Shown here piece by piece: positions 1 to 64,000 of a DNA stretch of 64,000 nt. Source of the DNA: a virus (lineage: Duplodnaviria; Caudoviricetes). The stretch spans positions 1,710 through 65,709 of IMG/VR virus record IMGVR_UViG_3300047160_011268. The stretch is one strand, 5' to 3'. Made by a program: the position numbers and the translations under genes. The first letter of the stretch is position 1. Every line of letters begins with the position of its first letter. The notes beneath the pieces were generated by a model that saw nothing but the letters and a program-made list of their open reading frames with translations, had not been told where the DNA came from and searched no databases.

Positions 1-2
1 GC

Positions 3-110
3 ACCCACGATGACGTCCTGGAATATCTAGCTTCTAGTGCTATCGATAATGCCGTCATCAGCGATGCAGCACAAGACACACTCACAGACCGCCGGGAGAA
101 TGAGGAATGA
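3..110 (+). CDS. 5'-truncated hypothetical protein
   Basis: Open frame from the window edge (THDDVLEYLASSAIDNAV...ENEE*); its TGA overlaps the ATG at 107 (ATGA). Confidence 0.4.
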   Translation, partial: THDDVLEYLASSAIDNAVISDAAQDTLTDRRENEE

Positions 111-355
111 CCGTAGGATTCACTTTGAAGATGACACTCTCACAAGCGCAGTTTATCGCCGGCCATCCCGATTTATCGATATTTACGCGGGAGGAAATTA
201 CCGAAGCGCTTGCCCGCCTGCAAGCCCCGAATGTCGTCGCGCGCATGCGAAACGTTCGAAATGAACGAACAATAGAGCGTTGGCGTGACCGGTTGGCACG
301 CCTGCAAGACGAACTTGAGACAATCGCAAATCAAGATGAGGCCCGTAAACTCTAG
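107..355 (+). CDS. hypothetical protein
   Basis: 82-aa ORF, ATGA-coupled to the upstream ORF; stop abuts the ribozyme. Confidence 0.55.
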   Translation: MTVGFTLKMTLSQAQFIAGHPDLSIFTREEITEALARLQAPNVVARMRNVRNERTIERWRDRLARLQDELETIANQDEARKL

Positions 356-412
356 GCCGAAACCGGCACGTTAGCGTGCTGGTCATGCCGTAATGCGGCA
401 TCTGATGAGGCT
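355..412 (+). ncRNA. hammerhead ribozyme, type II permutation
   Basis: GAAA 359-362; stem III 362-370/375-383 (9 bp, one G-U); GUC 382-384; stem I ATGCCG 385-390/CGGCAT 396-401; CUGAUGA 402-408; stem II 409-412/355-358. Confidence 0.9.
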
Positions 413-436
413 ACTAACCTGCGAGGAGCGATCAAC

Positions 437-937
437 ATGTACAAACCCAAGCATCTGAAACGTTGGACAATGCCGGCGAACTATTGTGGTGCCATGTGGC
501 CCAATCATTACTCAAGTGGCTTTGGCCGATCCCGCGATAGCGACTGTCTTGAGCGAAGCAACTTCCGCGTCGCGCTAGCTGCACTGGGCGGCGAGAGCGA
601 CTGCGTGACCGTAGCTCGCGAAAGCCACTGGGCCGTGGGCTGGGTTGAGTGGGTGGCAATTGAGGCGGACGGCACCCCCGAAAGTGACGAAGCGCTAGCG
701 ATAGCAGACAAGCTGCAAGAGCGCGTTAGCAACTACCCCGTGCTGAACGAAGAAGACTTCTCCACGTTGGAGAGGGACGAAGCCGACGAGATCTGGGCTA
801 ACTGCTACAACGTGAAGGAGCGGGTGCGCTACATCCGCGCACACGCTTCACAGTTCGAATTCCACGACTATGCAGATCTACTCAATTGCGTGCGTGGCAA
901 GTACTTCGCCGGGTATGCAAGTGAGTTAATCCAATAA
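437..937 (+). CDS. hypothetical early phage protein
   Basis: 166-aa ORF with GAGGAG RBS. Confidence 0.75.
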   Translation: MYKPKHLKRWTMPANYCGAMWPNHYSSGFGRSRDSDCLERSNFRVALAALGGESDCVTVARESHWAVGWVEWVAIEADGTPESDEALAIADKLQERVSNYPVLNEEDFSTLERDEADEIWANCYNVKERVRYIRAHASQFEFHDYADLLNCVRGKYFAGYASELIQ

Positions 938-989
938 TCATCATCGGCAACCACCCCTGTTGCCGCAGGGCAAAAACTGCGAGGACAAG

Positions 990-1220
990 ATGAAAATTCG
1001 CACAGACTTTTGGATGAAGCCTATCCCGCTACGGCATTTCGATTGGTCTGCTGTCGATGACGACAGCTACGACGGCCACGGCTCGCCTATCGGGCACGGA
1101 GCCACTGAAGCCGAGGCAATCAAAGACCTGATGTACCAACTAGCCGGCTACATGACCGATGAGGAATATGCGGCGGCAATGGGGCACGAACAACGCATCC
1201 GCGATGCAGAGGAGGGTTGA
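990..1220 (+). CDS. hypothetical phage protein
   Basis: GAGGA RBS, ATG at 990; MKIRTDFWMKPIP...GATEAEAIKDL. Confidence 0.7.
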   Translation: MKIRTDFWMKPIPLRHFDWSAVDDDSYDGHGSPIGHGATEAEAIKDLMYQLAGYMTDEEYAAAMGHEQRIRDAEEG

Positions 1221-1223
1221 ATA

Positions 1224-1418
1224 ATGTCGCCGCCCATCAGACGCAGTGCACTGATTAGAACGCCGCAGCAATGCGCCGATCACATGACCTGGCGCCGTCG
1301 CTCGCACAACAGCGCTTTGCAATTCGCTCACAGCCGCGAACTCGACGCCGATACTACGGAAATGCGTTTGTATTGGCGCGAAGTTATCCGTTTAATATGG
1401 GAGAAAAGCAAGTCATGA
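1224..1418 (+). CDS. hypothetical protein
   Basis: GGAGGG RBS; stop overlaps the next ATG (ATGA). Confidence 0.5.
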   Translation: MSPPIRRSALIRTPQQCADHMTWRRRSHNSALQFAHSRELDADTTEMRLYWREVIRLIWEKSKS

Positions 1419-1735
1419 ACCCGATCGTTGCCTTTGTGCTGGTCTGCACCACGCCGAACTATACCGTGGTCGATCGGCTGCATCAGAACGAAGGCGCCTG
1501 TTTCGAGCAGCGCGCCTTGTATCAAACCAGCCATCCAAGCGTGCAGCATTGTCATTGCGTGCGCATGGTCGACGAAAGATTGCCGTGCGGCCTCGTTCCC
1601 AATACCTCCGACGGTCAGCCGCTTCCTTTCACCGTTGTGTCCCCCGATGAAACGCGGGTGCCTGCGGGCGGCTTCATGACTTTGCCGTATGGTAAGGTCG
1701 ATCCCAAAGGCCCGCACTCGGTGAGCCCAAACTGA
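1415..1735 (+). CDS. hypothetical Cys-containing protein coupled to the PqqD cassette
   Basis: ATG 1415 overlaps the upstream stop; TGATG overlap with the PqqD-family gene. Confidence 0.6.
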   Translation: MNPIVAFVLVCTTPNYTVVDRLHQNEGACFEQRALYQTSHPSVQHCHCVRMVDERLPCGLVPNTSDGQPLPFTVVSPDETRVPAGGFMTLPYGKVDPKGPHSVSPN

Positions 1736-1959
1736 TGACCAAGCTCAAAAATCTACAGATCATTCGCGGTTGCCTGATCTTCGATCCGGCCTTGGGCACG
1801 TTTTACCGGGTCTCCGAAAGCGCGGTGTATGTGCTGAAAGCGTTGCAGAACGACGCCTCACTGCCGGCATTGCGGGCTTGCTACGCAGCACGTTACGCGG
1901 TGCCGCTGTCGACCGCAGCGCGCGACATTGAGCTGTTCTTCAATGAGGTAAGACGATGA
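1735..1959 (+). CDS. PqqD-family / RiPP recognition element (RRE) protein
   Basis: Pattern LIFDPALGTFYRVSESAVYVLKAL...YAARYAVPLSTAARDIELFF fits the three-strand, three-helix PqqD signature. Confidence 0.78.
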   Translation: MTKLKNLQIIRGCLIFDPALGTFYRVSESAVYVLKALQNDASLPALRACYAARYAVPLSTAARDIELFFNEVRR

Positions 1960-2936
1960 ACATCGCCGTGAGTGGCCTACATCGCGGCGACAACCCGCAA
2001 CCTGGACCGGCCGTTATTCGCAGCATCAAACGCGCTTACCCTGATGCGCAGATCATCGGCCTGAGCTATGACCCGCTCGAGTCCGGCCTGTTCAATGGCG
2101 ACATCGACGCCGCCTATGCCATGCCGTTCCCGGGTAAAGGCGCCGCTGCGTTATTGAGTCGCCTTGACGCTATCCGCAAGGATCATCGCCTCGATATGAT
2201 CATGCCGTGTTTGGATGCGGAACTGCCGAACTATCTCGATAGTACGGATTACTTTAAATTGCATAGGATTAAAGTCCCAATTATGAATAAATTGGCGTTC
2301 GAGCGCCGCGGCAAGGGCAAATTGCCCAAGCTCGGGGCCAGCGCCAGGGTGCGGGTTCCCAAGACCCAAACCGCTAATACCCTGGACACGGCCTATAAAG
2401 CCTGTGAGAGCGTCGGCTATCCATTATTTCTCAAAGGGCAGTATCATGGCGCTCTCCGCATATCGTCGCCCAGCGAGGTCGCTAATGCGTTTGCGGCCCT
2501 ATGCCCTGTTGTGGTGCAATCATTGGTTGAAGGCGAGGATGAATACGACGTTGTAGGTGTAGGCGACGGCAAGGGTGGCATCATTGCCTCTTGTTCCATC
2601 CGTAAGATTATGGTCACCGCCGCCGGTAAAGCCTATGGTGGCATTGTCGTTGACGATCCCGTCCTCTACCGTCACGCTCGCGCCCTCATCAAGGTATTGC
2701 GTTGGCGAGGGCCGTTCGAGTTGGAATTCGTTAAAGGGCCGCATGGCCACGAACTGATCGAGATGAACCCCCGGTTCCCGGCTTGGGTCGATTTCCCCAG
2801 CCAATTGGGTTGCAACTTACCTGCCTTATTGATCGACCCGGCCTTGCCCTGCAGCAAATGCCGGCCGGGCATGATGTTCATGCGCCATTGCGTTGACTTG
2901 GTCGGCCATTTGTCACGTTTAGCCGAGGTGCACTAA
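1956..2936 (+). CDS. ATP-grasp ligase (carboxylate-amine ligase type)
   Basis: YPLFLKG, VVQSLVEGEDEY, GPFELEF, LIEMNPRF motifs. Confidence 0.9.
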   Translation: MNIAVSGLHRGDNPQPGPAVIRSIKRAYPDAQIIGLSYDPLESGLFNGDIDAAYAMPFPGKGAAALLSRLDAIRKDHRLDMIMPCLDAELPNYLDSTDYFKLHRIKVPIMNKLAFERRGKGKLPKLGASARVRVPKTQTANTLDTAYKACESVGYPLFLKGQYHGALRISSPSEVANAFAALCPVVVQSLVEGEDEYDVVGVGDGKGGIIASCSIRKIMVTAAGKAYGGIVVDDPVLYRHARALIKVLRWRGPFELEFVKGPHGHELIEMNPRFPAWVDFPSQLGCNLPALLIDPALPCSKCRPGMMFMRHCVDLVGHLSRLAEVH

Positions 2937-4213
2937 TGCTGTTGCTGTCAGACGAGCTTGGCCAATCCGGTGCCGGCGCCATTCGCAATGCCTATAACCG
3001 TCAAACCGTCGCCTGCTCGAGCATCGACGGCGTGCCGGTCGGCAAGCTGGTTGCGCACTATGGGTCGCCGCTGTTCGTGTTCTCCGAGCGTACCATTTTG
3101 GCGACGGCGAGACGGGCAAAACGCGCCTTCAAATCCGTCTATCCCGATACTCAATTCGCCTGGTCCTACAAGACCAATTATCTGCGCGCGGTTTGTGCTG
3201 TGTTTCATAGCGAAGGTTGGATTGCCGAAGTGGTGAGCGAATTCGAGTATCGGAAGGCCAAGCCGGCCGGCACGCCGATCATTTATAACGGTCCGTGCAA
3301 GTCCAAGGCCGGCATCAATCAAGCGATCGATGACGGCGCCGTGATCCAGATCGATCACTGGGACGAACTGGCGCTGATCGAGGCGCTCGATCGTCCGGCT
3401 ATTGTGGGCGTGCGCCTTTGGACTGATACCAAGTATGCGCCGGTATGGAGCAAGTTTGGTTTCGCCTTGGACAATGGCGAAGCGTCGCGGGCGATTATGC
3501 GCATCGTTACTAATCCTAAGCTGGGCTTGCATACGCTGCATACGCATATTGGGACGTTTGTTACTGAACCGAAAGCTTATGCGATCGCCGCGGCACGTTT
3601 ACTATCACTACGGCAATTACTACATCGGCAAACCGGCTGCCTGGTGCCTTGCATCAATCTCGGCGGCGGCTTTCCAAGCGGCGCTCGGCTGCATGAGCAA
3701 CCCGAAGGCGCATCGGTGCCCTCGATAGAAGCTTACGCCAAGGCCATTGCCGGTGAATTGAATCGGCTGCCGCGCAAGCTAAGGCCGTTACTGCGGCTCG
3801 AAACCGGCCGCCATCTGATCGACGACGCCGGCTATCTGATCACGTCGGTGGCTGCGGTCAAAGCCGGTAGCTACATTGTCGATACCGGCATTCACCAGCT
3901 CTACACCGCGCCTTGGTTCCGCATCAATGTCTCGCCAACTCGGGGCGGGCCTTGTGAATCTGTTAAGCTATTCGGCAGTTTGTGTATGAACATTGATGTA
4001 ATCCGTGATCGGGTGGAGTTGCCGTCGCTTGAGGTCGGCGATGCTTTGGTGCTGCATCCGGTTGGTGCCTATAACTTGACCCAATCGATGCAATTCATCG
4101 GCTTGCGGCCGGCGGTAGTGATGATCGGCAAGCAAGGTCCCGAGGTCATACGACGGCGCGAGGAACTGAGCGATCTTGAGGGGCCGGAACATGACCGACG
4201 ACACCATTCTTGA
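2936..4213 (+). CDS. PLP-dependent decarboxylase, LysA/ornithine decarboxylase (group IV) fold
   Basis: SYKTN (PLP lysine), HTHIGT, NLGGGF, ETGR, GSLCMNID, GAY motifs. Confidence 0.9.
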   Translation: MLLLSDELGQSGAGAIRNAYNRQTVACSSIDGVPVGKLVAHYGSPLFVFSERTILATARRAKRAFKSVYPDTQFAWSYKTNYLRAVCAVFHSEGWIAEVVSEFEYRKAKPAGTPIIYNGPCKSKAGINQAIDDGAVIQIDHWDELALIEALDRPAIVGVRLWTDTKYAPVWSKFGFALDNGEASRAIMRIVTNPKLGLHTLHTHIGTFVTEPKAYAIAAARLLSLRQLLHRQTGCLVPCINLGGGFPSGARLHEQPEGASVPSIEAYAKAIAGELNRLPRKLRPLLRLETGRHLIDDAGYLITSVAAVKAGSYIVDTGIHQLYTAPWFRINVSPTRGGPCESVKLFGSLCMNIDVIRDRVELPSLEVGDALVLHPVGAYNLTQSMQFIGLRPAVVMIGKQGPEVIRRREELSDLEGPEHDRRHHS

Positions 4214-4278
4214 ATTGTCACGGTTGTACCGTGGCGTCGAGCAGCGGCTGAAAGCCCAACACAGAGGAGAACTATTCG

Positions 4279-4464
4279 ATGAAGAACGATTGGTATATGG
4301 CACGAGAACGCCTGAAAAATCCCGGCTGGACCGGAACGGCCCCACCGAATGACGACTATGACAAGATCGAGAAGGACAAGCAGCGCAAGGACGACGCCAA
4401 GGAGGGCTTTGACGATACCACCGAGGAGAACTGGGCCAATAACGGCGGAAGGAATGCACCATGA
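4279..4464 (+). CDS. small charged (Asp/Glu/Lys-rich) protein
   Basis: GAGGAG RBS; 61 aa; ATGA overlap with the next gene. Confidence 0.6.
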   Translation: MKNDWYMARERLKNPGWTGTAPPNDDYDKIEKDKQRKDDAKEGFDDTTEENWANNGGRNAP

Positions 4465-4700
4465 AATATCGGGTACGAGTGACGCGGCTGCGTGAGCAGG
4501 AGTGTGAGCTGTGGCTTGATGCGGCTAATGAGGAATTAGCGATCGATAAAGCTATGGAGATGATTGACGATGTCGCAGCGACGATATGGCAAGACAGCGA
4601 CACTGAGCCGCACACTTATGGTGTTGACGACATCCGCCCGGGCGACAAGTCGGACCGGCCTTGCGCCCGGGCCTATTCTTCGGTTAACTCTCCCGGTTAA
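4461..4700 (+). CDS. hypothetical protein
   Basis: 79-aa ORF coupled to the upstream gene. Confidence 0.6.
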   Translation: MKYRVRVTRLREQECELWLDAANEELAIDKAMEMIDDVAATIWQDSDTEPHTYGVDDIRPGDKSDRPCARAYSSVNSPG

Positions 4701-4713
4701 CCAATGGAGGGTT

Positions 4714-4896
4714 ATGATGGCGAATCGTTACGGTGAGCGGAAGATTTATGATCAACAGCTCAAAAAGCATGTTTGGGCTGCCTATGACCGGGAGTTGCGA
4801 GCCGATTGTAGTATCCATGATACCCGCAAGACGGCGCGGCAGATTGCCCGCGTTCTCAATATCGAAGATAAGCAGCGCAAAGTTTCGGCTGCGTAA
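4714..4896 (+). CDS. hypothetical protein
   Basis: GGAGG RBS 4706-4710, ATG 4714. Confidence 0.55.
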   Translation: MMANRYGERKIYDQQLKKHVWAAYDRELRADCSIHDTRKTARQIARVLNIEDKQRKVSAA

Positions 4897-5035
4897 GGGA
4901 GCGACAGTTTCACCATGTCAGCCGGTGTCTGCCATCGGGACAGCGAAAGCTTCAAGGCTTAGTTCGGCGTCGCTCCCTTTTGCCTCTCCCGGAGGCATGA
5001 GTCGGTAGCCGTGAAACTAAGCAAAGCAGACAACC
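4895..5035. ncRNA. candidate structured RNA, family unknown
   Basis: Pairings 4895-4905/4969-4979 (11 bp), 4926-4932/5026-5032, 4957-4964/5015-5022, 4906-4913/5011-5018; hairpin 4981-4997; GAAA-loop hairpin 4942-4951. Confidence 0.4.
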
Positions 5036-5123
5036 TTAACCCTTAAGCTTGACAAGCAAAACCATTTTATCATTTCACAACTCTATGCAATATTACCGTT
5101 TGCATCTAATAGGAGGACATCCG

Positions 5124-5342
5124 ATGCGAACTAGACTAACGCTTGCTGCCGTCGCCGGCATTATGTCGGCGGGAACGGCGATGGCGGCGCCGATCTCGAT
5201 CGCTTTGCCGCACGGTAAAGATGCGATTAAGGTTGTGCAACGCGGGCCGTATTATCAACCCTATTACACCCAACCGGCGCCGACTTGCGGCTTTTGGGGT
5301 AAGGGCTGCGCCCAGCAACCGCGGCATCACAGGGGGCGTTAA
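5124..5342 (+). CDS. small secreted peptide
   Basis: AGGAGG RBS; signal peptide MRTRLTLAAVAGIMSAGTAMA; Tyr/Pro-rich segment and a Cys pair. Confidence 0.7.
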   Translation: MRTRLTLAAVAGIMSAGTAMAAPISIALPHGKDAIKVVQRGPYYQPYYTQPAPTCGFWGKGCAQQPRHHRGR

Positions 5343-5353
5343 GCCCCCCTTTT
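5331..5353 (+). terminator. putative intrinsic terminator
   Basis: GGGGGC-gttaa-GCCCCC stem followed by CTTTT. Confidence 0.55.
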
Positions 5354-5421
5354 CCTTTGACAAACGATTTACAAATAGATTAGCTTTACATCTTCTACTC
5401 ACCAATGGGGAGTTATCTGAA

Positions 5422-5622
5422 ATGATGAAGACGTTAGCTCTTGCCGGTGTTTTGGCAATTGCCGGTCTCGCATCTGCCCAACCGGCAAATGCGCATTATC
5501 ACGGCTATGGTTACGGCTATGGCTATGGCCCGCATTACTATCATTATGGCTATCGTCCCTACGGCTACGGCTACGGCTACCGGCCGTACTATCGGTGGCA
5601 CCACTGGCATCACGGTTGGTAA
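5422..5622 (+). CDS. secreted Gly/Tyr/His-rich peptide
   Basis: Signal peptide ending PANA, then HYHGYGYGYGYGPHYY...WHHWHHGW. Confidence 0.75.
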   Translation: MMKTLALAGVLAIAGLASAQPANAHYHGYGYGYGYGPHYYHYGYRPYGYGYGYRPYYRWHHWHHGW

Positions 5623-5627
5623 GGAAC

Positions 5628-5843
5628 ATGATCGCACTGGCAATTTCGCTACTCTGGCTCCTGATCGGCGTCGTCATTGTCGCCTTGATCATTTGGCTGG
5701 TGTTGTACGGCTTGAAGAACGTTGCCGGCATTCCGGTGCCGCAACGCGCCGAGCAAGCGGCCTGGTTCATCTTCTTGATCCTGATCGTCATCTATGCCTT
5801 GTACGCGGTCGAAGGCGGCAGCCTACATTCAGTCCTGCGCTAG
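5628..5843 (+). CDS. small two-TM membrane protein
   Basis: AAGGA RBS; two hydrophobic helices. Confidence 0.7.
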   Translation: MIALAISLLWLLIGVVIVALIIWLVLYGLKNVAGIPVPQRAEQAAWFIFLILIVIYALYAVEGGSLHSVLR

Positions 5844-5872
5844 TTGACACCCGGTCGCATGCGTCGTAAGGT
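5844..5872 (+). promoter_or_regulatory. sigma70-type promoter
   Basis: TTGACA 5844-5849, 17-bp spacer, TAAGGT 5867-5872, upstream of the run leading to PolA. Confidence 0.6.
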
Positions 5873-5907
5873 CACGCTGTCCTCGTGTAACTTGCGGGCG
5901 GGCTGAT

Positions 5908-6132
5908 GTGGTCGATGAGATAACTTACCTTCGTATCCTGCGGGCCGCAAAGCGTTATGCCGCGTGGGATAAGTCAGACCCCTTCAGTCTCGCCCGTGCT
6001 CTTTGCCACATTGACTTCGGCCTCTGCGGTTACACCGAGGACGGCAAGGAAGCCTGGTATGACGCCGAAGAGCACGTGACGATGCGTGATGGGGTGGTGA
6101 CCAAAACCTATACCAATGTAATCCGGCTATGA
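5908..6132 (+). CDS. hypothetical protein
   Basis: 74-aa ORF; ATGA overlap with the next gene. Confidence 0.5.
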   Translation: MVDEITYLRILRAAKRYAAWDKSDPFSLARALCHIDFGLCGYTEDGKEAWYDAEEHVTMRDGVVTKTYTNVIRL

Positions 6133-6611
6133 CGCTCGAACCTGAAGATCCCTGGAAGGACCGCTGGATGATCGCGATTTGGTGGTTCGTGGTCTTTATC
6201 GCCGCCTTCATCTTCCTGTATTGGTCGGCGCATGCCGATACCCATCCGCCCGATATTCAGAACTGGTTCGCCTATCTCTCCAATCATATCAATGGGGCTT
6301 GCTGCGGCGAGGCTGATGGCTATCCTGCCGAGGTCGTGCATATGCCGTCGCCGCCAGTTAATAATCGTGCCAAGACCGACGGCGTTGCCTGCATTACCGA
6401 TCCGGCCGGCAAGGATGTCGTTGTTCGCGGCGTCACCATTAAAACCAAGCATGCAGTTAAGGGTAATCTTTGCGCCACATTTTCGTGGGACCAGTTAACC
6501 CAAGAGAAGCAAGGCAACCCGTTCGATCATGCCTACGTCTTTGTTCATCTCCGTATCGATGACACTATCGACTACCTGTACTGTGTCGCTCCGCTGCCAC
6601 AGGCATCCTGA
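6129..6611 (+). CDS. membrane-anchored Cys-rich exported protein
   Basis: N-terminal hydrophobic helix ending AHA; CCGEADG and three more Cys. Confidence 0.7.
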   Translation: MTLEPEDPWKDRWMIAIWWFVVFIAAFIFLYWSAHADTHPPDIQNWFAYLSNHINGACCGEADGYPAEVVHMPSPPVNNRAKTDGVACITDPAGKDVVVRGVTIKTKHAVKGNLCATFSWDQLTQEKQGNPFDHAYVFVHLRIDDTIDYLYCVAPLPQAS

Positions 6612-8501
6612 ATGTTGTTATTCTTGGACATCGAAAGCTATTACGATCAGGCTTACTCCCTGAAGCGGATGGACCCTGCATCCTACATTCTCGATCGACG
6701 CTTCGAGGCGATCATGATGGGCGTGGCGTTCGAGGATGGCCGCGGAGGATTAATCGATGGGCCGGATATTCCCGAAGCCTTATCCAAGCTCGAGCCGCAG
6801 CGCACTACGACCGTTACTTATAACGCGCTGTTTGATAATTCTATTCTTGCTTGGCGCTATGGCTTTGTGCCTGCACGAATGGTCGATGCATTGGGGATGG
6901 CGCGCGGGCTGTTATGCCATCGGCTACGTAAGTTTGGTTTGGCTGATGTTGCGGATTGCCTTGGGGTAGGGCAAAAGACCCATGAGCTGAACGAGGTCAA
7001 AGGGCTGCATCGTGAGCAAATCCGCCAAGATCGAGATCTATGGCGTCGTTTCGGAACCTATTGTTCGAACGATACCGCACTCCTCAGAGCGATCTATATT
7101 AAGCTACATAAAGAATTTCCTCGCGAAGAATACGAAATTATGGACAGCGTGCTCCGTACGTGTATCGAGCCCCGGTTTCAATGCGATATACAACTTCTTC
7201 AACAGCACCTCAGGGCCGTTCGTGATGAAAAGATACGTCTCTGCGCAGCTGTGGGGGTCGACCGGGACCGCATTAGCGGTAACAAAACATTCCTTGAGCT
7301 CCTCACAGCGACCGGCGTTGAAATCCAAACTAAGCCGGGTAAGAATGGCAACGAAATCCCGGCAATTGCCAAAACCGACAAGTTCATGACCGAACTCCTC
7401 GAACATGAAAATCCGGAGGTCCAATGTCTAGCATCAGCGCGGCTCGGTATAAAGAGCACGTTAGAAGAGCAGCGTACCGAGCGGCTTATCAACATTGCCT
7501 CGCTACCCTGGACTGGCTCTACACCCTTGATTCCGATCCCTTTGAAATACTCCGGGGCGCATACCTGGCGGCTTGCGGGAGATTGGAAGATCAACATGCA
7601 GAATCTACCCTCGGCGCGGATGGGCAATCCAGTGCTCAGGCGAAGCCTCATGGCGCCCCCGGGACATACGATCGTCGTCGGTGATCTGGCGCAGATCGAG
7701 GCTAGGCTGAATGCCTGGTTCTGCAAGGAGACTATGCTGCTCGACGAATTCAAGAACAAGCTCGATCCCTATAGCCAACTGGCGTCGCAAATCTTTCACC
7801 GTGCGGTTGATAAATCGACGTTTAAAGGCGTGGCGCGGCATATCGGCAAAGCCGCGATCTTGGGCTGCGGCTACGGCATGGGCGCGCCCAAGTTCTATGA
7901 CAGCGTGCTGCGACAAAGCCGGACCACCTTATCGTCGGAGCAATTCAAGACCCTGTCCGAACTATGGACGCCGCAAGCGGCCAAGCTGGCGGTTGATACC
8001 TATCGCGAGCGTTATCATAAGATCCCGCGGCGTTGGGCTTTGCTCCGACAACATCTGCATGGTGCCTTTGTTGGCGACATGGGCGAGGCCAAGCCCTATC
8101 CCATTACGATCGGCTACAATAAGGCTGAACGCTACGGCTATGTCCGCGGCCCCGGCGGCCAGGAAATGCGCTACGGCACGCCGCAATGGCTGGAGAACGG
8201 CGAATTGTGGTACTGGATGGGTGGCGTGCCGCACAAGCTTTATGGCGCCGCGTTGCTCGAGAACATCATCCAGTTCCTTGCCCGCATGGTGCAGATGGAG
8301 ATCATGCTGCGGCTGCGCTCGATCGGGCTGCAGATGATCCATACCGTGCATGACGAGCTGGTGTTCATGGTGCCGACCGAGCGGGTCGATGACGCTATGG
8401 CCAATGTCAAGCTGCAAATGACGACGCCGCCGGACTGGTGCGCATCGTTGCCGCTCGAGGCCGATGTCTCGGCCGGCCAACGCTACGGCGACTGCAAGTA
8501 A
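6612..8501 (+). CDS. polA: family A DNA polymerase with 3'-5' exonuclease, no 5'-3' exonuclease
   Basis: FLDIESYY (Exo I); motif A GDLAQIEARL; motif B RHIGKAAILGCGYGMG; motif C TVHDELV. Confidence 0.97.
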   Translation: MLLFLDIESYYDQAYSLKRMDPASYILDRRFEAIMMGVAFEDGRGGLIDGPDIPEALSKLEPQRTTTVTYNALFDNSILAWRYGFVPARMVDALGMARGLLCHRLRKFGLADVADCLGVGQKTHELNEVKGLHREQIRQDRDLWRRFGTYCSNDTALLRAIYIKLHKEFPREEYEIMDSVLRTCIEPRFQCDIQLLQQHLRAVRDEKIRLCAAVGVDRDRISGNKTFLELLTATGVEIQTKPGKNGNEIPAIAKTDKFMTELLEHENPEVQCLASARLGIKSTLEEQRTERLINIASLPWTGSTPLIPIPLKYSGAHTWRLAGDWKINMQNLPSARMGNPVLRRSLMAPPGHTIVVGDLAQIEARLNAWFCKETMLLDEFKNKLDPYSQLASQIFHRAVDKSTFKGVARHIGKAAILGCGYGMGAPKFYDSVLRQSRTTLSSEQFKTLSELWTPQAAKLAVDTYRERYHKIPRRWALLRQHLHGAFVGDMGEAKPYPITIGYNKAERYGYVRGPGGQEMRYGTPQWLENGELWYWMGGVPHKLYGAALLENIIQFLARMVQMEIMLRLRSIGLQMIHTVHDELVFMVPTERVDDAMANVKLQMTTPPDWCASLPLEADVSAGQRYGDCK

Positions 8502-8526
8502 TTCACTAAAAGTTGATTATGTGCCG

Positions 8527-8534
8527 TTAACCAT
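8527..8534 (+). promoter_or_regulatory. CtrA-type half-site TTAACCAT
   Basis: Exact TTAACCAT in the gap after polA, next to an extended -10-like TGGTATATA (8536-8544). Confidence 0.4.
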
Positions 8535-8569
8535 GTGGTATATAACCGCAGCGGTGAAAGGTCGCACTT

Positions 8570-8734
8570 ATGGAACATCACTGTGACCACTGTCATAAGC
8601 AAATCCCAGCCGATGAGTATATCGACAACATCGGCCTTTGCGACGAATGCTTGCGCCGCGAAGAATCCACTCTTGACGCCGAACTTGATGAACGCACGGC
8701 GCCTGTATCTCGCCGGCCCCATACGTGGCATTAG
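8570..8734 (+). CDS. small CxxC...CxxC zinc-finger-like protein (below the ORF-track cutoff)
   Basis: MEHHCDHCHKQIPADEYIDNIGLCDECLRREE..., 54 aa. Confidence 0.55.
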   Translation: MEHHCDHCHKQIPADEYIDNIGLCDECLRREESTLDAELDERTAPVSRRPHTWH

Positions 8735-9017
8735 GAACTACCAGCAGCGTTTTGCCCAAGCCGCGGCTTTGCTGCGCTACGAAGGCTGGGACGTCTTCAA
8801 TCCAGTCGAGGATGACGAGGTGCTGCGCCGCCACGGCATCGAAGGCAACATCCGGTTGTGGCTCGAGCGTGATCTTGGCTGGATCTGCCGCTGGGCCGAC
8901 GTCGTCGCCCTATTGCCGGGGTGGAAGAAGTCCGCCGGCGCCGTTGCCGAAGAGAGAACCGCCCGTGCCTGTGGTATCGCGTGCTGGGAGTTAGGGCTGG
9001 AATATGACTTTAAGTAG
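8688..9017 (+). CDS. DUF4406 / nucleoside 2-deoxyribosyltransferase-like protein
   Basis: LYLAGPIRG, FNPVE, DLGWICRWADVVALLPGWKKSAGAVAE. Confidence 0.78.
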   Translation: MNARRLYLAGPIRGIRNYQQRFAQAAALLRYEGWDVFNPVEDDEVLRRHGIEGNIRLWLERDLGWICRWADVVALLPGWKKSAGAVAEERTARACGIACWELGLEYDFK

Positions 9018-9303
9018 AGGGTTCAACCTCTGTCCCGCTTGTCGGCGCGAACTGCCGCCAGAGATCCCGATAACGGGCAGAAAGCGTCAGCAGCTCATTG
9101 AATGTTTACGGAACTATCCGAACGGCCGTACCGTGCCGCAACTCATGGACTATGTCTATGCCGATGATCCCGATGGCGGGCCGGAGGAGCATAACATCAT
9201 TTCGGTGATGGTGAAGCATATCAACAGCCGCATCACCGATTATGGTTGGAAGATCATCGCCACCCGTGGCCCCGGTTCAACCTATCATCTGAAGCGGCTA
9301 TGA
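9004..9303 (+). CDS. winged-helix (OmpR/CtrA-type C-terminal domain) protein with N-terminal CxxC
   Basis: LMDYVYADDPDGGPEEHNIISVMVKHINSRI...IIATRGPGSTYHL. Confidence 0.65.
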   Translation: MTLSRGFNLCPACRRELPPEIPITGRKRQQLIECLRNYPNGRTVPQLMDYVYADDPDGGPEEHNIISVMVKHINSRITDYGWKIIATRGPGSTYHLKRL

Positions 9304-9647
9304 ATGGTCTCTTGGAAGGCAAGAGTGCTGAGGAACGCAAGACTTATCCGCTTTATAGCGGTGTTACTGCTTATTTCCGCGATGCTCTCTATCGGGTGGC
9401 GCATGTATCATGGGTTGGCAACAATCAGCACAATCCGGGTCAGTCGCTGCATTGGGCACGTGGCAAGAGCACGGATCAACTCGACTGCATCGCTCGGCAC
9501 CTTGGCGAAGTCGATTATGATGACATGTCGGACACTGCCGAAGCGGCTTTGGCTGCGGTGGCGTGGCGCGCATTGGCAGCGTTGCAGATCTACCTTGAGA
9601 TTAAATACGGCATCAAGCCGCCACCTAATGCGAGGCTAACGGCATAA
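9300..9647 (+). CDS. dATP/dGTP diphosphohydrolase-like (DUF5664) protein
   Basis: YFRDALYRVAHVSWVGNNQHNPG..HW...DCIARHL...AAVAWRALAAL pattern. Confidence 0.72.
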   Translation: MNGLLEGKSAEERKTYPLYSGVTAYFRDALYRVAHVSWVGNNQHNPGQSLHWARGKSTDQLDCIARHLGEVDYDDMSDTAEAALAAVAWRALAALQIYLEIKYGIKPPPNARLTA

Positions 9648-10351
9648 TGGGTTTTTGCTTCACCTATACTAAATTGAAGGGCTACGAGAAATGCCCGCGG
9701 CAGCACAAAGCCGTCGACATTGATCGCACGCCGGGCTGGGAGCCGCAGGGCGACGCTATCGACTATGGCAACCGCGTGCACAAGGCGTTGCACAATACGC
9801 TTGGCAAGGGGCAGCCGCTGCCGGTGATCATGAAGGGCCTGCAGTATTGGGTTGATTGGTGTAACAAGATGCCGGGGGACCACTACGTCGAGCAGAAGTG
9901 GGCGCTCGATCGTCACTACCAGCCGACCGAGTATTTTGGCGGCCAGCAATGGTTGCGCTTTAATGCGGACTTTGCCGCCGTGCATGGCACGGTCGGCTGG
10001 CTAGTGGATTGGAAGACCGGCGGCCGCCTCGAGGAGCCATTGCAGCTGTGGCTCGGCGCCGGGGTGATGTTCGGTCAATTCCCGGCGTTGCGTCGTATCA
10101 TCAGCATGTTTGTTTGGCTGAAGGAAGATGACGGCTTGAAGCCGGAAGAATGCATCTCGACTGAAGAGATTCGCCAAGAAGAACTCGGCGAGATCTGGGA
10201 AAGCTTGCTGCCGAGGATCCAGACCTATGAGGGCGCTGTTGAGCTGGCGAACGGCCACAAGGGCGACCATGCTGCTTTCCCGCCACGCCCTGGTATTCAC
10301 TGCCGTTGGTGTCGGGTGCAGTCCTGTGAGTACTGGGGCAAGCCGCCATGA
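9647..10351 (+). CDS. PD-(D/E)XK (Cas4-like) exonuclease
   Basis: CP near the N-terminus, GNRVHKAL, VDWKTG, C-terminal CRWCRVQSC. Confidence 0.78.
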   Translation: MGFCFTYTKLKGYEKCPRQHKAVDIDRTPGWEPQGDAIDYGNRVHKALHNTLGKGQPLPVIMKGLQYWVDWCNKMPGDHYVEQKWALDRHYQPTEYFGGQQWLRFNADFAAVHGTVGWLVDWKTGGRLEEPLQLWLGAGVMFGQFPALRRIISMFVWLKEDDGLKPEECISTEEIRQEELGEIWESLLPRIQTYEGAVELANGHKGDHAAFPPRPGIHCRWCRVQSCEYWGKPP

Positions 10352-10557
10352 CCGACCTTAATCAGCGGCTCGAGACGGCACGGGCTGGGCACTGGCTGCT
10401 CTATCATACCGGCTATCTATGCGAGGACCGGACCAGAAGCGCGCCGGTCGACATGACAGCGCGGCTGGCGTGGAAGAGCTATCGGAACGGCGACACCGCT
10501 TTGGTGCAACGTCGGCTGGGCGACAAATCATATCAGTACTATGCGGTGAAACTATGA
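10348..10557 (+). CDS. hypothetical protein
   Basis: ATGA overlaps at both ends. Confidence 0.6.
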   Translation: MTDLNQRLETARAGHWLLYHTGYLCEDRTRSAPVDMTARLAWKSYRNGDTALVQRRLGDKSYQYYAVKL

Positions 10558-11108
10558 GCGGGACAGTGATTGTTGACCCGCCGTGGGCTTATAACAAATC
10601 TTCTCGCCACAAAAACCAGGCGGGATACGCCAACTTCCACTATGAGCCTCTAACTGTGGACGACCTTAAAAAACTCCCAGTAGGGACACTGGGAGATTAC
10701 CTCTTTTTGTGGGCGGTCTGGCCATTCGTCGAGGCGGCATATGGTCTTATTCATACCTGGGGTTTTGAGCCAGTGACCGCTTTAACCTGGGTCAAGACCA
10801 CCGGATTAACTCTGGGCAAGGAACTGCCGTTCAAACCTGCCTACGGAGTGGGCTACTGGTTTCGCGGGGCGACAGAACCGTGTTTGATCGCCAAGAAGTC
10901 TGGAGTGCTGTCTATCCGCACCCCCTGGGTTGGTCTGCTGTGTGATAATGCTGGCCATTCGCGTAAACCGGACACGCTTTATGAGGTGATTGAGAAGGAT
11001 TTCCCCGGTCCATACACAGAACTATTCGCCCGTCGCCAGCGCGACGGATGGCGTTGTGAGGGTGGTGATCTTGGCGGGAAAGACATACGAGAGGTTCTCC
11101 ATGGGTAA
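10554..11108 (+). CDS. MT-A70 family (MunI-like) adenine methyltransferase
   Basis: VDPPW, LFLWAVWP, WGF..LTWVK, GYWFRGATEPCLIA, HSRKPD. Confidence 0.9.
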   Translation: MSGTVIVDPPWAYNKSSRHKNQAGYANFHYEPLTVDDLKKLPVGTLGDYLFLWAVWPFVEAAYGLIHTWGFEPVTALTWVKTTGLTLGKELPFKPAYGVGYWFRGATEPCLIAKKSGVLSIRTPWVGLLCDNAGHSRKPDTLYEVIEKDFPGPYTELFARRQRDGWRCEGGDLGGKDIREVLHG

Positions 11109-11463
11109 TTTTGACATCGACTTGGTGCGCGGCGGTGCTCTACAAAATACACTGGCGCGAGTTTTAAACACCATAGGCGGTCCGCGTCTGGAAGTGAAAG
11201 CTGACTTCAAAGCCATTGGAACCGGAAATTTTGCAGTAGAGTACGAACAACGCTTGCAATCTGGCGAAATCGTACCGTCAGGTGTTTACGCAGGATCGGA
11301 TTGGATGGCATATGGTATCCCGCAAAACCGCACTGTGCTGCTTTTGCCTACCTCGCGCGCAAAACGGTTGAGAGACCACGCCATACGCCACATTTGGACT
11401 GTAGACAAAAATCCGGCGCACTGCGCGATTGTTCCGATTAATGTGGCTTTGTTGTTGGAATGA
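11101..11463 (+). CDS. small restriction-endonuclease-fold protein (putative)
   Basis: EVKAD..TGNFAVEY pattern resembling the (D/E)xK nuclease core. Confidence 0.5.
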   Translation: MGNFDIDLVRGGALQNTLARVLNTIGGPRLEVKADFKAIGTGNFAVEYEQRLQSGEIVPSGVYAGSDWMAYGIPQNRTVLLLPTSRAKRLRDHAIRHIWTVDKNPAHCAIVPINVALLLE

Positions 11464-11771
11464 CCCCCGAAGGCCGTGTCAAAAATGAAGTCAAGAGGCA
11501 ACTCAAAATATTGGGTGCGTACCAGTTCTGGCCGGTTCAGACGGGTATGGGCGCCGCGGCTGTGGATTGCCTCGCTTGTCTCGCTGGATGGTTTCTGGGT
11601 ATCGAAACCAAGGCACCTGGGAAAAAGCCGACGCCGCTGCAGCAGATAACTTTAACCAAGATCGCAGATGCTGGTGGATTAGCCCTTGTCATTGACTCGG
11701 TAGCTATGGCAAAACAGCTACCGGAGATCATTCAATGTCGGTCCAGTTGTCACGCCCGCACAAGGCGCTGA
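11460..11771 (+). CDS. VRR-NUC domain nuclease
   Basis: PEGRVK, DCLAC, FLGIETKAPGKKPTPLQ. Confidence 0.82.
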   Translation: MTPEGRVKNEVKRQLKILGAYQFWPVQTGMGAAAVDCLACLAGWFLGIETKAPGKKPTPLQQITLTKIADAGGLALVIDSVAMAKQLPEIIQCRSSCHARTRR

Positions 11772-13276
11772 TCATACCGGCGGAACTTGGTAGTTCGGTT
11801 TACGACGTCGAGGGAGTTCTACCCGACGGCCGCCAAGTTCTGTCCCACAATATCCACAATACGTTGCTGTTGCGCAACGCCGGCTTCGCCGTGCCCAATC
11901 CGATGGAGTATCAGTATGCGTGGCCGCGCCCGCCGTTCGAATCCCAGCGTCGATCTGCGCAATTGCTTGTCGAAAATGCACGAGCATATTTACTTAATGA
12001 ACAAGGAACTGGAAAAACTTTCACAACTCTTGCCGCTTTTGACTACCTTCGAGGACAAGGACTTGTGTCGAAAGCTCTTGTCGCTGGAAAACTCTCGACT
12101 CTTGAGTTCGTCTGGGGTTGTGAAATTACTCGTTGGTTCCCTCATCTCCGCGTCCAAGTCCTCGGCTCCGACAAAGGCATCGGCAGGCAGGAAAGACTTA
12201 AAAGGCTTGCCGCCCCCGCCGACGTTTATATCATAAATCATGATGGCGTGAAGGTGATTGCCGATGAGATCAGGGCACGAACCGATATTGACGTTCTCAT
12301 TCTGGATGAACTCGCGGTGTATAGGAACGCTAGCGACCGGTCGAAAGGCATGCGAGTTCTTGCTGAACGCTTTAAAGTCGTCTGGGGACTTACAGGCGCA
12401 CCTATGCCTAATGCCCCCACCGACATTTGGGCGCAATGCAAGATCATCACGCCGCATACGGTCCCGAAATACTTCAAAGCCTGCCGCGAAGCGTTGATGA
12501 CCAGGGTCAGCCAGTATGCCTGGCGACCGCGGGCGAATGCGATCGAGATGGCTTATGGCATGATGCAGCCGTCGATCCGTTACCGGCTGGATGAAGTCGT
12601 AGAGCTGCCGGAAATTATCGAGCGCACTATTGATGTACCATTGTCTGAGCAACAGCAGGCTGTCTATGACACGTTCCGCAAACAATTGGCCATCATGGTC
12701 GAAGAGAAACGTGTTACTGCGGTCAACGCCGGTGTCCTGCTCAACAAGCTTCTGCAGATATCTGGCGGTTATGTATATACTCATTCCCCTGACTTTTTTA
12801 CTCTGGATTGTGCTCCTCGTCTTCACTTGGTCGAGGATTTGGTGGAAGCGAACGATCAGAAAGTCATAGTCTGCGCGCCTTATCGCCATATGGTTGAAGG
12901 TGTCTGCGGGTTCCTAAATAAGAATGGCATCGATGCTTGCTATATTCATGGCGACGTCAGCGACCGTGAGAAATTGTTCCATGCTTTTCAAAACACTGAT
13001 ACGTATCGGGTCATGGTCGCTCACCCGGCTACAATCGGGCACGGCATTACGCTCACGCGCGCTAACCTGCTGGTGTGGTGGTCACCGATCGCTGACTTTG
13101 ATGTCTTTGACCAGGCCAACGCCCGCATACGGCGTGTCGGTCAGGAGCACAAACAGCAGTTACTTTTTCTCCAGAGTACTGCGGCTGAACGCCGGGTATA
13201 TGACATTGTACATCGAAAAGAGAAAGTACAAGACTCTTTTCTCAGCCTCATAGAAAGTATCACCCGTGAACAATGA
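11735..13276 (+). CDS. SNF2-type superfamily 2 helicase
   Basis: EQGTGKT (Walker A variant), ILDELA, LTGAP, GHGITL, QANARIRRVGQ. Confidence 0.93.
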   Translation: MSVQLSRPHKALIIPAELGSSVYDVEGVLPDGRQVLSHNIHNTLLLRNAGFAVPNPMEYQYAWPRPPFESQRRSAQLLVENARAYLLNEQGTGKTFTTLAAFDYLRGQGLVSKALVAGKLSTLEFVWGCEITRWFPHLRVQVLGSDKGIGRQERLKRLAAPADVYIINHDGVKVIADEIRARTDIDVLILDELAVYRNASDRSKGMRVLAERFKVVWGLTGAPMPNAPTDIWAQCKIITPHTVPKYFKACREALMTRVSQYAWRPRANAIEMAYGMMQPSIRYRLDEVVELPEIIERTIDVPLSEQQQAVYDTFRKQLAIMVEEKRVTAVNAGVLLNKLLQISGGYVYTHSPDFFTLDCAPRLHLVEDLVEANDQKVIVCAPYRHMVEGVCGFLNKNGIDACYIHGDVSDREKLFHAFQNTDTYRVMVAHPATIGHGITLTRANLLVWWSPIADFDVFDQANARIRRVGQEHKQQLLFLQSTAAERRVYDIVHRKEKVQDSFLSLIESITREQ

Positions 13277-13688
13277 TGGCTTGAATCAGCTCAACGATAA
13301 CGAGCTGGCGGCATATTTTCATCGGCTGACCAAGTTCCGCAAGGCTTTCGAGGAAGGCTTGAAGCGGGATAAACTTTATGTTAAGGCTGGTGAAGACCTC
13401 GCCGCCATTAGGCAGATCTTTACCCAGCGGTTTGAGGATAGAGGGGTATCGGCAATTAATACCCCGAACGGCACAATCCACACCGTAGGCCGGACTTCGG
13501 CACGGATTGTCGATCCGCAAGTTTTCGGTGAGTTCCTTTTGGCGACACGGGATCTAAGCTATGTCGATCTCAAAGCCAATATGACCACCTGCCGCAGTTA
13601 TCTCGATGAGAACGGCAATCCGGTTCCCGGGGTCGAACTCACCACATTTCGGCAGATCAACATCACAACACCCAAAGGTGGCTCATGA
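13266..13688 (+). CDS. conserved replication-module protein, function unknown
   Basis: 140 aa; INTPNGTIH and PVPGVE patterns seen in phage replication clusters. Confidence 0.6.
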   Translation: MNNDGLNQLNDNELAAYFHRLTKFRKAFEEGLKRDKLYVKAGEDLAAIRQIFTQRFEDRGVSAINTPNGTIHTVGRTSARIVDPQVFGEFLLATRDLSYVDLKANMTTCRSYLDENGNPVPGVELTTFRQINITTPKGGS

Positions 13689-14725
13689 ACGACGTTATTA
13701 TCCCCGGCACCCTTAAAGGCGGCCCCTCTAAGGTGTTCCTCGAGGAAGTCCGCAAGGGTGAGGAATTCGAGGAGCTGGCCCAAGGCATCGGCACCGGTTA
13801 CTCAATCATCGGCATCACCCAGTCGAAGGAATTCTATTTGCACCATAGGGGGGTCCGCAGAACCATCGTCAATCCATCGACCGGTGAAGAGGATGGCGGC
13901 GATCCCGTCAAATACCTTGACGTCATCATCCTGCGCAAAAATGCACTACCATCCCATACATGGTATGAGAAAGGTTACCAGCCTGGGTCAAAAGACCCAC
14001 CGGAGTGTGTTTCGACCGATGGCATTGCGCCGGATGACGGCTGCAAGAAGCCGCAGGCGCAGTTCTGCCAGATCTGCCAGCATCATGAATGGAAGGAGCA
14101 GCCGAGCGGGCGTCGCGGCCGCGCCTGTGCCGATAGCATGCGGCTCGCTATCTTGCCGTTGCCGCATCAAATGCGGCCGGTGCTTGACGGCGACGTTCTC
14201 AAAGAACCCTGTTTGTTGCGGGTACCCGCAGCAAGCATGAAAGGCTTGGTTAGCTTGGGTGATGCTTTGGAGCGCCGGCTCGGCTTGCAAAAAGGCGAAG
14301 CGCCGTTGTGCTCGTTTGTTTGCCGGATCGCTTTTGATCCGGATAAGAGGCACCCCCAATTCACCTACGAAGTTAAAGACTGGTTGAGTGACGGCCAAGC
14401 CGTTAGCATTATGGAGTTACGCAAGCATCCGACGGCTTTCCGCGTTCTTGGCTTGTCGCCGGAAGGCCGCAGCATTGTTCGCGCAGCAGCCAATGACGCT
14501 AATGTTCTCCAGCAACAGATCGCCTTGACCCCACCTGGCCGGCCGCAAGTGGTATCGGTAACGCCGGGTAAGCCATTCCTCGAGCTGCAGCCGGAAAAAA
14601 TTGAGGCAGTCGCAAAGCCGCAGCCGACACCGCCGCCCAAGCCCAAGTTGGTGCCGGTGCCGGAAACTGAAGAAGAGATCGACGCTTTGGTCGAGGCTAT
14701 GCGCCCACGTCCACCCGGGAGCTGA
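13685..14725 (+). CDS. putative ssDNA-binding/annealing protein
   Basis: CVSTDGIAPD, CQIC, GRGRACADSMRLA; Pro-rich C-terminal tail; between helicase and primase. Confidence 0.55.
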   Translation: MNDVIIPGTLKGGPSKVFLEEVRKGEEFEELAQGIGTGYSIIGITQSKEFYLHHRGVRRTIVNPSTGEEDGGDPVKYLDVIILRKNALPSHTWYEKGYQPGSKDPPECVSTDGIAPDDGCKKPQAQFCQICQHHEWKEQPSGRRGRACADSMRLAILPLPHQMRPVLDGDVLKEPCLLRVPAASMKGLVSLGDALERRLGLQKGEAPLCSFVCRIAFDPDKRHPQFTYEVKDWLSDGQAVSIMELRKHPTAFRVLGLSPEGRSIVRAAANDANVLQQQIALTPPGRPQVVSVTPGKPFLELQPEKIEAVAKPQPTPPPKPKLVPVPETEEEIDALVEAMRPRPPGS

Positions 14726-14727
14726 TC

Positions 14728-17700
14728 GTGGCGCATACGCTCGCCGACTTTTTATCGCGGGCGTTACCATGGCCCACCCCGGAGCGACCCGGGTGGGTCA
14801 ATATTCATTATCGAGCAGCCGATCGTAAAGGTATTACCGGCAGCCGGGCGTTCGATAATATCGGGGATTGTCTCGGCTTTGTCCGCTGGGCGATTAACCA
14901 TCCGGAAATCATTCATGACGTCTATTTCTGCACCAGCCTGCAAAAAGAGCATGGCGATCCGACGCAACGCGGTAGTTACCGGGCCGAACGATCAGCCGAT
15001 AATGCTGTGGCATCAAAATTGTTGTTCGCCGATGTGGACAAATACGCTTCGAAGCTCGAGGCGTTCGCTGCTGTTAAGTCTTTTTGTGACGCATCGCGGT
15101 CGCCGTATCCTACCTCCATGGTGGACAGTGGCAACGGTTACCATGCTTATTGGTTCTTAACCGAAGCTTTGCCAAAAATCGAATGGCTGCAACGGGCGGC
15201 TCAATTCGACGGGTTGCTCACCCGGCACGGGTTGCGGCACGATAACGTCTCTACCGACATGGCGCGGATCCTGCGCGTGCCAGAAACGTATAACTTCAAG
15301 CAGGAACCCGCCAAGCCCGTCTTCATCAAGCTTTTGAACGGCGACATCGATTTGTTGAGCTGGCAGTCGCTGCAGGAAGCAACGTCGACGCCCGCTAAGA
15401 TACATCATGCGGCCCCACTTAATAATTTTCATCAGCCGATCCCGGCGGAGATAAGCATCAGTTCGCGGGCCTTGGCGGGCCGGCCGTCGCTGCTGTTTGC
15501 CCGTGAGCTGCCGATCGACGAACGTGTGGAAGGTGGCACCATCGATCCAAGACCAGTCGTCAAGCTCTGCCCAATGTTCCGAGAAACCCTCGCCGCGGGT
15601 GGCGAAGGCGTCGGCCAGCCCCTCTGGCATCAGCAAGCTTTCGCTTGCACGTTCCTCCTCGACGGCAAGCAATTGTTCCATGACTTGAGCTGCAAGCACC
15701 GCGATTATTCCCGGGACGAAGCCGATGCCATGTACGACCGCAAGCTGGTCGATCGTCATACCAAAGGCTTGGGCTATCCCTCTTGTGTTACTTTTGAGAC
15801 CAATGGATCTCTTCAATGCAAGAGTTGCCCTGTCAAGGGCAAAGTTGTCTCACCGTTAAACCTGCGCGCCCCGGTCGAATCCGACGACGATGAGCCATTG
15901 GTTCCGGTCGATAATAAGCAGGGTTTTTATTACGGCCGCGACTGCGGCATGGACGAGCCGGATTGGATTTATGGTCGGGCTGATTCACGCGGCGGCAAAG
16001 CTTTAGTGCCGATCGTCTATTCTAAGATTTACAGCGTGCGGCCCTTTAAGGCGGAACAGGGCGACGGCATCGGCGTGCGCATCGTGCACCAGACCCATGG
16101 TTCGCACCGCAATACCACGCATATCTCGTCGAAGGATTTCGAGCGTTCCGAGTTGATTTGGGCGCGTGCTAACCAAGGGGGAATGGCTTTGGCAAACCGA
16201 AAAGAGAGTTTCGCCAATTTGGTGTGTTCATGGAGAGGGCGCATGCAGAATGCCGAGGAGGAAATTGCCCGGTGCATTCAGTATGGCTGGGTCATCCCGG
16301 AGGCTGGTGAGGACGACGACATTGTGCAGCCGACCGGCTTTGCTTTTGACGGCTGGATCTTCCAGACCAACGGTCGAACATCGCCGTCGATCAGCCGCGG
16401 TGATCAGACCGAGGATGTCTATTGCCGGCGCGGCAATAACAAAGCCTGGTTCAAGGCGTTGAACTATCTGCTGCAGACCAAGCGGCCCGAGGTGCAAGTC
16501 CTGGCTCTGACCGGCTTTGCTGCGCCGTTGATCCGTTTCACTGGGCATTACAGCGTCGCCGTCATGGCAATGGGTGAAAGCGGCGGCAATAAGTCGGCGG
16601 CGACGGCCGTCGGTTTGGCGGTATGGGCCGATCCCCGTACTGCCGCACAGAAGCCGTCCGCGTCCACCCTGGCGATCATGAAGCGGATGGGCGTGCTGCA
16701 TCATTTGCCGGTGGCATTGGATGACCTGCAATACCGTGACTTTCCGGTCTCGCGCAGATTGGTGATGGACATTACCCAAGGCGCTGAAGGCGCCAAGCTG
16801 AACTCCAACCGCGACGAGCGCGAGCAGGGCAAATGGGATACCATCATTGTCACCACATCGAACCGCAGCCTGGCCGAGTATATCGAGCAGGAAGAGCAGA
16901 ACGAAAGCTCGGCCTTGGTGCGCTGCTTTGAGTTCGCTGTGCCCAAGCTCTACCCGGACAGCGAAGGCTTCCAGAACCAAGCCGAGACCACGCCGGTATT
17001 CTCGGCCTTGAACGAGAATCATGGCCATCTGGGCTTGGCCTATGCCAAGAAGCTCGGCGCCAACCCGGCGCATTACCGGGCATTGGTTGCGGAAGTTGGC
17101 GAACGCATCACCCAGCAGGTGGGCATCGTCGACTCCGAGGAGCGGTTCTGGTATGCAGCCGCCACCACGATTGTGGCTGGCGCGATCGCCGCCAATGAGC
17201 TATTGACTGAGCTGCAACATCTGGAGCAATTCGACGTCGAAGCGGTGGAGGCATGCGTGGTCAAGATCTATAAAGACATGCGCGAGCGCGTCGCCGAAGC
17301 CAAAATCAAAAGCTCGTCCTCGGAGTGGGTCAAACGGCAGTTGATCACCTTCCTCAACGACTATGCCCGGCCGCGCAACATGGTGGTGGCGACCGAGGAG
17401 ATGCATGACGGTGCCGGCCGGCCGCAGTCGGTGTCGGCGCGGTTCCCGCAAGGCCAGCAATATATGGACATGAAGAAGATCGGCTTGCGCTGGGTGGCAC
17501 GGCCGAAGAAGGAAGTCATCATTTCGCAGGAGGTCTTGTTCGCTTGCCTGCGCGAGCACAAGGCCAGCACCAACGATATGAAGAAGGGATTGTTGCAATA
17601 CTACAACGCCAAGATCATGCGCGGCAAGATCGGCGTCGGCCTCAACGATATCAAGCTATCGACCGGGCCGCAGCCGCTGTTCCGCATCGAGATCAATCCG

Positions 17701-17796
17701 GGTTCGTGGCTGGATGAGCAGTGGCAGATTTTTCTGGGGGAGGATGAGCGGCGAAAAATCGTGACACTACCGCCGCCACAAAGTCGTGATCGGTAA
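14728..17796 (+). CDS. primase with Cys-rich region and DUF927-type/P-loop domain
   Basis: N-terminal ADVD and VDSGNGYHAYW (AEP/RepB-like primase); SC..C..C cluster; GESGGNKS and ALDD. Confidence 0.82.
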   Translation: MAHTLADFLSRALPWPTPERPGWVNIHYRAADRKGITGSRAFDNIGDCLGFVRWAINHPEIIHDVYFCTSLQKEHGDPTQRGSYRAERSADNAVASKLLFADVDKYASKLEAFAAVKSFCDASRSPYPTSMVDSGNGYHAYWFLTEALPKIEWLQRAAQFDGLLTRHGLRHDNVSTDMARILRVPETYNFKQEPAKPVFIKLLNGDIDLLSWQSLQEATSTPAKIHHAAPLNNFHQPIPAEISISSRALAGRPSLLFARELPIDERVEGGTIDPRPVVKLCPMFRETLAAGGEGVGQPLWHQQAFACTFLLDGKQLFHDLSCKHRDYSRDEADAMYDRKLVDRHTKGLGYPSCVTFETNGSLQCKSCPVKGKVVSPLNLRAPVESDDDEPLVPVDNKQGFYYGRDCGMDEPDWIYGRADSRGGKALVPIVYSKIYSVRPFKAEQGDGIGVRIVHQTHGSHRNTTHISSKDFERSELIWARANQGGMALANRKESFANLVCSWRGRMQNAEEEIARCIQYGWVIPEAGEDDDIVQPTGFAFDGWIFQTNGRTSPSISRGDQTEDVYCRRGNNKAWFKALNYLLQTKRPEVQVLALTGFAAPLIRFTGHYSVAVMAMGESGGNKSAATAVGLAVWADPRTAAQKPSASTLAIMKRMGVLHHLPVALDDLQYRDFPVSRRLVMDITQGAEGAKLNSNRDEREQGKWDTIIVTTSNRSLAEYIEQEEQNESSALVRCFEFAVPKLYPDSEGFQNQAETTPVFSALNENHGHLGLAYAKKLGANPAHYRALVAEVGERITQQVGIVDSEERFWYAAATTIVAGAIAANELLTELQHLEQFDVEAVEACVVKIYKDMRERVAEAKIKSSSSEWVKRQLITFLNDYARPRNMVVATEEMHDGAGRPQSVSARFPQGQQYMDMKKIGLRWVARPKKEVIISQEVLFACLREHKASTNDMKKGLLQYYNAKIMRGKIGVGLNDIKLSTGPQPLFRIEINPGSWLDEQWQIFLGEDERRKIVTLPPPQSRDR

Positions 17797-17893
17797 GGGC
17801 TTCGTCCTCGAGCTGGATATAAGGACCAAGCAGCCGGCTAAGCCGCATCCGCACTCGGAGCTCCTCCTTGGTTATCGGCGGGACGCTGTCCAT
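17693..17893 (-). CDS. hypothetical protein
   Basis: GGAGG RBS before ATG 17893; overlaps the 3' end of the primase gene. Confidence 0.3.
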   Translation of the reverse strand: MDSVPPITKEELRVRMRLSRLLGPYIQLEDEALTDHDFVAAVVSRFFAAHPPPEKSATAHPATNPD

Positions 17894-18058
17894 CGGTGGG
17901 TCCTCCCCCGTTGCAGTCGTTGACATCGCCGATGACCTGATCAGCCCAGTCGCTTCCAAACTCAGTCTCTTCCAAATGGTTACGAATTGCTTTACGCAGG
18001 CGCCGCGCACGCATGAAATCCCCCCTTTTGGCAGGGAGGCAGTCTAGGCAGAGGAACC

Positions 18059-18556
18059 TTATTTTTGTGGTTTGATCGGCGGGCGCGTCTTGCCGTCGCC
18101 GATGTCGTCGCGGTCGGTATGGCCGACGCCCTTGGGTTTGCCCCAGTTCTCCTCGGTTTCCATCTCGCCGGGATAACCCGCCGGCAGCCGGCCACTGGTG
18201 AACCGGTCCTGCTTGGACAAGAACCGGCCAAGGTGGCTACGATCCGGGGTCTTGTAGAATTTATCGACGCCTTCGTGCCGCACCGGGCCGCCTTGGGCAT
18301 ACATGCCATGCTGCTCCTTGGAGTAGGGCCACTTGCCGTGATGCTCGGCGGCCTCGATCGATGGGCTCTCGGTAGCTTCGTGAGCCGGGCTTTCTTCTTT
18401 CTTCACAACCCCCCCCTGGGCATACTTGCCCGCTTTCTTGTCTGCGGCGACGAATTCCTTGGCGACGGCCTGTAATGGCCCTTCCTTACCGGTCGGGTGC
18501 CAGCCGTGGGCGATCGCCTGCATGAAATCATGTTGCTTTTTGCTGCTCGACGGCAT
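18059..18556 (-). CDS. virion-module protein with YAQGG motifs
   Basis: MPSSSKKQHDFMQAIAHG start; two YAQGGxV motifs. Confidence 0.7.
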   Translation of the reverse strand: MPSSSKKQHDFMQAIAHGWHPTGKEGPLQAVAKEFVAADKKAGKYAQGGVVKKEESPAHEATESPSIEAAEHHGKWPYSKEQHGMYAQGGPVRHEGVDKFYKTPDRSHLGRFLSKQDRFTSGRLPAGYPGEMETEENWGKPKGVGHTDRDDIGDGKTRPPIKPQK

Positions 18557-21500
18557 GGGCCGATCCTCGCTTGAAAGGGTTAGTGAATGGTTTAACGACG
18601 CCGCCCTGGGCAAAGCCGATCCGCTTGTGGAATTTCTCGGATTCTTGCTGCGCCTTCTTGTTGGCCTTGCGGGTGCCCGCTTCCGACTGCTGTGGTTTCA
18701 GGATCGCGCTCGGCGCATGGCGGATGCCGACGGCCGCTTCCGGTGCAGTAATGTCGGTGCCCTTTTGCTGGGTCCGCAATTGCTGGGCAAAGATCGGCAT
18801 GGCGTTGCGTTGCACATATTGCAGATACTGCCCCATCTTCTGATAGCTTGGATCGGATGGATTATAGATTTGGTGGCCGGACCAGTCCTTATCCGCCATG
18901 GTGTCCCAGACTGTCTTGGGTACGAGCGAAAGTTTGTTGTACAACATCGAAGCGGCATTCTTGGTCATGCCCTCATTGCCGGTCAATCCGTGCCACCACG
19001 AATAGACGTCTTTGAGATAGCCAGGTAGAATGGCGCGCTCCGGCATTTGCGATCGCGGTGCCTTGCCGCCGGTGCGGGGGAAGAATGGGTCTTCGACATC
19101 CTGCGGCGGTTGGCCGGTTTTCAAGAATTGGTAGATGCCGCCAACCGCTGCGGTTGTCACCGCGAAGGCCAATGGATAAGCCGCGTTGGGTTGGAAATTT
19201 GGGTCGGTAATGCGAATACTTTTGGGATTGGTGAGTAGATTTTTTATACCGCCAAAAAAGGTGCGCAAGGTACCGGTCTCCCACCCGGGTGAGAACATCA
19301 ACAAGTTGGCGGAACGCTTGAGCGTATTGTTCCAGAATAGCGTCGACTGATTGAGCTCGCCGAGCCGGTCGTCAGTCGATTTCAGGATCCGCTTGGCGAT
19401 TTCTTGATATTGCCCCGGCTTGGCGTTTGGGTTGGCGGCGATGTAGTCCATCATCTGCTCGAGCGCCGCACCGGCTTTCAGTCGCGGGATGTAGACGTTG
19501 AATAATGGATGCATCGTGGTCTGCATGGCTTCGCCAAGCATGCGGAACATTTCAGTGCCGACCTGCTGGGCTCCCGGCAATACGCCTTTACCGAAGGCTT
19601 GCTGAATGCGACCGCCTTTTTCGGCCATTTCCATCTGTAACGCGCCTTTGCGCCAAGCTTCCCAGAAATTGCGGCTGGCGGTATTAATCTCTGGGGTATA
19701 ACGGGCGATACGTTCCGGCGAAAAGCTGCCTTGCACCAGATAATCAACCGCTTTGCGGACATCAGGCGCAGCCTTCTCCGGAGTATAATAAGCTTCTAGG
19801 GCTTTGGTGGCGCTCTGTCGTGCCTGTCGAAGCGGTGCTATAGGTGCGCCGGCTAGTTTCTTGCCCGCTTCGGTAAATCTACCGGCAGCAGCTTGCTGCA
19901 CCGCGCGCATGACGTCGCCGACGACGGCCTCGGTAGTCTCGGCAATCATGTGATAGCCGCCGCCAAATAATTGCCACATAGAGCCAAAATTTTTCACTTT
20001 CTGGGCGGTGTCGATGAACGATTTTGATGTTGGGTCTTTGATCTCGGTATTGAAATAGCGGTTGGCCATGGTGGCCACTTCCGGCGTCGCGTAAAGGGGC
20101 GCACCACCGCGGGTAATATCGGTCAAAGGTTGCATACCGGGTGCCGGGCGATCGGAGATGATACCATCGGCAATGGCTTTGTTGACAATGGTCTTGCCCT
20201 CGAGGAAATGATCGTAGCCGCTGTTTAGCCGTTGCATCAACTGCACCGGATCGACACTACCGTCGGAGCGCAAGACATCCGGGCGCAACTTATGCCCGGC
20301 TTGTAGGAAATCGCCAATGGTGTAGGGCCCGCGCCGCCCAGTTTCGTCCCAGTCGATGACTTGGTTTTTGGCCGCTTCGGGATCGGCAAACATGCGGGTG
20401 AGAAAATTGGTCTGCCAATTGCCGTCAGGGTCGACAGCTTTTATCCGGCCCTGATAGTCATTATGAACATCCAAGGCATCTTTGGAGAGCCGGCTGAGCG
20501 GATTATCTTTGGGTACACCGGTTTGGAAGGTGGCGGCGAATTCATCGCGTGCCTGAGCCGGGGTCTGGTTGATGGCTTTCTCCAGATCAGCCATTCTCTG
20601 ATTATATTGCAGCCGCGCCTGGTTGGTGGCGCCTTGACCGCCCCGAACAATATTCTCGAATCTCCTCGTATCCTCGGTGAGATGCTCGGGCGTGAAAGCA
20701 GTACGGAATTGCTTGATGGGTGCGAAGTTATTGAGTGCGTCGCCGATCTTGCTCTTGGTAGCCATAGTCTCGGCTGGCGCAAAGGTACGTTCGCCTGCTT
20801 CAGGAGCAGCGGCACCGAGTGGTCGTGGCATGGCGGCCAAAGCAGCCTCGGTCTCGGGCGGCGCCTCGGTAATTGGACGAGGCGCCCCTTCCGCCTGGGT
20901 GCTGGGGGGCTCGGAAGCAGGAGAAGGCGCCTCGCCGGGAGGTGGTGCTTCCTCCCGCCCTGCCAATGCGGCTGGCGGCTTGGCGGTTCCAATCTCGGCG
21001 GCTTGCGGTGCTAAAATATTTCCCCGCTCGCTGCGCATCGGCGGCGCCGGCTTGGCAGCGAGCTCGGCTTGACGAGCGGCAATCTTTTCCGGCGTGAGCG
21101 GCGGCGTGGTCTGAATCTCTTCCGGCGTGTAGTTGAGATTGGCCGGCCGGCCGACGGCCTCAGGAGTGGTCATGCCGTAACCGACTTGCACACCTGGAAT
21201 ATTGGCCGCCGGCCGGCTGATATTGTCCGGGGTCGTGGGGCCTTCATTGACCGCCGGGCCGGCTGACGGTGGCGGCTGATCGGCCGCCATGGCGGCTGCG
21301 GCGTCAGGCCCCTGGCCGATGGTGTCGACCTGCTGCACCATCCCCCGAGGCGTCTGACCGAAGAACCGTCCCGCCCCGGCAGCGACCGATTCACCCGCGC
21401 CTTCGGCCCAAGGCCGCACCCGCGGCAGCGCCGCGCCGACCCCGCCGGCGATCAGGGCTTGGGTTGGGTCGATATTGCCGAACCCCTTCTGGATGCCTTG

Positions 21501-22070
21501 CTGGGCGAGGTCGACGCCGCCCATGATGGCGCCGGAGGCCAGCCGGGTGGCGATATTGGTGCCGGCGCCGCCGGGAGAGAGGCCGATCAGGCCGGTGCCG
21601 AGCTCGGCCGCGGTCTCAACATAGGGATGGGCTTGGATGTCCTTGGCGCGGCTTTCTGGGCTGTCCAGGCCCAGCGTATCGACGATCTCATCCTGCAGCT
21701 TGCGAGTGGCGCCGCCGGCCAGAAAAGCGCCTCCCAGAGCCCCGCCGACGGCGCCGACAGGACCCGCTGCAGCCCCTAGGGCGCCGCCGGCAACGCCGCC
21801 CACGAGGCCCGCTGCAGTTGGCAGCACCGATCGTAGGATACCTCGTGCTGCCACAGCGGCGGTCGTGGGTTCGTTTTCTGCGGAGGGCTGTGTCTGACTA
21901 GCTTGGCCATAAGGGTTATCAGTGGCCGCCTCTGTGTCAAGGCGGGGGGGTTCCATATCGACCGGGGTACCCGCCTGATCGGTGGCGCTAACAATATCCC
22001 AGTCGCTGCCTCGGGGCTGCTCGCTTGGGCTACTCTGACTGACGATCTCCCAGTCGTCGTCTGCCATCAC
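18528..22070 (-). CDS. large internal virion / DNA-ejection-type protein
   Basis: 1180 aa, Ala/Gly/Pro-rich N-half, helical C-half; last of the large genes after the tail nozzle. Confidence 0.7.
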   Translation of the reverse strand: MMADDDWEIVSQSSPSEQPRGSDWDIVSATDQAGTPVDMEPPRLDTEAATDNPYGQASQTQPSAENEPTTAAVAARGILRSVLPTAAGLVGGVAGGALGAAAGPVGAVGGALGGAFLAGGATRKLQDEIVDTLGLDSPESRAKDIQAHPYVETAAELGTGLIGLSPGGAGTNIATRLASGAIMGGVDLAQQGIQKGFGNIDPTQALIAGGVGAALPRVRPWAEGAGESVAAGAGRFFGQTPRGMVQQVDTIGQGPDAAAAMAADQPPPSAGPAVNEGPTTPDNISRPAANIPGVQVGYGMTTPEAVGRPANLNYTPEEIQTTPPLTPEKIAARQAELAAKPAPPMRSERGNILAPQAAEIGTAKPPAALAGREEAPPPGEAPSPASEPPSTQAEGAPRPITEAPPETEAALAAMPRPLGAAAPEAGERTFAPAETMATKSKIGDALNNFAPIKQFRTAFTPEHLTEDTRRFENIVRGGQGATNQARLQYNQRMADLEKAINQTPAQARDEFAATFQTGVPKDNPLSRLSKDALDVHNDYQGRIKAVDPDGNWQTNFLTRMFADPEAAKNQVIDWDETGRRGPYTIGDFLQAGHKLRPDVLRSDGSVDPVQLMQRLNSGYDHFLEGKTIVNKAIADGIISDRPAPGMQPLTDITRGGAPLYATPEVATMANRYFNTEIKDPTSKSFIDTAQKVKNFGSMWQLFGGGYHMIAETTEAVVGDVMRAVQQAAAGRFTEAGKKLAGAPIAPLRQARQSATKALEAYYTPEKAAPDVRKAVDYLVQGSFSPERIARYTPEINTASRNFWEAWRKGALQMEMAEKGGRIQQAFGKGVLPGAQQVGTEMFRMLGEAMQTTMHPLFNVYIPRLKAGAALEQMMDYIAANPNAKPGQYQEIAKRILKSTDDRLGELNQSTLFWNNTLKRSANLLMFSPGWETGTLRTFFGGIKNLLTNPKSIRITDPNFQPNAAYPLAFAVTTAAVGGIYQFLKTGQPPQDVEDPFFPRTGGKAPRSQMPERAILPGYLKDVYSWWHGLTGNEGMTKNAASMLYNKLSLVPKTVWDTMADKDWSGHQIYNPSDPSYQKMGQYLQYVQRNAMPIFAQQLRTQQKGTDITAPEAAVGIRHAPSAILKPQQSEAGTRKANKKAQQESEKFHKRIGFAQGGVVKPFTNPFKRGSAHAVEQQKAT

Positions 22071-23893
22071 TGCACCCGTACAGGCTTACCATTCTGAATG
22101 GTCCATTGCTGACCGTTCTTGAGGGTGAAGGTCATGCCTTCGCCGCCCTTCATCATACGATCCATGATGCCTTGCGGCGGCTGTCCTGCGACGCCGGCTT
22201 GCCTTTCATAATTCCTTAAATATGCCTGCTCCTCCGGTGCCAGCTCCTCGCCGGCCCGTGCCTTCTGGTTGAGGGCAGTGTAGACGGCATGTTGCTGGCC
22301 TCGTCGTTCGATGTCGCCCTGGGCTCCTGGAACTCCCCTCCCCCGGGTAGGCGTCTCGGTCAAATCTAGCGGGTGACGGGCGACGAAAGCGGCGTTGGCC
22401 GCAGCGTCGGCCGGGGTGTAAGCTGCTCTTCGGTCTTCTCCGCCAAAAGGCGTCGCCCGCACCACGCCATATTGGTTCGCCTGCCCCGGCATCGCTCCTT
22501 GGCCCGGTGCAGCCCGCTCGGCTGCCGCCGCCTGCGCTGCCGGTGCTGCCGGCGCTGCTGCAGCCTGGTAATCCTGCTGGGTCCAGCCTGGCGGGGCATT
22601 AGCATTAGCCGGCTGCGGGGCAGGGGCCGGTATGGCCGGTACGGCTTGCGCCGGCGACACGTTACCTTGGGCGGCCCGTTCGAAAGCTTGTTGACGGTCA
22701 TACCGTTGCTGCTCTGCACGGGATGGTGTTGCTGCCGCTGCCTCTGCGTTTCTTCTGATGAACTCAGGCGTTCCGAGCGATCGCGCCGGTCCTTGAGGCG
22801 TTTGGACGGGATAGGCTACCCGCGTGGCTTGGTCAATGTAAGCTTGCTGATCTTGAGGAGACTGGCTCAGAAACTTCTGACGGTCCGAGGGTGACATACC
22901 GGAAGCGTATTGTTGCGGTGTGGTTTTCGGTGCCAGTTCATAGCGGTTGCCGTTAATGTCAATTTGCCCTTTCTGCGGGGCCGTCCATACTCGCGTCGCG
23001 CGTGGCGTACCAGGCGTTTCCGGGGCTGGTACATTCAAGTCACGCTGCGGCCCAACCAGTTGTTCCCGGGTCGGGCCTTCTTCTCGGGGTGGTGGGGTCG
23101 TGGAGCCGGGGCCTTGGGGCCCGACCGGCGACCCTTTGAGGTGCTCGTCGGTGAGCTTGGAGTGGCCGTCGACTAGATCGCGCAGATTGCCTTTCTGGAT
23201 CGTGTCGTAATACGAATCATCGCCATGAACAAAGTTGGAAAATTGCGCATTGGACAACTTGACCGGATCGCCATAGCGTTGGTTCTCCTCAGGGATATTA
23301 ACGAGAACACCATCACTGGTGGCGGTGAAGGTGGTGCCGAATGCATGCGGGGCATATTTGGTCGCTTCGTTCATGCGCCCTGCCGCTGAAGTAAAATCAC
23401 CAGCCTCGGCGTCCTTGCGGGCGATGGCGCGTAGCGAATCGTATTTGTCGGCGCCGTGCATAAGGACACTGACTTTCTTGTCCGGATCGGTCTGGTCCTT
23501 CATCATCTGCAAGAACACCAAGCCGGGGTCCATTGTGCCATTCGGATCGATGCGTTTCTGTTCGCTGCGATAGTCGTTTTCGTTCATGGCGCCGTTACGG
23601 CTGATATAATCCTGCAGCACACCACGGGTGGGACGCGGATTGACGTCGGTGCCGAGGCCAAAACGGGGGTTGGCGGCGTTGGGGTTATTGAAATCGGCAT
23701 CGCTAGGAATGCCGCCGCCCCCACGAGCGGGCGGGTTAGCATAGTCTTGCGGGTTAACGGCGAGGCCGCCGCCCCATGGCTGATCAGGCGCTTGCTGCGG
23801 GCCGGTGTCGGCCTGGTCGGCCGCACCGAAGAACGGGGTTTGTCCCCCTGCCGGCGGGGCGCCGCCCTGATTGGTATCGTCGTCGTCAGCCAT
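22067..23893 (-). CDS. internal virion / ejection-type protein
   Basis: 608 aa, Gln/Pro/Ala-rich, coupled to neighbours. Confidence 0.65.
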   Translation of the reverse strand: MADDDDTNQGGAPPAGGQTPFFGAADQADTGPQQAPDQPWGGGLAVNPQDYANPPARGGGGIPSDADFNNPNAANPRFGLGTDVNPRPTRGVLQDYISRNGAMNENDYRSEQKRIDPNGTMDPGLVFLQMMKDQTDPDKKVSVLMHGADKYDSLRAIARKDAEAGDFTSAAGRMNEATKYAPHAFGTTFTATSDGVLVNIPEENQRYGDPVKLSNAQFSNFVHGDDSYYDTIQKGNLRDLVDGHSKLTDEHLKGSPVGPQGPGSTTPPPREEGPTREQLVGPQRDLNVPAPETPGTPRATRVWTAPQKGQIDINGNRYELAPKTTPQQYASGMSPSDRQKFLSQSPQDQQAYIDQATRVAYPVQTPQGPARSLGTPEFIRRNAEAAAATPSRAEQQRYDRQQAFERAAQGNVSPAQAVPAIPAPAPQPANANAPPGWTQQDYQAAAAPAAPAAQAAAAERAAPGQGAMPGQANQYGVVRATPFGGEDRRAAYTPADAAANAAFVARHPLDLTETPTRGRGVPGAQGDIERRGQQHAVYTALNQKARAGEELAPEEQAYLRNYERQAGVAGQPPQGIMDRMMKGGEGMTFTLKNGQQWTIQNGKPVRVQ

Positions 23894-24807
23894 TATCGAC
23901 CCCCCGGCGTCATCGGAATGCCGGCGCCCAGGCTTTTACCGTACCACTCCTGACCGCGTTGCCCCCCTGCCGGTCCCGGCTGGCTAAAGGCGGTGCCGCG
24001 GCTTGGCGAAGTGAAGCCGCGCGAGGACTGGTCCTGATATAGGTTCTTCTCTTGCGACGCCTGCGGATTGCTGTCGGTCCAGTTCGGCCGGCCAGCGTTG
24101 CCGGTCGGTGTTTGCGGCGTGACGCCTGGCCCTGCCGGCCCCGGCGGCGCTGTCGGCGATGTTGCTTGCGGCGATGTCGTCGACGCGGTGTCGTAAGCGT
24201 TGGCTCCTGAAGCTTCCGGTGGCGCTACTAAGCCGCCCGCTGCATAGCTGCCTTTGGTCGAGCTGGAGCTTGAACTACTACTTCCCCCGCCGCCGCTTGA
24301 GGGCGTTGTTGAGGCTTTGTAGCCCGTATAACTGGTATCGGACGAGCTCGTCCCTGATGTACCGGAGGTGCTGGATGTGCTGGATGTATCCGTTGACTTC
24401 GATGTATCAGTTGTTTTGGCTTTGGCGTCATAACCTTGCGCTTCGCCGGCTTGGGCATCCTGCTCGTCTTGCCAAGCCTGCTTGAGGTCACTTTGCACGC
24501 CGTCATAGACCGACTTTGCGTGGGTCACCAAACTGCCGGTATCGCCGCCACTGGTGCCATATTGCCCACTGCCACCATAGCTGCCACTACCGCTTTCAGT
24601 GGTGTTCAACGAGTAGCTGGCAGCGGGATCACTATAGTCGCCGCTGCTCACAGTGCCGCCTTCTTGATAACCGCGGCCGGCAACGGCGATCGAATTGGGG
24701 CTTGATTGGCCGTCAGCGACGATGCCGCCGCCGTAATAATTGCCGCGTTGCACGGGGATGCCGAGATGCGGCTGTCGGCGCGGCGGTATCGGGCGATGCA
24801 ATCTCAT
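23893..24807 (-). CDS. low-complexity Ser/Thr/Gly-rich virion-module protein
   Basis: 304 aa with S/T tracts; YQEGGTV and YAAGGLV motifs. Confidence 0.6.
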   Translation of the reverse strand: MRLHRPIPPRRQPHLGIPVQRGNYYGGGIVADGQSSPNSIAVAGRGYQEGGTVSSGDYSDPAASYSLNTTESGSGSYGGSGQYGTSGGDTGSLVTHAKSVYDGVQSDLKQAWQDEQDAQAGEAQGYDAKAKTTDTSKSTDTSSTSSTSGTSGTSSSDTSYTGYKASTTPSSGGGGSSSSSSSSTKGSYAAGGLVAPPEASGANAYDTASTTSPQATSPTAPPGPAGPGVTPQTPTGNAGRPNWTDSNPQASQEKNLYQDQSSRGFTSPSRGTAFSQPGPAGGQRGQEWYGKSLGAGIPMTPGGR

Positions 24808-26402
24808 ATCGCGCCCCCGCTCAAGAAGTTCTGCTTGCTGGCGGCATTTGGGCTAGGCGCTTGCCGGGTGGCGCCGCTCATCTTCCGGCCTTCGGTGCGG
24901 CCTTTGTTGATCAAGTCGTAGAGGAATTTATGGCCGTAATGATGGGCAACGTCGCGGGGGATAACGAACTCGCCGGCATTCAAGTTGGCGACGACATCGT
25001 CGGTGCGGTGGCCATGGCTGGGCGAGACGCCGTAGGGGACATGCCCGCCGCTGGTGGCATCGGGCAGGCCATGGACGTGATAATGATCAGGCACCATGCC
25101 GCCGCGGGCATAAGCGCCGGCATCAGCTCCGCCGCCCGGTGGCGGTTGCGGGCCGGGGGCCGGGGGCAGCGCCTGTTGAACTGGAATACCGCCTTGAATA
25201 CCGCCTTGAATACCGCCTTGGGAGGCGTAATTGCCGATACCGGCATCACCCATCGGCTGGCCGACTTGTGACACACCGGTATCACCACCACCCCTAATAT
25301 CGGCAAGGTGTGTGAAACCCCCACCACCATCACTTCCCACATCGCCCATTGGCTGCGGAGGCGGGGGCTGCATACTCCCCATACGACCGCCACCGCCGCG
25401 CCGCATGGCACCACGACCGCGCCGCCGAACCGAGCCGCCGCGCGCATAGCCGCCGGAAGAGCCGGTAGAGCTGGAAGTATAACCGCTGGGGCTAGAGGTG
25501 TAACCGGTATTGGTGATTGGGCCGGTATGATAGTCGCCTTGCCCGGTGGCGTTGGTGCCGCTGGTTTGCTGATACGAGCCGACACCGCCGCTGCCGGAAC
25601 CACCGCCGCCACCGGTGCCATATTCAGTTGCGCCGGTTGAGGTGCTTTGCGATGAGCTTGTGGTCGCCGTGCCCGTTGACGGCAGCTTGGCCGACATTGC
25701 CGTGTCGTACCATTTGTTGGCTGAGTTGTAGGCATTAGCCGCGGTGTTGGTTGTACTCGCTGCGGTGTTGACCGAGCCGGCATAGCCGCCATAGGCGGTG
25801 TTGGTGGCGTTGAGTGCCGACGCCGGTTCGGTCTGGCCGAACGTGATATTTTGCTCGCGTAGCTTGGCACCTTCTTGCTCGGTGGCCTGGCGGGCCTGCT
25901 GGCCGGCCCCGGCAGCCGAAGCGCCGGCAGCGGTATTGGCCGCGGCCTTGAGCTCGCCATAGACGCCCGAGCTGGGGTCGATGCCGTAGCTCTGCAGATT
26001 CTTCTTGGTATTGTCCCACTCCTTCTGCGCCGCTTGGGTAGCGCCGGCTTCGGCTTGCCCCATATTCATGGCGATGCGCGGCGCTGAGGCATAGGTCGAG
26101 GCATATTGGTTGAAGGCCGCCTGGGCCGGCTCATAGAGCTGTTGATATTGCTTATAGAGCGACTTGCCGAGACCGGAGGCATAGCCGGCCCCAGTCAGGT
26201 AGTCATGAACCGCGGTGTTGTTGACGCCTTTGAGATAATCATACTGGCCGGTGGCCCAGTTATATTGCTTGGCACCATAATTGCCGGCGGTCTTGGCCAG
26301 CGACAACTCATAGTCACTGGTCGGGGTATAGAGAACGGTCGGCGTCCCGGTCGAGGTCGACGTCGTCGAGGATTTTGATGGGGTTAGGGTTGTCTCGGCC
26401 AT
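24804..26402 (-). CDS. ejection/pilot-type virion protein
   Basis: Ala/Thr/Gln-rich helical N-half; YARGGxV twice; C-terminal TDDVVANLNAGEFVI motif. Confidence 0.7.
   Translation of the reverse strand: MAETTLTPSKSSTTSTSTGTPTVLYTPTSDYELSLAKTAGNYGAKQYNWATGQYDYLKGVNNTAVHDYLTGAGYASGLGKSLYKQYQQLYEPAQAAFNQYASTYASAPRIAMNMGQAEAGATQAAQKEWDNTKKNLQSYGIDPSSGVYGELKAAANTAAGASAAGAGQQARQATEQEGAKLREQNITFGQTEPASALNATNTAYGGYAGSVNTAASTTNTAANAYNSANKWYDTAMSAKLPSTGTATTSSSQSTSTGATEYGTGGGGGSGSGGVGSYQQTSGTNATGQGDYHTGPITNTGYTSSPSGYTSSSTGSSGGYARGGSVRRRGRGAMRRGGGGRMGSMQPPPPQPMGDVGSDGGGGFTHLADIRGGGDTGVSQVGQPMGDAGIGNYASQGGIQGGIQGGIPVQQALPPAPGPQPPPGGGADAGAYARGGMVPDHYHVHGLPDATSGGHVPYGVSPSHGHRTDDVVANLNAGEFVIPRDVAHHYGHKFLYDLINKGRTEGRKMSGATRQAPSPNAASKQNFLSGGAI
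25185..25220. repeat. 12-bp tandem repeat x3 (AATACCGCCTTG)
   Basis: Three exact copies encoding QGGI repeats. Confidence 0.85.
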
Positions 26403-26426
26403 GCGCAAAACTTAAGCCGGGAGACG

Positions 26427-26442
26427 TTTAGAAGCCGTTAAC
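26427..26442. promoter_or_regulatory. CtrA-like box
   Basis: TTTA-N7-TTAAC in the gap upstream of the ejection genes. Confidence 0.5.
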
Positions 26443-27663
26443 TTATGAGAAGCTGAAATTGCCCACCCGAATATCGTTGTTGGGGTCGCTCGAGCCGAGC
26501 TCCGCGGCGAAAGGTTTGAAAGTATTGCCTTGATCTAAGGATATAAAAAGTTGGCCGCCGTCGGTTAAGAAGACCATGCCGCCTTTGGCGCAGCCAGATA
26601 AATTTTGGCCGCCGTTACCACCTCCCAAGCCGGCAGGGACATTAACGCCGGCAAAGCGGGCATTGGTAGGTGTGCCCGTCATTTTGAGTAACCCTTTTCC
26701 TTTCGGGCCTGAACCGCCGATCTTCATGGTTTGCCCTGGGCCGTTGACGGCGACATACTTCACCTTGTCGCTAATCTGCAGGTGCGAACGTTCATTAGAA
26801 TAAGAAATATTGGCGTCGTTGACATGGGCGCCGTCGGGCCAATCCGGTAGCGGAAAGGTCGTCACCGCTGCCCCCTGACCAGCCACAGCAGTAAAACTGC
26901 CGGCAAAATCGACGCCGGTTTTCGACGAGCAAAACGCCTGCGATGTACCACCAAGATCGGAAACATAAGAGACGGTAGCGTAAAATGTTTGCAATTTGGG
27001 GTCGAAAGCCAACGCTGTCACACTGCCGTTGGTCGTCGAATAGATCTCTGTCGGCGGATCGGTTGGGATAACCGACAATGTTCCGTCGGATGTCGGTAAC
27101 GTTGGGCATGATCCCGTGCTCCAGGTCTTACCGAAATCGTTGGAGTGGAAAATAACAGGGATCTCGACGATAGTTTGGCTGTTGTTGCTGTCCTGAGTAG
27201 CACTTTCTATGCGAAACCCGCCAATGACAAAAATATCTTGTTGGCCTAGCTTACCGTGAATGCCCACATAGGCTAGGCCGCCACCCTGATCCCCCGCTGC
27301 GGCATCAGGACCTAGCTCCGTGTCGCCCATATTAAGAGGATCTTTGACTAATTCGTTGCCGCCACCCGTGGTGAAGATCTTGGGATGAAATTGGCGGATG
27401 CCTGTCGTCGAGACACCGGCCCCGACATTGATCGGGCCGCCGCCACCGAGAATGCCGGTTAAGACTAGCGGCACAGGGGTGAGAGCACCGCCACCGCCGG
27501 CAAACAACAATCTGCCGGTGCCCCAACCGACGCCGATGATAGTCTGCATGAGGCCGACCGGACGGTAGCGGTCATCGGACAGCGTCGGCATACCCGGCGT
27601 TGCCGGTTGGCTGTCGACTTTCCGGTCATAGGCGTCCGGGCCAACACCCTTTATCGTGACCAT
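26443..27663 (-). CDS. tail-associated protein with Asp-box (BNR)-like motifs
   Basis: SNDFGKTW and SLDQGNTF; beta-rich composition. Confidence 0.55.
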   Translation of the reverse strand: MVTIKGVGPDAYDRKVDSQPATPGMPTLSDDRYRPVGLMQTIIGVGWGTGRLLFAGGGGALTPVPLVLTGILGGGGPINVGAGVSTTGIRQFHPKIFTTGGGNELVKDPLNMGDTELGPDAAAGDQGGGLAYVGIHGKLGQQDIFVIGGFRIESATQDSNNSQTIVEIPVIFHSNDFGKTWSTGSCPTLPTSDGTLSVIPTDPPTEIYSTTNGSVTALAFDPKLQTFYATVSYVSDLGGTSQAFCSSKTGVDFAGSFTAVAGQGAAVTTFPLPDWPDGAHVNDANISYSNERSHLQISDKVKYVAVNGPGQTMKIGGSGPKGKGLLKMTGTPTNARFAGVNVPAGLGGGNGGQNLSGCAKGGMVFLTDGGQLFISLDQGNTFKPFAAELGSSDPNNDIRVGNFSFS

Positions 27664-28103
27664 GTTAGGGTTTCGCCGGTGGCGCTATTGGTGAAGACCA
27701 GTTTGTTGATGCGCCGGAAAGTGACATATTGCGAATCGTCATCGGGGTTGACGATCTTGACCCTTTCCTGGACCCGCTTGGTCTCTCGCCATTTGCCTTC
27801 TTTGCTCGCCTTATTCTGGGTTTTGTCCTGTGTATTATTGCCGTAGCCCCCGCCGGTAAGGTAACTAGGGCCGCCGGCAGAGCCGCTGTAGCTGCCGCCC
27901 GGTAATGTTGCCGGATTGGTGGTCGTGGTGTTGGTCAGCGTGGTCAAGGTCTGCTGGATTTGCTGGATCGCCGTGGTGATGCTGGTCGGGTCGGTCACAC
28001 TGACGGGGATAAAACTGCCCAGCGGCGTGACCTTGGGGGTGAATTTTGGCTGGTCCGCCTTGGCATTGCAGACGGGGGCGACACCGGTGTTGACGAGCGC
28101 CAT
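27651..28103 (-). CDS. hypothetical tail-module protein
   Basis: 150-aa ORF abutting the nozzle gene. Confidence 0.6.
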   Translation of the reverse strand: MALVNTGVAPVCNAKADQPKFTPKVTPLGSFIPVSVTDPTSITTAIQQIQQTLTTLTNTTTTNPATLPGGSYSGSAGGPSYLTGGGYGNNTQDKTQNKASKEGKWRETKRVQERVKIVNPDDDSQYVTFRRINKLVFTNSATGETLTWSR

Positions 28104-30920
28104 TTAGATCTCCCGCAATTCAGCAATACTGGTGGCCAATTGCATGTTGGAGATCGTCACCCGGCTCAAGACCTCGACCTGCCAACTCTCGGCCTTGTAG
28201 CCGTCGGGCAATCGCATCAATTGACCGTTGGACCGTAGCTCACGCGCCATGACCAGGACCATGTTGCCGGAATGGGACCCGTCGTCAGGATCGGCCCAGA
28301 TCTTGATGATGGCCCATTGCCCCGGTGCCAATGAATTCCAAGATGCATCATAAGCCGGCATGGTGTTGACATCGGGGTTCTGCGGCGGCGTCCCGGGCGG
28401 CACGGTGCAGAAGGTACGGATCGCCGAGAAGTTCTTCTTCGACAGTTCGCGGTATTTCTTGCTCTTCCAGTTATAGACTTGCAGGGCCGGTGTGTCGTTG
28501 GTGAAGTCGTACCAATACAATTGGCCGTTCATCAGCATGATCGCCTGGCCGGTCCAGGGATCGATATAGAGATTGTCGACGTTATAGCCGAGCGGCGACG
28601 TCATCGGCATAAAGCCGAGCCGGTGGCCCCCAGGTTGCGGCCAGACCGTGAAGCTGTCTTGATCATCGCTGTCCATGGCGATGTTGAAGCCGACTTGCGC
28701 GACGGATGTATCAGCGCCGCTAGTAGTACCCCAGCAGAAATAGGTTGTCGCGAGTGCGACCGCCCGCGTATTCTTCGTCGGCACCAGATCATTCCAGTCT
28801 TCCTTCTTGATCCAGCTTTGGGTGATGTTACGCAGTTGTCCCGAGCTTGGTACCTTGATCAGGCCATTAGGGGAAATATAGAACACGCCGCCCTCGAGGC
28901 CGACGATCGAACCGCGCGAGGTGCAAGGCTCCGGCTTGGTGCATTTGAACACCGTCATCGAGCCCGGCACCGTGCCGGTAATGACATAGGAATAGGCCGA
29001 GGTGCAGACCACGACGGCACCGATGGTGATGCCGACGCCGATCACCGGGAAATCGACGGTAATGATGTTGCCCGGCGGCCAGGCATGTGGATAATACGGT
29101 TCGCAGAACCACACTTCGTTGTTGCGCCAGGCCACCATGTTGCCGTTGGGCATGTTGAGAATGCCCTGCAGATCTTCACCGGGTGGGAAGAAGTTGGTGC
29201 TGGGCAATTGGGTCTGCAGCGCAATGGTGTCGTCAAGCGTCTTGTCGCTGTAAGTCTTGCGCGGCGACAGGCAGCCAGTATCGGCGGCGACGAACTTGAC
29301 GGCGTCGGGGTCGGTCGAGCCCAGCGAGATGTCGGCAACTTGATAATAAGTCGTCAAGCCGGTGTCACCGGTAACGGTGCGATAGAGGCGCAAGACGGCA
29401 AGGTTGCGCACATTGCCGAGATCATCCGCCGGCGGGTTGAACAAGCCGATCGACCAGGTGGCGTTGGTCCAGCCATTGACCGTGGTGTAAGGCGACGGCG
29501 CCGACTCTTCGCCATAGGCCGAGATCCAAGTGTAAACATACGAGCGCGCCTCGATGACGTCCTGGGTCAGATAGTCGGCCCAGATCTGGATATTATAATT
29601 GCCGGTCGTGACCGCCGGGGCATTGGCCGGGAAGCCGTTAGAGAAGGTGTTGATGAAATACACGGTCTGGTATTTGCCGTCGCCGGCGTTGAAATTGATA
29701 GCGGCGTCCGCCATCAAGCCGATCCAATACGGCACCTCGGAGTTTAAGGTCGGCGGGTTGGTGAAGTTGCCGGTCGACTGAGTGCCGGCAGTGACGCCGG
29801 TATAAATATCCGAAGCGTCGAGATACTCGCCCGGCGTCGACGGCGTGATGCTCTGGCCTTGATTGGTGTCCTGATAGACCACCACCTGCCAATTGGCATA
29901 AGCGTTGGTGACTTCCGGGATAAAGGCAATGTCACTCAATAGAATGGTGGCTTTGGGGACGATCGGGATCAGGTAGACGACGTTGGCGGACCACCAGATG
30001 GTGCCGCCGATGGTAGTGGTGATGCCAAGGGTGCCGGTGTCGCCGCCGCCACTGACACTGACGCCTGGCGCGCAAGCCGGCGGGTTAATGCCGAGGTCGA
30101 ACGCACCAGCACCGCTGTTAATGCGGTTCGTAGTGTTGTACATAGGCTGCACGGAGGGGCTGGCGAAGTAGAAGCGTTTGAATTGGTCATTGACCACCTG
30201 CGATTTGGCGACTGTGGTGTCGGGGTCGAGAAACTCGATGTAGCTCGACGCCGCGGTAATGGTCGAGTCGAAGCTGGGGTTGACGCCGCCGAGGAAAGTC
30301 GTGGTCGGCGCGATCGCGGTCGGGCTTGAGGACCACGTGAGATTGGCCGAGTTCTCGCGCACCGGCGTCGAGTTGTAGGCGGCGCCATAGTCCGGGGCGA
30401 TCACCTGCACCGCTTGCAAACCCGTGACGGTGACAACGCCGTTGTTATAGCCCGGGATCTGGTTGTAGGTGGCGATCGCCGGGTTGACGAAGGTATTCTT
30501 GCCGTAGGTGATGCCCTGATTGGTGCCGTTACCGCGATCGAATGTCAAAGCATTGAGCAAGTTGACGGCCGAGGCATTGGTGGAGGCGCCGATCAGGACA
30601 TCGAATGCCGCGTTGGCGGTACTCATGGTCGTGCGCCAGGTATAGGTCATCTCGCCGAGCGAGACGGTGTCGCCGGCTGCCGGCTGCGTCTGGAACACCA
30701 GATAAGCTGTGGCGACGGCTTGCACCACGACGGGCAGGCGGAAGGCATACTTTGCTGCCGAGTTGGTGAGTTGACGCAACAGCGTCGGTACTCGCCAGCC
30801 CGCCAGCGAACCGGTGAACAAATAGGCGTTGGATGCTTTAGTTGCTTGGCCGTCCGGCACCAGATGCGGCGCCCACGCCGGCAACATCCCGCCAAACTTC
30901 TCGAGCTTCTGTGCCGTCAT
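28104..30920 (-). CDS. tail tubular / nozzle protein (podovirus-type)
   Basis: N-terminal FGGMLP..A..A.N; YVYTWISAYGEESAPSP; beta-propeller-like C-half; 938 aa. Confidence 0.75.
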   Translation of the reverse strand: MTAQKLEKFGGMLPAWAPHLVPDGQATKASNAYLFTGSLAGWRVPTLLRQLTNSAAKYAFRLPVVVQAVATAYLVFQTQPAAGDTVSLGEMTYTWRTTMSTANAAFDVLIGASTNASAVNLLNALTFDRGNGTNQGITYGKNTFVNPAIATYNQIPGYNNGVVTVTGLQAVQVIAPDYGAAYNSTPVRENSANLTWSSSPTAIAPTTTFLGGVNPSFDSTITAASSYIEFLDPDTTVAKSQVVNDQFKRFYFASPSVQPMYNTTNRINSGAGAFDLGINPPACAPGVSVSGGGDTGTLGITTTIGGTIWWSANVVYLIPIVPKATILLSDIAFIPEVTNAYANWQVVVYQDTNQGQSITPSTPGEYLDASDIYTGVTAGTQSTGNFTNPPTLNSEVPYWIGLMADAAINFNAGDGKYQTVYFINTFSNGFPANAPAVTTGNYNIQIWADYLTQDVIEARSYVYTWISAYGEESAPSPYTTVNGWTNATWSIGLFNPPADDLGNVRNLAVLRLYRTVTGDTGLTTYYQVADISLGSTDPDAVKFVAADTGCLSPRKTYSDKTLDDTIALQTQLPSTNFFPPGEDLQGILNMPNGNMVAWRNNEVWFCEPYYPHAWPPGNIITVDFPVIGVGITIGAVVVCTSAYSYVITGTVPGSMTVFKCTKPEPCTSRGSIVGLEGGVFYISPNGLIKVPSSGQLRNITQSWIKKEDWNDLVPTKNTRAVALATTYFCWGTTSGADTSVAQVGFNIAMDSDDQDSFTVWPQPGGHRLGFMPMTSPLGYNVDNLYIDPWTGQAIMLMNGQLYWYDFTNDTPALQVYNWKSKKYRELSKKNFSAIRTFCTVPPGTPPQNPDVNTMPAYDASWNSLAPGQWAIIKIWADPDDGSHSGNMVLVMARELRSNGQLMRLPDGYKAESWQVEVLSRVTISNMQLATSIAELREI

Positions 30921-31462
30921 CTTACCGGTTGGTCCTGTATCACCAGATTCTTATCGAGTCCGCCTTTCTCATGCAGATACTCGCCGGGGCGAAAGACCGG
31001 CGTGTTACTTCCTGCAGCCTGAATCTCCTTGGCAGTCGGCAGCGGGCGATGTTGTTGCTGCTCGGCCCAATAGGCCGAGGTCTTGGCGCCCATCTCCATT
31101 TCCCGCTTGGTCTGCTCGGTGATCGCCGCCGGCACCGGTTGCGGCGGGGGCGGTGGGGCTTCTTCCTGCTTCCTTACCGCGAGAACAGCGGCCTCGAACT
31201 CGGCCTTGATGCGGTCCTGATGCTCCTCGTCGGTCTCGCCCTTTTTCTTCTCCGACGATCGCGACCAGATCTCCTGCTTGTCGCGAGCCTCGGCGGCAAG
31301 CTTGTGCCGCAGCGCGATCGCCTCGGCCACCGCATCGGCATAGTCGGGGATGGTGACGTCGTCGAGCGGGATGCTAACGGGGTCGTCCGGGCTTACGGTC
31401 GCGTTGGGCTCTGGCGGCGCCGTTTCGCTTGGGGCTGCCTTTGGGGGAAGGTTTCGTGCCAT
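30917..31462 (-). CDS. hypothetical protein
   Basis: 181 aa, charged and Pro-rich; ATGA overlap with the nozzle gene. Confidence 0.6.
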   Translation of the reverse strand: MARNLPPKAAPSETAPPEPNATVSPDDPVSIPLDDVTIPDYADAVAEAIALRHKLAAEARDKQEIWSRSSEKKKGETDEEHQDRIKAEFEAAVLAVRKQEEAPPPPPQPVPAAITEQTKREMEMGAKTSAYWAEQQQHRPLPTAKEIQAAGSNTPVFRPGEYLHEKGGLDKNLVIQDQPVR

Positions 31463-31523
31463 TCTTAGCTCCTGGCGTTGCGGGCAATTGCGCCCGTGCA
31501 GCTCCAGTAGTAAGTGATGGACG

Positions 31524-31546
31524 TTTAGGCATTGTTAAGATGTCAA
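31524..31546 (-). promoter_or_regulatory. TTGACA with adjacent CtrA-like box
   Basis: Minus strand reads TTGACA-TC-TTAA-N7-TAAA in the ~100-bp gap. Confidence 0.5.
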
Positions 31547-31560
31547 CCTCGGTAGCTCTG

Positions 31561-31788
31561 TCATTTTTTCCCCATGTCTGGATACTTCGCATGAACTTTC
31601 GCGCGTACTCGCGCCTTCTCCGCGCTTGAGCCGTGCTGAGACACACGTGACAGTGCGTTCGCAGCGTGAGATCGGTCAGGGATGGGATAGGAGCCCGCGC
31701 CCTTACCACCTTTGCCTTCGCCTTTGCCGGGAAGGGCGAACGAGGACGACGGCAGCTTTTGCCGGTCCTTGGATGTGAGTTTAGCCAT
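31561..31788 (-). CDS. small basic phage protein (DUF6582-like)
   Basis: RQKLPSSSFALP..YPIPDRSHAANALSRV. Confidence 0.75.
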   Translation of the reverse strand: MAKLTSKDRQKLPSSSFALPGKGEGKGGKGAGSYPIPDRSHAANALSRVSQHGSSAEKARVRAKVHAKYPDMGKK

Positions 31789-31793
31789 ACCAC

Positions 31794-31988
31794 TTACTCC
31801 TCAATCACGATCATGCCTTTGTGATCGTAATGATTGCAGCACCAATACGCGGACAGCATGCGTCCCTTCAGCCGCGGATGGGGGTTGGTGCATTTACCCT
31901 GATCTTCAGACTCGCGGTCGTAGTAACCGCAAGTCCCGCAGCGAAACTCCACGTCGGGCATATTCATCGCCAAGCCGACGTCTTTCAC
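31794..31988 (-). CDS. small Cys-rich protein with HiPIP-like spacing
   Basis: CGTCGYY...C...WCC; GTG start overlaps the endolysin stop. Confidence 0.55.
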   Translation of the reverse strand: MKDVGLAMNMPDVEFRCGTCGYYDRESEDQGKCTNPHPRLKGRMLSAYWCCNHYDHKGMIVIEE

Positions 31989-33559
31989 ACGATATCCCTC
32001 TCATAGACCCCGTCGATATAAGCCTGCACCTCGCGCAGCATGACATCGGCATCCTTGCGCAACTCCGTCTCCTTGCGGATGATCGGCCCGTAATGGTTGG
32101 CCAAATTACGCAAGGTCAGGCCGCAGCTTTCAACCGCGAACGCCGGACAGCTCTTGCACAGCTCTTGGAATTCATAACCGTTGCCGGAGCCATAGCAGGC
32201 CCACTCGTCGCTCGAGCAGCTGACATTGTCGTCAAACTGACTAAGATAACAAGCCGCCTTATTGGCCGGGTTGGAGTACTCATCCATTAAATTATTGAAC
32301 TCGGGGTCGCTGGCGGCATGGGCGTTGTACGAAGTTTGGAATAGGCCGGCTTCGGCAGTATCTGACTGCACATTGGAAGCGGAGAGATCCCTCCCTTCGC
32401 AGTGGCGCCCTGAACTTTCTCTCATGCCGTGGCCTAGCATCAGGGCGTATAGGTGGCGAAGCGTGTCCGCCCCCGAAGTCTCGTTGCTCATGCCGAAATT
32501 GTCGAAATTGGACCGATAGACGTTCAGGGCGTCTTTATCCGAACTGGTACGCGCCTTCGCCATGTCGATGGCCGCAGGGTGCCCCTGGTTGAGCTTACGG
32601 TAAGTTTGCGCAAAGGCGAGCGCCATGCCTTGGGTATAGCCGATCGGTGCTTTGCCGCGGTCCTGCCAATAATACGAGGCAATCGGGCTCTTCCCGGCGA
32701 TGCCGCAAATAGTCGAGATGTCGACCTGAGTCAACGCATGCGGCGGTAGCGGCAACGCCTCCTTGCCCTCATATAACGCGCTCCAGGTCTGCGGGCCGGC
32801 AATGCCGTCGACCATCAGGCCGCGGCTGGCCTGGTATGACCAAGTCGCATTCTCGGTCAACGGCCCGAAGTCCTCGTCGACCACCAGCCCGGGTTCGAGC
32901 TCGGTGCCGTTGAGCATGGTCTGCAGATCGCCGACATCAAGGCCTTCGTCGCCGAGGCCGATCGTCGGCCGGTCTTCCAGCGGGATCTCATAGGGGTCGT
33001 CGGGATGATCCGGCTCGTCGGGCTCGTCCGGCTCTTCAATCCCGGTAATCGCTGTAGCTATACTGTCGCAAATTGCCTCAAAGTACTTATTGTACAGGTT
33101 TGAATCATTAGTATTATCGCAAAAACAGACTTCATCAAGTATAGCCGGCTCATGGGTGGAGTTGAGGAAGAATAAATCGGTCCTTTTCTTTGGCCCTCTA
33201 TTAGAAAAATGCCCAGATTCAGCAACGGCATCGGCGACTTTATCAGCCAATTCTTGTTGCGTCAAGTATAAACATTCGGTGCCATGAGCAGAACCGTCGT
33301 AGGCGTTGAAATGAATACTGACGTCGAGGTCCCTAGACTTGCTGTTGTGCCAATTAACGATGGTATTTAGGTTGGTTGACTGGTCGTGGGAAGTATTATC
33401 GTGGAAGGTATAGACTTCAATACCACGATGACGTAGATCATCAGCAACTTGTTCGACGACTCGTCTTGCTTCGTCGACTTCGTCCAATTGTGGCGGTACG
33501 GGGGAGCCAGAAGCTCCTCGGATATACTTGCCATGTCCAGAAGAAATCGCGACCCTCAT
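31985..33559 (-). CDS. modular endolysin: amidase_3, peptidoglycan-binding domain, putative lysozyme-like domain
   Basis: SSGHG, EVDE, SIHFNA, ILDEVCF; DFGPLTENATWSYQASRGLMVDGIAGPQTW; MRESSG...AGLFQ. Confidence 0.9.
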   Translation of the reverse strand: MRVAISSGHGKYIRGASGSPVPPQLDEVDEARRVVEQVADDLRHRGIEVYTFHDNTSHDQSTNLNTIVNWHNSKSRDLDVSIHFNAYDGSAHGTECLYLTQQELADKVADAVAESGHFSNRGPKKRTDLFFLNSTHEPAILDEVCFCDNTNDSNLYNKYFEAICDSIATAITGIEEPDEPDEPDHPDDPYEIPLEDRPTIGLGDEGLDVGDLQTMLNGTELEPGLVVDEDFGPLTENATWSYQASRGLMVDGIAGPQTWSALYEGKEALPLPPHALTQVDISTICGIAGKSPIASYYWQDRGKAPIGYTQGMALAFAQTYRKLNQGHPAAIDMAKARTSSDKDALNVYRSNFDNFGMSNETSGADTLRHLYALMLGHGMRESSGRHCEGRDLSASNVQSDTAEAGLFQTSYNAHAASDPEFNNLMDEYSNPANKAACYLSQFDDNVSCSSDEWACYGSGNGYEFQELCKSCPAFAVESCGLTLRNLANHYGPIIRKETELRKDADVMLREVQAYIDGVYERDIV

Positions 33560-33732
33560 TTTACAACACACTTTTCGATTGTGGTCTTCAAGACTTCGTG
33601 TATTTCTTTCCTATTCGTCGCCACCCCACTATAGATGAAATACATAAATACGAAGGACAGCACGATCAAGGCCAAGGTTAACGGCTGGGCTTTGAGCGCA
33701 TCAACGATTGCAGTAGCTCTGCCTTCGGTCAT
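33556..33732 (-). CDS. putative holin (single TM, below the ORF-track cutoff)
   Basis: MTEGRATAIVDALKAQPLTLALIVLSFVFMYFIYSGVATNRKE..., 58 aa; stop overlaps the endolysin ATG. Confidence 0.55.
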   Translation of the reverse strand: MTEGRATAIVDALKAQPLTLALIVLSFVFMYFIYSGVATNRKEIHEVLKTTIEKCVVK

Positions 33733-33971
33733 TTATCGGTTCCTTCGATCTTCCTCTGAATCGTATCGCAAGTTTCCAATGTCCCTACCAGTCGGCTATT
33801 GGCCATGATCACCAGGCATTTCACATTAGGGCCGAAATGCCCCTCGCTGCCGGCACGCGGCTCGCGGATGCTGGAGATTTCATCCACATTAAGCAGGATG
33901 CGCTGATTATCCGGCCCTTGGACTAGGATCAGATGCAGTGCCGCCAATATGGCCTTGACCGTCAGCATCAT
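33729..33971 (-). CDS. hypothetical protein
   Basis: 80 aa, coupled on both sides. Confidence 0.65.
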   Translation of the reverse strand: MMLTVKAILAALHLILVQGPDNQRILLNVDEISSIREPRAGSEGHFGPNVKCLVIMANSRLVGTLETCDTIQRKIEGTDK

Positions 33972-34276
33972 GCCGCCCCCGGCGCAATAATGGTTACATT
34001 GAGCAGGTCATTGATGGTCTGCCCGAACGTATCCGTAGCTATCACGTTTAAAGTAAACGCTTCGTTTACCGTTGGGCCGCAGTTCAATTGGATAAACGCC
34101 ACCTTTTCGCTGGGGTCGAGCTTGATCGGCCCGACGGTGGAGGCAACCCCGGCGGTGGGGGTGATATTGGCGGTGACGGCGCCCAGCACATAGCCGGGGA
34201 ACAGCCAGTCGCAATAATTGACGCGGATGACGCGCACGTCATTGGTGGCATATTTACGGGTTCCTAACAGCATCAC
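33968..34276 (-). CDS. fibre-tail adaptor-like protein
   Basis: Beta-rich 102 aa; resembles the N-terminal domain of the large fibre gene. Confidence 0.6.
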   Translation of the reverse strand: MMLLGTRKYATNDVRVIRVNYCDWLFPGYVLGAVTANITPTAGVASTVGPIKLDPSEKVAFIQLNCGPTVNEAFTLNVIATDTFGQTINDLLNVTIIAPGAA

Positions 34277-34557
34277 TGCCTCTCGATCTCGGGATTGTCG
34301 GCCAGGCGGTCGACTTCAGGATTATCAGCCGGGCGGTTAAGGGCCGGATAACGGTCTGCCTGACGATCGATGCAATCATCGTCAGGGCGGCGGATCAACT
34401 CCGGATCGCCGGCTTTGATGCAGGGGAGGATGGTATTGAGGCAGTCAAAGGCGGCCTCGAGCCTATAACTAGCTAGGTAAATGTTATCATTAAGCCGGTC
34501 AAAGCTCTGCGGGCCGCCGCGGAAGAACAGATCAGGTTCCGATGGAACGATACTCAT
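34273..34557 (-). CDS. hypothetical protein with RxADxP repeats
   Basis: RQADRYP, RPADNP, RLADNP repeats at the C-terminus. Confidence 0.55.
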
Positions 34558-37500
34558 ATTGCATCCCCGTCGGGTTGATCAGCACTGTGAAGCCGGTGGT
34601 CGTGACGGTGTCGAGGGAGACGAAGCCGGTGGTGCCCTTGGGGGTCAGCATCACGATTGGGCCGGTGTCGTTGTGCGGGTAATTGAAGGCCGTGGTGGCG
34701 TTGATAGTGCCCGGCCCCCAATTCTCGATAATGTTGTTAGTCAGGCGATAACCGGTTGGCCCGGTCGGGCCGCCGCCAGTCGCTCCAGTAAACTGCAGGC
34801 CGGCTGGCCCGGTCGGACCAGTCATCCCGGTGAAGCCACCGCCTAACTCGTAAGCCCACAGGTCCGCGACCTGAATCGTCCCGGCCGCTAGACCACTTTC
34901 AAAGAGTTCGATATCGAACCAGTATTTCGTTCCAATGACAGCGTTTTGAACAACTCCTATAAGACAGTAAGGGGTCCACGGGTTAGCCCCGAGACCGCCG
35001 GATAAAACCGGGCCGCCCAGGATAACACCGGTTACAGCGCCGCCATAGCTAGGGGCTGTGCCCGTCCCATAGCGAAGCCTAGGCTCCGGTGTGCTGTTGG
35101 CGCCGCCTACACACCCACCCATAGCACCGATAAGAATATTCCCGCTACCTACCGGCGTCAGTACCCAGTTAGCACCGGTAGGGCGCCCCAAGCCCAACAT
35201 ATTGTCGCCACCGAAAGCTGCAGTCGAACCCTGGGCGCCAATCTGTACAAAATTCACACTCGTGCCAGCCGGACCGGTTGCGCCGGTGACGCCGGCGCCG
35301 GCGAGCTCGAGAAGATAACATGTTGCTGGACCAGCACCAGCAGTAATAGTAGCTAAACCACCCGCACCAGCAGCCAGCATGGCGACATCAAACCAGTATT
35401 GCGTCCCCACTGTCAGCCCACTGATAAGACCGGACAGGTTGAAGTTATAATTGTCCGGGAGGGTCATGCTGCCGGCACCCATCAGTTGGGCGTTACCAAA
35501 CGGCACAACAGATCCGGTCAAAGCCGCTTGGGTGACCGGCGCGGTGCCAGTGCCATACATCAATTGGAAGGAAACTGATTGAACCGGCCGAACATTGACG
35601 GCGCCTTGAACATTCAACGTCAATTGGCCGGTAGCAGTCGGGGTATAAAGCCAAGAGCCGCCGGATTTCTGGCCATACCCCAGCATCTGAAAACTACCGG
35701 TAGCACTTGGTCCTGTAGCATTGACCCAGCCGGTAAAGCCGACGTTTGGCATCGCCGTCAGCGCGTAACCGGTCGGGCCGGTTGCTCCCGTAGCGCCGGT
35801 ATTCGTTGCCACCCCCGCCGGACCAGTAAAACCAGTAAAACCAGTCGGTCCCGTAGCGCCGGTGGGACCGGCGAGACCGGTGGGACCGGTGGGACCGGTG
35901 GGACCAGTACCGATGGGGCCAGTGAAACCCGTCGGTCCTGTGGCACCGGCGGCGCCCGACAACTCAATAACACGAAACGTTGCCGGGTTAATAGGGAGGG
36001 TAGAAAAGCCATAAATAATAGCGAGGCCGCCCACATTCTGCGCCTCCATGGCAATATCAAACCAGTACTGCGTCCCAACAGCAAGATTGTTCACGACGCT
36101 GTACAGGTTAGCATTGACGTTTGATAAGTTAGCGCTACCAGGGCCGGCGAAATAATTGGTCGCATCGGGGGCATAAGCGCCAGTTAAACCGCCACGGAAG
36201 ACCGGCGCGGTGCCAGTTCCATACATCAGTTGTAGGAGTATATTTTGCGATGCCCCCGCTGGCAGTATGGTGGCTTGAAAATCAAGAAGCAGCTGTCCTG
36301 TTACTGTCGGCGTATACAGCCATGCCCCGCCACCGGACTTCGTCCCGTAACCCATCATCGAGAATATGCCAGTCGCATTGGGGCCAGTATTATTAGCCCA
36401 ACCGGTCATACCAGTATTAGGCATTGCCCCTATCGCAAAACCAGTGGGGCCGGTGGGGCCTTGTGTGCCGGTGACGCCGGCGCCAGCTAACTCGATGATT
36501 GTAATTGTTGTAGGTGCATTGGGGGCAGGCGCCGCATGTACGCCACCTCGTACAACACCAAGGCCGGCGTTGTTCCAAGTCTCAACGGCAAGATCGAACC
36601 AATATGCTGTGCCGACAGATAAGGACGGCGTAACACCCATCGCGTTGAAGGGTGAAATGGGGATAGTCGCACCGCTAGCAAATGCAATCTCGGCATAACT
36701 TCCCGGGAGAACAGTCCCGGTGGGGTTTGTATTTAAAGAAGGCGCCGTACCAGTTCCGTAATACACGACCATAGACATAGCTTGATTTGCTACCGGCTCA
36801 GCTGCACCCTGAACGCTGACAAATAACTGGCCTGTAACCGTGGGTGTATATGACCAGCCGCCGGGGGACTTCGTCCCGAAGCCCATCATCTGGTATGAGC
36901 CGGTTACGTTGGGGCCAGTGTCATTAGCATAGCCGGTGTAGCCGGTATTGGGCATTGATTGAAAGCCGTAACCGGTGGGGCCTGTTGGGCCGATGACGCC
37001 GGTAGGGCCAGTACCCAGTGGACCAGTGGGGCCGGTTAGAGTACCAGTCGGGCCCGTAACGCCGACGCCAGCCAGTTCGATGAGGTTGAATGTTGTTATT
37101 TCGCTGGCAAGGGTACTATTCTTAACAACACCCAAACCGCCGACGTTGAAAGCGCCAACAGCCATATCGAACCAGTACTGTGTCCCGACAATAAGACTGC
37201 CGACGACGCCCTCCATGGTCAGGGAGAAATTTGTCTGCACTGCGGAGGCGATGAAATTTTGGTTGCCATAAGTAAACGGCACAACAGACCCAGTCAGGCC
37301 ACCACGGAAACTAGGAGCGGCCCCAGTACCGTACATAAGATTTGCATTCATGGTCTGACTAGCAGCGCCGAAAAAGGGTTGCATCGTGGCTTGCGAGAAA
37401 ACAAGGACTTGGCCCGTCACCGTGGGTGTATAGACCCAAGCGCCACTAGCCTTGCCACCGAAGCCCATCATCTGGTATGAGCCGGTTACGTTGGGGCCAG

Positions 37501-38410
37501 TGTCATTAGCATAGCCGGTGTAGCCGGTATTGAGCATTGATTGAAAGCCGTAACCGGTGGGACCGGTGGGGCCAGTACCGCCGGTAGGGCCTGTCACAGT
37601 GCTTGCAGCACCGGTAGGTCCTGTACTACCTTGTGTGCCTTGTGAACCTGTCGGGCCCGTGGGACCAATTGATCCTGCTGAACCCGTCGGCCCAGGAGGT
37701 CCCTGTGTTCCTGTTGGTCCAGTCGTTCCTTGTATCCCTTGCCCTCCTTGTGCGCCTGTTGCCCCCGTGGGTCCTGCACTACCTTGCGCTCCTTGTGAAC
37801 CTGTGGGTCCTGTTGAACCTGCTCCTCCTGCTGTACCTGTGGGTCCGGTTGGCCCGGTACCGATCGGACCGGATGGACCGGTAGCGCCTGTCAAGCTTGC
37901 TTGACCGGGAGGTCCGGTAAAGCCCGTCGGCCCCAGAGATCCCGATGACCCAGTTGCTCCTGTTGGTCCTGTTTGTCCTATTGGCCCCGATGGTCCTGGT
38001 CCTCCTGCTCCACCTGTTGGACCGGTAGCGCCGGTGTTGGTCGCTACCCCTGCTGGCCCGCTAGGACCAGTGGGACCAGTGCCGCCGTTGAAGAATGGCT
38101 GCGTCGGCGTCAGTGTGGCGAAAGTTTCCGGCTGGGTGATGCCAACCACCACGGTATCGCCGAAGATCTGATTGTCGGACGTTGCCGCGGTGATGAAACA
38201 GGTACAGGTCTCAACCTGCGACGATGCTTGCAGCCAAAAGAAGACTTCCAGTTGATCCGGCGATAATTGCGTCTTGGTAACAGTCGAGACCGGCGAGTTA
38301 CAGGTTACCGCGGCGCTGAAAAGATGCTCGCCGGAACGAAGGGCATTGTGGTAGCGGGCAACGATACGACGGCATTCACCTACAAGAATGTGTTCGGTGC
38401 CGAGCTGCAT
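34532..38410 (-). CDS. large collagen-like fibre with five repeated beta modules
   Basis: N-terminal adaptor domain; long G-X-T/G-X-Q tracts; five W.YTP..TG...YGTG.AP...YWFD modules. Confidence 0.88.
36876..36979. repeat. 104-bp direct repeat, copy 1
   Basis: Matches 37458-37561 except one base (36951 g vs 37533 a). Confidence 0.9.
37458..37561. repeat. 104-bp direct repeat, copy 2
   Basis: See copy 1. Confidence 0.9.
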
Positions 38411-38423
38411 GGTCGGCCTCCGA

Positions 38424-38960
38424 TCATGTTCCTATGGCGTGATAATAAACTAATCCAGCTGCCCCTGTAGATGAATACAGGACGAACTGCGTGATCGCTG
38501 TGGCGGTGATAAAAGCACCAGTGGCGCCGGAATAGCCGCGGCCTAGTGTAACGATCGGCGGGTTATCATTATAAGCCTTGGAGAAATTGACTGTGGTCCC
38601 GGCTTGCGTTGCATTGGCGCTGCCGTAATTGATAATGACATTGCCAACCTGCACGTAACCCCCACCAGCCCCCGTCGAACCACCGACGCCGGGTCCAGTC
38701 GGTCCAGTCAGGCCAGTGCCGCCACCGCTGCCGGGCGGCCCGGTATAGCCGGTGCGGCCTGTTGGGCCTGTGACAACTGAAGCGGCGCCCGTGGGACCAG
38801 TGATGCCGAGCGGACCCGTCGGGCCTGTGAAGGCGCCAGGACCAGTGACACCGGTCGGCCCGGTGGGGCCACCAGGTTGCCCCGTCGGGCCAGTTTGGCC
38901 GGGGACGACAACAACAGGACGCGCGTAGACAGGAGATGGGCCGTAAACAAGTGCAGTCAT
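38424..38960 (-). CDS. short collagen-like fibre with C-terminal fibre-tip-like domain
   Basis: GPT repeats then [22 protein letters not shown]. Confidence 0.85.
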
Positions 38961-38995
38961 GTCGCGATCATTGCCGTATTATCTTAAGCCTTCGT

Positions 38996-39946
38996 TTACA
39001 TCTCTTGCCAAGTGATCGTCATCGGGATAGCCGGTCCAGTACTGCCAAGCGTTATGACCATCGGGCTGGTTGGCGCTGTGCAAACATCAAACCAATACTG
39101 GAGACCCAACGCGAGATTGCTCAGAATACCGAACAGGTGAACAGGCTCGGGGAGATTCGACGTCGAGTTGATCATGTTCTGGGCATAAGGCACTGGCTTG
39201 CCCCCGGTGCCACCGGGCTGTGGCGCAGTGCCGGTGCCGTATTGAATGCGCAAGCCTCTATTGACCGCCACTGCACCGCCAATGGGCCCCTGCACGCGCA
39301 CCTGCAACGTGCCGCTTTGTTGCGGTGTATAGGTCCATGGTGACGACCCTGTCCCCAGCCCCGCTGCCGGCCAGCCTATAGTACCAGTGACATTGAATCC
39401 GAACGTCGAGCCCGACGTGCCGGTGAACGGCAATTGCGCGCCCATCGGGCCAGTCGTGCCGATGCTGGGTGGTCCCGTCGGTCCTGTTAAACCCACCGTA
39501 CCGATGGCACCGGCTGGCCCTTGCGGACCTTGCCCGCCGACTGGTCCCGTCAGTCCCGAAAAGCCAACTGGGCCTTGTGACCCCTGCGGACCGGTTGGCC
39601 CTGTCGGCCCGGTTGGCCCTGTCGGCCCGGTGGAGGCAACGCCGCCGCCGGGAGCACCTGTCATACCCGTAGCGCCGGTATTGGTCAGCGTGCCATTGCT
39701 GCCAGTCGGCCCGGTTGGGCCTGTCTGGCCGATCTTACCTTGCATACCCTGGCGCCCGATTCCGGCAATACCCGTCGGGCCGCTCGGTTGAACGCCGGTC
39801 GGGCCGGTCGGGCCGGTCGGGCCGGTCGGCCCCGCCATGGGTGCTCCGATGCCGGTCGGGCCGGTCGTTCCCAATAAGCCGAACGGCCCGGTGGCGCCGG
39901 TTGCACCGGTGATGGCGTTGTGGGTTGAGACAGCAAAGACGGGCAC
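38996..39946 (-). CDS. collagen-like fibre with one YWFD module
   Basis: GPT repeats; WTYTP...YGTGTAP...YWFDV. Confidence 0.85.
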
Positions 39947-39959
39947 TGTAACCCTCCCG

Positions 39960-40952
39960 TCAAAATTCTTCGAATGTGAAGATCACTGGTGTATTCGGTG
40001 AGTTATGGCCCACCGTGGCATTAACAGCCGCTGTCGTATTCAAGGCAAGATCAAACCAATACGTTGTGCCGATCGCCAGCCCGCTGACGATGCCGAACAA
40101 ATAGAAATCCTGAAAGACGCTCGAGCCGACGCCGCTCATATTTTGCGCGTAGGGCACCGGATTGCCGCCAGTGCCATTGAATCCAGGAGCCACACCGGAC
40201 CCATAATTCAGCCGCGCCCCGAGACCGCCGGCGGCGGCAATCAACATTGGCACCTGCAAATGGACGCGAAGACGTGTACTGTTGACCGGCGTGTAGGTCA
40301 TCGTCTGTGCTGGTATATTGGCGCCCAAGCCGAGACCGCAAAGCGGCCAGCCAGCTGTTGCCGTCATATTGAAATGGAAGGTTGCACCAGAGCCGCCGGT
40401 ATAGGGAAAGCCGCTACTTCCTCCAGTCGGCCCGGTCGCTCCTGTGGTGCCGCCAACGCCCTGCGGGCCGGTCGCTCCAGTATTGCCTTGTGGGCCGATC
40501 CCTCCGGTCGGCCCAGTTGTGCCGATAAGACCCGTGGGACCAGTCGCTCCAGTACTGCCTTGTGGGCCGATCCCTCCGGTCGGCCCTGTTATGCCGGCAA
40601 GACCCGTGAAGCCGGTCGGGCCCGTTGCCGATGAGCCGATGGCGCCAGTAGGCCCAGTTGTCCCGGTATTGGGGGCAAAACCGCTAGCGCCGGTCGTACC
40701 GGTCGGTCCGGTATTCCCTTGAGGACCGGTAGGCCCGATGACGCCTGTCGGGCCCGTCGGTCCCGTTGGGCCTGTCAGCCCTGCGGCGCCGCCCATGCCC
40801 GCTGGTCCGGTCGCACCGGTCAACGATAAGCCCATCGACCCGCTGGGACCGGTCGGTCCCGTCAATACAGCTTGGCCCGTCGCGCCGGCCGGACCCGTCG
40901 GCCCTGTCGGCGAGACATAGAGCGGGCCGGTCTGGATGGCGAAGACCGGCAT
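39960..40952 (-). CDS. collagen-like fibre with one YWFD module
   Basis: GPT/GAT repeats; YTP...YGSGVAP...YWFDL. Confidence 0.85.
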
Positions 40953-41431
40953 TACAACCCCCCGACGCCATCCTGAAGAACGAACTTGCCATGCATCAAG
41001 GCGACGCGCACGGCGGGATTGGATTGATCATACATGATCCAGTCATAAACATATTGACCGGGGATCAGGCCAGCACCGGTGACGCCGGTAGCGCCGGTCA
41101 AGCCGGCCAATACGGCATCGGGGACATTGGTATGCAGCACGCGATTGTTGGGATCGTCGACGATCACCATTACACAGCCGGGCTGACCGCTATCGATGGT
41201 CAAAAGCGCCGCTGGCTGCAGCCGGTTGCCCTTGATGGTAATCAAGAAGCTTTGATTGAACAAGGTCCAAGCCGGACCAGTTACCCCGGGCGGCCAGAAA
41301 TTCGGCTGTGAGCCGGTCGGGCCGGTGGGGTCGAACTGAAAGGCATCCTGCCATGTGACATTATTGCTTGTTGCTATGTCAACCCGAGCACTGGTAGGAA
41401 CCCCCGATGGACCACCTCCGTAATAGGACAT
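40952..41431 (-). CDS. fibre-anchoring / adaptor-like protein
   Basis: ATG 41431; [18 protein letters not shown] Ig-like pattern; short GPT remnants. Confidence 0.6.
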
Positions 41432-41433
41432 TC

Positions 41434-42096
41434 CTAAACACCCCACGAAGTTGGCGATGGGAAGGGCGTGCTGACGCCCCCGCGCTGACTGTTGGTCCGG
41501 AAGTTTCGCGGATAGCGCCACGCTTGGCCGCCGTACAAATACGCCCGCATCGCCTGCGTTCGCGCCATCGCAATGCCGTCGCGCAGGCGTTTCACATTGA
41601 TCGGGCCATTCGTCGGATCACTGTACGACTTCGCCTTCTGCATCTGCATGCGGCCAACCACGCCCGCTTCTATCGCTCGCTCATACTGCGGGACTAACCA
41701 GCTCGGGCCGTCGGGGACATCGCCATGCTGATTGGGAAGGACAATGGACTTGTAGACCACGGCATTGACATTCACGGTCATATTCGTCGGCCAGACGAAC
41801 CAGATTTGCGCCGATGGTGGCTGGAGGTCTACGACAGTGGCCGGATAGAGCACGCTATTCTGGTCCACCACATGACTCAAGCGCTTGATCTGGCCGCCTT
41901 GTGCTGGTGCGATGGTGTAATTCTGGGTGTTCGCGCCGATGGTCAGTGGAATCCACTCAATCCAACTGTTCGAATCCGACAGGAATTCGTCCATTACATT
42001 AAACATCGTGCCGCGGATACCGGCCCGGGTTGCCCCGGGGAGCTGGACTTCGCACTCATTCATCAAGCGGTCAAGGTCTTGTTTCTGGATCGCCAT
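41434..42096 (-). CDS. head-tail adaptor / tail tubular A-like protein
   Basis: Position after the capsid gene; 220 aa; CEVQLPGA..EFLSDSNSW pattern. Confidence 0.65.
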   Translation of the reverse strand: MAIQKQDLDRLMNECEVQLPGATRAGIRGTMFNVMDEFLSDSNSWIEWIPLTIGANTQNYTIAPAQGGQIKRLSHVVDQNSVLYPATVVDLQPPSAQIWFVWPTNMTVNVNAVVYKSIVLPNQHGDVPDGPSWLVPQYERAIEAGVVGRMQMQKAKSYSDPTNGPINVKRLRDGIAMARTQAMRAYLYGGQAWRYPRNFRTNSQRGGVSTPFPSPTSWGV

Positions 42097-42527
42097 TATT
42101 GCGTACTCGCTGCGGCGCGTGCCCCACCCGCCGACGCCGGCGCCAGCGGCGTGGCGTAAAGTACGCTGGTCAGCATATTCTGGAACCGCATCAGGAAGGC
42201 ATTGGCCCGCTCGATCGGCACGTCTTCTTCGTCCCGGAGCATGGCATGGGCTACAAGGCCGTATACAAGCGGAAGACGCAATTGAAACTCGACCGGGACA
42301 TGCTCACTGGAGACTGCCCAGTAACTTGGCATTCGGTCGCCAAACTTATAGACGAACATGTCCGGGCGGAGACGACGCGCTTCGAGGAGTGCCGTATTGA
42401 ACGCGACGAGCAGGGAGGTGTCATCATAACGATATGGTGGCGTCTTATCCAATAGGATGGTGCGGGCGTCGAGGATATAGGACTCGACGCTGTCAAGCTC
42501 GTTGGGCGTATCAGATCCGTTGGCCAT
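42096..42527 (-). CDS. head-tail connector-like protein (DUF6682-like)
   Basis: ARTILLD..RYDDTSLL..NTALLE..RLRPD. Confidence 0.65.
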   Translation of the reverse strand: MANGSDTPNELDSVESYILDARTILLDKTPPYRYDDTSLLVAFNTALLEARRLRPDMFVYKFGDRMPSYWAVSSEHVPVEFQLRLPLVYGLVAHAMLRDEEDVPIERANAFLMRFQNMLTSVLYATPLAPASAGGARAAASTQ

Positions 42528-42787
42528 TAGGCTGCGCCATCTCCATCGCTATCAGATGCATCAGAACTTCTCTGCGGGCCGCCTTGCTCTTGCGTCGGGC
42601 CGTACTCGACTGGCGGCGGCGTCTTCTGCTGAGGCGCCGGCGGTGTCGGTTTTTGCCGACCTTGAAGCGCACCTGTAGCTTTACCCAGAAGATTGGATAA
42701 CGGATTCCAACTTACTGAACCGCCTTCGGCGAATCGCTGGCCAAACCCCTTGTCCTTGCCGAAATAACGCATCTTGGTGGTATTCAT
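42527..42787 (-). CDS. small protein with FAEGG motif
   Basis: 86 aa, RFAEGGSV. Confidence 0.55.
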   Translation of the reverse strand: MNTTKMRYFGKDKGFGQRFAEGGSVSWNPLSNLLGKATGALQGRQKPTPPAPQQKTPPPVEYGPTQEQGGPQRSSDASDSDGDGAA

Positions 42788-42830
42788 GAAACAGGCTCCC
42801 GAGTTTCCCCAGGAGCCTGCCCGTAGAAAC

Positions 42831-42845
42831 TTAGGAAAGGCTTAA
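42831..42845. promoter_or_regulatory. CtrA-like box
   Basis: TTAG-N7-TTAA in the gap after the capsid gene. Confidence 0.5.
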
Positions 42846-42883
42846 GAGTTTAGGTACGCTAACAGGCGTTCTAGTTGTACTAC

Positions 42884-42916
42884 AAAAGAAACCAGAGTGG
42901 TTTTACCCACTCTGGT
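42884..42916 (-). terminator. intrinsic terminator after the major capsid gene
   Basis: 10-bp stem ACCAGAGTGG/CCACTCTGGT followed on the minus strand by TTCTTTT. Confidence 0.75.
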
Positions 42917-42961
42917 GTAGTATGTTAAGATAGACTTGATAACCTAGCAAGTCCTTAGTTA

Positions 42962-43972
42962 TCAGCTACCCGGAGTGACTTGCGCTTGCACAAGTGCTTT
43001 CCCATCGACAACTTGATAACCGTAAACCTGCAGGCCGCGCAGGATCTGGCCGAAGGTCAGCTCAGATCGAAGCGTTTCGACCTTGCTGATCTGACTGGCA
43101 AACGTTAGACCGTGCGCGTGACCAGCGAACACCGGCCATTCACCGGAGTTGAAGTTCGCCGACTGCGTCGAGTTGTTGGGCAACAGGTTGGAAATATAGA
43201 TCGTGAACCGATCGATCATCCCCAGACGGCCGTTACGCAACATCGACACCGAGTCCCCCGACAGATAAGCTTGGCGGAGCTCGGACTGCTTGATTTGACG
43301 ACCAGCCCAAGCCGGCATGACGACCCAGCGGCCGACTTCCGGGATGTTCTGCTCGTCCAGAACCTGGCCCATCCGCATCAGGACGTCGAGGAGTTCGACC
43401 TGTCCGGCGCCGGCGTTACGGCCGACAACCGTCAAGGCAGAACCCTGAGCGCCCAGATTAATGGAGCCGGTAATGGCACCCGCCGCGGTGCCCTGATTGG
43501 CAGCGACCATCTGACCGACAATACCACCAAGCACGTCTTGGTCGACTGCGATCTTCAGTTGCTGCGCGGCGTCGTCCGACCACATCGACAAGACGTTGAG
43601 GTCGGATTGCACTTCCAGCACATCGTCGAGGATGAGCGAGAAGTATTTGCCGTTGCCGATATATAACTCCACACTACCACCGGTCGGGCGGTCAAGCGCG
43701 AGCAGACCGTCGGCCAGGTAGTTGCGGATGGTGATCGTCGGCTTGGTGCGAATCCGGACGCGGTCGCCCTTGTCGCGAATTTCGCCTTCGTAGTCGGTAT
43801 TTGAAATCGCAGCCAGCACGGTGGAAGCATAGAACTTTTCCACCAACTTGCCGGACCAAATCTCCGGTACGAAACTGGTCGCTTGTAGGTTGTTACCTAC
43901 ACTACCGACCGGGTAGATTGCAGGGGTTGTGCCGGCGCCTGCGCCGGGGAACCCTGAGCTCGGAATAGCCAT
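42962..43972 (-). CDS. major capsid protein
   Basis: 336 aa; FVPEIWSGKL, NTDYEGEI..GDRVRI, DDVLEVQS, YGYQVV; downstream of the scaffold. Confidence 0.92.
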   Translation of the reverse strand: MAIPSSGFPGAGAGTTPAIYPVGSVGNNLQATSFVPEIWSGKLVEKFYASTVLAAISNTDYEGEIRDKGDRVRIRTKPTITIRNYLADGLLALDRPTGGSVELYIGNGKYFSLILDDVLEVQSDLNVLSMWSDDAAQQLKIAVDQDVLGGIVGQMVAANQGTAAGAITGSINLGAQGSALTVVGRNAGAGQVELLDVLMRMGQVLDEQNIPEVGRWVVMPAWAGRQIKQSELRQAYLSGDSVSMLRNGRLGMIDRFTIYISNLLPNNSTQSANFNSGEWPVFAGHAHGLTFASQISKVETLRSELTFGQILRGLQVYGYQVVDGKALVQAQVTPGS

Positions 43973-44005
43973 GCGGCCCTCCTTGGGGCCCGCATGGTTC
44001 AGCCC

Positions 44006-45013
44006 TTATTTGACGATCTGCACCCGGCCATCACGGACGGCTGCATGGATTTGTGCTTCGCGTGCAAGCTTATCTTGCTCACGTCCCGCGTACCGGCCAT
44101 GCGTCACGTCCCAGTAGAAGCGGGATACATCTTTGTTGGTGATGAGCGGCACATCGGCCATCGCCGCGGATGACGGCGAGGGACTGGCCCTACCTGGGGC
44201 AGCGAGACTTTCCAGCTTGACTGCCGCTTTGCGCACGGGCGTCTGTGACGGCGGTGCTTCGGGCGGCTGCTGGGCTTGCTGGCCCATGTGCTCGGGGTAT
44301 TCGCTTTGGAATCCCCTGAAGAATGCAAGGACTCGCCCGGCGTCGCCTGCGGCAAATGCTTGATCCAGCAGCCGTTGCCTTATCACACCCGAGTAAAGAT
44401 CTGGTAAAGTCAACCAGTCTTTCCATTGTTGCTCACCATTGATTTGCCGCCAGTTTTGTAAATGCTGATCGAGCGCATCGTAGACGTCCTGGGATTTGAC
44501 TCTCTGTAATTCATTCCGCAATTGTTGATTCTGCCGCTCCATATCCTGCACGACCGGCCGCACCACCTCGCGGGCTTTTCTTTCCATCACAGAAAGAGCC
44601 TCCTCACCATAGGCTTGGCGTTCGGCCTCGGTGATCAACGGCGGCTGCGGCTGTGCTGGTTGCTGTTGCTGCGGCTGCGCCCACGATCGCGGGTTGGACA
44701 TGTTCTGCAACTGGGTCTGCTGCATGGCGATGTATTCGCGCTGCTGGGCGTTGCGCCCGAGCAAAGCGTTGTAGTCACGCTCACGCTTAGCGAGTTGGGC
44801 CTCGAGCTCGGCAACTTTATCAGTTGGCGGCTCAGGCTCAGACGCGGGGGTGGGGGCCGGAGCTTCGGGCTCCGGGGACGCGGCTCGAGGTTCGGGCTCC
44901 GCCGCTTTTTGTTCAGGTTCTTGTTTGTAGAAGGCCTCGGCGCGTTCGGCGGCGGCCTTGACGGCTGGGGGGATAGCAACTGATTCATCGACGGGCGGTA
45001 AAGCTTCGGCCAT
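44006..45013 (-). CDS. capsid scaffolding protein
   Basis: Acidic/Pro-rich N-terminus, coiled-coil, directly upstream of the capsid gene. Confidence 0.75.
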   Translation of the reverse strand: MAEALPPVDESVAIPPAVKAAAERAEAFYKQEPEQKAAEPEPRAASPEPEAPAPTPASEPEPPTDKVAELEAQLAKRERDYNALLGRNAQQREYIAMQQTQLQNMSNPRSWAQPQQQQPAQPQPPLITEAERQAYGEEALSVMERKAREVVRPVVQDMERQNQQLRNELQRVKSQDVYDALDQHLQNWRQINGEQQWKDWLTLPDLYSGVIRQRLLDQAFAAGDAGRVLAFFRGFQSEYPEHMGQQAQQPPEAPPSQTPVRKAAVKLESLAAPGRASPSPSSAAMADVPLITNKDVSRFYWDVTHGRYAGREQDKLAREAQIHAAVRDGRVQIVK

Positions 45014-45071
45014 CGGGACACTCCTCTTGCAGGCACTGGAGACGAGGGTCTCCGCAGTGGCTCCAAGAGGG

Positions 45072-45263
45072 TTACTGAGCAGCCTTAAGAATTCGTAAGT
45101 GGTGGGCGTATTGGGCGCAGACGCCTTGCTGCCGGGCGAGCTGATCGGTTGAGCAGTTGAGCAATGTCGCTACCTGCTTGCGGTATTCATCCTCGAACGC
45201 ATGAACGTATTTCTCGTACCATTCGGGCGCGTTCGAGCGTAGCTTTTGTAAGATTTCGTGCAA
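45072..45263 (-). CDS. hypothetical protein
   Basis: 63 aa, abuts the upstream ORF. Confidence 0.5.
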   Translation of the reverse strand: MHEILQKLRSNAPEWYEKYVHAFEDEYRKQVATLLNCSTDQLARQQGVCAQYAHHLRILKAAQ

Positions 45264-45527
45264 TCAACCACTCACGCCCGGAAAGACGCCGGTACCGAGA
45301 CCGGGCGGGGCCACAGGGCCAGCAGGTCCGGGGGCGGGCGTGGCCTTGGCATAGTTGTTCATGGTCGGTGCCGGGCCCAAGGCACCGGACTGCGCAACTT
45401 GGTTGCGCATCGGGGCCGTAACGGCGCGACGGTTGGTCAGCGGCGCTTGGCGCGAACCCTTACCGGCATTGACGGTGCGAGCACCACCCTTGGTCAACGG
45501 CGTGAGCTGATTACGGTTGATCGGCAT
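45264..45527 (-). CDS. small Pro/Gly/basic protein
   Basis: TAATG overlap with the upstream ORF. Confidence 0.55.
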   Translation of the reverse strand: MPINRNQLTPLTKGGARTVNAGKGSRQAPLTNRRAVTAPMRNQVAQSGALGPAPTMNNYAKATPAPGPAGPVAPPGLGTGVFPGVSG

Positions 45528-45751
45528 TACGGGCCTTCTCCTGGTGCAAAGCCGGCCACGTTTGGGCCAGATACAGGCTTACCATAGTCCCGTGTACCGG
45601 CTGGGCCCGGGGCGATACGCGCACCCGGCGTTGGCGCTGCCAAATTTTGCGGCCGGGAGCCCAATATAAAAGACGGCCGTACACCGGGCATCGGCACCCG
45701 CGTCGGGCCTTTCTTGGCAACAAGCCCGGGTGTACGACCACCGATAGCCAT
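45527..45751 (-). CDS. small Pro/Gly/basic protein
   Basis: TAATG overlap with the upstream ORF. Confidence 0.55.
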   Translation of the reverse strand: MAIGGRTPGLVAKKGPTRVPMPGVRPSFILGSRPQNLAAPTPGARIAPGPAGTRDYGKPVSGPNVAGFAPGEGP

Positions 45752-46095
45752 TAGCGTGCGCTCGTGATACCCGACTGCGCCGGCACCGCCGGATTGAAGC
45801 CGAACATCTTGGTTGAACCACCAGCGGCGAACTTGTCGCCTGGGCCGGAGCTGTCGGGCTTGCCGGTTGACGACGACTTGTCGGCGCTGGTGCGCGAGCC
45901 GGCTTCCTGCTCGCCGAACATCTTGGTGTCGCCACCTTTGGCGAATTCAACATTGTGGGTCTTCTCGGTGCCCTCGGCGCCGGCGTCACCGCCGCTGGTT
46001 CGCGGCGTGCCGGTTGATCCGCTTTTGGAGCCGGATCCGGAATGGACGTTATCGCCCTCGCCGAAACCGTGGGAACCACCCTTACCTTTAGCCAT
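45751..46095 (-). CDS. Gly/Ser-rich protein with two FAxGG.TKMFG repeats
   Basis: GGAG RBS; EFAKGGDTKMFG and KFAAGGSTKMFG. Confidence 0.65.
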   Translation of the reverse strand: MAKGKGGSHGFGEGDNVHSGSGSKSGSTGTPRTSGGDAGAEGTEKTHNVEFAKGGDTKMFGEQEAGSRTSADKSSSTGKPDSSGPGDKFAAGGSTKMFGFNPAVPAQSGITSAR

Positions 46096-46139
46096 TGCCA
46101 TCTCTCCTGGAGTTGCCCGGCTATACAAGCCTATGGCCG

Positions 46140-47321
46140 TTAAAGATTGGTTATCCTCAATTCCGGGATTGCCGTCACCAGCACCGGGCGATATTCTGCA
46201 TTATCATAATGCGCCCGCAACTTGACGGTGATCGGTTCGCGCAAATTCCATGGAAACAACAGGATCGCCGCCGGCGGCTCGGTAGCGACCAAATGCTCGA
46301 ACGGCACGATCGGGATATTGGTTCCCGGAACCAGCTTGCCTTGCTTATACGGCGAATCATCGACGATAAAATACAGATCATCGCGATCAAGCCCGACATA
46401 ATTGCACAGCACCGTCGCCTTGGCCGGCGCCCCGTAGCCAACGATAATCCCCGGCGCGTCGGTCAGATATTCCCGCAGCGCGTTCTTGATCGCCCAAGCG
46501 TGACCTTGCATCGGCTGCTCGGCCGGCGACACTTGGCTCCTGCAGATCCGGCCAACCGATTCCTCGACCCGATAACGCGAATCAATCTTGCTCAAGAACA
46601 TCCGCACCGAGCCGCCATGGGTCGGCAGCTCCTCGATCCGCCACGGCCGCAAATCATAACGATCGGCCAAACGGCTGACTGCCTGCACGGTGATGTAGGA
46701 GTAATGCTCATGGTAGATCGTATCGATCTGGTTATATCTGATCAGGTTGGAGAATAGCGGAAACTCCAAAGTCGCAATGCCGTCAGCTGCCAAAGCGCCG
46801 GCGATGCCGGCCATGAAACCATTCATATCCGGGGTATGGGCAAAGACATTGGTGGCGTTGATCAGGGTGGCGTTGAGACCCTGGGCGCTATTGGCCCCCC
46901 AGAACTCGATCCGGGTCTTGATGCCGTGGTCTTCGGCAACATGCGCGACATTACCGGCCGGCTCGTAACCCAAGACCATGCAAGTATCGCGCAAATGCCG
47001 CAGAAAATATCCGTCGTTGGAGCCGATATCGATCACCAGCGAACTGGAGACCAGATCAAGCTCGTTGACGATGCGGTCGGCGAACGCTTTGCGGTCGGCC
47101 ACCCAGGACGGCGACTGCGACGAAAAGTAAAGATAATCGGAGAAGATCTGCGACGGATTGACGGTCTCGGTGAGCTGCCCCATGTCGCAGTCGCTGCAGG
47201 CCCAGACCTCAAGCGGATATTGCGGCTGATTGGCGTTCTTCTCGCGATAGTCGTTGGCGAGCGGGGATATGCCAAGATCGAGAAACGAACGACAATTGCC
47301 ACCACAAGCGCGACATTTCAT
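46140..47321 (-). CDS. NDP-hexose C-methyltransferase (Zn-finger plus SAM domain)
   Basis: CRACGG..CSDC Zn site, VIDIGSNDG, ATNVFAH, DTIYHEHYSY, VGYGAPAK, VDDSPYKQG. Confidence 0.9.
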   Translation of the reverse strand: MKCRACGGNCRSFLDLGISPLANDYREKNANQPQYPLEVWACSDCDMGQLTETVNPSQIFSDYLYFSSQSPSWVADRKAFADRIVNELDLVSSSLVIDIGSNDGYFLRHLRDTCMVLGYEPAGNVAHVAEDHGIKTRIEFWGANSAQGLNATLINATNVFAHTPDMNGFMAGIAGALAADGIATLEFPLFSNLIRYNQIDTIYHEHYSYITVQAVSRLADRYDLRPWRIEELPTHGGSVRMFLSKIDSRYRVEESVGRICRSQVSPAEQPMQGHAWAIKNALREYLTDAPGIIVGYGAPAKATVLCNYVGLDRDDLYFIVDDSPYKQGKLVPGTNIPIVPFEHLVATEPPAAILLFPWNLREPITVKLRAHYDNAEYRPVLVTAIPELRITNL

Positions 47322-48028
47322 GATCGTGTCTCCCAACAATGCAGCAGGGGAATGGTGCGGTAGTGCAGCTTTGATTGCTTCAGCCAATAGGTGAAGGCGC
47401 GCTCCATGACATAAGCCATTGGCCGCTTCTTATATTCTGAATTGTAGCTATCCTCGCCTTTGCAGCGGCCGTGCAGCTGCAACCGGATCAGCTCCAGCTC
47501 GTGCATGAGGCGATCGAACACCGGCCACGGGGTGATAAAGAGATACGGGAAAATCAACGCCGGCATCGGCTCGACCGGCATGATCTCGTAGCAGGTCAGC
47601 GCGTCGATCTCGGAGCGCGATTTGGCGAAGTCCTCCCAGATGTCGACCGGGATCGGGAACGGCTGGGCGACCAGCATATCGTAGCTCTCCAGCAGCCGCG
47701 TAATGTCGGCGCCATCCCATTGCGCCAGCCAGTTGCGATAGTCGTCGAAATCGCGCCGGCCGCAGCAATACCAGCCTGGTGCATGCGCCGGTGTCGCCCA
47801 ATCATAATCCTGCTCGTCAATCGGATAGAGATATTTGCGGTAGCCGAAAAAGCCGACAATGTCCGGCGGCTTGGTGTCGATATGCCAGACATTGTACAGC
47901 GCGCAATAGTCAGCATATTCCGAGCCGGGCTTGTCGCCCGCTCGTGTCACGAACGGCTTGATGATCCGGCCTTTCGGCTGCAGGTCATGGTCGCGGTGAT
48001 CGATCACCCACACTTCGATGGTCATCAC
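47318..48028 (-). CDS. DUF4422-like glycosyltransferase-associated protein
   Basis: VGFFGYRKY and RPMAYVMERAFTYW patterns. Confidence 0.65.
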   Translation of the reverse strand: MMTIEVWVIDHRDHDLQPKGRIIKPFVTRAGDKPGSEYADYCALYNVWHIDTKPPDIVGFFGYRKYLYPIDEQDYDWATPAHAPGWYCCGRRDFDDYRNWLAQWDGADITRLLESYDMLVAQPFPIPVDIWEDFAKSRSEIDALTCYEIMPVEPMPALIFPYLFITPWPVFDRLMHELELIRLQLHGRCKGEDSYNSEYKKRPMAYVMERAFTYWLKQSKLHYRTIPLLHCWETRS

Positions 48029-48696
48029 AGATCCTGAAAATCCCGCGATCCTCGGTCATGAACGAGGACGTTGTGCATGTTGCCGCGATAGGTGGTATGG
48101 CCCCATTGCGACGGCTCGATCACCCGCTCCTTCTCGACCACGAACACCGGCTCGTTGGCGCGCATGATTTGAATGGTGAGATTATTCGGGCCATGCTCGA
48201 ACTCGAGATAGCCTTCCTTCGATGTCTTGAAGTCGAATTGCTTGATGATGTTATAATAGCGCCACAGCTCGACCAGAATAGCCGTGTCCCGGACATGCAA
48301 GTTGCCCTCTTTTGAGCCGGTGCAACCGACCAGGCCGGCCGCTTTGGCCCGGTAGAAAAAATACAGCCTCGCCAGCCAATCTTTGTGCATCACTTCCGAG
48401 GTCGACACCAAGGTGCAGAGCAGCGGCTCGTTGACATGGTTGCAGGCCTCGAGGAAACAGCCGCCGCCGAAGGAGTTGAAATCCATGTAGTTGAAAATGT
48501 TGATGACGTTCAAAGGCTCGAACTGCTGCACCGCCCATTGCAGGTCCTCGCCGCTGGTAAACTCCTTGTAGATGATATAGACCTGACACTCGATGCCGGG
48601 TGGATGGAAGCCCCAGGAATCGACAAAGCGCGTGAAACGGCGTCGCCAATTCGGATCCAAGCCGCGGGCGATATAGACGACGCCGATCTCGCTCAT
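48025..48696 (-). CDS. putative GT-A-fold glycosyltransferase
   Basis: Operon context; GLVGCTG and HVRDTAIL; family not recognised. Confidence 0.45.
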   Translation of the reverse strand: MSEIGVVYIARGLDPNWRRRFTRFVDSWGFHPPGIECQVYIIYKEFTSGEDLQWAVQQFEPLNVINIFNYMDFNSFGGGCFLEACNHVNEPLLCTLVSTSEVMHKDWLARLYFFYRAKAAGLVGCTGSKEGNLHVRDTAILVELWRYYNIIKQFDFKTSKEGYLEFEHGPNNLTIQIMRANEPVFVVEKERVIEPSQWGHTTYRGNMHNVLVHDRGSRDFQDL

Positions 48697-49352
48697 AACG
48701 TCAGATCTCCAGTGACGTAAGTGGCACCCTGGATCACCCGCAGGTGCAGGTTCTTCATCCCTTCCGGGTCATACTGTCCCGAAGCCGTTGAGAGATGTGT
48801 TGTGATAGTTGCCGCCAAGTATGGTTGTTCAATGGACCGGTATCTTTCGTCATGAATTGCCGCCAAACCCGCATCGCGGCACGCAGATCCAACCCAACGA
48901 TCCTCGTAGTCGGGGTAACAAGGATACGCCAGCGCCGCTTCCATTGCGCGGCGAGAGAGCCAGTAAGCCGATCCGCCGCCGATGTGGTGTTCGTCGTAGG
49001 TGTGGAAGCCCCAGTAGTCGTGCCCGGCTCTGAGGTGTTCTTTGAGATTTCTGAGCAGCCGGGGGATGATGATGTAGCAGTCGGTCGGCGCGTAACAGAC
49101 ATGCGTATACCCCGAATTATAGGCCCGCTCTATGGCCTTTCTTGTTTTGTAGGAGGTGTTGGTGAGGCCGAAATCGACATCCACCCGTATCTCATCAGGT
49201 AGAAGTGCCTCAAAGCTTCGAGTTCGGTCGAATACAAATAGATGATCGAGGAAGTAGCCCCATGTATAGAGGTACGTCCCTCGACACATGTCGTTGGCTC
49301 CGTTGTCATGATCAGCCAGCCATGTTGAAACCATCAAGAGAGGTCGAGCCAT
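48693..49352 (-). CDS. GT31/Fringe-like glycosyltransferase (putative)
   Basis: YAPTDCYI, DYWG, GGGSAYWLSRRAM, EDRWVG. Confidence 0.65.
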   Translation of the reverse strand: MARPLLMVSTWLADHDNGANDMCRGTYLYTWGYFLDHLFVFDRTRSFEALLPDEIRVDVDFGLTNTSYKTRKAIERAYNSGYTHVCYAPTDCYIIIPRLLRNLKEHLRAGHDYWGFHTYDEHHIGGGSAYWLSRRAMEAALAYPCYPDYEDRWVGSACRDAGLAAIHDERYRSIEQPYLAATITTHLSTASGQYDPEGMKNLHLRVIQGATYVTGDLTL

Positions 49353-49379
49353 TTATTCCCATTCCGCGGTAAAGGGGGT

Positions 49380-50402
49380 CTAGGTTGGTTCTAGCCATTC
49401 AGGATTCTCGGTATACCAGTGCGCAGTTTGGATGAAGGATTCTTCCACCGTCATCGGCGACTTCCAGCCAAGCAGCGCCAGCTTTTCGCCGTTCAAGCCA
49501 TAATGACCGTCATGGCCCGGGCGCTGGTCGGTCACGATAATATCGACGGTCTTGGCTTCCTTGCCAAGCGCGCCGGCGATAAGCAGCACCAGCTCCTTGT
49601 TGTCGATTTGTTTATCGCCGACCACATTGAAGCGATCCGGCCGGTCAACGGTTCCGGGGACATGGACATACGGGTTACGGTTGCGGAGCAGATAAAGCAT
49701 GGCATCAGCAGCATTACGTGAATGCAGGTAGTAACGACTGCCATAGCTGTCTCCGAATTTATGCAACGGGATGACTTCGCCGCGCCGCAAAGCACGCTGG
49801 ATGATGCAAGGAAATTTGTGGCCGTTCTGCCGCTCGCCAAAATTGTTCATGATATTGACGAGAATCAGCCGCAAGCCGTAGGAGCGCCACCAGGCGATGG
49901 CAAAAGCTTCTTGCGCTGCCTTCGACGCCGAATACGGATTGCTGGGGACTATTGGATCCCACTCTCGATGAGTTGAGATGCCATCAGTGGGGCCGTAGAC
50001 TTCATCGGTAGATATATGAAGAAAGACTGGGCCAACATCATGCTGCCATTGCTGCCGAACGTATTCAACCATCGTGAGCATAACATCAGTGTTGGTTCGG
50101 ACGGCATAAGCCGGATTATCGAGGGATACATCGACATCGGAGATCGCTGCCAAGTTGATGACATAATCAACTGTGTTGCCGATCTTATCGGCCAAGATGT
50201 CGGAGATCGGCGCCGTCAAGTCATGGGTAAAGATCCGCACCCGCGGCGACCGATAGATCTTGTCATGCAGCCGATCGGACAGGCCCTTGTGGCGGAAGCT
50301 GTCGATGCCGGTAATCTGCCAGTCGGTGTTGAGCAAGAGATGCTCCGCTACGTGACACCCGATCGAGCCGCCAACGCCGGTGACAAGAACGTGCTTCATC
50401 AA
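49380..50402 (-). CDS. NAD-dependent sugar dehydratase (dTDP-glucose 4,6-dehydratase-like)
   Basis: TGVGGSIG, NLAA, HISTDEVYG, PSNPYSASK, NNFGERQ. Confidence 0.92.
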   Translation of the reverse strand: MMKHVLVTGVGGSIGCHVAEHLLLNTDWQITGIDSFRHKGLSDRLHDKIYRSPRVRIFTHDLTAPISDILADKIGNTVDYVINLAAISDVDVSLDNPAYAVRTNTDVMLTMVEYVRQQWQHDVGPVFLHISTDEVYGPTDGISTHREWDPIVPSNPYSASKAAQEAFAIAWWRSYGLRLILVNIMNNFGERQNGHKFPCIIQRALRRGEVIPLHKFGDSYGSRYYLHSRNAADAMLYLLRNRNPYVHVPGTVDRPDRFNVVGDKQIDNKELVLLIAGALGKEAKTVDIIVTDQRPGHDGHYGLNGEKLALLGWKSPMTVEESFIQTAHWYTENPEWLEPT

Positions 50403-51067
50403 TACCCCGTCAGCATTCGGGCGTTATGATCAGCAAGGTACCAGCGGATCGCCGGCCCAAGATTGAGCAGGTCAACCATTGCCAACATATTCACTTCCCA
50501 AGTCACATCACGCTGGGCCTGGACATAGGCCCGCGTCATGGCTTTGAAGGCACGATTGAGGGGAAAGACGTCGTCCCGTGGGACACACAACAAACTGCCG
50601 CAGAACCGCCAGCATGGATATGTTGTGTTGACTAACCTTCGCTCCCAACAGCCGGGAATTGCGAGATCGTTAACCACTATACGATCCAGAAACGCTGTCA
50701 AGGGCGAAGTTGAAAATCCTGGCAATGTCATAATTCCGTAATCCAACCAAACAAACGTCTCGGCGTCGGAATCCAAAAACGTGGCGCGCTCCAGCCATTC
50801 CAGCTTGTTGTGCTGAACCATATGATAATTCAGCGTATTCTTTGCCGGGTTATCGCCTTGCTGATGCTGCACCGGACCAGAATTCAAACGCTCGAGAAAC
50901 GACGCCATCCATAAATCAGCAAGCTCATCGTTGAACACATGCAGCGGGCGACCAGCCAAAGCGTTTTGTAATTCCACCCCGCGGCGTTGGTATTCACTGG
51001 CGGGTCGCGGATGCTTCGGAATTGGAACAAAAGCCGACACCACCTTTACTCTTGCTGCCCGCGACAT
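50399..51067 (-). CDS. HtrL/YibB-like glycosyltransferase-related protein
   Basis: HNKLEWL, FVWLDYGI, WRFCGSL, WEVNML; GGAG RBS. Confidence 0.65.
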   Translation of the reverse strand: MSRAARVKVVSAFVPIPKHPRPASEYQRRGVELQNALAGRPLHVFNDELADLWMASFLERLNSGPVQHQQGDNPAKNTLNYHMVQHNKLEWLERATFLDSDAETFVWLDYGIMTLPGFSTSPLTAFLDRIVVNDLAIPGCWERRLVNTTYPCWRFCGSLLCVPRDDVFPLNRAFKAMTRAYVQAQRDVTWEVNMLAMVDLLNLGPAIRWYLADHNARMLTGY

Positions 51068-53073
51068 ACAAAACTCCATACCTGCTCGGCCGGTACGCGG
51101 GCCAACCAAGCCTCGCAATCCTTGAAGCCGAAGCTGATGATTAAGTCTTGCGTCTGCGGGGCGAATGCAAGCCCTGCCGCGAATTCGATGACTTTGTCTC
51201 TAAAAAAGAACGGCCGCGATACTTTCCCCAGACAAAAGCTGTCTTGGTACCAGACGAAACGATGGGAGTAGTATCGCTGCCACGGTTTGTCGGTGAAGAC
51301 GTGGGCTTCATGGATGAGTCCGAGCCAGCCGTCGCGGTAGTGTACGAGCTGAGATCCGCCACTGAAGCTATCGGTTCGGAGCCGGGTGGTGCCGTGGTTG
51401 ACAAGGTCTTGTCCATGGTCGTCGACGACATGACCGGGCCGGTACATGAAGCGGATGCCGTCTCCGGCGATCGGCATCCAATTCTTCTCATAGAGTCGAG
51501 GAGCACGAAGCATTGGCCTAATGTCGTCAAGGCCAAGTTCTGCGTAGCCCCCGAGAGTGCCGGCTCCTCCAGCAGGTGCTCCAATTCTTGCAAGTGTTTG
51601 TTCAGCAAGTCCATCAGCACAACGCTGCCGGACAGTGGCGGCGATGTAGAGATTGTTGTCATGGTCGAAGATTCTGGCGTCTTCGAAGCCGACAACGAAA
51701 GGATATGCGCAAGCAATTGGCTCTCGCGGCGTGAGCTCGATCTGCGTGATTGAATGAAGCTCACGGTCAAGAGGCACCAGCCAATTGCGAGTGTTAATAG
51801 GATTAGTAGCATTGGCAGTGCCATCGGTAGCACGGATAAGATAGCGTCCATCGTCGTCCATCCTGTAGTTGACTGTCCGCACCAAGGCTTTGAGTTCGCC
51901 ACGGTGCACACAGATGCTGGGGTTCATCGCCGTCCAATGCTCTTCAGCGACGAACTCGATTTGCATCAGCCGTAGAGCAGGACAGTCAAAACCCAAAGGC
52001 CGCATGTAATGCAGCAGGTTAGAATCAGCCAACGCGGCAGAAAACTCATAGGCACCCCGAGTAAGAGCAAGCTCATCGCAAACCCGGAAACCATCATCAT
52101 AGCGCCCAGAGACATAAAAAGCGGCAATGGCGAATTCATCCTTCATCCCCACTTTATAGACGTAATCGTTAACGAACAGCGCATCGGTGGACAACGGGAT
52201 ATTAATACCGGCTTCAGAGAATACTAGCGACGCCGCGTTTTCACCTTTTTCCCGGTAGAATTTTGCAACGTCGTAAAGAGCTTCAGCGCGAGAAGGTCGG
52301 AAATTGTATGCAGCAAGATTGCATCGGAGGAACTCTCCAACATGACCCATGTCTCGGTGGCATGCTGCGAGACACGTCCACGCAGACCACACTTCTTCAG
52401 CCCAGCCGCCAAGGTCGACACGTCTCTGATACCACTCTGCTGCCTTAGCAAAGTCGCCGGAATCGCGATAACTCTGTGCGAGATAATAGTAGATGCGGTC
52501 TTGCGGTTGATCGCCACGGGCGAGTGCCTTTTCAAAGATAGCGATGTCACGTTTGAACTTCTCCGGCCGGCTGGAGCCGTCGGCATGATCGATGAAGTGC
52601 GCCTTCTGCAGCGGGATGCAGCCGCCGGTCGGAGCGTTGAGGAATTCATGGGTCGGTGTCAGATAAGTGGCAGTGGAGTGTCGGGAGAGCAGCCGGCGGT
52701 TCTGGTAATGCAGCGGGCCAGCAAGTTGATACATGTCGTGAGACTCGGCGAGGATACCGTACAGCCAGTCCGGGGACTTAACGACCAATTCCATATCCAG
52801 ATCCATGAGAAGTGCGTAATCCCATTGCAGATCTGATTTGCGAAGTAATGCCAAGGCTTCGTTGCGAGCTTGAGCGAAATCTTCAAATTTTGTATGCCCG
52901 ACAACGCAAGGAATTCCGTGTAGCGCGGCCCACTCTTGGAGGATTCCTACAGAATCATCCGTAGACCCGGTGTCCATCATAGCTACACCGGCAATGTGCG
53001 GGCGCACGCTCTCGGCAGCGCGGAGCAACCGCCCGCTTTCGTTTTTCATGATGGCGTTCCAGACTAATTTCAT
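51046..53073 (-). CDS. GT2 glycosyltransferase, TPR repeats and beta-propeller glycosidase-like domain
   Basis: AIMKNE, DTGSTD, FAQARN, MDLD; YYLAQSYRD TPRs; NPSI, FEDARI, EKNWMP, IEFAAGL. Confidence 0.85.
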   Translation of the reverse strand: MKLVWNAIMKNESGRLLRAAESVRPHIAGVAMMDTGSTDDSVGILQEWAALHGIPCVVGHTKFEDFAQARNEALALLRKSDLQWDYALLMDLDMELVVKSPDWLYGILAESHDMYQLAGPLHYQNRRLLSRHSTATYLTPTHEFLNAPTGGCIPLQKAHFIDHADGSSRPEKFKRDIAIFEKALARGDQPQDRIYYYLAQSYRDSGDFAKAAEWYQRRVDLGGWAEEVWSAWTCLAACHRDMGHVGEFLRCNLAAYNFRPSRAEALYDVAKFYREKGENAASLVFSEAGINIPLSTDALFVNDYVYKVGMKDEFAIAAFYVSGRYDDGFRVCDELALTRGAYEFSAALADSNLLHYMRPLGFDCPALRLMQIEFVAEEHWTAMNPSICVHRGELKALVRTVNYRMDDDGRYLIRATDGTANATNPINTRNWLVPLDRELHSITQIELTPREPIACAYPFVVGFEDARIFDHDNNLYIAATVRQRCADGLAEQTLARIGAPAGGAGTLGGYAELGLDDIRPMLRAPRLYEKNWMPIAGDGIRFMYRPGHVVDDHGQDLVNHGTTRLRTDSFSGGSQLVHYRDGWLGLIHEAHVFTDKPWQRYYSHRFVWYQDSFCLGKVSRPFFFRDKVIEFAAGLAFAPQTQDLIISFGFKDCEAWLARVPAEQVWSFVCRGQQE

Positions 53074-53163
53074 CTGGCCCGCCCCAAATAGGCAATAAGT
53101 GAGCGAGCGTTGCGGAGACGTCGTTCTTCAGCGAGTAGACCAAGCGGGACGGTCATGCGCGAA

Positions 53164-53185
53164 TGTGTCGCATACCTGCGACACA
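53164..53185. other. perfect 9-bp inverted repeat
   Basis: TGTGTCGCA-tacc-TGCGACACA between the collagen and GT genes. Confidence 0.7.
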
Positions 53186-53198
53186 GTGTCAACTTGAC

Positions 53199-53969
53199 TT
53201 AGCTGCTGCCTTTAAAAGGAAACCCTTCATCGAGGAAAACGCCGGTGTTGCCAAATCCCGGCAGAGCATAGAGCGCACCCGGGATGTGCCAGCGGAAGCC
53301 GATATTGAGGATCAGCACGGTATTGGCGACCGGCCCTGCCGGCCCTTGCGGCCCACCCTGGATGCCGTAGATGCCGTAGCCGCTCGGCCCCGATGGTCCC
53401 GGCGCATAAGGCGACTGGTCGGCATTGTACAGCACTGTGCCGGTCGGCCCGGTACCGCCCGTCGGGCCCGTTGCACCTGCGCCACCCGCTGGACCTTGCG
53501 CGCCCGGCGTTCCCGTCGGGCCCGTCAGGCCTGCAGCGCCGAACGCCGGCCCCGTCGGCCCGGTGCAAGTAACAGGTCCTTGCGCACCTTGCGGCCCGGT
53601 GATGCCGGTGATGCCGCCCGGACCCGTTGGCCCCGGCGGCCCGACCGCGCCTTGAACGCCTGTATAGCCCGTAGCACCGGTAACGCCACGCGGCCCACCA
53701 GGAGGGCCTGTCGGCCCAAAGTAGCCCAGTGCGTAACCGGTGTAACCTGTCGTGCCCGTAATACCCGTGGTGTAACGGACGAAGGTGCCGCCGGTCGCAC
53801 CGGTCGGCCCGGTATTCGTCCCCGCGCCAGTCCCTCCTCGTGGCCCTGCCGGGCCCGTGAAGGTTGAGGTGTTGATGGTGTGCGCCACCGACAGCATCGC
53901 CGCCGGCAGGGTGTTGTCATCGTAGGAGTCCGGGGCGAGATTGGGGAGCGGCGGGAAAATAGCCATCAC
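53199..53969 (-). CDS. collagen-like protein (putative head fibre)
   Basis: GPT/GAT repeats with short N- and C-terminal domains. Confidence 0.82.
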
Positions 53970-54583
53970 ACAAGCCCCGATACTTTGAGAGCCAGCGCCG
54001 AGTTATCCCACCAGACCTGGCCGGTGACACCTGGATCGGCGAGCGGGGGATTGAAAATCTTGTAGTTCACGCCTGTCACACCGATCGGCCCCGTTGCCCC
54101 CGTCACCCCCATCATGCCGCGCGGGCCAGCCAAGCCGGCAATGCCGGTATTACCCGTGGGACCGATGCCAGTTGGCCCAACTGCTGTACCAGGAGCGCCT
54201 GCAGGGCCCTGAAAGCCAGTGGCATTGAGCGAGTTGGGTGGGCCTTGCGCGCCCACGGGACCTACCGGTCCGGAAGAACCCCCTGCACCTTGCGGCCCGG
54301 GCGGGCCCGTTACACCTGCTGCACCTACTGCACCTGTTGCACCTACGGGGCCTTGCGCGCCTACAGCAGGCCCCTGTGAGCCTGTCAGCGTGCCGGCCGG
54401 ACCTGCCGGGCCAGTGACATTGGCGAAGCCGGTCGGTCCCGTCGGGCCGGTAAAGCCGCCTGTGGTGCCGCCCGAATTGACCCAGTCAACGAGCTGTTTC
54501 AGCACCACCGATTGCTGGTCCGGCGCCAGGCTGGGAATTTCAGGGATCGGGCCGCCGGGGAATGCTGTTGCTTGCGTTGCCAT
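53966..54583 (-). CDS. collagen-like protein (putative head fibre)
   Basis: ATG 54583; G-X-Y tract; C-terminal [13 protein letters not shown]. Confidence 0.82.
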
Positions 54584-54585
54584 GC

Positions 54586-55203
54586 CTACCCCGCCGACCT
54601 GACGAACATCGAGAATTGCGCACCGCCAACCGTGCCGGTGGCGTTCGGATTGAACCACAACACGCCAGCAATATGCGGATCAGCCCAAGGCGGAATCCAC
54701 AATCCAGTCCCACCGGGGCCTAGTAGCCGCGTACCCGTGGGGCCGGTCGGGCCGGTCGGGCCTACGAAGCCTGGGTAGCCGGTGGCTCCGGTGGGTCCTG
54801 TTGCACCTACTGGGCCCGTCGCGCCTACGCGACTCGGTCCAGCCGCGCCCGTCTGCCCACCCGTGGGGCCAGCCGGGCCCGTGCCTGCATTGCCGGGACC
54901 AATAGCGCCTGCTGCGCCTTGCGGTCCCTGCGAACCGGTATTGCCGGTCGGGCCGGTACTGCCGGTCGCACCAGCGGCGCCTTGATGGCCCAATGAGCCG
55001 TCAGGGCCTGTCGGTCCAAGAGGACCCGTCGGGCCGGTCATGCCGGCGCCGGCGGGACCTGTTGGGCCTGTGGTCGATCCAGCGGGACCCGCTGGGCCAG
55101 TTGGCGCACCTGCCATACCGGCAACCATGGCTCCAACGACCTGCGCAAGAATCAACCCGCGTTGGTTGGCGTCGTATTGAAAGCTAGACGTGATGCCGGC
55201 CAT
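54586..55203 (-). CDS. collagen-like protein (putative head fibre)
   Basis: G-X-T tract; C-terminal [13 protein letters not shown]. Confidence 0.82.
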
Positions 55204-55258
55204 ATCAGGTCCTGCGCTCGATCACCTTGGACCCTACGCGATGCGCCTTATGAATTCC

Positions 55259-55429
55259 CTAAGATCGTCGTATCCGGCGTCGATTCCATACCCGCACGCA
55301 TACCACACACTGCCCGGTGCGGGTGTAACGCTCGGCGAAATGGCCATGTTTGCAAGGCAGCCCGGTACAGTAGAACCGGTAGTTAGCTTGCTTCGCCAGA
55401 GCTCTTGACACCAGAATCTTCTTGATCAT
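55259..55429 (-). CDS. small zinc-finger-like protein (below the ORF-track cutoff)
   Basis: MIKKILVSRALAKQANYRFYCTGLPCKHGHFAERYTRTGQCVVCVRVW..., 56 aa. Confidence 0.55.
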   Translation of the reverse strand: MIKKILVSRALAKQANYRFYCTGLPCKHGHFAERYTRTGQCVVCVRVWNRRRIRRS

Positions 55430-56198
55430 CGTGCAGCCAGAATGGCGCCGGCAAGGTCATGGCGATATCGGCCGGCAGCATCGGCGGCACCGGTATGTAA
55501 TCGACTTCGGGCTTGAGACTATGCATGCCGGGCGTGCCCAATTCCCAATCGAGCAATTCGACGCCGCTGAGATTCTGCACCGCGCGAATATCGTACTCAT
55601 ACCACGGCTCATCGATTACCGCGTGCAGATCGCGCAACGCCTTGAGCGGGTCATTGACCAGATGCTGAAACTCCAGCAAAACAATCTGGCCGGCATACGG
55701 ACCGAAATAACCGTCGCGCAATGCGTTCCATGAAAACCCCACCACCGAAGCCGGATGCATCAGCCGGTTGACACGGTCATAGATGCTCATATTGGCAGCC
55801 TGCAGCACCCGAGAAACTTGGGTAGGGTCGCGGGCAAACAGCCGCTCGAAACTATCGACAATTTGGGCCGGAGGTCGCACGCAAGCAATAACTTTCGCAT
55901 CTGGAAACAGCCGAGCCACAAGCCCCATATTAGCACACCAGCGGCGATTGGTATCAAACACAACCGCAGGATAGCCCAGATAATAGCTGCTGAAGATGCC
56001 GCGTAGGATCTCCTCACGTTGGTCCCCCGTCAGAAATAGCGCGCTTTCGTTGATGCCGGCGCTCATGGCCTCGACCACGGTGGTGATGATCTGGCCGAGC
56101 GGCGACTGGACATGCGCCGAAAACCGCGGATTCTGGTTGAGCAGCGAGGCTAGCAGAGTTGAGCCGGAACGAGGCAGGCCGGAGATAAAATGGATCAT
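55383..56198 (-). CDS. PAPS-dependent sulfotransferase
   Basis: SGLPRSGSTLL (5'-PSB), AKVIACVRPPAQIVDSF (3'-PB), LLEFQHLVNDP. Confidence 0.85.
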   Translation of the reverse strand: MIHFISGLPRSGSTLLASLLNQNPRFSAHVQSPLGQIITTVVEAMSAGINESALFLTGDQREEILRGIFSSYYLGYPAVVFDTNRRWCANMGLVARLFPDAKVIACVRPPAQIVDSFERLFARDPTQVSRVLQAANMSIYDRVNRLMHPASVVGFSWNALRDGYFGPYAGQIVLLEFQHLVNDPLKALRDLHAVIDEPWYEYDIRAVQNLSGVELLDWELGTPGMHSLKPEVDYIPVPPMLPADIAMTLPAPFWLHDDQEDSGVKSSGEAS

Positions 56199-58471
56199 CC
56201 AGGTCCAGGGGATAGCTTGGCGGCCGGTCCAGGGGTATTGCTTAGCACATTTGCGCTCTGCGGTCCACCCCCAGCCGCAATCGGCCCCTGCTGCATGCCC
56301 TGGGCTTGTCTTGACATCTGGTTCATATCCTGGGCCGGCGACGGCGCTGCCGAGCCCGGCGCGCCGCCGGGGGTGCCAATATGAATCGGCGTGCCCATCG
56401 GCATGCCTTCGCCGCCGCCGAGCTGGGCCGCCGTCAATTCGGTGGCGATCCGTTGCACGCCCTGAGCGACGCCCTTGGTGACGGCTTGGTTGACCTGCTG
56501 GGCGATAGGTCCTTGCTGGTCCTGTTGTTGTTTCTGCTGCTGCAACTGCTCAAGGTCCTGATCGGAAGGAACGACCACCTCGCCATCAAGGCCGATAGTC
56601 GACGCCACCGAGCGCAGCACTGCGCCGCGGCCCTTAAGCCCCATAATGTGATTATCGACGGGATTGTTCGTAGCCTGGAGGTATTCCACTTGCCGCTGCC
56701 GGATGGTCTCGCGTTGCACGGCGACCTGGACGCCTTGGACACTGATCTTCTCCTCGCCGGTCAAGATGCCGGTCTCGTCAGTGAGCAGGATCAGGTCGGC
56801 GAGCTGCATCAGCGCCGGCTCCATGACGTCGCGATCGACATTAGCCGCCACGGTCTGCAGGATCTTGCTGGCGTTGCCCATCAGCATCGCCAAGCCTGAT
56901 GCGGTTCTCCCGGCACCGCCGGAACCGGCCTGACCACCGATATATTTGGGGATCGCCGACACATCGTCCGCCATGCCGACGAATTTGTCGAATACCGCGG
57001 TCATCTCCTGGGCGTTCGAGGTTGGCATAAAGAACGAAATCGGCTCCTCGCTGGTAGAGCTTAGCGGGTCGGATCGAACGTGCCATCTCTTCCACGGGTA
57101 GAGATCCTCGCCGGTCTCATCAGGTGATAGTCGATCATCGCGGACCACAACTTGAGGCCCAGAAGCAATAGAAATGTTATTGACCAAGGCGCGAACGGTA
57201 CCATTGACGATCTCCTGCAGATCGACAAGGATATCGGTCAAGCCGTTACCAATTGGTGTATTCGGCACCTTCTCGAACGAAGTGATAAAGTAGGGATGGC
57301 GCTGCCGCGGCGACGGGGCGAGATGGGCCTTGATGATATAGGGGCCGATCATCCAGGCTTGGATATAATAATCACGCAGCGGATCATCGACTTGAACGCC
57401 ATACTGCTCTAACATCTGGCCCTGCACGGGGCCGTTATACAGCATCCCTGTAATCAACCCGGAGCGATTCCATGCTGGATTCTCCTTGTTTTCGAGTACT
57501 GCACGTTCCGCGTCAGTGGTGTCCCAATTGTCGTAATATCCACCCTGCCCGTAGTGTTGTAATACCTCGCGGATGGCTTGTTGATCATATCCCGGAAGAT
57601 CAAGCAGATCATTCAGCTCCGCTCTGGTCATGCGAATCTTTTCCACAATTTCTGCTTGGGCAATGTCCGAAACGCCCGGCGTCCACCAAAGGTCGAAGGG
57701 GCTAGGGCTGCGCCAAGTTAATTTGGGAATGCGGTTGACCGTCGGCGGGCCGCCGCCATCAGGCCATTGCAGCTCGGGCAGGATCTTGACCTCGGGCCCG
57801 CAGATGCAGCTGTACGGGAAGATGCATAATTGGACCAGGAACTCGGCCATGGCGGTATAGAAGCCGCCCTGGCGCAGAATATCCTCGATCTTATCCTCTG
57901 ACAGCTTAGCCTGGTCACAGGCCGTCTTCTTGGCCTTGTCCATCGCCGCTTGCATCAGCAGCAGGCGTCGATTGGTCTCGGAGTCGGCCGGCGGCGGCTG
58001 CCCGGTCTGGCTCTGCACCATGGTGCGCTCGTGGCCGAGCATCTTGTTGATCATGGCGATGACGTTCGCCGGCGGGTCCGGCGCCGCCGGTGGCTTGACT
58101 GACCAGGCGCGGTCGGCCCCCAGATAGATATCCCTTAGCAGACTCGTAGCCGCCCGGCATTTCTGTGCCACCAGACGCAGATAAACTTCAGAGCCGCCAA
58201 ACTTGCGGATCTCGTTGAGCTTGGTGGCGTCGTACTGGCCGTTGAAGGTGCGCAGCGCCACCAGCAGCCGCTCGCTCCATCCCGAAGCGGTGTTACGGTG
58301 ATTGCGGAAGATCTCCCAGCGGCCGCGAATAAAGCCGGCCAGTTGGGTCGGGATCGGCTGGGCTGCGCTGGCAGCATCCGCCAGGTCCTGAGCCCGCTGC
58401 GCTTCCTGCTGCTCCAATGCGGCCGGCGGAATGACCTGTAAGACCCCTGCCTGACCCAAACCATCCGCCAT
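56195..58471 (-). CDS. portal protein
   Basis: 758 aa; first late gene; PRQRHPYFITSFEKVPNTPIGNGL, NNISIASGPQV, GAGRTASGLAMLMGNA; Gln-rich tail. Confidence 0.88.
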   Translation of the reverse strand: MADGLGQAGVLQVIPPAALEQQEAQRAQDLADAASAAQPIPTQLAGFIRGRWEIFRNHRNTASGWSERLLVALRTFNGQYDATKLNEIRKFGGSEVYLRLVAQKCRAATSLLRDIYLGADRAWSVKPPAAPDPPANVIAMINKMLGHERTMVQSQTGQPPPADSETNRRLLLMQAAMDKAKKTACDQAKLSEDKIEDILRQGGFYTAMAEFLVQLCIFPYSCICGPEVKILPELQWPDGGGPPTVNRIPKLTWRSPSPFDLWWTPGVSDIAQAEIVEKIRMTRAELNDLLDLPGYDQQAIREVLQHYGQGGYYDNWDTTDAERAVLENKENPAWNRSGLITGMLYNGPVQGQMLEQYGVQVDDPLRDYYIQAWMIGPYIIKAHLAPSPRQRHPYFITSFEKVPNTPIGNGLTDILVDLQEIVNGTVRALVNNISIASGPQVVVRDDRLSPDETGEDLYPWKRWHVRSDPLSSTSEEPISFFMPTSNAQEMTAVFDKFVGMADDVSAIPKYIGGQAGSGGAGRTASGLAMLMGNASKILQTVAANVDRDVMEPALMQLADLILLTDETGILTGEEKISVQGVQVAVQRETIRQRQVEYLQATNNPVDNHIMGLKGRGAVLRSVASTIGLDGEVVVPSDQDLEQLQQQKQQQDQQGPIAQQVNQAVTKGVAQGVQRIATELTAAQLGGGEGMPMGTPIHIGTPGGAPGSAAPSPAQDMNQMSRQAQGMQQGPIAAGGGPQSANVLSNTPGPAAKLSPGPG

Positions 58472-58516
58472 CGACGATGTCCTTGCGCGTAACGGCTCGA
58501 CGGTAACTTGAAGGCG

Positions 58517-58531
58517 TTAACGATTGATTAG
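58517..58531. promoter_or_regulatory. CtrA-like box in the divergent portal/terS gap
   Basis: TTAA-N7-TTAG. Confidence 0.55.
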
Positions 58532-58560
58532 GGGCTTGCGTCGAATAGTCGCATTGTGTT

Positions 58561-59073
58561 ATGGAGATTTCCGTGGAAGAGGCACTTACCCCTCCAGAGC
58601 CTCAGTTACTTGCTGTCCTCGCCAGGGAAATCGCGACCGACAGCCTGAAGCTCAAGGACCTGCTGGCGAAATACCAACTCGACGAAGAGTATTACCAAAG
58701 CTTCGTCGCCTCCAGCCCCTACTTTCAGAAACTCCTCGAAAGCTACACCGCCGAGTGGGAGAGCGTAGTCAATACGCCACGGCGGCTGGCTTTCATCGCC
58801 CAGACGGCGCTCGAGGAGAAGCTTCCGGTGCTAGCCGCCCGCTTGGGTGACCGGCGCGAAGGCTTTAGTGACGCTGTCGCCGCCGCCAAGCTGTTCAAGG
58901 AGCTCGGCGGCATCGCCACGCCGGCGCCGTCGGCGGCGCAGCTCGGCGAGCGTTTCACCATCACCATCAATCTCGGCGGTAATACGGTGCAGCTGGAAAC
59001 CAAGCCAGTCATCGAAGAACCATCCCCCTTGGAGCTAACAGATGGACAGACTAGAGCAATACCTGAGAGATGA
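58561..59073 (+). CDS. putative terminase small subunit
   Basis: Helical 170 aa upstream of terL; C-terminal FTITINLG strand. Confidence 0.6.
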   Translation: MEISVEEALTPPEPQLLAVLAREIATDSLKLKDLLAKYQLDEEYYQSFVASSPYFQKLLESYTAEWESVVNTPRRLAFIAQTALEEKLPVLAARLGDRREGFSDAVAAAKLFKELGGIATPAPSAAQLGERFTITINLGGNTVQLETKPVIEEPSPLELTDGQTRAIPER

Positions 59074-59476
59074 GTTAAACTGGGCGGCTGGATTCTTCGA
59101 CGGTGAGGGCTGCATCGGTACTTATAAGGAAAAAGCCCGCTACTGTAGGCTATACCTCTCCATCAGCCAGATAAAATGGGAAACCCTGGAACGTTTTCGT
59201 CGGGCCACGGGGAACCACAACAAAGTACGGGGTCCTTACGACCCAAACAACAGTCCGTCCCGCAAACGGCAACAAGCGGCGGCGGTCAACCCACGGAAAA
59301 GTAAACCCTACTACAGCTATACAGCACAAGGCGGCGTCGCCGTCGCAGTCTTTAACACCCTCCGCCCCTACCTGAGCCCGTTCAAGCGCGCCGACGGTGA
59401 CGACGCCATCGCAGAATTCAGGGCTTACCGCGAAAAACTGCTCGGCCCGGCTGTCTATAGCCAGTGCCCAACCTAG
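59042..59476 (+). mobile_element. free-standing single-motif LAGLIDADG homing endonuclease
   Basis: WAAGFFDGEGCI followed by LSISQ..LERF; overlaps both terminase genes. Confidence 0.82.
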
Positions 59477-60966
59477 ACTATACGGCGCCGCCGACCATAG
59501 GCACGTTCTGTCGCTCCAATGCGTTTGGCCGCATCCTGGTCGGCCCGATCGGCTCGGGCAAAACCACCGGCATCATCATGGAACTCTTGAGACGTGCTGC
59601 ACAACAGGACCAGGCCCCAGACGGCTTTCGCTATACGCGCTTTGCGCTTTTGCGTCAGACGCTGATGCAATTGAAAGCCACCGTCTTGAAAGACTGTGAC
59701 CAATGGCTTGCCGGTCTTGGGCTGTGGCGGGTGTCCGAGTCTACGTATCATGTCAGATTCAACGACGTGGTTTCCGAGTGGGTTTTTTTACCATTAGAAG
59801 ACGCCGAAGATAGGGCGCGTCTGCTGTCGATGCAACTAACAGGGGCCTTCCTGTCAGAATGCATCGAGATGAACATCGACATTCTAGGTCACGTCCAAGG
59901 CCGCATCGGTCGATATCCATCAGGTCAACGGGGCGTACCAAGTTGGCACGGGATCGTCGCCGACACCAATATGCCTGTCGAGATGTCGCCATGGTGGGAA
60001 TTCTTCGAAAAGATCAAAGCCGGCGAAATCCCCAACTGGTCATTGTTCAAGCAGCCGTCCGGCATGGACTATCCCATCTTCGACAAGGCCGGTCAACAGA
60101 TTTCCGGCGCCGAGAATCTCAACTGGCTACTGCAGACCGCCGACACCATCCAACTGCCGATCGACTCCAAGCCGCGGCTTGACCACGGCCGCAAATATTA
60201 CGAGAACATCATCGCCACCTATGGCCCCGATCACGATTACGTCAACAGGTATGTCTATGCTCACTACGGTAACGATCCCTCCGGGGCGGCTGTATTCGCA
60301 CAGTCCTATCGGGCTGACTTTCATTCTGTCGACCACACGCTCGTCATTCCGGGGTACCCCTTGTATGTGGGCCAAGATTTCGGTCGTAATCCGTGGTCGC
60401 TTATTTGCCAGGTCGATCACATGGGACGTCTTCTGGTACACGAAGAAGTTAAAGCGGAAAATATAGGATTGGAAAAGCATGTCTGGCAAAACCTCCGACC
60501 CCGGCTTCTACAAGATAAATATCAGGGGCTCAAAATCGCCATGGTGGGAGACCCTGCAGGTGTCGCAAAGGGTAACGTTGCTGAGGAAAGTTGCTTCGAT
60601 GCTCTCAAGCGTCTCGGATTTGCAGCTTTTCCTGCACCAACAAATGATATTGAACCCCGAATTCGGTCGGTCGAAGCCCTGCTCGCACGCCAGACGAACG
60701 GCGGACCGACTCTCGTTATCTCTCGCACGGGTTGTCCGCGCCTTTGTCGTGCGCTTGCCGGCGGCTACCGCTACAAGCGCACCAAAGAAGGCGCGCTCAA
60801 ACCGACGCCGGACAAAAACGAGCCGGAAGGGTACTCGCACATAGCCGACTGCCTGCAATATGTGTCGCTGATTGTCCACGGCGGCATGATGGCCTATGTC
60901 GGCCAGTATCTGTGGGGCAGAAAAAGAAGGAAGGGCCAGAAGGTGACGCCGGCTGGCTGGACCTAA
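59464..60966 (+). CDS. terL: terminase large subunit
   Basis: GPIGSGKTT Walker A; FLSE Walker B; GQDFG, GDPAG, HIADCLQY nuclease motifs; GTG start. Confidence 0.95.
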   Translation: MPNLDYTAPPTIGTFCRSNAFGRILVGPIGSGKTTGIIMELLRRAAQQDQAPDGFRYTRFALLRQTLMQLKATVLKDCDQWLAGLGLWRVSESTYHVRFNDVVSEWVFLPLEDAEDRARLLSMQLTGAFLSECIEMNIDILGHVQGRIGRYPSGQRGVPSWHGIVADTNMPVEMSPWWEFFEKIKAGEIPNWSLFKQPSGMDYPIFDKAGQQISGAENLNWLLQTADTIQLPIDSKPRLDHGRKYYENIIATYGPDHDYVNRYVYAHYGNDPSGAAVFAQSYRADFHSVDHTLVIPGYPLYVGQDFGRNPWSLICQVDHMGRLLVHEEVKAENIGLEKHVWQNLRPRLLQDKYQGLKIAMVGDPAGVAKGNVAEESCFDALKRLGFAAFPAPTNDIEPRIRSVEALLARQTNGGPTLVISRTGCPRLCRALAGGYRYKRTKEGALKPTPDKNEPEGYSHIADCLQYVSLIVHGGMMAYVGQYLWGRKRRKGQKVTPAGWT

Positions 60967-61373
60967 CAGACCGGGTCGCCGGGCAACCGCATCTCCCGGA
61001 ACAGCGCCAGGGTCTGCTGCAAAGTGCGCTGGTACTCCATCGCCGAGATCATATGACGGTCGATGTCCTCCTCGAGAATCTCGGGCGTGAAATCAGGCGA
61101 CGCCAAGTTGGCCTGCAAGGTTTTCATTTCCGCCAGCCTGACCAACCGATTCTGAAAGTTCATGGCGATGATCACCAGATCCTGGAAGCAGTCACGTTGG
61201 CAGCGATGGTCGTAAGCATCCATGATCATCAGGAAGTTCGACGAAATGAGTGCGGAAAAAGTATCCGCTGTTATCGGCATAGCCAGATGATGGGCCAGCA
61301 AATTCTCGTCGACCAGCTTGTCAGGCCGCTTGAAGCCCGCGTGCGGTATTGTCGTTGGCGGCGTCGCGGTCAT
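60963..61373 (-). CDS. hypothetical protein
   Basis: 136-aa helical ORF converging on terL. Confidence 0.6.
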   Translation of the reverse strand: MTATPPTTIPHAGFKRPDKLVDENLLAHHLAMPITADTFSALISSNFLMIMDAYDHRCQRDCFQDLVIIAMNFQNRLVRLAEMKTLQANLASPDFTPEILEEDIDRHMISAMEYQRTLQQTLALFREMRLPGDPVC

Positions 61374-61941
61374 GCAGCTCCCTCTCGATCAAACCGAGGG
61401 CCCGGCGCTTGCCATCTTGGTCGAGATAGTAGCCATGGCCCCACAAGGTGTGAATGGTAAGGCCGAATGGTTTAAGCTTCTTGCGCAAGTTGCAGATGAC
61501 GACGTCGACCATCTTCGGGTCGGTCTCTTCGGGGTTATCCGGCCGTGACGCTCTTACGGCTCTTTGCGCCTCAATGACCCGATGCAAGGTGGTCTTATCG
61601 GCCTCCTCGCGTTTGACCAGGACTAGAATAAAAGAGGCCATAAGCTTGGTGAGCTTGAAAGTTCGCATAAAGCTAATGACGAGGTCATGATCGCGTGCCG
61701 CAGCAATGTGCGGTGGCAAATGGTCTGCGCGTCGGGCAGTCGGCGGCCAATCTGCAGCCGGCATTTCTGTGATGCAGCCTGCGGCCAATGCTTCCTCCAG
61801 GGACAGTCGCACGTCCGCAGCGGCCTGCTCGAGGCCGCGGGCGATAACGTTGACGGGAATGCCTTCATTGGCCAGACGATTTGCAATCTGATCAAAGGGT
61901 GCCCCCAAAGGCGGCTTATAGTCGGTCTCGGCAAGCATCAT
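61321..61941 (-). CDS. receiver-less CtrA-like winged-helix transcription factor
   Basis: AGGAGG RBS; ETDPKMVDVVICNLRKKL..IHTLWGHGYYL resembles the CtrA C-terminal helix and wing. Confidence 0.75.
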   Translation of the reverse strand: MMLAETDYKPPLGAPFDQIANRLANEGIPVNVIARGLEQAAADVRLSLEEALAAGCITEMPAADWPPTARRADHLPPHIAAARDHDLVISFMRTFKLTKLMASFILVLVKREEADKTTLHRVIEAQRAVRASRPDNPEETDPKMVDVVICNLRKKLKPFGLTIHTLWGHGYYLDQDGKRRALGLIERELHDRDAANDNTARGLQAA

Positions 61942-61982
61942 GACGGGGTCCTCCTGACCCGTCAACAATACCTGAATATAGG

Positions 61983-61997
61983 TAAATAATCCGTTAA
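61983..61997 (-). promoter_or_regulatory. CtrA-like box upstream of the CtrA-like gene
   Basis: Minus strand TTAA-N7-TTTA. Confidence 0.5.
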
Positions 61998-62167
61998 GGC
62001 AAGGCTGCTTGAACAAGACGGAGGTCCCCCCGTGCGGTCCCCCCTATGGAAAGCTTCAGCTTCCGACCGACTTACGCGAGCGAGACCTCCGCCGGCGTCA
62101 GTCTAGGCCAGCCGAGTAAAGCACATCTTATGAATTCAGCCGCGACTTGCCGTTCTCGTTGTAGTAG

Positions 62168-62506
62168 CTAGTCAAGCTTCTCACCGGCAATAACCGGTAA
62201 ACAGATCGACCGCAGCAGCACCTGGGGGCCGAGTTGCTTGTGGGCGATGTCGGTTATCTTCTGCCGTATCTTAACGACAGCCTCGTCGCCCTCGATGGCG
62301 TCGTTGCAGGCCTCCTTGGTGTCGTACAAAACCGGCCCTTTCTCCTTGGAGCCGTAGGTAAACACCATGCCTTGCACCGAGTCATAGACAATGACCTTCA
62401 GCGACCACGGCAGCGGCGCGTCCTCGGCAGCGGCCAGATGCAGTCCCATGACGGCGCCCCAGGCCAGAACGCCGGCGGTTATCAGGATCAGGATGGGTAT
62501 CTTCAT
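62168..62506 (-). CDS. exported protein
   Basis: Signal peptide ending AAA; Cys pair. Confidence 0.65.
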   Translation of the reverse strand: MKIPILILITAGVLAWGAVMGLHLAAAEDAPLPWSLKVIVYDSVQGMVFTYGSKEKGPVLYDTKEACNDAIEGDEAVVKIRQKITDIAHKQLGPQVLLRSICLPVIAGEKLD

Positions 62507-62724
62507 CGTCCACCTTTCGACGTTTCGACATGCGGGCCGGTATCGTCGTAGCGGAAGTAATGCGCGCCGGTGACGCCGGGATCGAGCGTGGTCAGCAGCA
62601 GATGGTCAATCAACAAGGCGTATAACTTGTCGATCCGCATCTGCGGCGAGTCTTTTGGCTTGCCGGCAGCCTCGGGCGGCAAGGTATAATAGTTCGTTCC
62701 ATCTGCAGCCTGCTGCCACGGCAT
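62503..62724 (-). CDS. hypothetical protein
   Basis: AGGAGG RBS; ATGA overlap with the next gene. Confidence 0.6.
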   Translation of the reverse strand: MPWQQAADGTNYYTLPPEAAGKPKDSPQMRIDKLYALLIDHLLLTTLDPGVTGAHYFRYDDTGPHVETSKGGR

Positions 62725-62726
62725 GA

Positions 62727-62810
62727 TTACCTCCTGAGCACCGAGACGAGAATGAATAGGACGGCCACGGCAATGACGGCATAGAGGATCAGTTCAGGAT
62801 GCTCGGTCAC
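62727..62810 (-). CDS. 27-aa single-TM peptide
   Basis: GTG start; MTEHPELILYAVIAVAVLFILVSVLRR. Confidence 0.4.
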   Translation of the reverse strand: MTEHPELILYAVIAVAVLFILVSVLRR

Positions 62811-63063
62811 GCGGCCGCTCCCACAGATAGAGTTCGTGCATCATGTCGTGACGGCTTTCATAGTCGAGCTCGTCCCAGGCGCTGAGCTGGCGCGACCATG
62901 AACGATCGTCGCTGTGCCGCCAAGTCTCCAGCTCCCAGCCGGGGGCAAGCCGGACCGAGCGGGCCAGATAGACGTGTGGGACGTGCGGGCTGAAATAGAG
63001 CAGCGGCATGCAAGCGGCGGTGAAGCCGGCGCCGGCGCCTACAACGATCTCTCGCCTATTCAT
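62794..63063 (-). CDS. hypothetical protein
   Basis: MNRREIVVGAGAG start resembles a Tat-like leader. Confidence 0.5.
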   Translation of the reverse strand: MNRREIVVGAGAGFTAACMPLLYFSPHVPHVYLARSVRLAPGWELETWRHSDDRSWSRQLSAWDELDYESRHDMMHELYLWERPRDRAS

Positions 63064-63078
63064 ATGTGACCCCTTGTC

Positions 63079-63345
63079 TCAGGCCGGCCCAGCATAACCC
63101 GGGATGTAGACGGTTGGCAAGCCCGGGGTAATGGCGTCGGCGGCACCAGCGGCCATGTAGGTGGGGTAGACGCCGGACGTCGGGTTCCCGGCGGCTTGGA
63201 TCTTGGCCTTGGGAACGTGATTATTCTTATCCAGGCTGGTGGGCACCGTGGTGGCGATATTGACCACCTTCATCGAGTTCTGCCGCTGCTGGGCGGCATT
63301 ATAAGCGACGATACGGACGGTCTGGGCCGGCACTTCGGTCGACAT
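63079..63345 (-). CDS. hypothetical protein
   Basis: GAGGAG RBS; 88 aa. Confidence 0.6.
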   Translation of the reverse strand: MSTEVPAQTVRIVAYNAAQQRQNSMKVVNIATTVPTSLDKNNHVPKAKIQAAGNPTSGVYPTYMAAGAADAITPGLPTVYIPGYAGPA

Positions 63346-63551
63346 GGTGACCCCTCCTCACCGTGCGACCTTCTTGCAAATTGTTTACTTTGGCATTAAC
63401 CGGCCGGCCGAGTAGGCCTCGTGCAAGGCCTCGGCGATCGCCAGCTCCAGCCGATCGACCAAGGCCTGGCTGACGACGCAGCCGTGCATGGCCCGGAGCC
63501 CGGTGAGGAGCCAGCGCGCTTGCCATTGAGCCTCTAATGGAGGCCGAGGTT

Positions 63552-63782
63552 TCAGCGGATCCGCCAAATGCCGGCCCTGCCGCCGTTCAACGCCCGCACG
63601 GTGAACCGCTTCGGCGCCATGGTGCGGTTGGCGTAGCTGGCCGCCGCAGAGGCCCGGATAGGGCCACCGGGGTGGACGACGCACTCGCGCAGCTTGAGCT
63701 TGTCCAGGGGGATCTTTCTTTTGCGGCCGGAACCGCGGCGATGCTGCGGCAGCGGAATGTCACTGCGGATTTCAAATTGCAT
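63552..63782 (-). CDS. small basic protein, possibly DNA-binding
   Basis: MQFEIRSDIPLP..PLDKLKLRECV..RFTVR..IWRIR. Confidence 0.55.
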   Translation of the reverse strand: MQFEIRSDIPLPQHRRGSGRKRKIPLDKLKLRECVVHPGGPIRASAAASYANRTMAPKRFTVRALNGGRAGIWRIR

Positions 63783-63940
63783 TGTGTGCTCGCATATTGC
63801 TCGGCAGACCAGCGGGCGAGATCGCCTGTGACCATTTCGAGCTGTGCTTCGGTGATTTCGCCGCGATCGAGCGAGCGATGCAGCGATGCGAGTACGCGTG
63901 TGACGCGGTCGTCTATTTGTTGCGCTGTGAGTTTGGTCAT
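63587..63940 (-). CDS. hypothetical protein (3' extent uncertain)
   Basis: GAGGA RBS; plausible N-half; C-half overlaps 63552-63782. Confidence 0.35.
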   Translation of the reverse strand: MTKLTAQQIDDRVTRVLASLHRSLDRGEITEAQLEMVTGDLARWSAEQYASTQCNLKSAVTFRCRSIAAVPAAKERSPWTSSSCASASSTPVALSGPLRRPATPTAPWRRSGSPCGR

Positions 63941-64000
63941 CGCTTGTCCTCTTTCGGCTAATCAATAATTGGGACGGGACGGATGACTACTCTTACAAAA

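Follow-up and report, generated by a model that had tools for sequence, protein, structure and literature searches.

A putative type II hammerhead ribozyme of a short-loop subgroup in the spacer between two small genes of a tailed phage

The window, that is, the whole 64,000-nucleotide stretch of phage DNA analyzed here, carries at positions 354-413 of its plus strand what is very likely a genuine type II hammerhead ribozyme, predicted from its sequence to cut the mRNA and to uncouple the cistrons on either side. The element is held in an 81-nt intercistronic spacer between an open reading frame (ORF) of 82 amino acids without a family match (107-355, plus strand) and an ORF of 166 amino acids that begins with the ATG at 437 (437-937, plus strand). 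Taken alone, this copy is one more phage hammerhead among thousands. As a single 60-nt element between two small genes it nevertheless offers a simple test bed for intercistronic ribozyme function.

Direct reading of positions 355-412 on the plus strand finds all invariant hammerhead core nucleotides, the GUC cleavage site and three helices in type II order (11.x-GAA-III-H17-I-CUGANGA-10.x), with stem II open and stems I and III capped by loops. An unpaired A (354) directly precedes the 3' strand of stem II, GGCC (355-358, positions 11.4-11.1), and is followed beyond it by the core residues G12, A13 and A14 (359-361). The stem III hairpin (362-383) consists of nine base pairs from A362-U383, the A15.1-U16.1 pair, to G370-C375, one of them G.U, and is closed by the loop UUAG (371-374). 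C17 is C384, the last residue of the triplet G382 U383 C384, and self-cleavage is predicted between C384 and A385. The stem I hairpin (385-401) comprises six base pairs from A385-U401 to G390-C396 and a possible seventh, U391.G395, with a loop that reads AAU or UAAUG. It is followed by C3 U4 G5 A6 U7 G8 A9 (CUGAUGA, 402-408), by the 5' strand of stem II, GGCU (409-412, positions 10.1-10.4), and by a purine, A413. The four pairs of stem II are G355-U412, G356-C411, C357-G410 and C358-G409, one of them G.U. Together with GAA, CUGAUGA and C384, the pairs A362-U383 and G409-C358 make up a complete hammerhead core. The original prediction of a complete type II hammerhead had placed all the elements that it named correctly, in agreement with the covariance model and the covariation described below, and the two core residues that it singled out, G404 and A408, are G5 and A9 by the reading. 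The element does start at the stop codon of the upstream ORF, whose TAG (353-355) supplies A354 and G355, and the distance from the cut to the ATG at 437, first estimated at about 50 nt, is 53 nt by count.

A match of this quality is not expected by chance. A hand-made type II descriptor, which requires GAA and CUGANGA, helices of no fewer than 3, 3 and 4 bp and any base but G at position 17, matches this site and no other on the two strands of the window, compared to 0.05 relaxed matches per dinucleotide shuffle (100 shuffles); equally strong matches, with helices as long, are absent from all 100 dinucleotide shuffles of the window. Two covariance models, R1 trained on the first six copies and R2 trained exclusively on 133 copies of other viral contigs, both single out the same site. 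In a search with the filters off that covered the window and the first 2 kb of the genome, the window copy scored 60.1 bits under R2 (E 2e-15). Under the same model the second-best site of the entire phage genome reaches 13.5 bits, and no further copy is found in the 65.7-kb genome with R2 and the filters off, which makes the element single-copy. A site on the minus strand (44596-44628) was considered as a second copy; this half-motif of 13.5 bits, AGGCCGAA and UGAGGAGGCU separated by 14 nt, is without stems I and III and was rejected as a ribozyme. When the 60-nt element is folded in isolation, the minimum-energy structure is the hammerhead fold, with -27.9 kcal/mol and 0.40 of the ensemble.

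The downstream 166-aa ORF has homologues in 65 viral contigs, some of which carry the motif as well. In one of them (L013) a hammerhead lies 22 nt before the homologous gene, at the same spot as in the window, and its stems I and III have changed compensatingly. Another contig (L005) has a hammerhead just downstream of the homologue, a third (L019) has three copies at three further junctions and a fourth (L036) has one. In alignments A1 and A2 the stems vary compensatingly between copies and the core is constant, both in its GAA and in its CUGAUGA segment. With the pattern derived from the first copies, R1 confirms at least 133 copies in viral contigs among the 80 loci listed, with one to at least 12 copies per contig among these loci, and of the 80 loci listed with the same pattern for bacterial genomes about 25, from many phyla, are confirmed. 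Across 130 distinct copies, in an alignment that is model-fitted and for which the search pattern had imposed three pairs of stem I, though none in its outer part or in stems II and III, 99.1% of the cells are paired compared to 31-46% after the partners have been slid, 713 cells are compensatory with both sides changed, and 15 of the 18 pairs have changed on both sides. Covariation extends to three of the four stem II pairs and to six of the seven modelled pairs of stem III. Since the sequence of the stems varies and their pairing is kept, selection acts on the RNA fold and not on DNA homology for recombination.

The collection also contains some unusual members. On the minus strand of one viral contig (L080:173-5157) at least 12 hammerheads are spread over about 5 kb, roughly one per gene junction, and two of them have a CCGAUGA core in which U4 is replaced by C. 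An actinobacterial contig, of Phycicoccus jejuensis, has three copies of the same subgroup as the window copy, with 71-72 bits, in a stretch of 2.3 kb (L261:1558-3814), presumably in a prophage. An extra nucleotide between A9 and G10.1 (CUGAUGA-A-GGUC) is present in the otherwise canonical copy L005:1622-1678 and in 17 of 124 family copies. Core changes such as UUGACGA, CCGAUGA and CUGACUA occur with all three helices kept in L072:8895-8948, L126:1735-1791, L096:4651-4702 and L142:5596-5659; the four variants may be slowed or inactive.

Most copies share a compact architecture and can be described as a short-loop subgroup, which is abundant in viral contigs and also occurs across many bacterial phyla. 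The length of stem II is exactly 4 bp in 127 of 128 copies, with no extension. It is preceded by an unpaired A in 133 of 134 copies, as in the Rfam type II consensus, which likewise opens with A, and the base after it is a purine in 119 of 134. Nearly all parsed copies have a stem I of 7 bp that ends in U.G, and loops of 3-5 nt are seen; loop I consists of three bases in 113 of 124 parsed copies, and the middle one is A in 91 of those 113. The loop of the window copy fits the resulting subgroup consensus U-N-A-N-G, and the GUC triplet is found in 119 of 124 parsed copies. A pairing between loop I and the 3' tail, the pseudoknot known from other type II hammerheads, is absent from the window copy, where loop I (UAAUG) and the tail (ACUAACC) are not complementary. 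Among the further copies that were inspected by eye, such a pseudoknot was found in part, as a possible 4 bp, in L019a/b and clearly in L050, and was otherwise absent. The latter copy (L050:2015-2078) is a type II hammerhead of the pseudoknot type, with 6 bp between loop I UAGCCU and the tail AGGCUA, U in place of A9 and an Rfam score of 38.3 bits.

The original prediction had suggested Infernal with the Rfam hammerhead models as a check, and this check does not report the window copy: there is no hammerhead match at the gathering score in the whole window, none at E<=10 in positions 250-520 and none with RF02276 in the whole phage genome. The gathering threshold of RF02276 is 37 bits, which sister copies of the subgroup pass with 37.3-41.4 bits and the window copy does not, and the model recovers five of about 50 subgroup copies from 12 loci. 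In its consensus, stem II has 2 bp, loop I is about 10 nt long, and the 3' tail pairs with this loop. The miss is explained by these features of the model, the core not being at fault, and as sister copies pass the threshold it is treated as a limit of the model. The window copy is thus a hammerhead that the current Rfam model narrowly fails to cover. The failed match and the lack of a pseudoknot could also be taken as signs that the resemblance is accidental or that the element is a relic without activity, its two hairpins having another use, such as a terminator or a protein-binding site. This is extremely improbable in view of the E value under the independent model R2, the shuffled sequences without an equally strong match, the canonical identity of every core base and the sister copies that reach the Rfam threshold. 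Moreover, neither hairpin is followed by a U-tract and no plus-strand terminator is predicted in positions 1-2000. A wider consequence is that Rfam-based censuses undercount phage hammerheads, since Hammerhead_II recovers about one in ten copies of the short-loop subgroup.

The position of the motif relative to the genes is as regular as its structure. All neighbouring ORFs of the window are on the plus strand, as is the ribozyme, and this type of intergenic placement recurs throughout the subgroup. In about 105 of 136 copies the stop codon of an upstream ORF of at least 30 codons ends between 5 nt before and 1 nt after the first model position. The commonest arrangement, found in 41 of the 136 copies and also in the window, is a UAG whose G opens stem II. 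Downstream, the next ORF mostly starts 15-30 nt past the motif (136 copies), and a motif resembling a Shine-Dalgarno (SD) sequence precedes the next start in 103 of 131 family copies; in the window this is GAGGAG at 423-428 on the plus strand. Given such a regular placement between stop and start across 136 copies, the cutting of intercistronic mRNA is the best reading of the element.

In transcripts longer than the isolated element, the hammerhead fold is predicted to make up about 0.003 of the ensemble, down from 0.40. One possible competitor is GGCC at 340-343 in the upstream ORF, which is able to pair with the GGCC strand of stem II at 355-358, a palindrome. Another is a helix between 350-356 and 418-425, of 7 bp and one bulge with -9.9 kcal/mol, which links the region of the stop codon with the beginning of the SD sequence and competes with stem II. 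The idea that such a helix hides the SD sequence until cleavage as a trait of the family was rejected, because own flanks pair no better (mean -4.86 kcal/mol) than permuted ones (-4.87 kcal/mol). Another reading has cleavage gated by translation. A ribosome terminating at the stop codon over A354 and G355 would cover the 5' part of the ribozyme, and cutting, with it the fate of the downstream cistron, would then depend on translation of the upstream gene. The stop codon does overlap the conserved A or the first base of stem II in about 55 of 136 copies and ends within 5 nt of the motif in about 105, and the coding GGCC at 340-343, if not unwound, could sequester the stem II strand. Not every copy shows the overlap, however, and the A is retained in 133 of 134 copies regardless of it, so that the stop codon is not what conserves the A; phage genomes tend to be tightly packed anyway, and flanks pair with each other no more strongly than with permuted partners. 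Gating by translation is therefore regarded as very unlikely. A broader proposal holds that the short-loop, pseudoknot-free subgroup is a distinct and very common form that Rfam mostly misses, in which an activating tertiary contact built from the mRNA flanks and including the A of the upstream stop codon would let ribosome or release-factor occupancy switch cleavage on and off. As a whole, this may be called a long shot.

The genetic surroundings raise a different alternative. The 166-aa gene has different neighbours in every relative examined and behaves as a mobile accessory gene. Its product gave nothing in Pfam, PHROGs and PDB, and the atlas returned only a weak LPD29 lead (0.77). No relatives of the 82-aa ORF were found in viral contigs, and cultured phages do not match positions 1-4300 (blastn) or the 166-aa ORF (tblastn). 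The ribozyme might be a passenger, either selfish or neutral, that marks the junctions of cassettes and travels with small accessory genes as these are shuffled among phages, its cutting being of little consequence for gene expression. The 166-aa gene is indeed the only gene common to the window and the motif-carrying relatives, and the motif is found upstream of it in L013, downstream of it in L005 and at other junctions in L019. The motif is missing altogether from the majority of the 65 relatives and from the nearest cultured phages, and the copy number per contig is highly variable, as described above. Against this stand the pairing that is kept while the stem sequences change, which points to the RNA fold as the object of selection, and the very regular placement relative to stop codon and SD sequence, which suggests a link to expression. 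A passenger of this kind is accordingly considered unlikely, somewhat less so than the two translation-linked scenarios. Intercistronic cutting, which is preferred, has to accommodate the same distribution: as most relatives and the nearest cultured phages do without the element, it is dispensable for the downstream gene.

The host of the element is a tailed phage with a record of 65.7 kb. Its plus-strand arm encodes a family A DNA polymerase, a PD-(D/E)XK nuclease, a SNF2 helicase and a DUF927 protein, and its minus-strand arm carries an SU10-type portal. Among cultured phages, the group of Rhizobium phage RHph_TM27A comes nearest, its portal being 57% identical, and no hammerhead was found in RHph_TM27A. 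The two genes that flank the ribozyme had been called early; this designation derives solely from their position in the plus-strand arm together with replication genes and is retained to that extent. The same prediction had tied the ribozyme to a cassette of PqqD and ATP-grasp genes. The cassette is real (1735-4213) and lies on the same strand, but the gene directly downstream of the ribozyme is the unrelated 166-aa ORF, three ORFs intervene, and the ribozyme-carrying relatives share only the 166-aa gene with the window and not the cassette. The proposed link is for these reasons not specific and amounts to no more than a probable common transcript.

On a plus-strand transcript, stems III and I would form hairpins and the 4-bp stem II would close the three-way junction. 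In the canonical core, the 2'-OH of C384 would attack its own 3' phosphate, with G359 (G12) as the likely general base and G407 (G8) as the likely general acid according to established hammerhead chemistry. The upstream RNA would then terminate in the stem III hairpin of 9 bp and carry a 2',3'-cyclic phosphate, and the 5'-OH of the downstream RNA would sit directly on the stem I hairpin of 7 bp, at a distance of 38 nt from the SD sequence of the next gene. Physical separation of the two cistrons would allow the stability and translation of each to be set independently, each product being capped by a hairpin. Processing of a polycistronic RNA with a 5'-OH end had been proposed at the outset. 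The layout of the subgroup, with stop codon, ribozyme, SD sequence and start codon in this order on the coding strand, fits this proposal and the literature agrees with it (PMC3088659; PMC6765202), so that the setting is borne out; cleavage itself and everything downstream of it are what we infer. Without a pseudoknot, cleavage at physiological Mg2+ may be slow. In one tested type II example the pseudoknot between loop I and the 3' tail was necessary for fast cleavage (Perreault et al., PMC3088659). The subgroup shows conservation of another kind, reminiscent of loop-loop hammerheads: a U opens loop I, R and A stand at the ends of the open 'loop II', and stem II has 4 bp. This U...:R...A pattern might conceivably resemble the ends of a loop-loop tertiary contact.

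Hammerheads of the loop-loop type, such as those of sTRSV and Schistosoma, combine a 4-bp stem II with an opposing stem I of 6-7 bp and a loop I that starts with U. The window copy has the same stem lengths, the same U in loop I and, flanking stem II, R on the 3' side and A on the 5' side. It differs from the sTRSV and Schistosoma ribozymes in that its 'loop II' is open and its ends are the flanks of the mRNA, and a contact between them is hypothesized from conservation only. A tertiary motif 'U Nm Y N : R Nn A' is named in the legend of Figure S5 of the survey of type II hammerheads (PMC3088659).

Type II hammerheads are common in bacteria, where they flank genes in prophages, and have been known between phage genes since 2011 (Perreault et al. 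2011, PMC3088659). The window copy shares with RF02276 and the bacterial type II ribozymes an identical core, the GUC triplet, the type II order, the A before stem II and a C/G-rich lower stem I, and with bacterial and prophage examples an intergenic location on the coding strand among small phage genes (PMC3088659). It departs from RF02276 in having a stem II of 4 bp instead of 2, a loop I of 5 nt instead of about 10 and no pseudoknot, whereas the pseudoknot type is the majority form of type II hammerheads (PMC3088659). In the prophage clusters of Agrobacterium tumefaciens, with a triple around ardA, and of Clostridium scindens, which flank single genes (PMC3088659), ribozymes likewise stand between consecutive small genes; relatives carry arrays of this kind, with three copies in L019 and at least 12 in L080, unlike the single copy of the window phage. 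Three type II hammerheads of Desulfovibrio vulgaris, which lie beside hypothetical or phage-like genes, were found by cyPhyRNA-seq to cleave in vivo and provide a precedent for cutting in cells, the likeness being one of type and setting (PMC8782182). The processing of polycistronic mRNA by hammerheads has been suggested and remains undefined (PMC6765202). The ribozyme of the window is thus an ordinary further example of a phage arrangement known from 2011 onward, to which the definition of the short-loop subgroup, its poor recovery by Rfam and the statistics of its overlap with stop codons make a modest addition.

Follow-up and report, generated by a model that had tools for sequence, protein, structure and literature searches.

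The closest described counterparts of the locus analyzed here come from the FigA/FigC (FslA/FslC) rhizoferrin pathway of Francisella and from the SbnH and AcsE systems, in which a ligase amidates the side-chain amine of an amino acid and a fold-III decarboxylase then acts on the product. FigC works on such a ligated amide, not as an ornithine decarboxylase, and the substrates of FigC, SbnH, and AcsE, the nearest characterized decarboxylases, are small ligated amides or esters (PMC7857480). The butirosin set BtrI/BtrJ/BtrK combines an ATP-grasp enzyme and a fold-III decarboxylase on a carrier-bound amino acid, while PylC forms an amide between a carboxylate and the side-chain amine of lysine. 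Lasso peptide systems have B1 RREs, such as TbiB1 and the B1 protein of PDB 6jx3, with the known leader motif YxxPxL, together with a B2 protease and a C cyclase.

We analyzed a window of 64,000 nucleotides (positions 1,710 to 65,709) from IMG/VR record IMGVR_UViG_3300047160_011268, a 65.7-kb virus contig of the Caudoviricetes that CheckV rates as 100% complete. The phage encodes a DNA polymerase, helicase, primase, portal, internal virion protein, and terminase, and is probably virulent (66 kb); a temperate lifestyle was considered and rejected, with no integrase or recombinase found. An earlier note on this DNA had read a PqqD-type RRE, an ATP-grasp ligase, and a PLP decarboxylase as one coupled cassette (Table 1). 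The three co-directional ORFs do lie where it placed them, with overlapping stop and start codons and their catalytic residues kept: the TGA of the upstream ORF (1733-1735) overlaps the PqqD ATG (1735-1737), the PqqD/ATP-grasp junction is an ATGA (1956-1959), and the ATP-grasp/decarboxylase junction is a TAATG (2934-2938). The genes in 1735-4213 are real, but the limits drawn around them need revision. Because ORF 1415-1735 overlaps the PqqD start, the coupled unit begins further upstream; conversely, the stretch proposed for co-expression, 1415-4464, overshoots the unit, since 4191-4352 is a conserved phage gene, with which ORF 4279-4464 clashes. No terminator-like site with a strong stem lies within the cassette, and the first on the + strand is found at 5332-5348. 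The cassette proteins have no PHROG family, no match to an acyl-carrier protein family (Pfam, PHROG, NCBIfam), and no member of the lasso B2 cysteine protease or C (asparagine-synthetase-like) cyclase families. Five cassette proteins and the bacterial small protein described below gave 0 matches to PADLOC models at E values up to 0.01.

Table 1. Features of the cassette and its junctions, in window coordinates
Feature	Position	Strand	Remarks
Inserted segment	1221..4190	.	in this phage, not in syntenic relative L094; variable early-region slot
orf64, ORFan, left end of insert	1224..1418	+	no Pfam, PHROG, or NCBIfam match
orf106, ORFan, translationally coupled to PqqD	1415..1735	+	GGAG 11 nt 5' of ATG; TGATG overlap with PqqD start
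PqqD-family RRE, 74 aa	1735..1959	+	PF05402 30.6 bits (cut-off 23.4)
ATP-grasp ligase, 326 aa, compact form	1956..2936	+	NCBIfam PRK12767 "CPS-like" 4.7e-13
Fold-III PLP decarboxylase, 425 aa, FigC/FslC-like	2936..4213	+	PF02784 1.9e-23; PF00278 6.8e-10
Native phage gene, right junction, outside cassette	4191..4352	+	61% identity over 31 aa to L094 7933-8025

The 74-aa protein had been proposed to fold as an RRE, and its AF2 model (pLDDT 91.3) agrees, with a beta-beta-beta-alpha-alpha-alpha order (strands 8-10, 14-17, and 22-25; helices 28-38, 43-54, and 58-73) the three strands leading into a three-helix winged helix-turn-helix. Its best PDB match by Foldseek is the lasso RRE TbiB1 with its leader peptide (TM 0.75, rmsd 2.0 A; probability 1.00 but E 1.4e-2, the protein being short), its best NCBIfam match is a lasso PqqD chaperone, and all six of the family's invariant or near-invariant RRE positions are kept (6/6). 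The ATP-grasp protein has weak Pfam matches (ATPgrasp_Ter, 17.3 bits) and 1,738 homologues, the nearest 63% identical. Its AF2 model (pLDDT 85) matches PylC, biotin carboxylase, and L-amino-acid ligases at Foldseek E values of ~1e-16, and 2pn1 is a further fold match; since carbamoyl-phosphate synthetase and PurK-type enzymes score ~1e-16 too, the substrate class cannot be read from the fold. K160, E257, E269, N271, and R273 do not vary across the family alignment, and the phage protein retains 46 of the 50 columns conserved at ≥95% in 79 bacterial orthologues, while lacking the near-invariant W-G loop and carrying Y164H.

The decarboxylase is closest to FigC. In a PDB ranking, FigC (7kh2) scored 6.2e-46 (160 bits), diaminopimelate decarboxylase (DAPDC) 7.7e-29, and BtrK 5.4e-16 (61.6 bits). 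Among NCBIfam models the best match by E value is lysA (TIGR01048), at 178.5 bits and below its cut-off of 297.9; FslC/FigC (NF041039) gave 164.1 bits, also short of its cut-off of 500. K79, the HTHIGT motif, GGG 243-245, R292, C350, and VGAYN align with FigC K63, H198, G237-239, R290, and C354, for which we took the residue roles from PMC7857480. Of the columns conserved at ≥95% in the 79 bacterial orthologues, the phage enzyme keeps 96/100, and it lacks their C-terminal tail and an internal insert of ~27 aa. The N-terminal tail also differs. A YxxPx[ILVM] motif occupies a fixed place there in 77 of 81 rows, and the phage decarboxylase, which begins MLLLSDELG, is the only one of the 81 homologues compared that has no aromatic-x-x-Pro in this tail; a longer N terminus is ruled out by an in-frame stop at 2894-2896. 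If YxxP is a docking site for the RRE, its absence from the phage enzyme may have changed or abolished the chemistry that the RRE guides.

The gene-neighborhood comparison that the earlier note had suggested shows that the same gene order recurs in ~90 bacterial loci, so the arrangement is not due to chance. The coupled cassette thus stands as a unit, but it is not special to the phage: the triad makes up the enzymatic center of a conserved operon of bacteria that seems not to have been described, and the phage genes descend from this operon. This operon occurs in at least eight bacterial phyla, its full form comprising five to seven genes, some of them for membrane proteins. In its canonical form, a gene for a urea-transporter (UT)/M23-peptidase fusion usually follows the core. 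No description of the operon was found in a full-text literature search that included papers on RREs and graspetides, and the earlier statement that no phage triad of this kind has been characterized agrees with the literature, where we found none. This is also the sole phage copy found across IMG/VR and the GenBank phages searched. Neither the cassette DNA nor the ATP-grasp protein has a homologue in 50,697 GenBank phages (blastn, tblastn), and pattern scans of IMG/VR, one based on the ligase sequence by itself and one on an alignment of 14 sequences, returned no other viral ATP-grasp copy. Decarboxylase matches in GenBank phages were rejected, being weak LysA-like hits (26-28% identity) in unannotated Gram-positive "phage" records that are probably host DNA.

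In a tree of concatenated ATP-grasp and decarboxylase sequences, the phage grouped with five bacterial loci (L006, L092, L088, L007, and L008) with an SH-aLRT support of 100. All members of this clade lack UT-M23, and it branches from within Xanthobacteraceae and Labrys rows that do carry the fusion. The fusion is absent throughout the 65.7-kb phage, and no homologue of it occurs in the genomes behind L007, L008, and L011, where the ligase is single copy. The source of the phage genes is a mobile sub-lineage of Hyphomicrobiales-type Alphaproteobacteria that lost the UT-M23 gene, the donor being assigned from MAGs and metagenome contigs only. The bacterial units of this sub-lineage are flanked by transposases, resolvases, a serine recombinase, terminase, and YqaJ, and one copy lies on a 128.7-kb contig (ligase P0024) with T4 gp2-like and other phage-type genes, which is likely a second phage. 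Just 5' of PqqD, the sub-lineage carries a small signal-peptide "GFWGKG" protein, except in its most basal member, L011; in the nearest relatives of the phage copy this protein is 80-110 aa long and its gene overlaps or abuts the PqqD start. The phage shares 43% (PqqD), 66% (ATP-grasp), and 67% (decarboxylase) identity with L006, and its branch is long (0.72 versus a median of 0.13). To look for relaxed selection on PqqD, its divergence was divided by that of the ligase; the phage gave 1.5-2.0 and pairs within the clade 0.8-1.4, and deep bacterial pairs also reach 1.5-1.8.

Comparison with a syntenic phage shows positions 1221-4190 to be a horizontally acquired insert in the early region. In this relative (L094, IMGVR_UViG_3300005842_000022), whose DNA polymerase is 63% identical to that of the phage, the homologues of window positions 960-1220 and 4191-4352 are separated by ~460 bp, and a different ORF of 170 aa fills the gap. 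At the right junction, the native gene starts (ATG at 4191) within the decarboxylase gene, whose final 23 nt the two have in common. By GC content at the three codon positions, the cassette cannot be told apart from phage genes or from donor-clade genes, which leaves no dating signal.

The earlier note expected a peptide or protein for the enzymes to modify, but no peptide substrate could be identified in the phage. The orf106 gene occupies the place of the bacterial "GFWGKG" gene and has a gene-like GC by codon position (0.61/0.46/0.70), so that by position its product is a candidate substrate or partner. No resemblance between this product and the small protein of the nearest relatives could be detected: the orf106 product lacks the GFWGKG motif, and an hhalign comparison with the bacterial small-ORF family was not significant (E 0.5-0.6). 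A search against 5.8e9 clusters returned only the protein itself, and its ESM Atlas score of 0.81 is at chance level. Against 1.84e9 representatives, an all-against-all HMMER search added a single match (P0229), which we rejected as spurious because it is a translated tandem DNA repeat. The better precursor candidate is the discrete small protein of the bacterial relatives. Upstream, orf64 may not be a real gene; its ATGA overlaps the orf106 start, and its GC by codon position is atypical (0.49/0.52/0.62). The start of orf64, MSPPIRRSALIR, loosely resembles the bacterial decarboxylase tail YSPPTITGELGR (5/12), possibly by chance.

Ligation followed by decarboxylation, as the earlier note proposed, is the natural reading of an ATP-grasp ligase that precedes a fold-III decarboxylase. 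Most likely, we infer, a diamino acid is ligated to a carboxylate and then decarboxylated to an amine adduct. The ATP-grasp enzyme would activate a carboxylate, which the RRE most likely presents as part of a bound peptide or stretch of protein, and join it to the side-chain amine of an ornithine-, lysine-, or DAP-like diamino acid, whose alpha-amino-acid end would stay free. The decarboxylase would then strip the alpha-carboxyl group, as FigC does with N-citrylornithine, and leave an amide-linked diamine. This reading draws support from an N-citrylornithine decarboxylase being the best solved relative, from PylC being among the ligase matches, from a natural ATP-grasp-decarboxylase fusion in one locus (L082), and from the discrete small protein of the nearest relatives. 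In the phage, the acceptor could be the ORFan orf106, the N-terminal tail of the decarboxylase (LLLSDELG), or a host protein, and the cassette would be expressed together with the early genes, modifying a peptide or protein or making a small amide during infection. The roles that the earlier note raised, a RiPP-like metabolite, a host-protein modification, or an anti-defense modification, are hypothetical. That function has been retained is suggested by the conserved columns kept in both enzymes (46/50 and 96/100), the confident RRE fold, the overlapping genes, and the lack of an internal strong terminator. Taken whole, the account in which the phage acquired a trimmed but intact operon core from the mobile sub-lineage, with this ligate-then-decarboxylate mechanism, seems to us about evenly poised between right and wrong. 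A bolder version, in which the phage, rid of the membrane partner, the secreted small protein, and the tail motif of its bacterial ancestors, re-aimed the module through the RRE at orf106 or a host protein and places an amide-linked diamine, a polyamine-like post-translational mark, on an acidic residue as an early host-takeover or counter-defense step, is distinctly doubtful.

The same enzymes could instead serve a small-molecule pathway, in which both substrates of the ligase, an organic or amino acid and a diamino acid, are free and an N-acyl-diamine results once the decarboxylase has acted. PqqD would then be a scaffold for the two enzymes, the product being an auxiliary metabolite of the phage. 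Its logic would be that of siderophore, polyamine-conjugate, or compatible-solute synthesis. The small amides and esters used by FigC, SbnH, and AcsE (PMC7857480) fit such a pathway, as do the resemblance of the ligase fold to PylC, L-amino-acid ligases, and PurK/PurT, the UT channel domain of small-solute type and the lack of a discrete precursor gene in most bacterial loci, and an MFS_3 exporter downstream of the unit in L097. Yet nearly every locus, and the phage, retains a PqqD protein whose fold is nearest to leader-binding lasso RREs; a conserved small protein overlaps the PqqD start in the nearest relatives of the phage copy, and an M23 peptidase domain, as found in the canonical operon, means that some step of the pathway should involve a peptide bond. 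We regard this explanation as possible, although unlikely. Auxiliary polyamine or lysine metabolism, with the decarboxylase acting on free DAP, ornithine, or lysine to boost the host supply for phage replication, is highly improbable. Functional polyamine enzymes, among them decarboxylases of the alanine-racemase fold, are indeed known from phages and giant viruses (PMC9992855), and lysA is the best NCBIfam match of the decarboxylase by E value. That match, however, falls far under its cut-off, FigC scores much better than any DAPDC or ornithine decarboxylase, and strict coupling of the gene with those for the RRE and the ligase holds in ~90 loci, with a fusion to the ligase gene in L082. ATP-grasp and PqqD partners go unmentioned in the survey of polyamine enzymes in the virosphere (PMC9992855).

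The cassette might also be passenger DNA from a mobile island, drifting and useless to the phage, with its losses and long branch as signs of early decay. That this is the sole phage copy found, that the close relative L094 lacks it, and that its enzymes are missing the YxxP motif, the W-G loop, and the C-terminal tail would all accord with drift; nevertheless, none of the three frames is interrupted, no catalytic residue has been lost, 142 of 150 highly conserved columns persist, and the start/stop overlaps are preserved. A gene free of selection would not have survived intact to the ~35-55% amino acid divergence seen relative to the nearest relative. We regard passenger DNA as very unlikely. 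PLP decarboxylases participate in the thymidine hypermodification of some phages, and a nucleoside 2-deoxyribosyltransferase-like gene (8535-9017) and a DNA methyltransferase gene lie nearby; the enzymes could thus be imagined to attach an amino acid to a modified base and decarboxylate it, as in phages with aminoethyl or putrescinyl thymidine. We rejected this as barely plausible because a search of the phage for a hydroxymethylase of the thymidylate synthase (ThyA) family found none; moreover, the nearby nucleotide genes also occur in L094, which has no cassette, and the cassette was copied directly from an operon of bacterial chromosomes that includes membrane partners.

With five to seven genes, including those for membrane proteins, the full operon is difficult to reconstitute. 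Minimal versions exist in nature, namely the phage copy and the mobile four-gene units related to it, with three soluble proteins, to which the bacterial islands add a discrete signal-peptide candidate substrate of 80-110 aa, so that the question of the product becomes a direct experiment of co-expression and mass spectrometry. As a natural YxxP deletion mutant, the phage decarboxylase can also serve to test whether the RRE docks on the decarboxylase. If a protein is modified or an amide metabolite is made during infection, this would be a new auxiliary chemistry for phages; even an inactive cassette would identify the operon core as mobile cargo. Should the phage have re-aimed the module, the protein modification would be one not yet described, and the four-gene islands would represent a new class of Sec-exported modified peptides.

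Set against the known systems, the phage cassette resembles the rhizoferrin pathway most in its decarboxylase: FigC is the closest solved relative, and all PLP-binding and catalytic residues are common to both. The ligases differ, that of rhizoferrin being an NIS synthetase and that of the phage an ATP-grasp enzyme, here accompanied by a PqqD-type RRE and without a siderophore transporter. The analogy with butirosin, which the earlier note had favored, turns out looser than it claimed. BtrK is a detectable homologue but scores 5e-16 against 6e-46 for FigC/FslC, and butirosin uses an acyl-carrier thioester, whereas the cassette has no acyl-carrier protein and its PqqD fold is that of a peptide binder, not a thioester carrier. 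PylC and the L-amino-acid ligases rank high among structures matching the ligase model but share just 14-17% sequence identity with the phage protein. The RRE model is like the lasso B1 RREs in fold, while the cassette lacks both the B2 protease and the C cyclase, as well as YxxP, and its peptide binding is a prediction. The nearest counterpart is the bacterial PqqD/ATP-grasp/decarboxylase/UT-M23 operon, to which all three phage genes are orthologous and with which they share order and coupling; the phage copy departs from it in having no UT-M23 gene, as in its nearest relatives, no YxxP tail on the decarboxylase, and no GFWGKG protein.

The genome under study is that of a tailed phage. The record is 65.7 kb long, 64 kb of which form the window, and CheckV calls it complete; its genes include those for a DNA polymerase, a helicase, a primase/helicase, an exonuclease, a methyltransferase, an internal virion protein, a tail fiber, a portal-like adaptor, and a terminase. 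Given this gene content, and since no integrase or recombinase was detectable in the phage, its lifestyle is probably virulent. Window positions 1-6700 hold no sigma-70-like promoter match, against 4.7 +/- 1.6 in shuffles, and another promoter type may be in use in this early region.

A PqqD-family gene, an ATP-grasp gene, and a fold-III PLP decarboxylase gene follow two ORFans, orf64 and orf106. Successive junctions of these five ORFs read ATGA, TGATG, ATGA, and TAATG; no strong-stem terminator-like site lies within the cassette, and the first strong one on the plus strand is at 5332-5348. The earlier note had described the triad as coupled genes with overlapping stop and start codons, which these positions, the junctions, and the lack of an internal strong terminator-like site bear out. 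The codon-position GC of orf106 is gene-like, and it has no detectable relatives.

Features of the cassette, its surroundings, and its bacterial relatives (unprefixed positions refer to the window; L-numbers are compared loci)
Feature	Position	Strand	Remark
orf64	1224-1418	+	left-end ORF
orf106	1415-1735	+	ORF in precursor position
PqqD-family gene	1735-1959	+	
ATP-grasp gene	1956-2936	+	
Fold-III PLP decarboxylase gene	2936-4213	+	
Native phage gene after cassette	4191-4352		conserved in L094 at 7834-8043
Small protein	L088:9451-9732		
Small protein	L006:7483-7719		
Small protein	L092:4073-4312		
Small protein	L097:3-278		
Small protein	L099:3477-3815		
GDSL/SGNH hydrolase	L006:10564-11526	-	
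GDSL/SGNH hydrolase	L007:4139-5125	+	
GDSL/SGNH hydrolase	L087:7636-8598	+	
Decarboxylase tail peptides			MLLLSDELGQSG; YSPPTITGELGR

The DNA polymerase of a related phage, L094 (IMGVR_UViG_3300005842_000022), is 63% identical to that of our phage, and gene order is collinear from the homolog of 960-1220 through the replication genes. The gap in L094 between the homologs of 960-1220 and of the native gene after the cassette is about 460 bp and is filled by an unrelated 170-aa ORF; therefore, the segment from about 1221 to 4190, comprising orf64, orf106, and the triad, is specific to our phage. The L094 ORF (L094:7422-7934) is acidic and sits in the slot that holds the cassette in our phage. 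The early region thus has an accessory slot whose content varies. The true gene downstream of the cassette is probably the one conserved in L094, and an ORF at 4279-4464 conflicts with it. The start of this conserved gene overlaps the final 23 nt of the decarboxylase gene, which fits the absence of the C-terminal tail that bacterial decarboxylases have. Within the replication module, a nucleoside 2-deoxyribosyltransferase-like gene (8535-9017; phrog_355, 4.6e-19) is unrelated to the cassette, since L094 has the same gene.

The PqqD protein scores 30.6 bits in Pfam against a gathering cut-off of 23.4 and retains all six invariant or near-invariant positions of its family. Modeled from a 33-row alignment (pLDDT 91.3), it is predicted to form three strands and then three helices. 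The best solved match of the model is the lasso-peptide RRE TbiB1 with bound leader (TM-score 0.75; rmsd 2.0 A over 68 columns), at a Foldseek E value of just 1.4e-2, the protein being short. The proposal that this 74-aa protein is an RRE thus holds in the model. The ATP-grasp protein has weak Pfam matches and 1,738 homologs, and it retains K160, E257, E269, N271, and R273, which are invariant in the family and predicted to be ATP or metal ligands. Its model (pLDDT 85) resembles PylC, biotin carboxylase, the CPS-like protein 2pn1, L-amino-acid ligases, and PurK/PurT. These matches all lie near 1e-16, and the fold therefore does not discriminate between substrate classes. The decarboxylase carries both Orn/DAP/Arg decarboxylase domains in Pfam. 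Its best solved relative is the N-citrylornithine decarboxylase FigC/FslC (7kh2; 6.2e-46), with DAP decarboxylases (7.7e-29) and BtrK (5.4e-16) well behind, and it scores under the NCBIfam cut-offs for lysA and for FslC alike. Its PLP lysine, HIGT histidine, GGG phosphate loop, ExGR arginine, and cross-dimer cysteine align with those of FigC.

The closest homologs of the ligase are bacterial (47-63% identity). In Labrys monachus and Stutzerimonas stutzeri, PqqD, ATP-grasp, and decarboxylase genes are followed by one encoding a 730-aa urea-transporter-like/M23-peptidase fusion (UT-M23). We surveyed 80 species-representative loci by tblastn, together with loci from neighborhood look-ups: the decarboxylase comes after the ligase wherever the contig permits, and the PqqD gene lies upstream of the ligase where detectable. 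Of the 79 bacterial rows of our tree, 71 have UT-M23 downstream. Judged by this conserved order, the triad is the core of an uncharacterized bacterial operon, of which full-text literature searches found no published description. The RRE-fold protein, the ligase, and the FigC-like decarboxylase are co-inherited and translationally coupled.

A maximum likelihood tree of concatenated ligase and decarboxylase sequences (80 rows, 825 columns, LG+C20) groups the phage with loci L006, L092, L088, L007, and L008 at an SH-aLRT of 100, L011 being sister to that clade. UT-M23 is missing from these six loci, each examined for 8 kb or more downstream, and the clade nests among alphaproteobacterial rows that have it, those of Xanthobacteraceae and Labrys included. 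No UT-M23 homolog occurs anywhere in the three MAGs from which L007, L008, and L011 come, and each has a single ligase copy; therefore, the sub-lineage works without the membrane partner. The phage host probably belongs to Hyphomicrobiales.

In all sub-lineage members except the basal L011, an ORF of 77-112 aa abuts or overlaps the PqqD start. The small protein has a Sec-type signal peptide and a His/Arg-rich tail; QI[VA]L[SAT]D[ED] occurs in most members, and P.P..GFWGKG.G is strongly conserved. No Pfam family exists for it, and its 104 clusters at 90% identity are all metagenomic “hypothetical proteins.” Loss of the channel-peptidase fusion coincides with gain of this discrete, exportable protein, our best candidate for a peptide substrate of the system.

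To judge from their flanks, members of the sub-lineage occupy mobile contexts. Namely, L088/L089 adjoin terminase, DUF5681, serine recombinase, and transposase genes; L087 has resolvase/rve genes on one side and DDE transposases, DUF968, and YqaJ on the other; L092 adjoins an IS110 element; and L006 is wedged beside the secE-nusG-rplK operon. ENA contig ERZ26871208 (128,744 bp) carries a ligase homolog, P0024, and one of the 104 small-protein clusters, P0220, along with T4 gp2-like, TnsA-like, and Amidase_2 genes and abundant small unannotated ORFans; gene calling breaks its decarboxylase into pieces of 200 and 197 aa, 210 nt apart. This contig is probably a second phage carrying the four-gene unit (small protein plus triad), which spans 9451-12548 in L088 and 3477-6581 in L099. 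A conserved secreted GDSL/SGNH hydrolase lies beside the unit at three loci, in varied position and orientation, and may be part of the mobile module. At L097:3499-5019, downstream of the unit, an MFS_3 (EntS-like) transporter is a possible exporter replacing UT-M23.

YxxPx[ILVM], the lasso-leader recognition motif, is found in 77 of 81 decarboxylases, where it precedes the GSPLFV strand at a fixed spacing of 40-51 residues; in a further three, W replaces Y. The phage decarboxylase starts at MLLLSDELG, an in-frame stop excluding a longer form; on sequence grounds, the phage is a natural exception, with the RRE intact and the tail motif missing. In a Polyangia MAG (L082:118-2811), ligase and decarboxylase are fused in a single reading frame (about 900 aa) whose linker contains YxxPxI; a free N-terminus is thus not needed for the motif.

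ATP-grasp enzymes form acyl-phosphates, which amines attack, and PLP alpha-decarboxylases require a free alpha-amine. FigC, SbnH, and AcsE decarboxylate amino acids that have previously been conjugated via the side chain (PMC7857480). In the cassette, the ligase would couple the side-chain amine of a diamino acid to a carboxylate, after which the decarboxylase would act, leaving an amide-linked diamine. That the carboxylate belongs to a peptide or protein bound by the RRE is the reading we prefer and has, taken jointly with our statement of origin, roughly an even chance. A small acid as its source is unlikely.

Decay of the cassette would accord with the phage branch length (0.72 versus a median of 0.13) and with several missing parts: the W-G loop and one five-residue segment of the ligase, and an internal insert of about 27 aa, the C-tail, and the N-terminal part of the tail of the decarboxylase. 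Among columns at least 95% conserved in the 79 bacterial rows, the phage keeps 46 of 50 in the ligase and 96 of 100 in the decarboxylase (control rows, 49-50 of 50 and 99-100 of 100), and we consider decay improbable. Polyamine or lysine metabolism on a free substrate is quite improbable. DNA hypermodification is highly improbable, as the phage has no ThyA-family gene.

Among known systems, the ligate-then-decarboxylate step of FigA/FigC is the closest functional likeness to the cassette; BtrJ/BtrK is a looser one, and the helper protein resembles the lasso B1 RRE. The cassette belongs to none of these families. It is orthologous to the core of the bacterial operon, whose canonical form differs by having UT-M23, and the phage differs from its own sub-lineage in lacking the GFWGKG protein and the YxxP tail. 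As far as full-text searches reach, phage carriage and a mobile four-gene sub-lineage appear to be new to the literature. Their main value is as a minimal version in which this orphan system could be tested.
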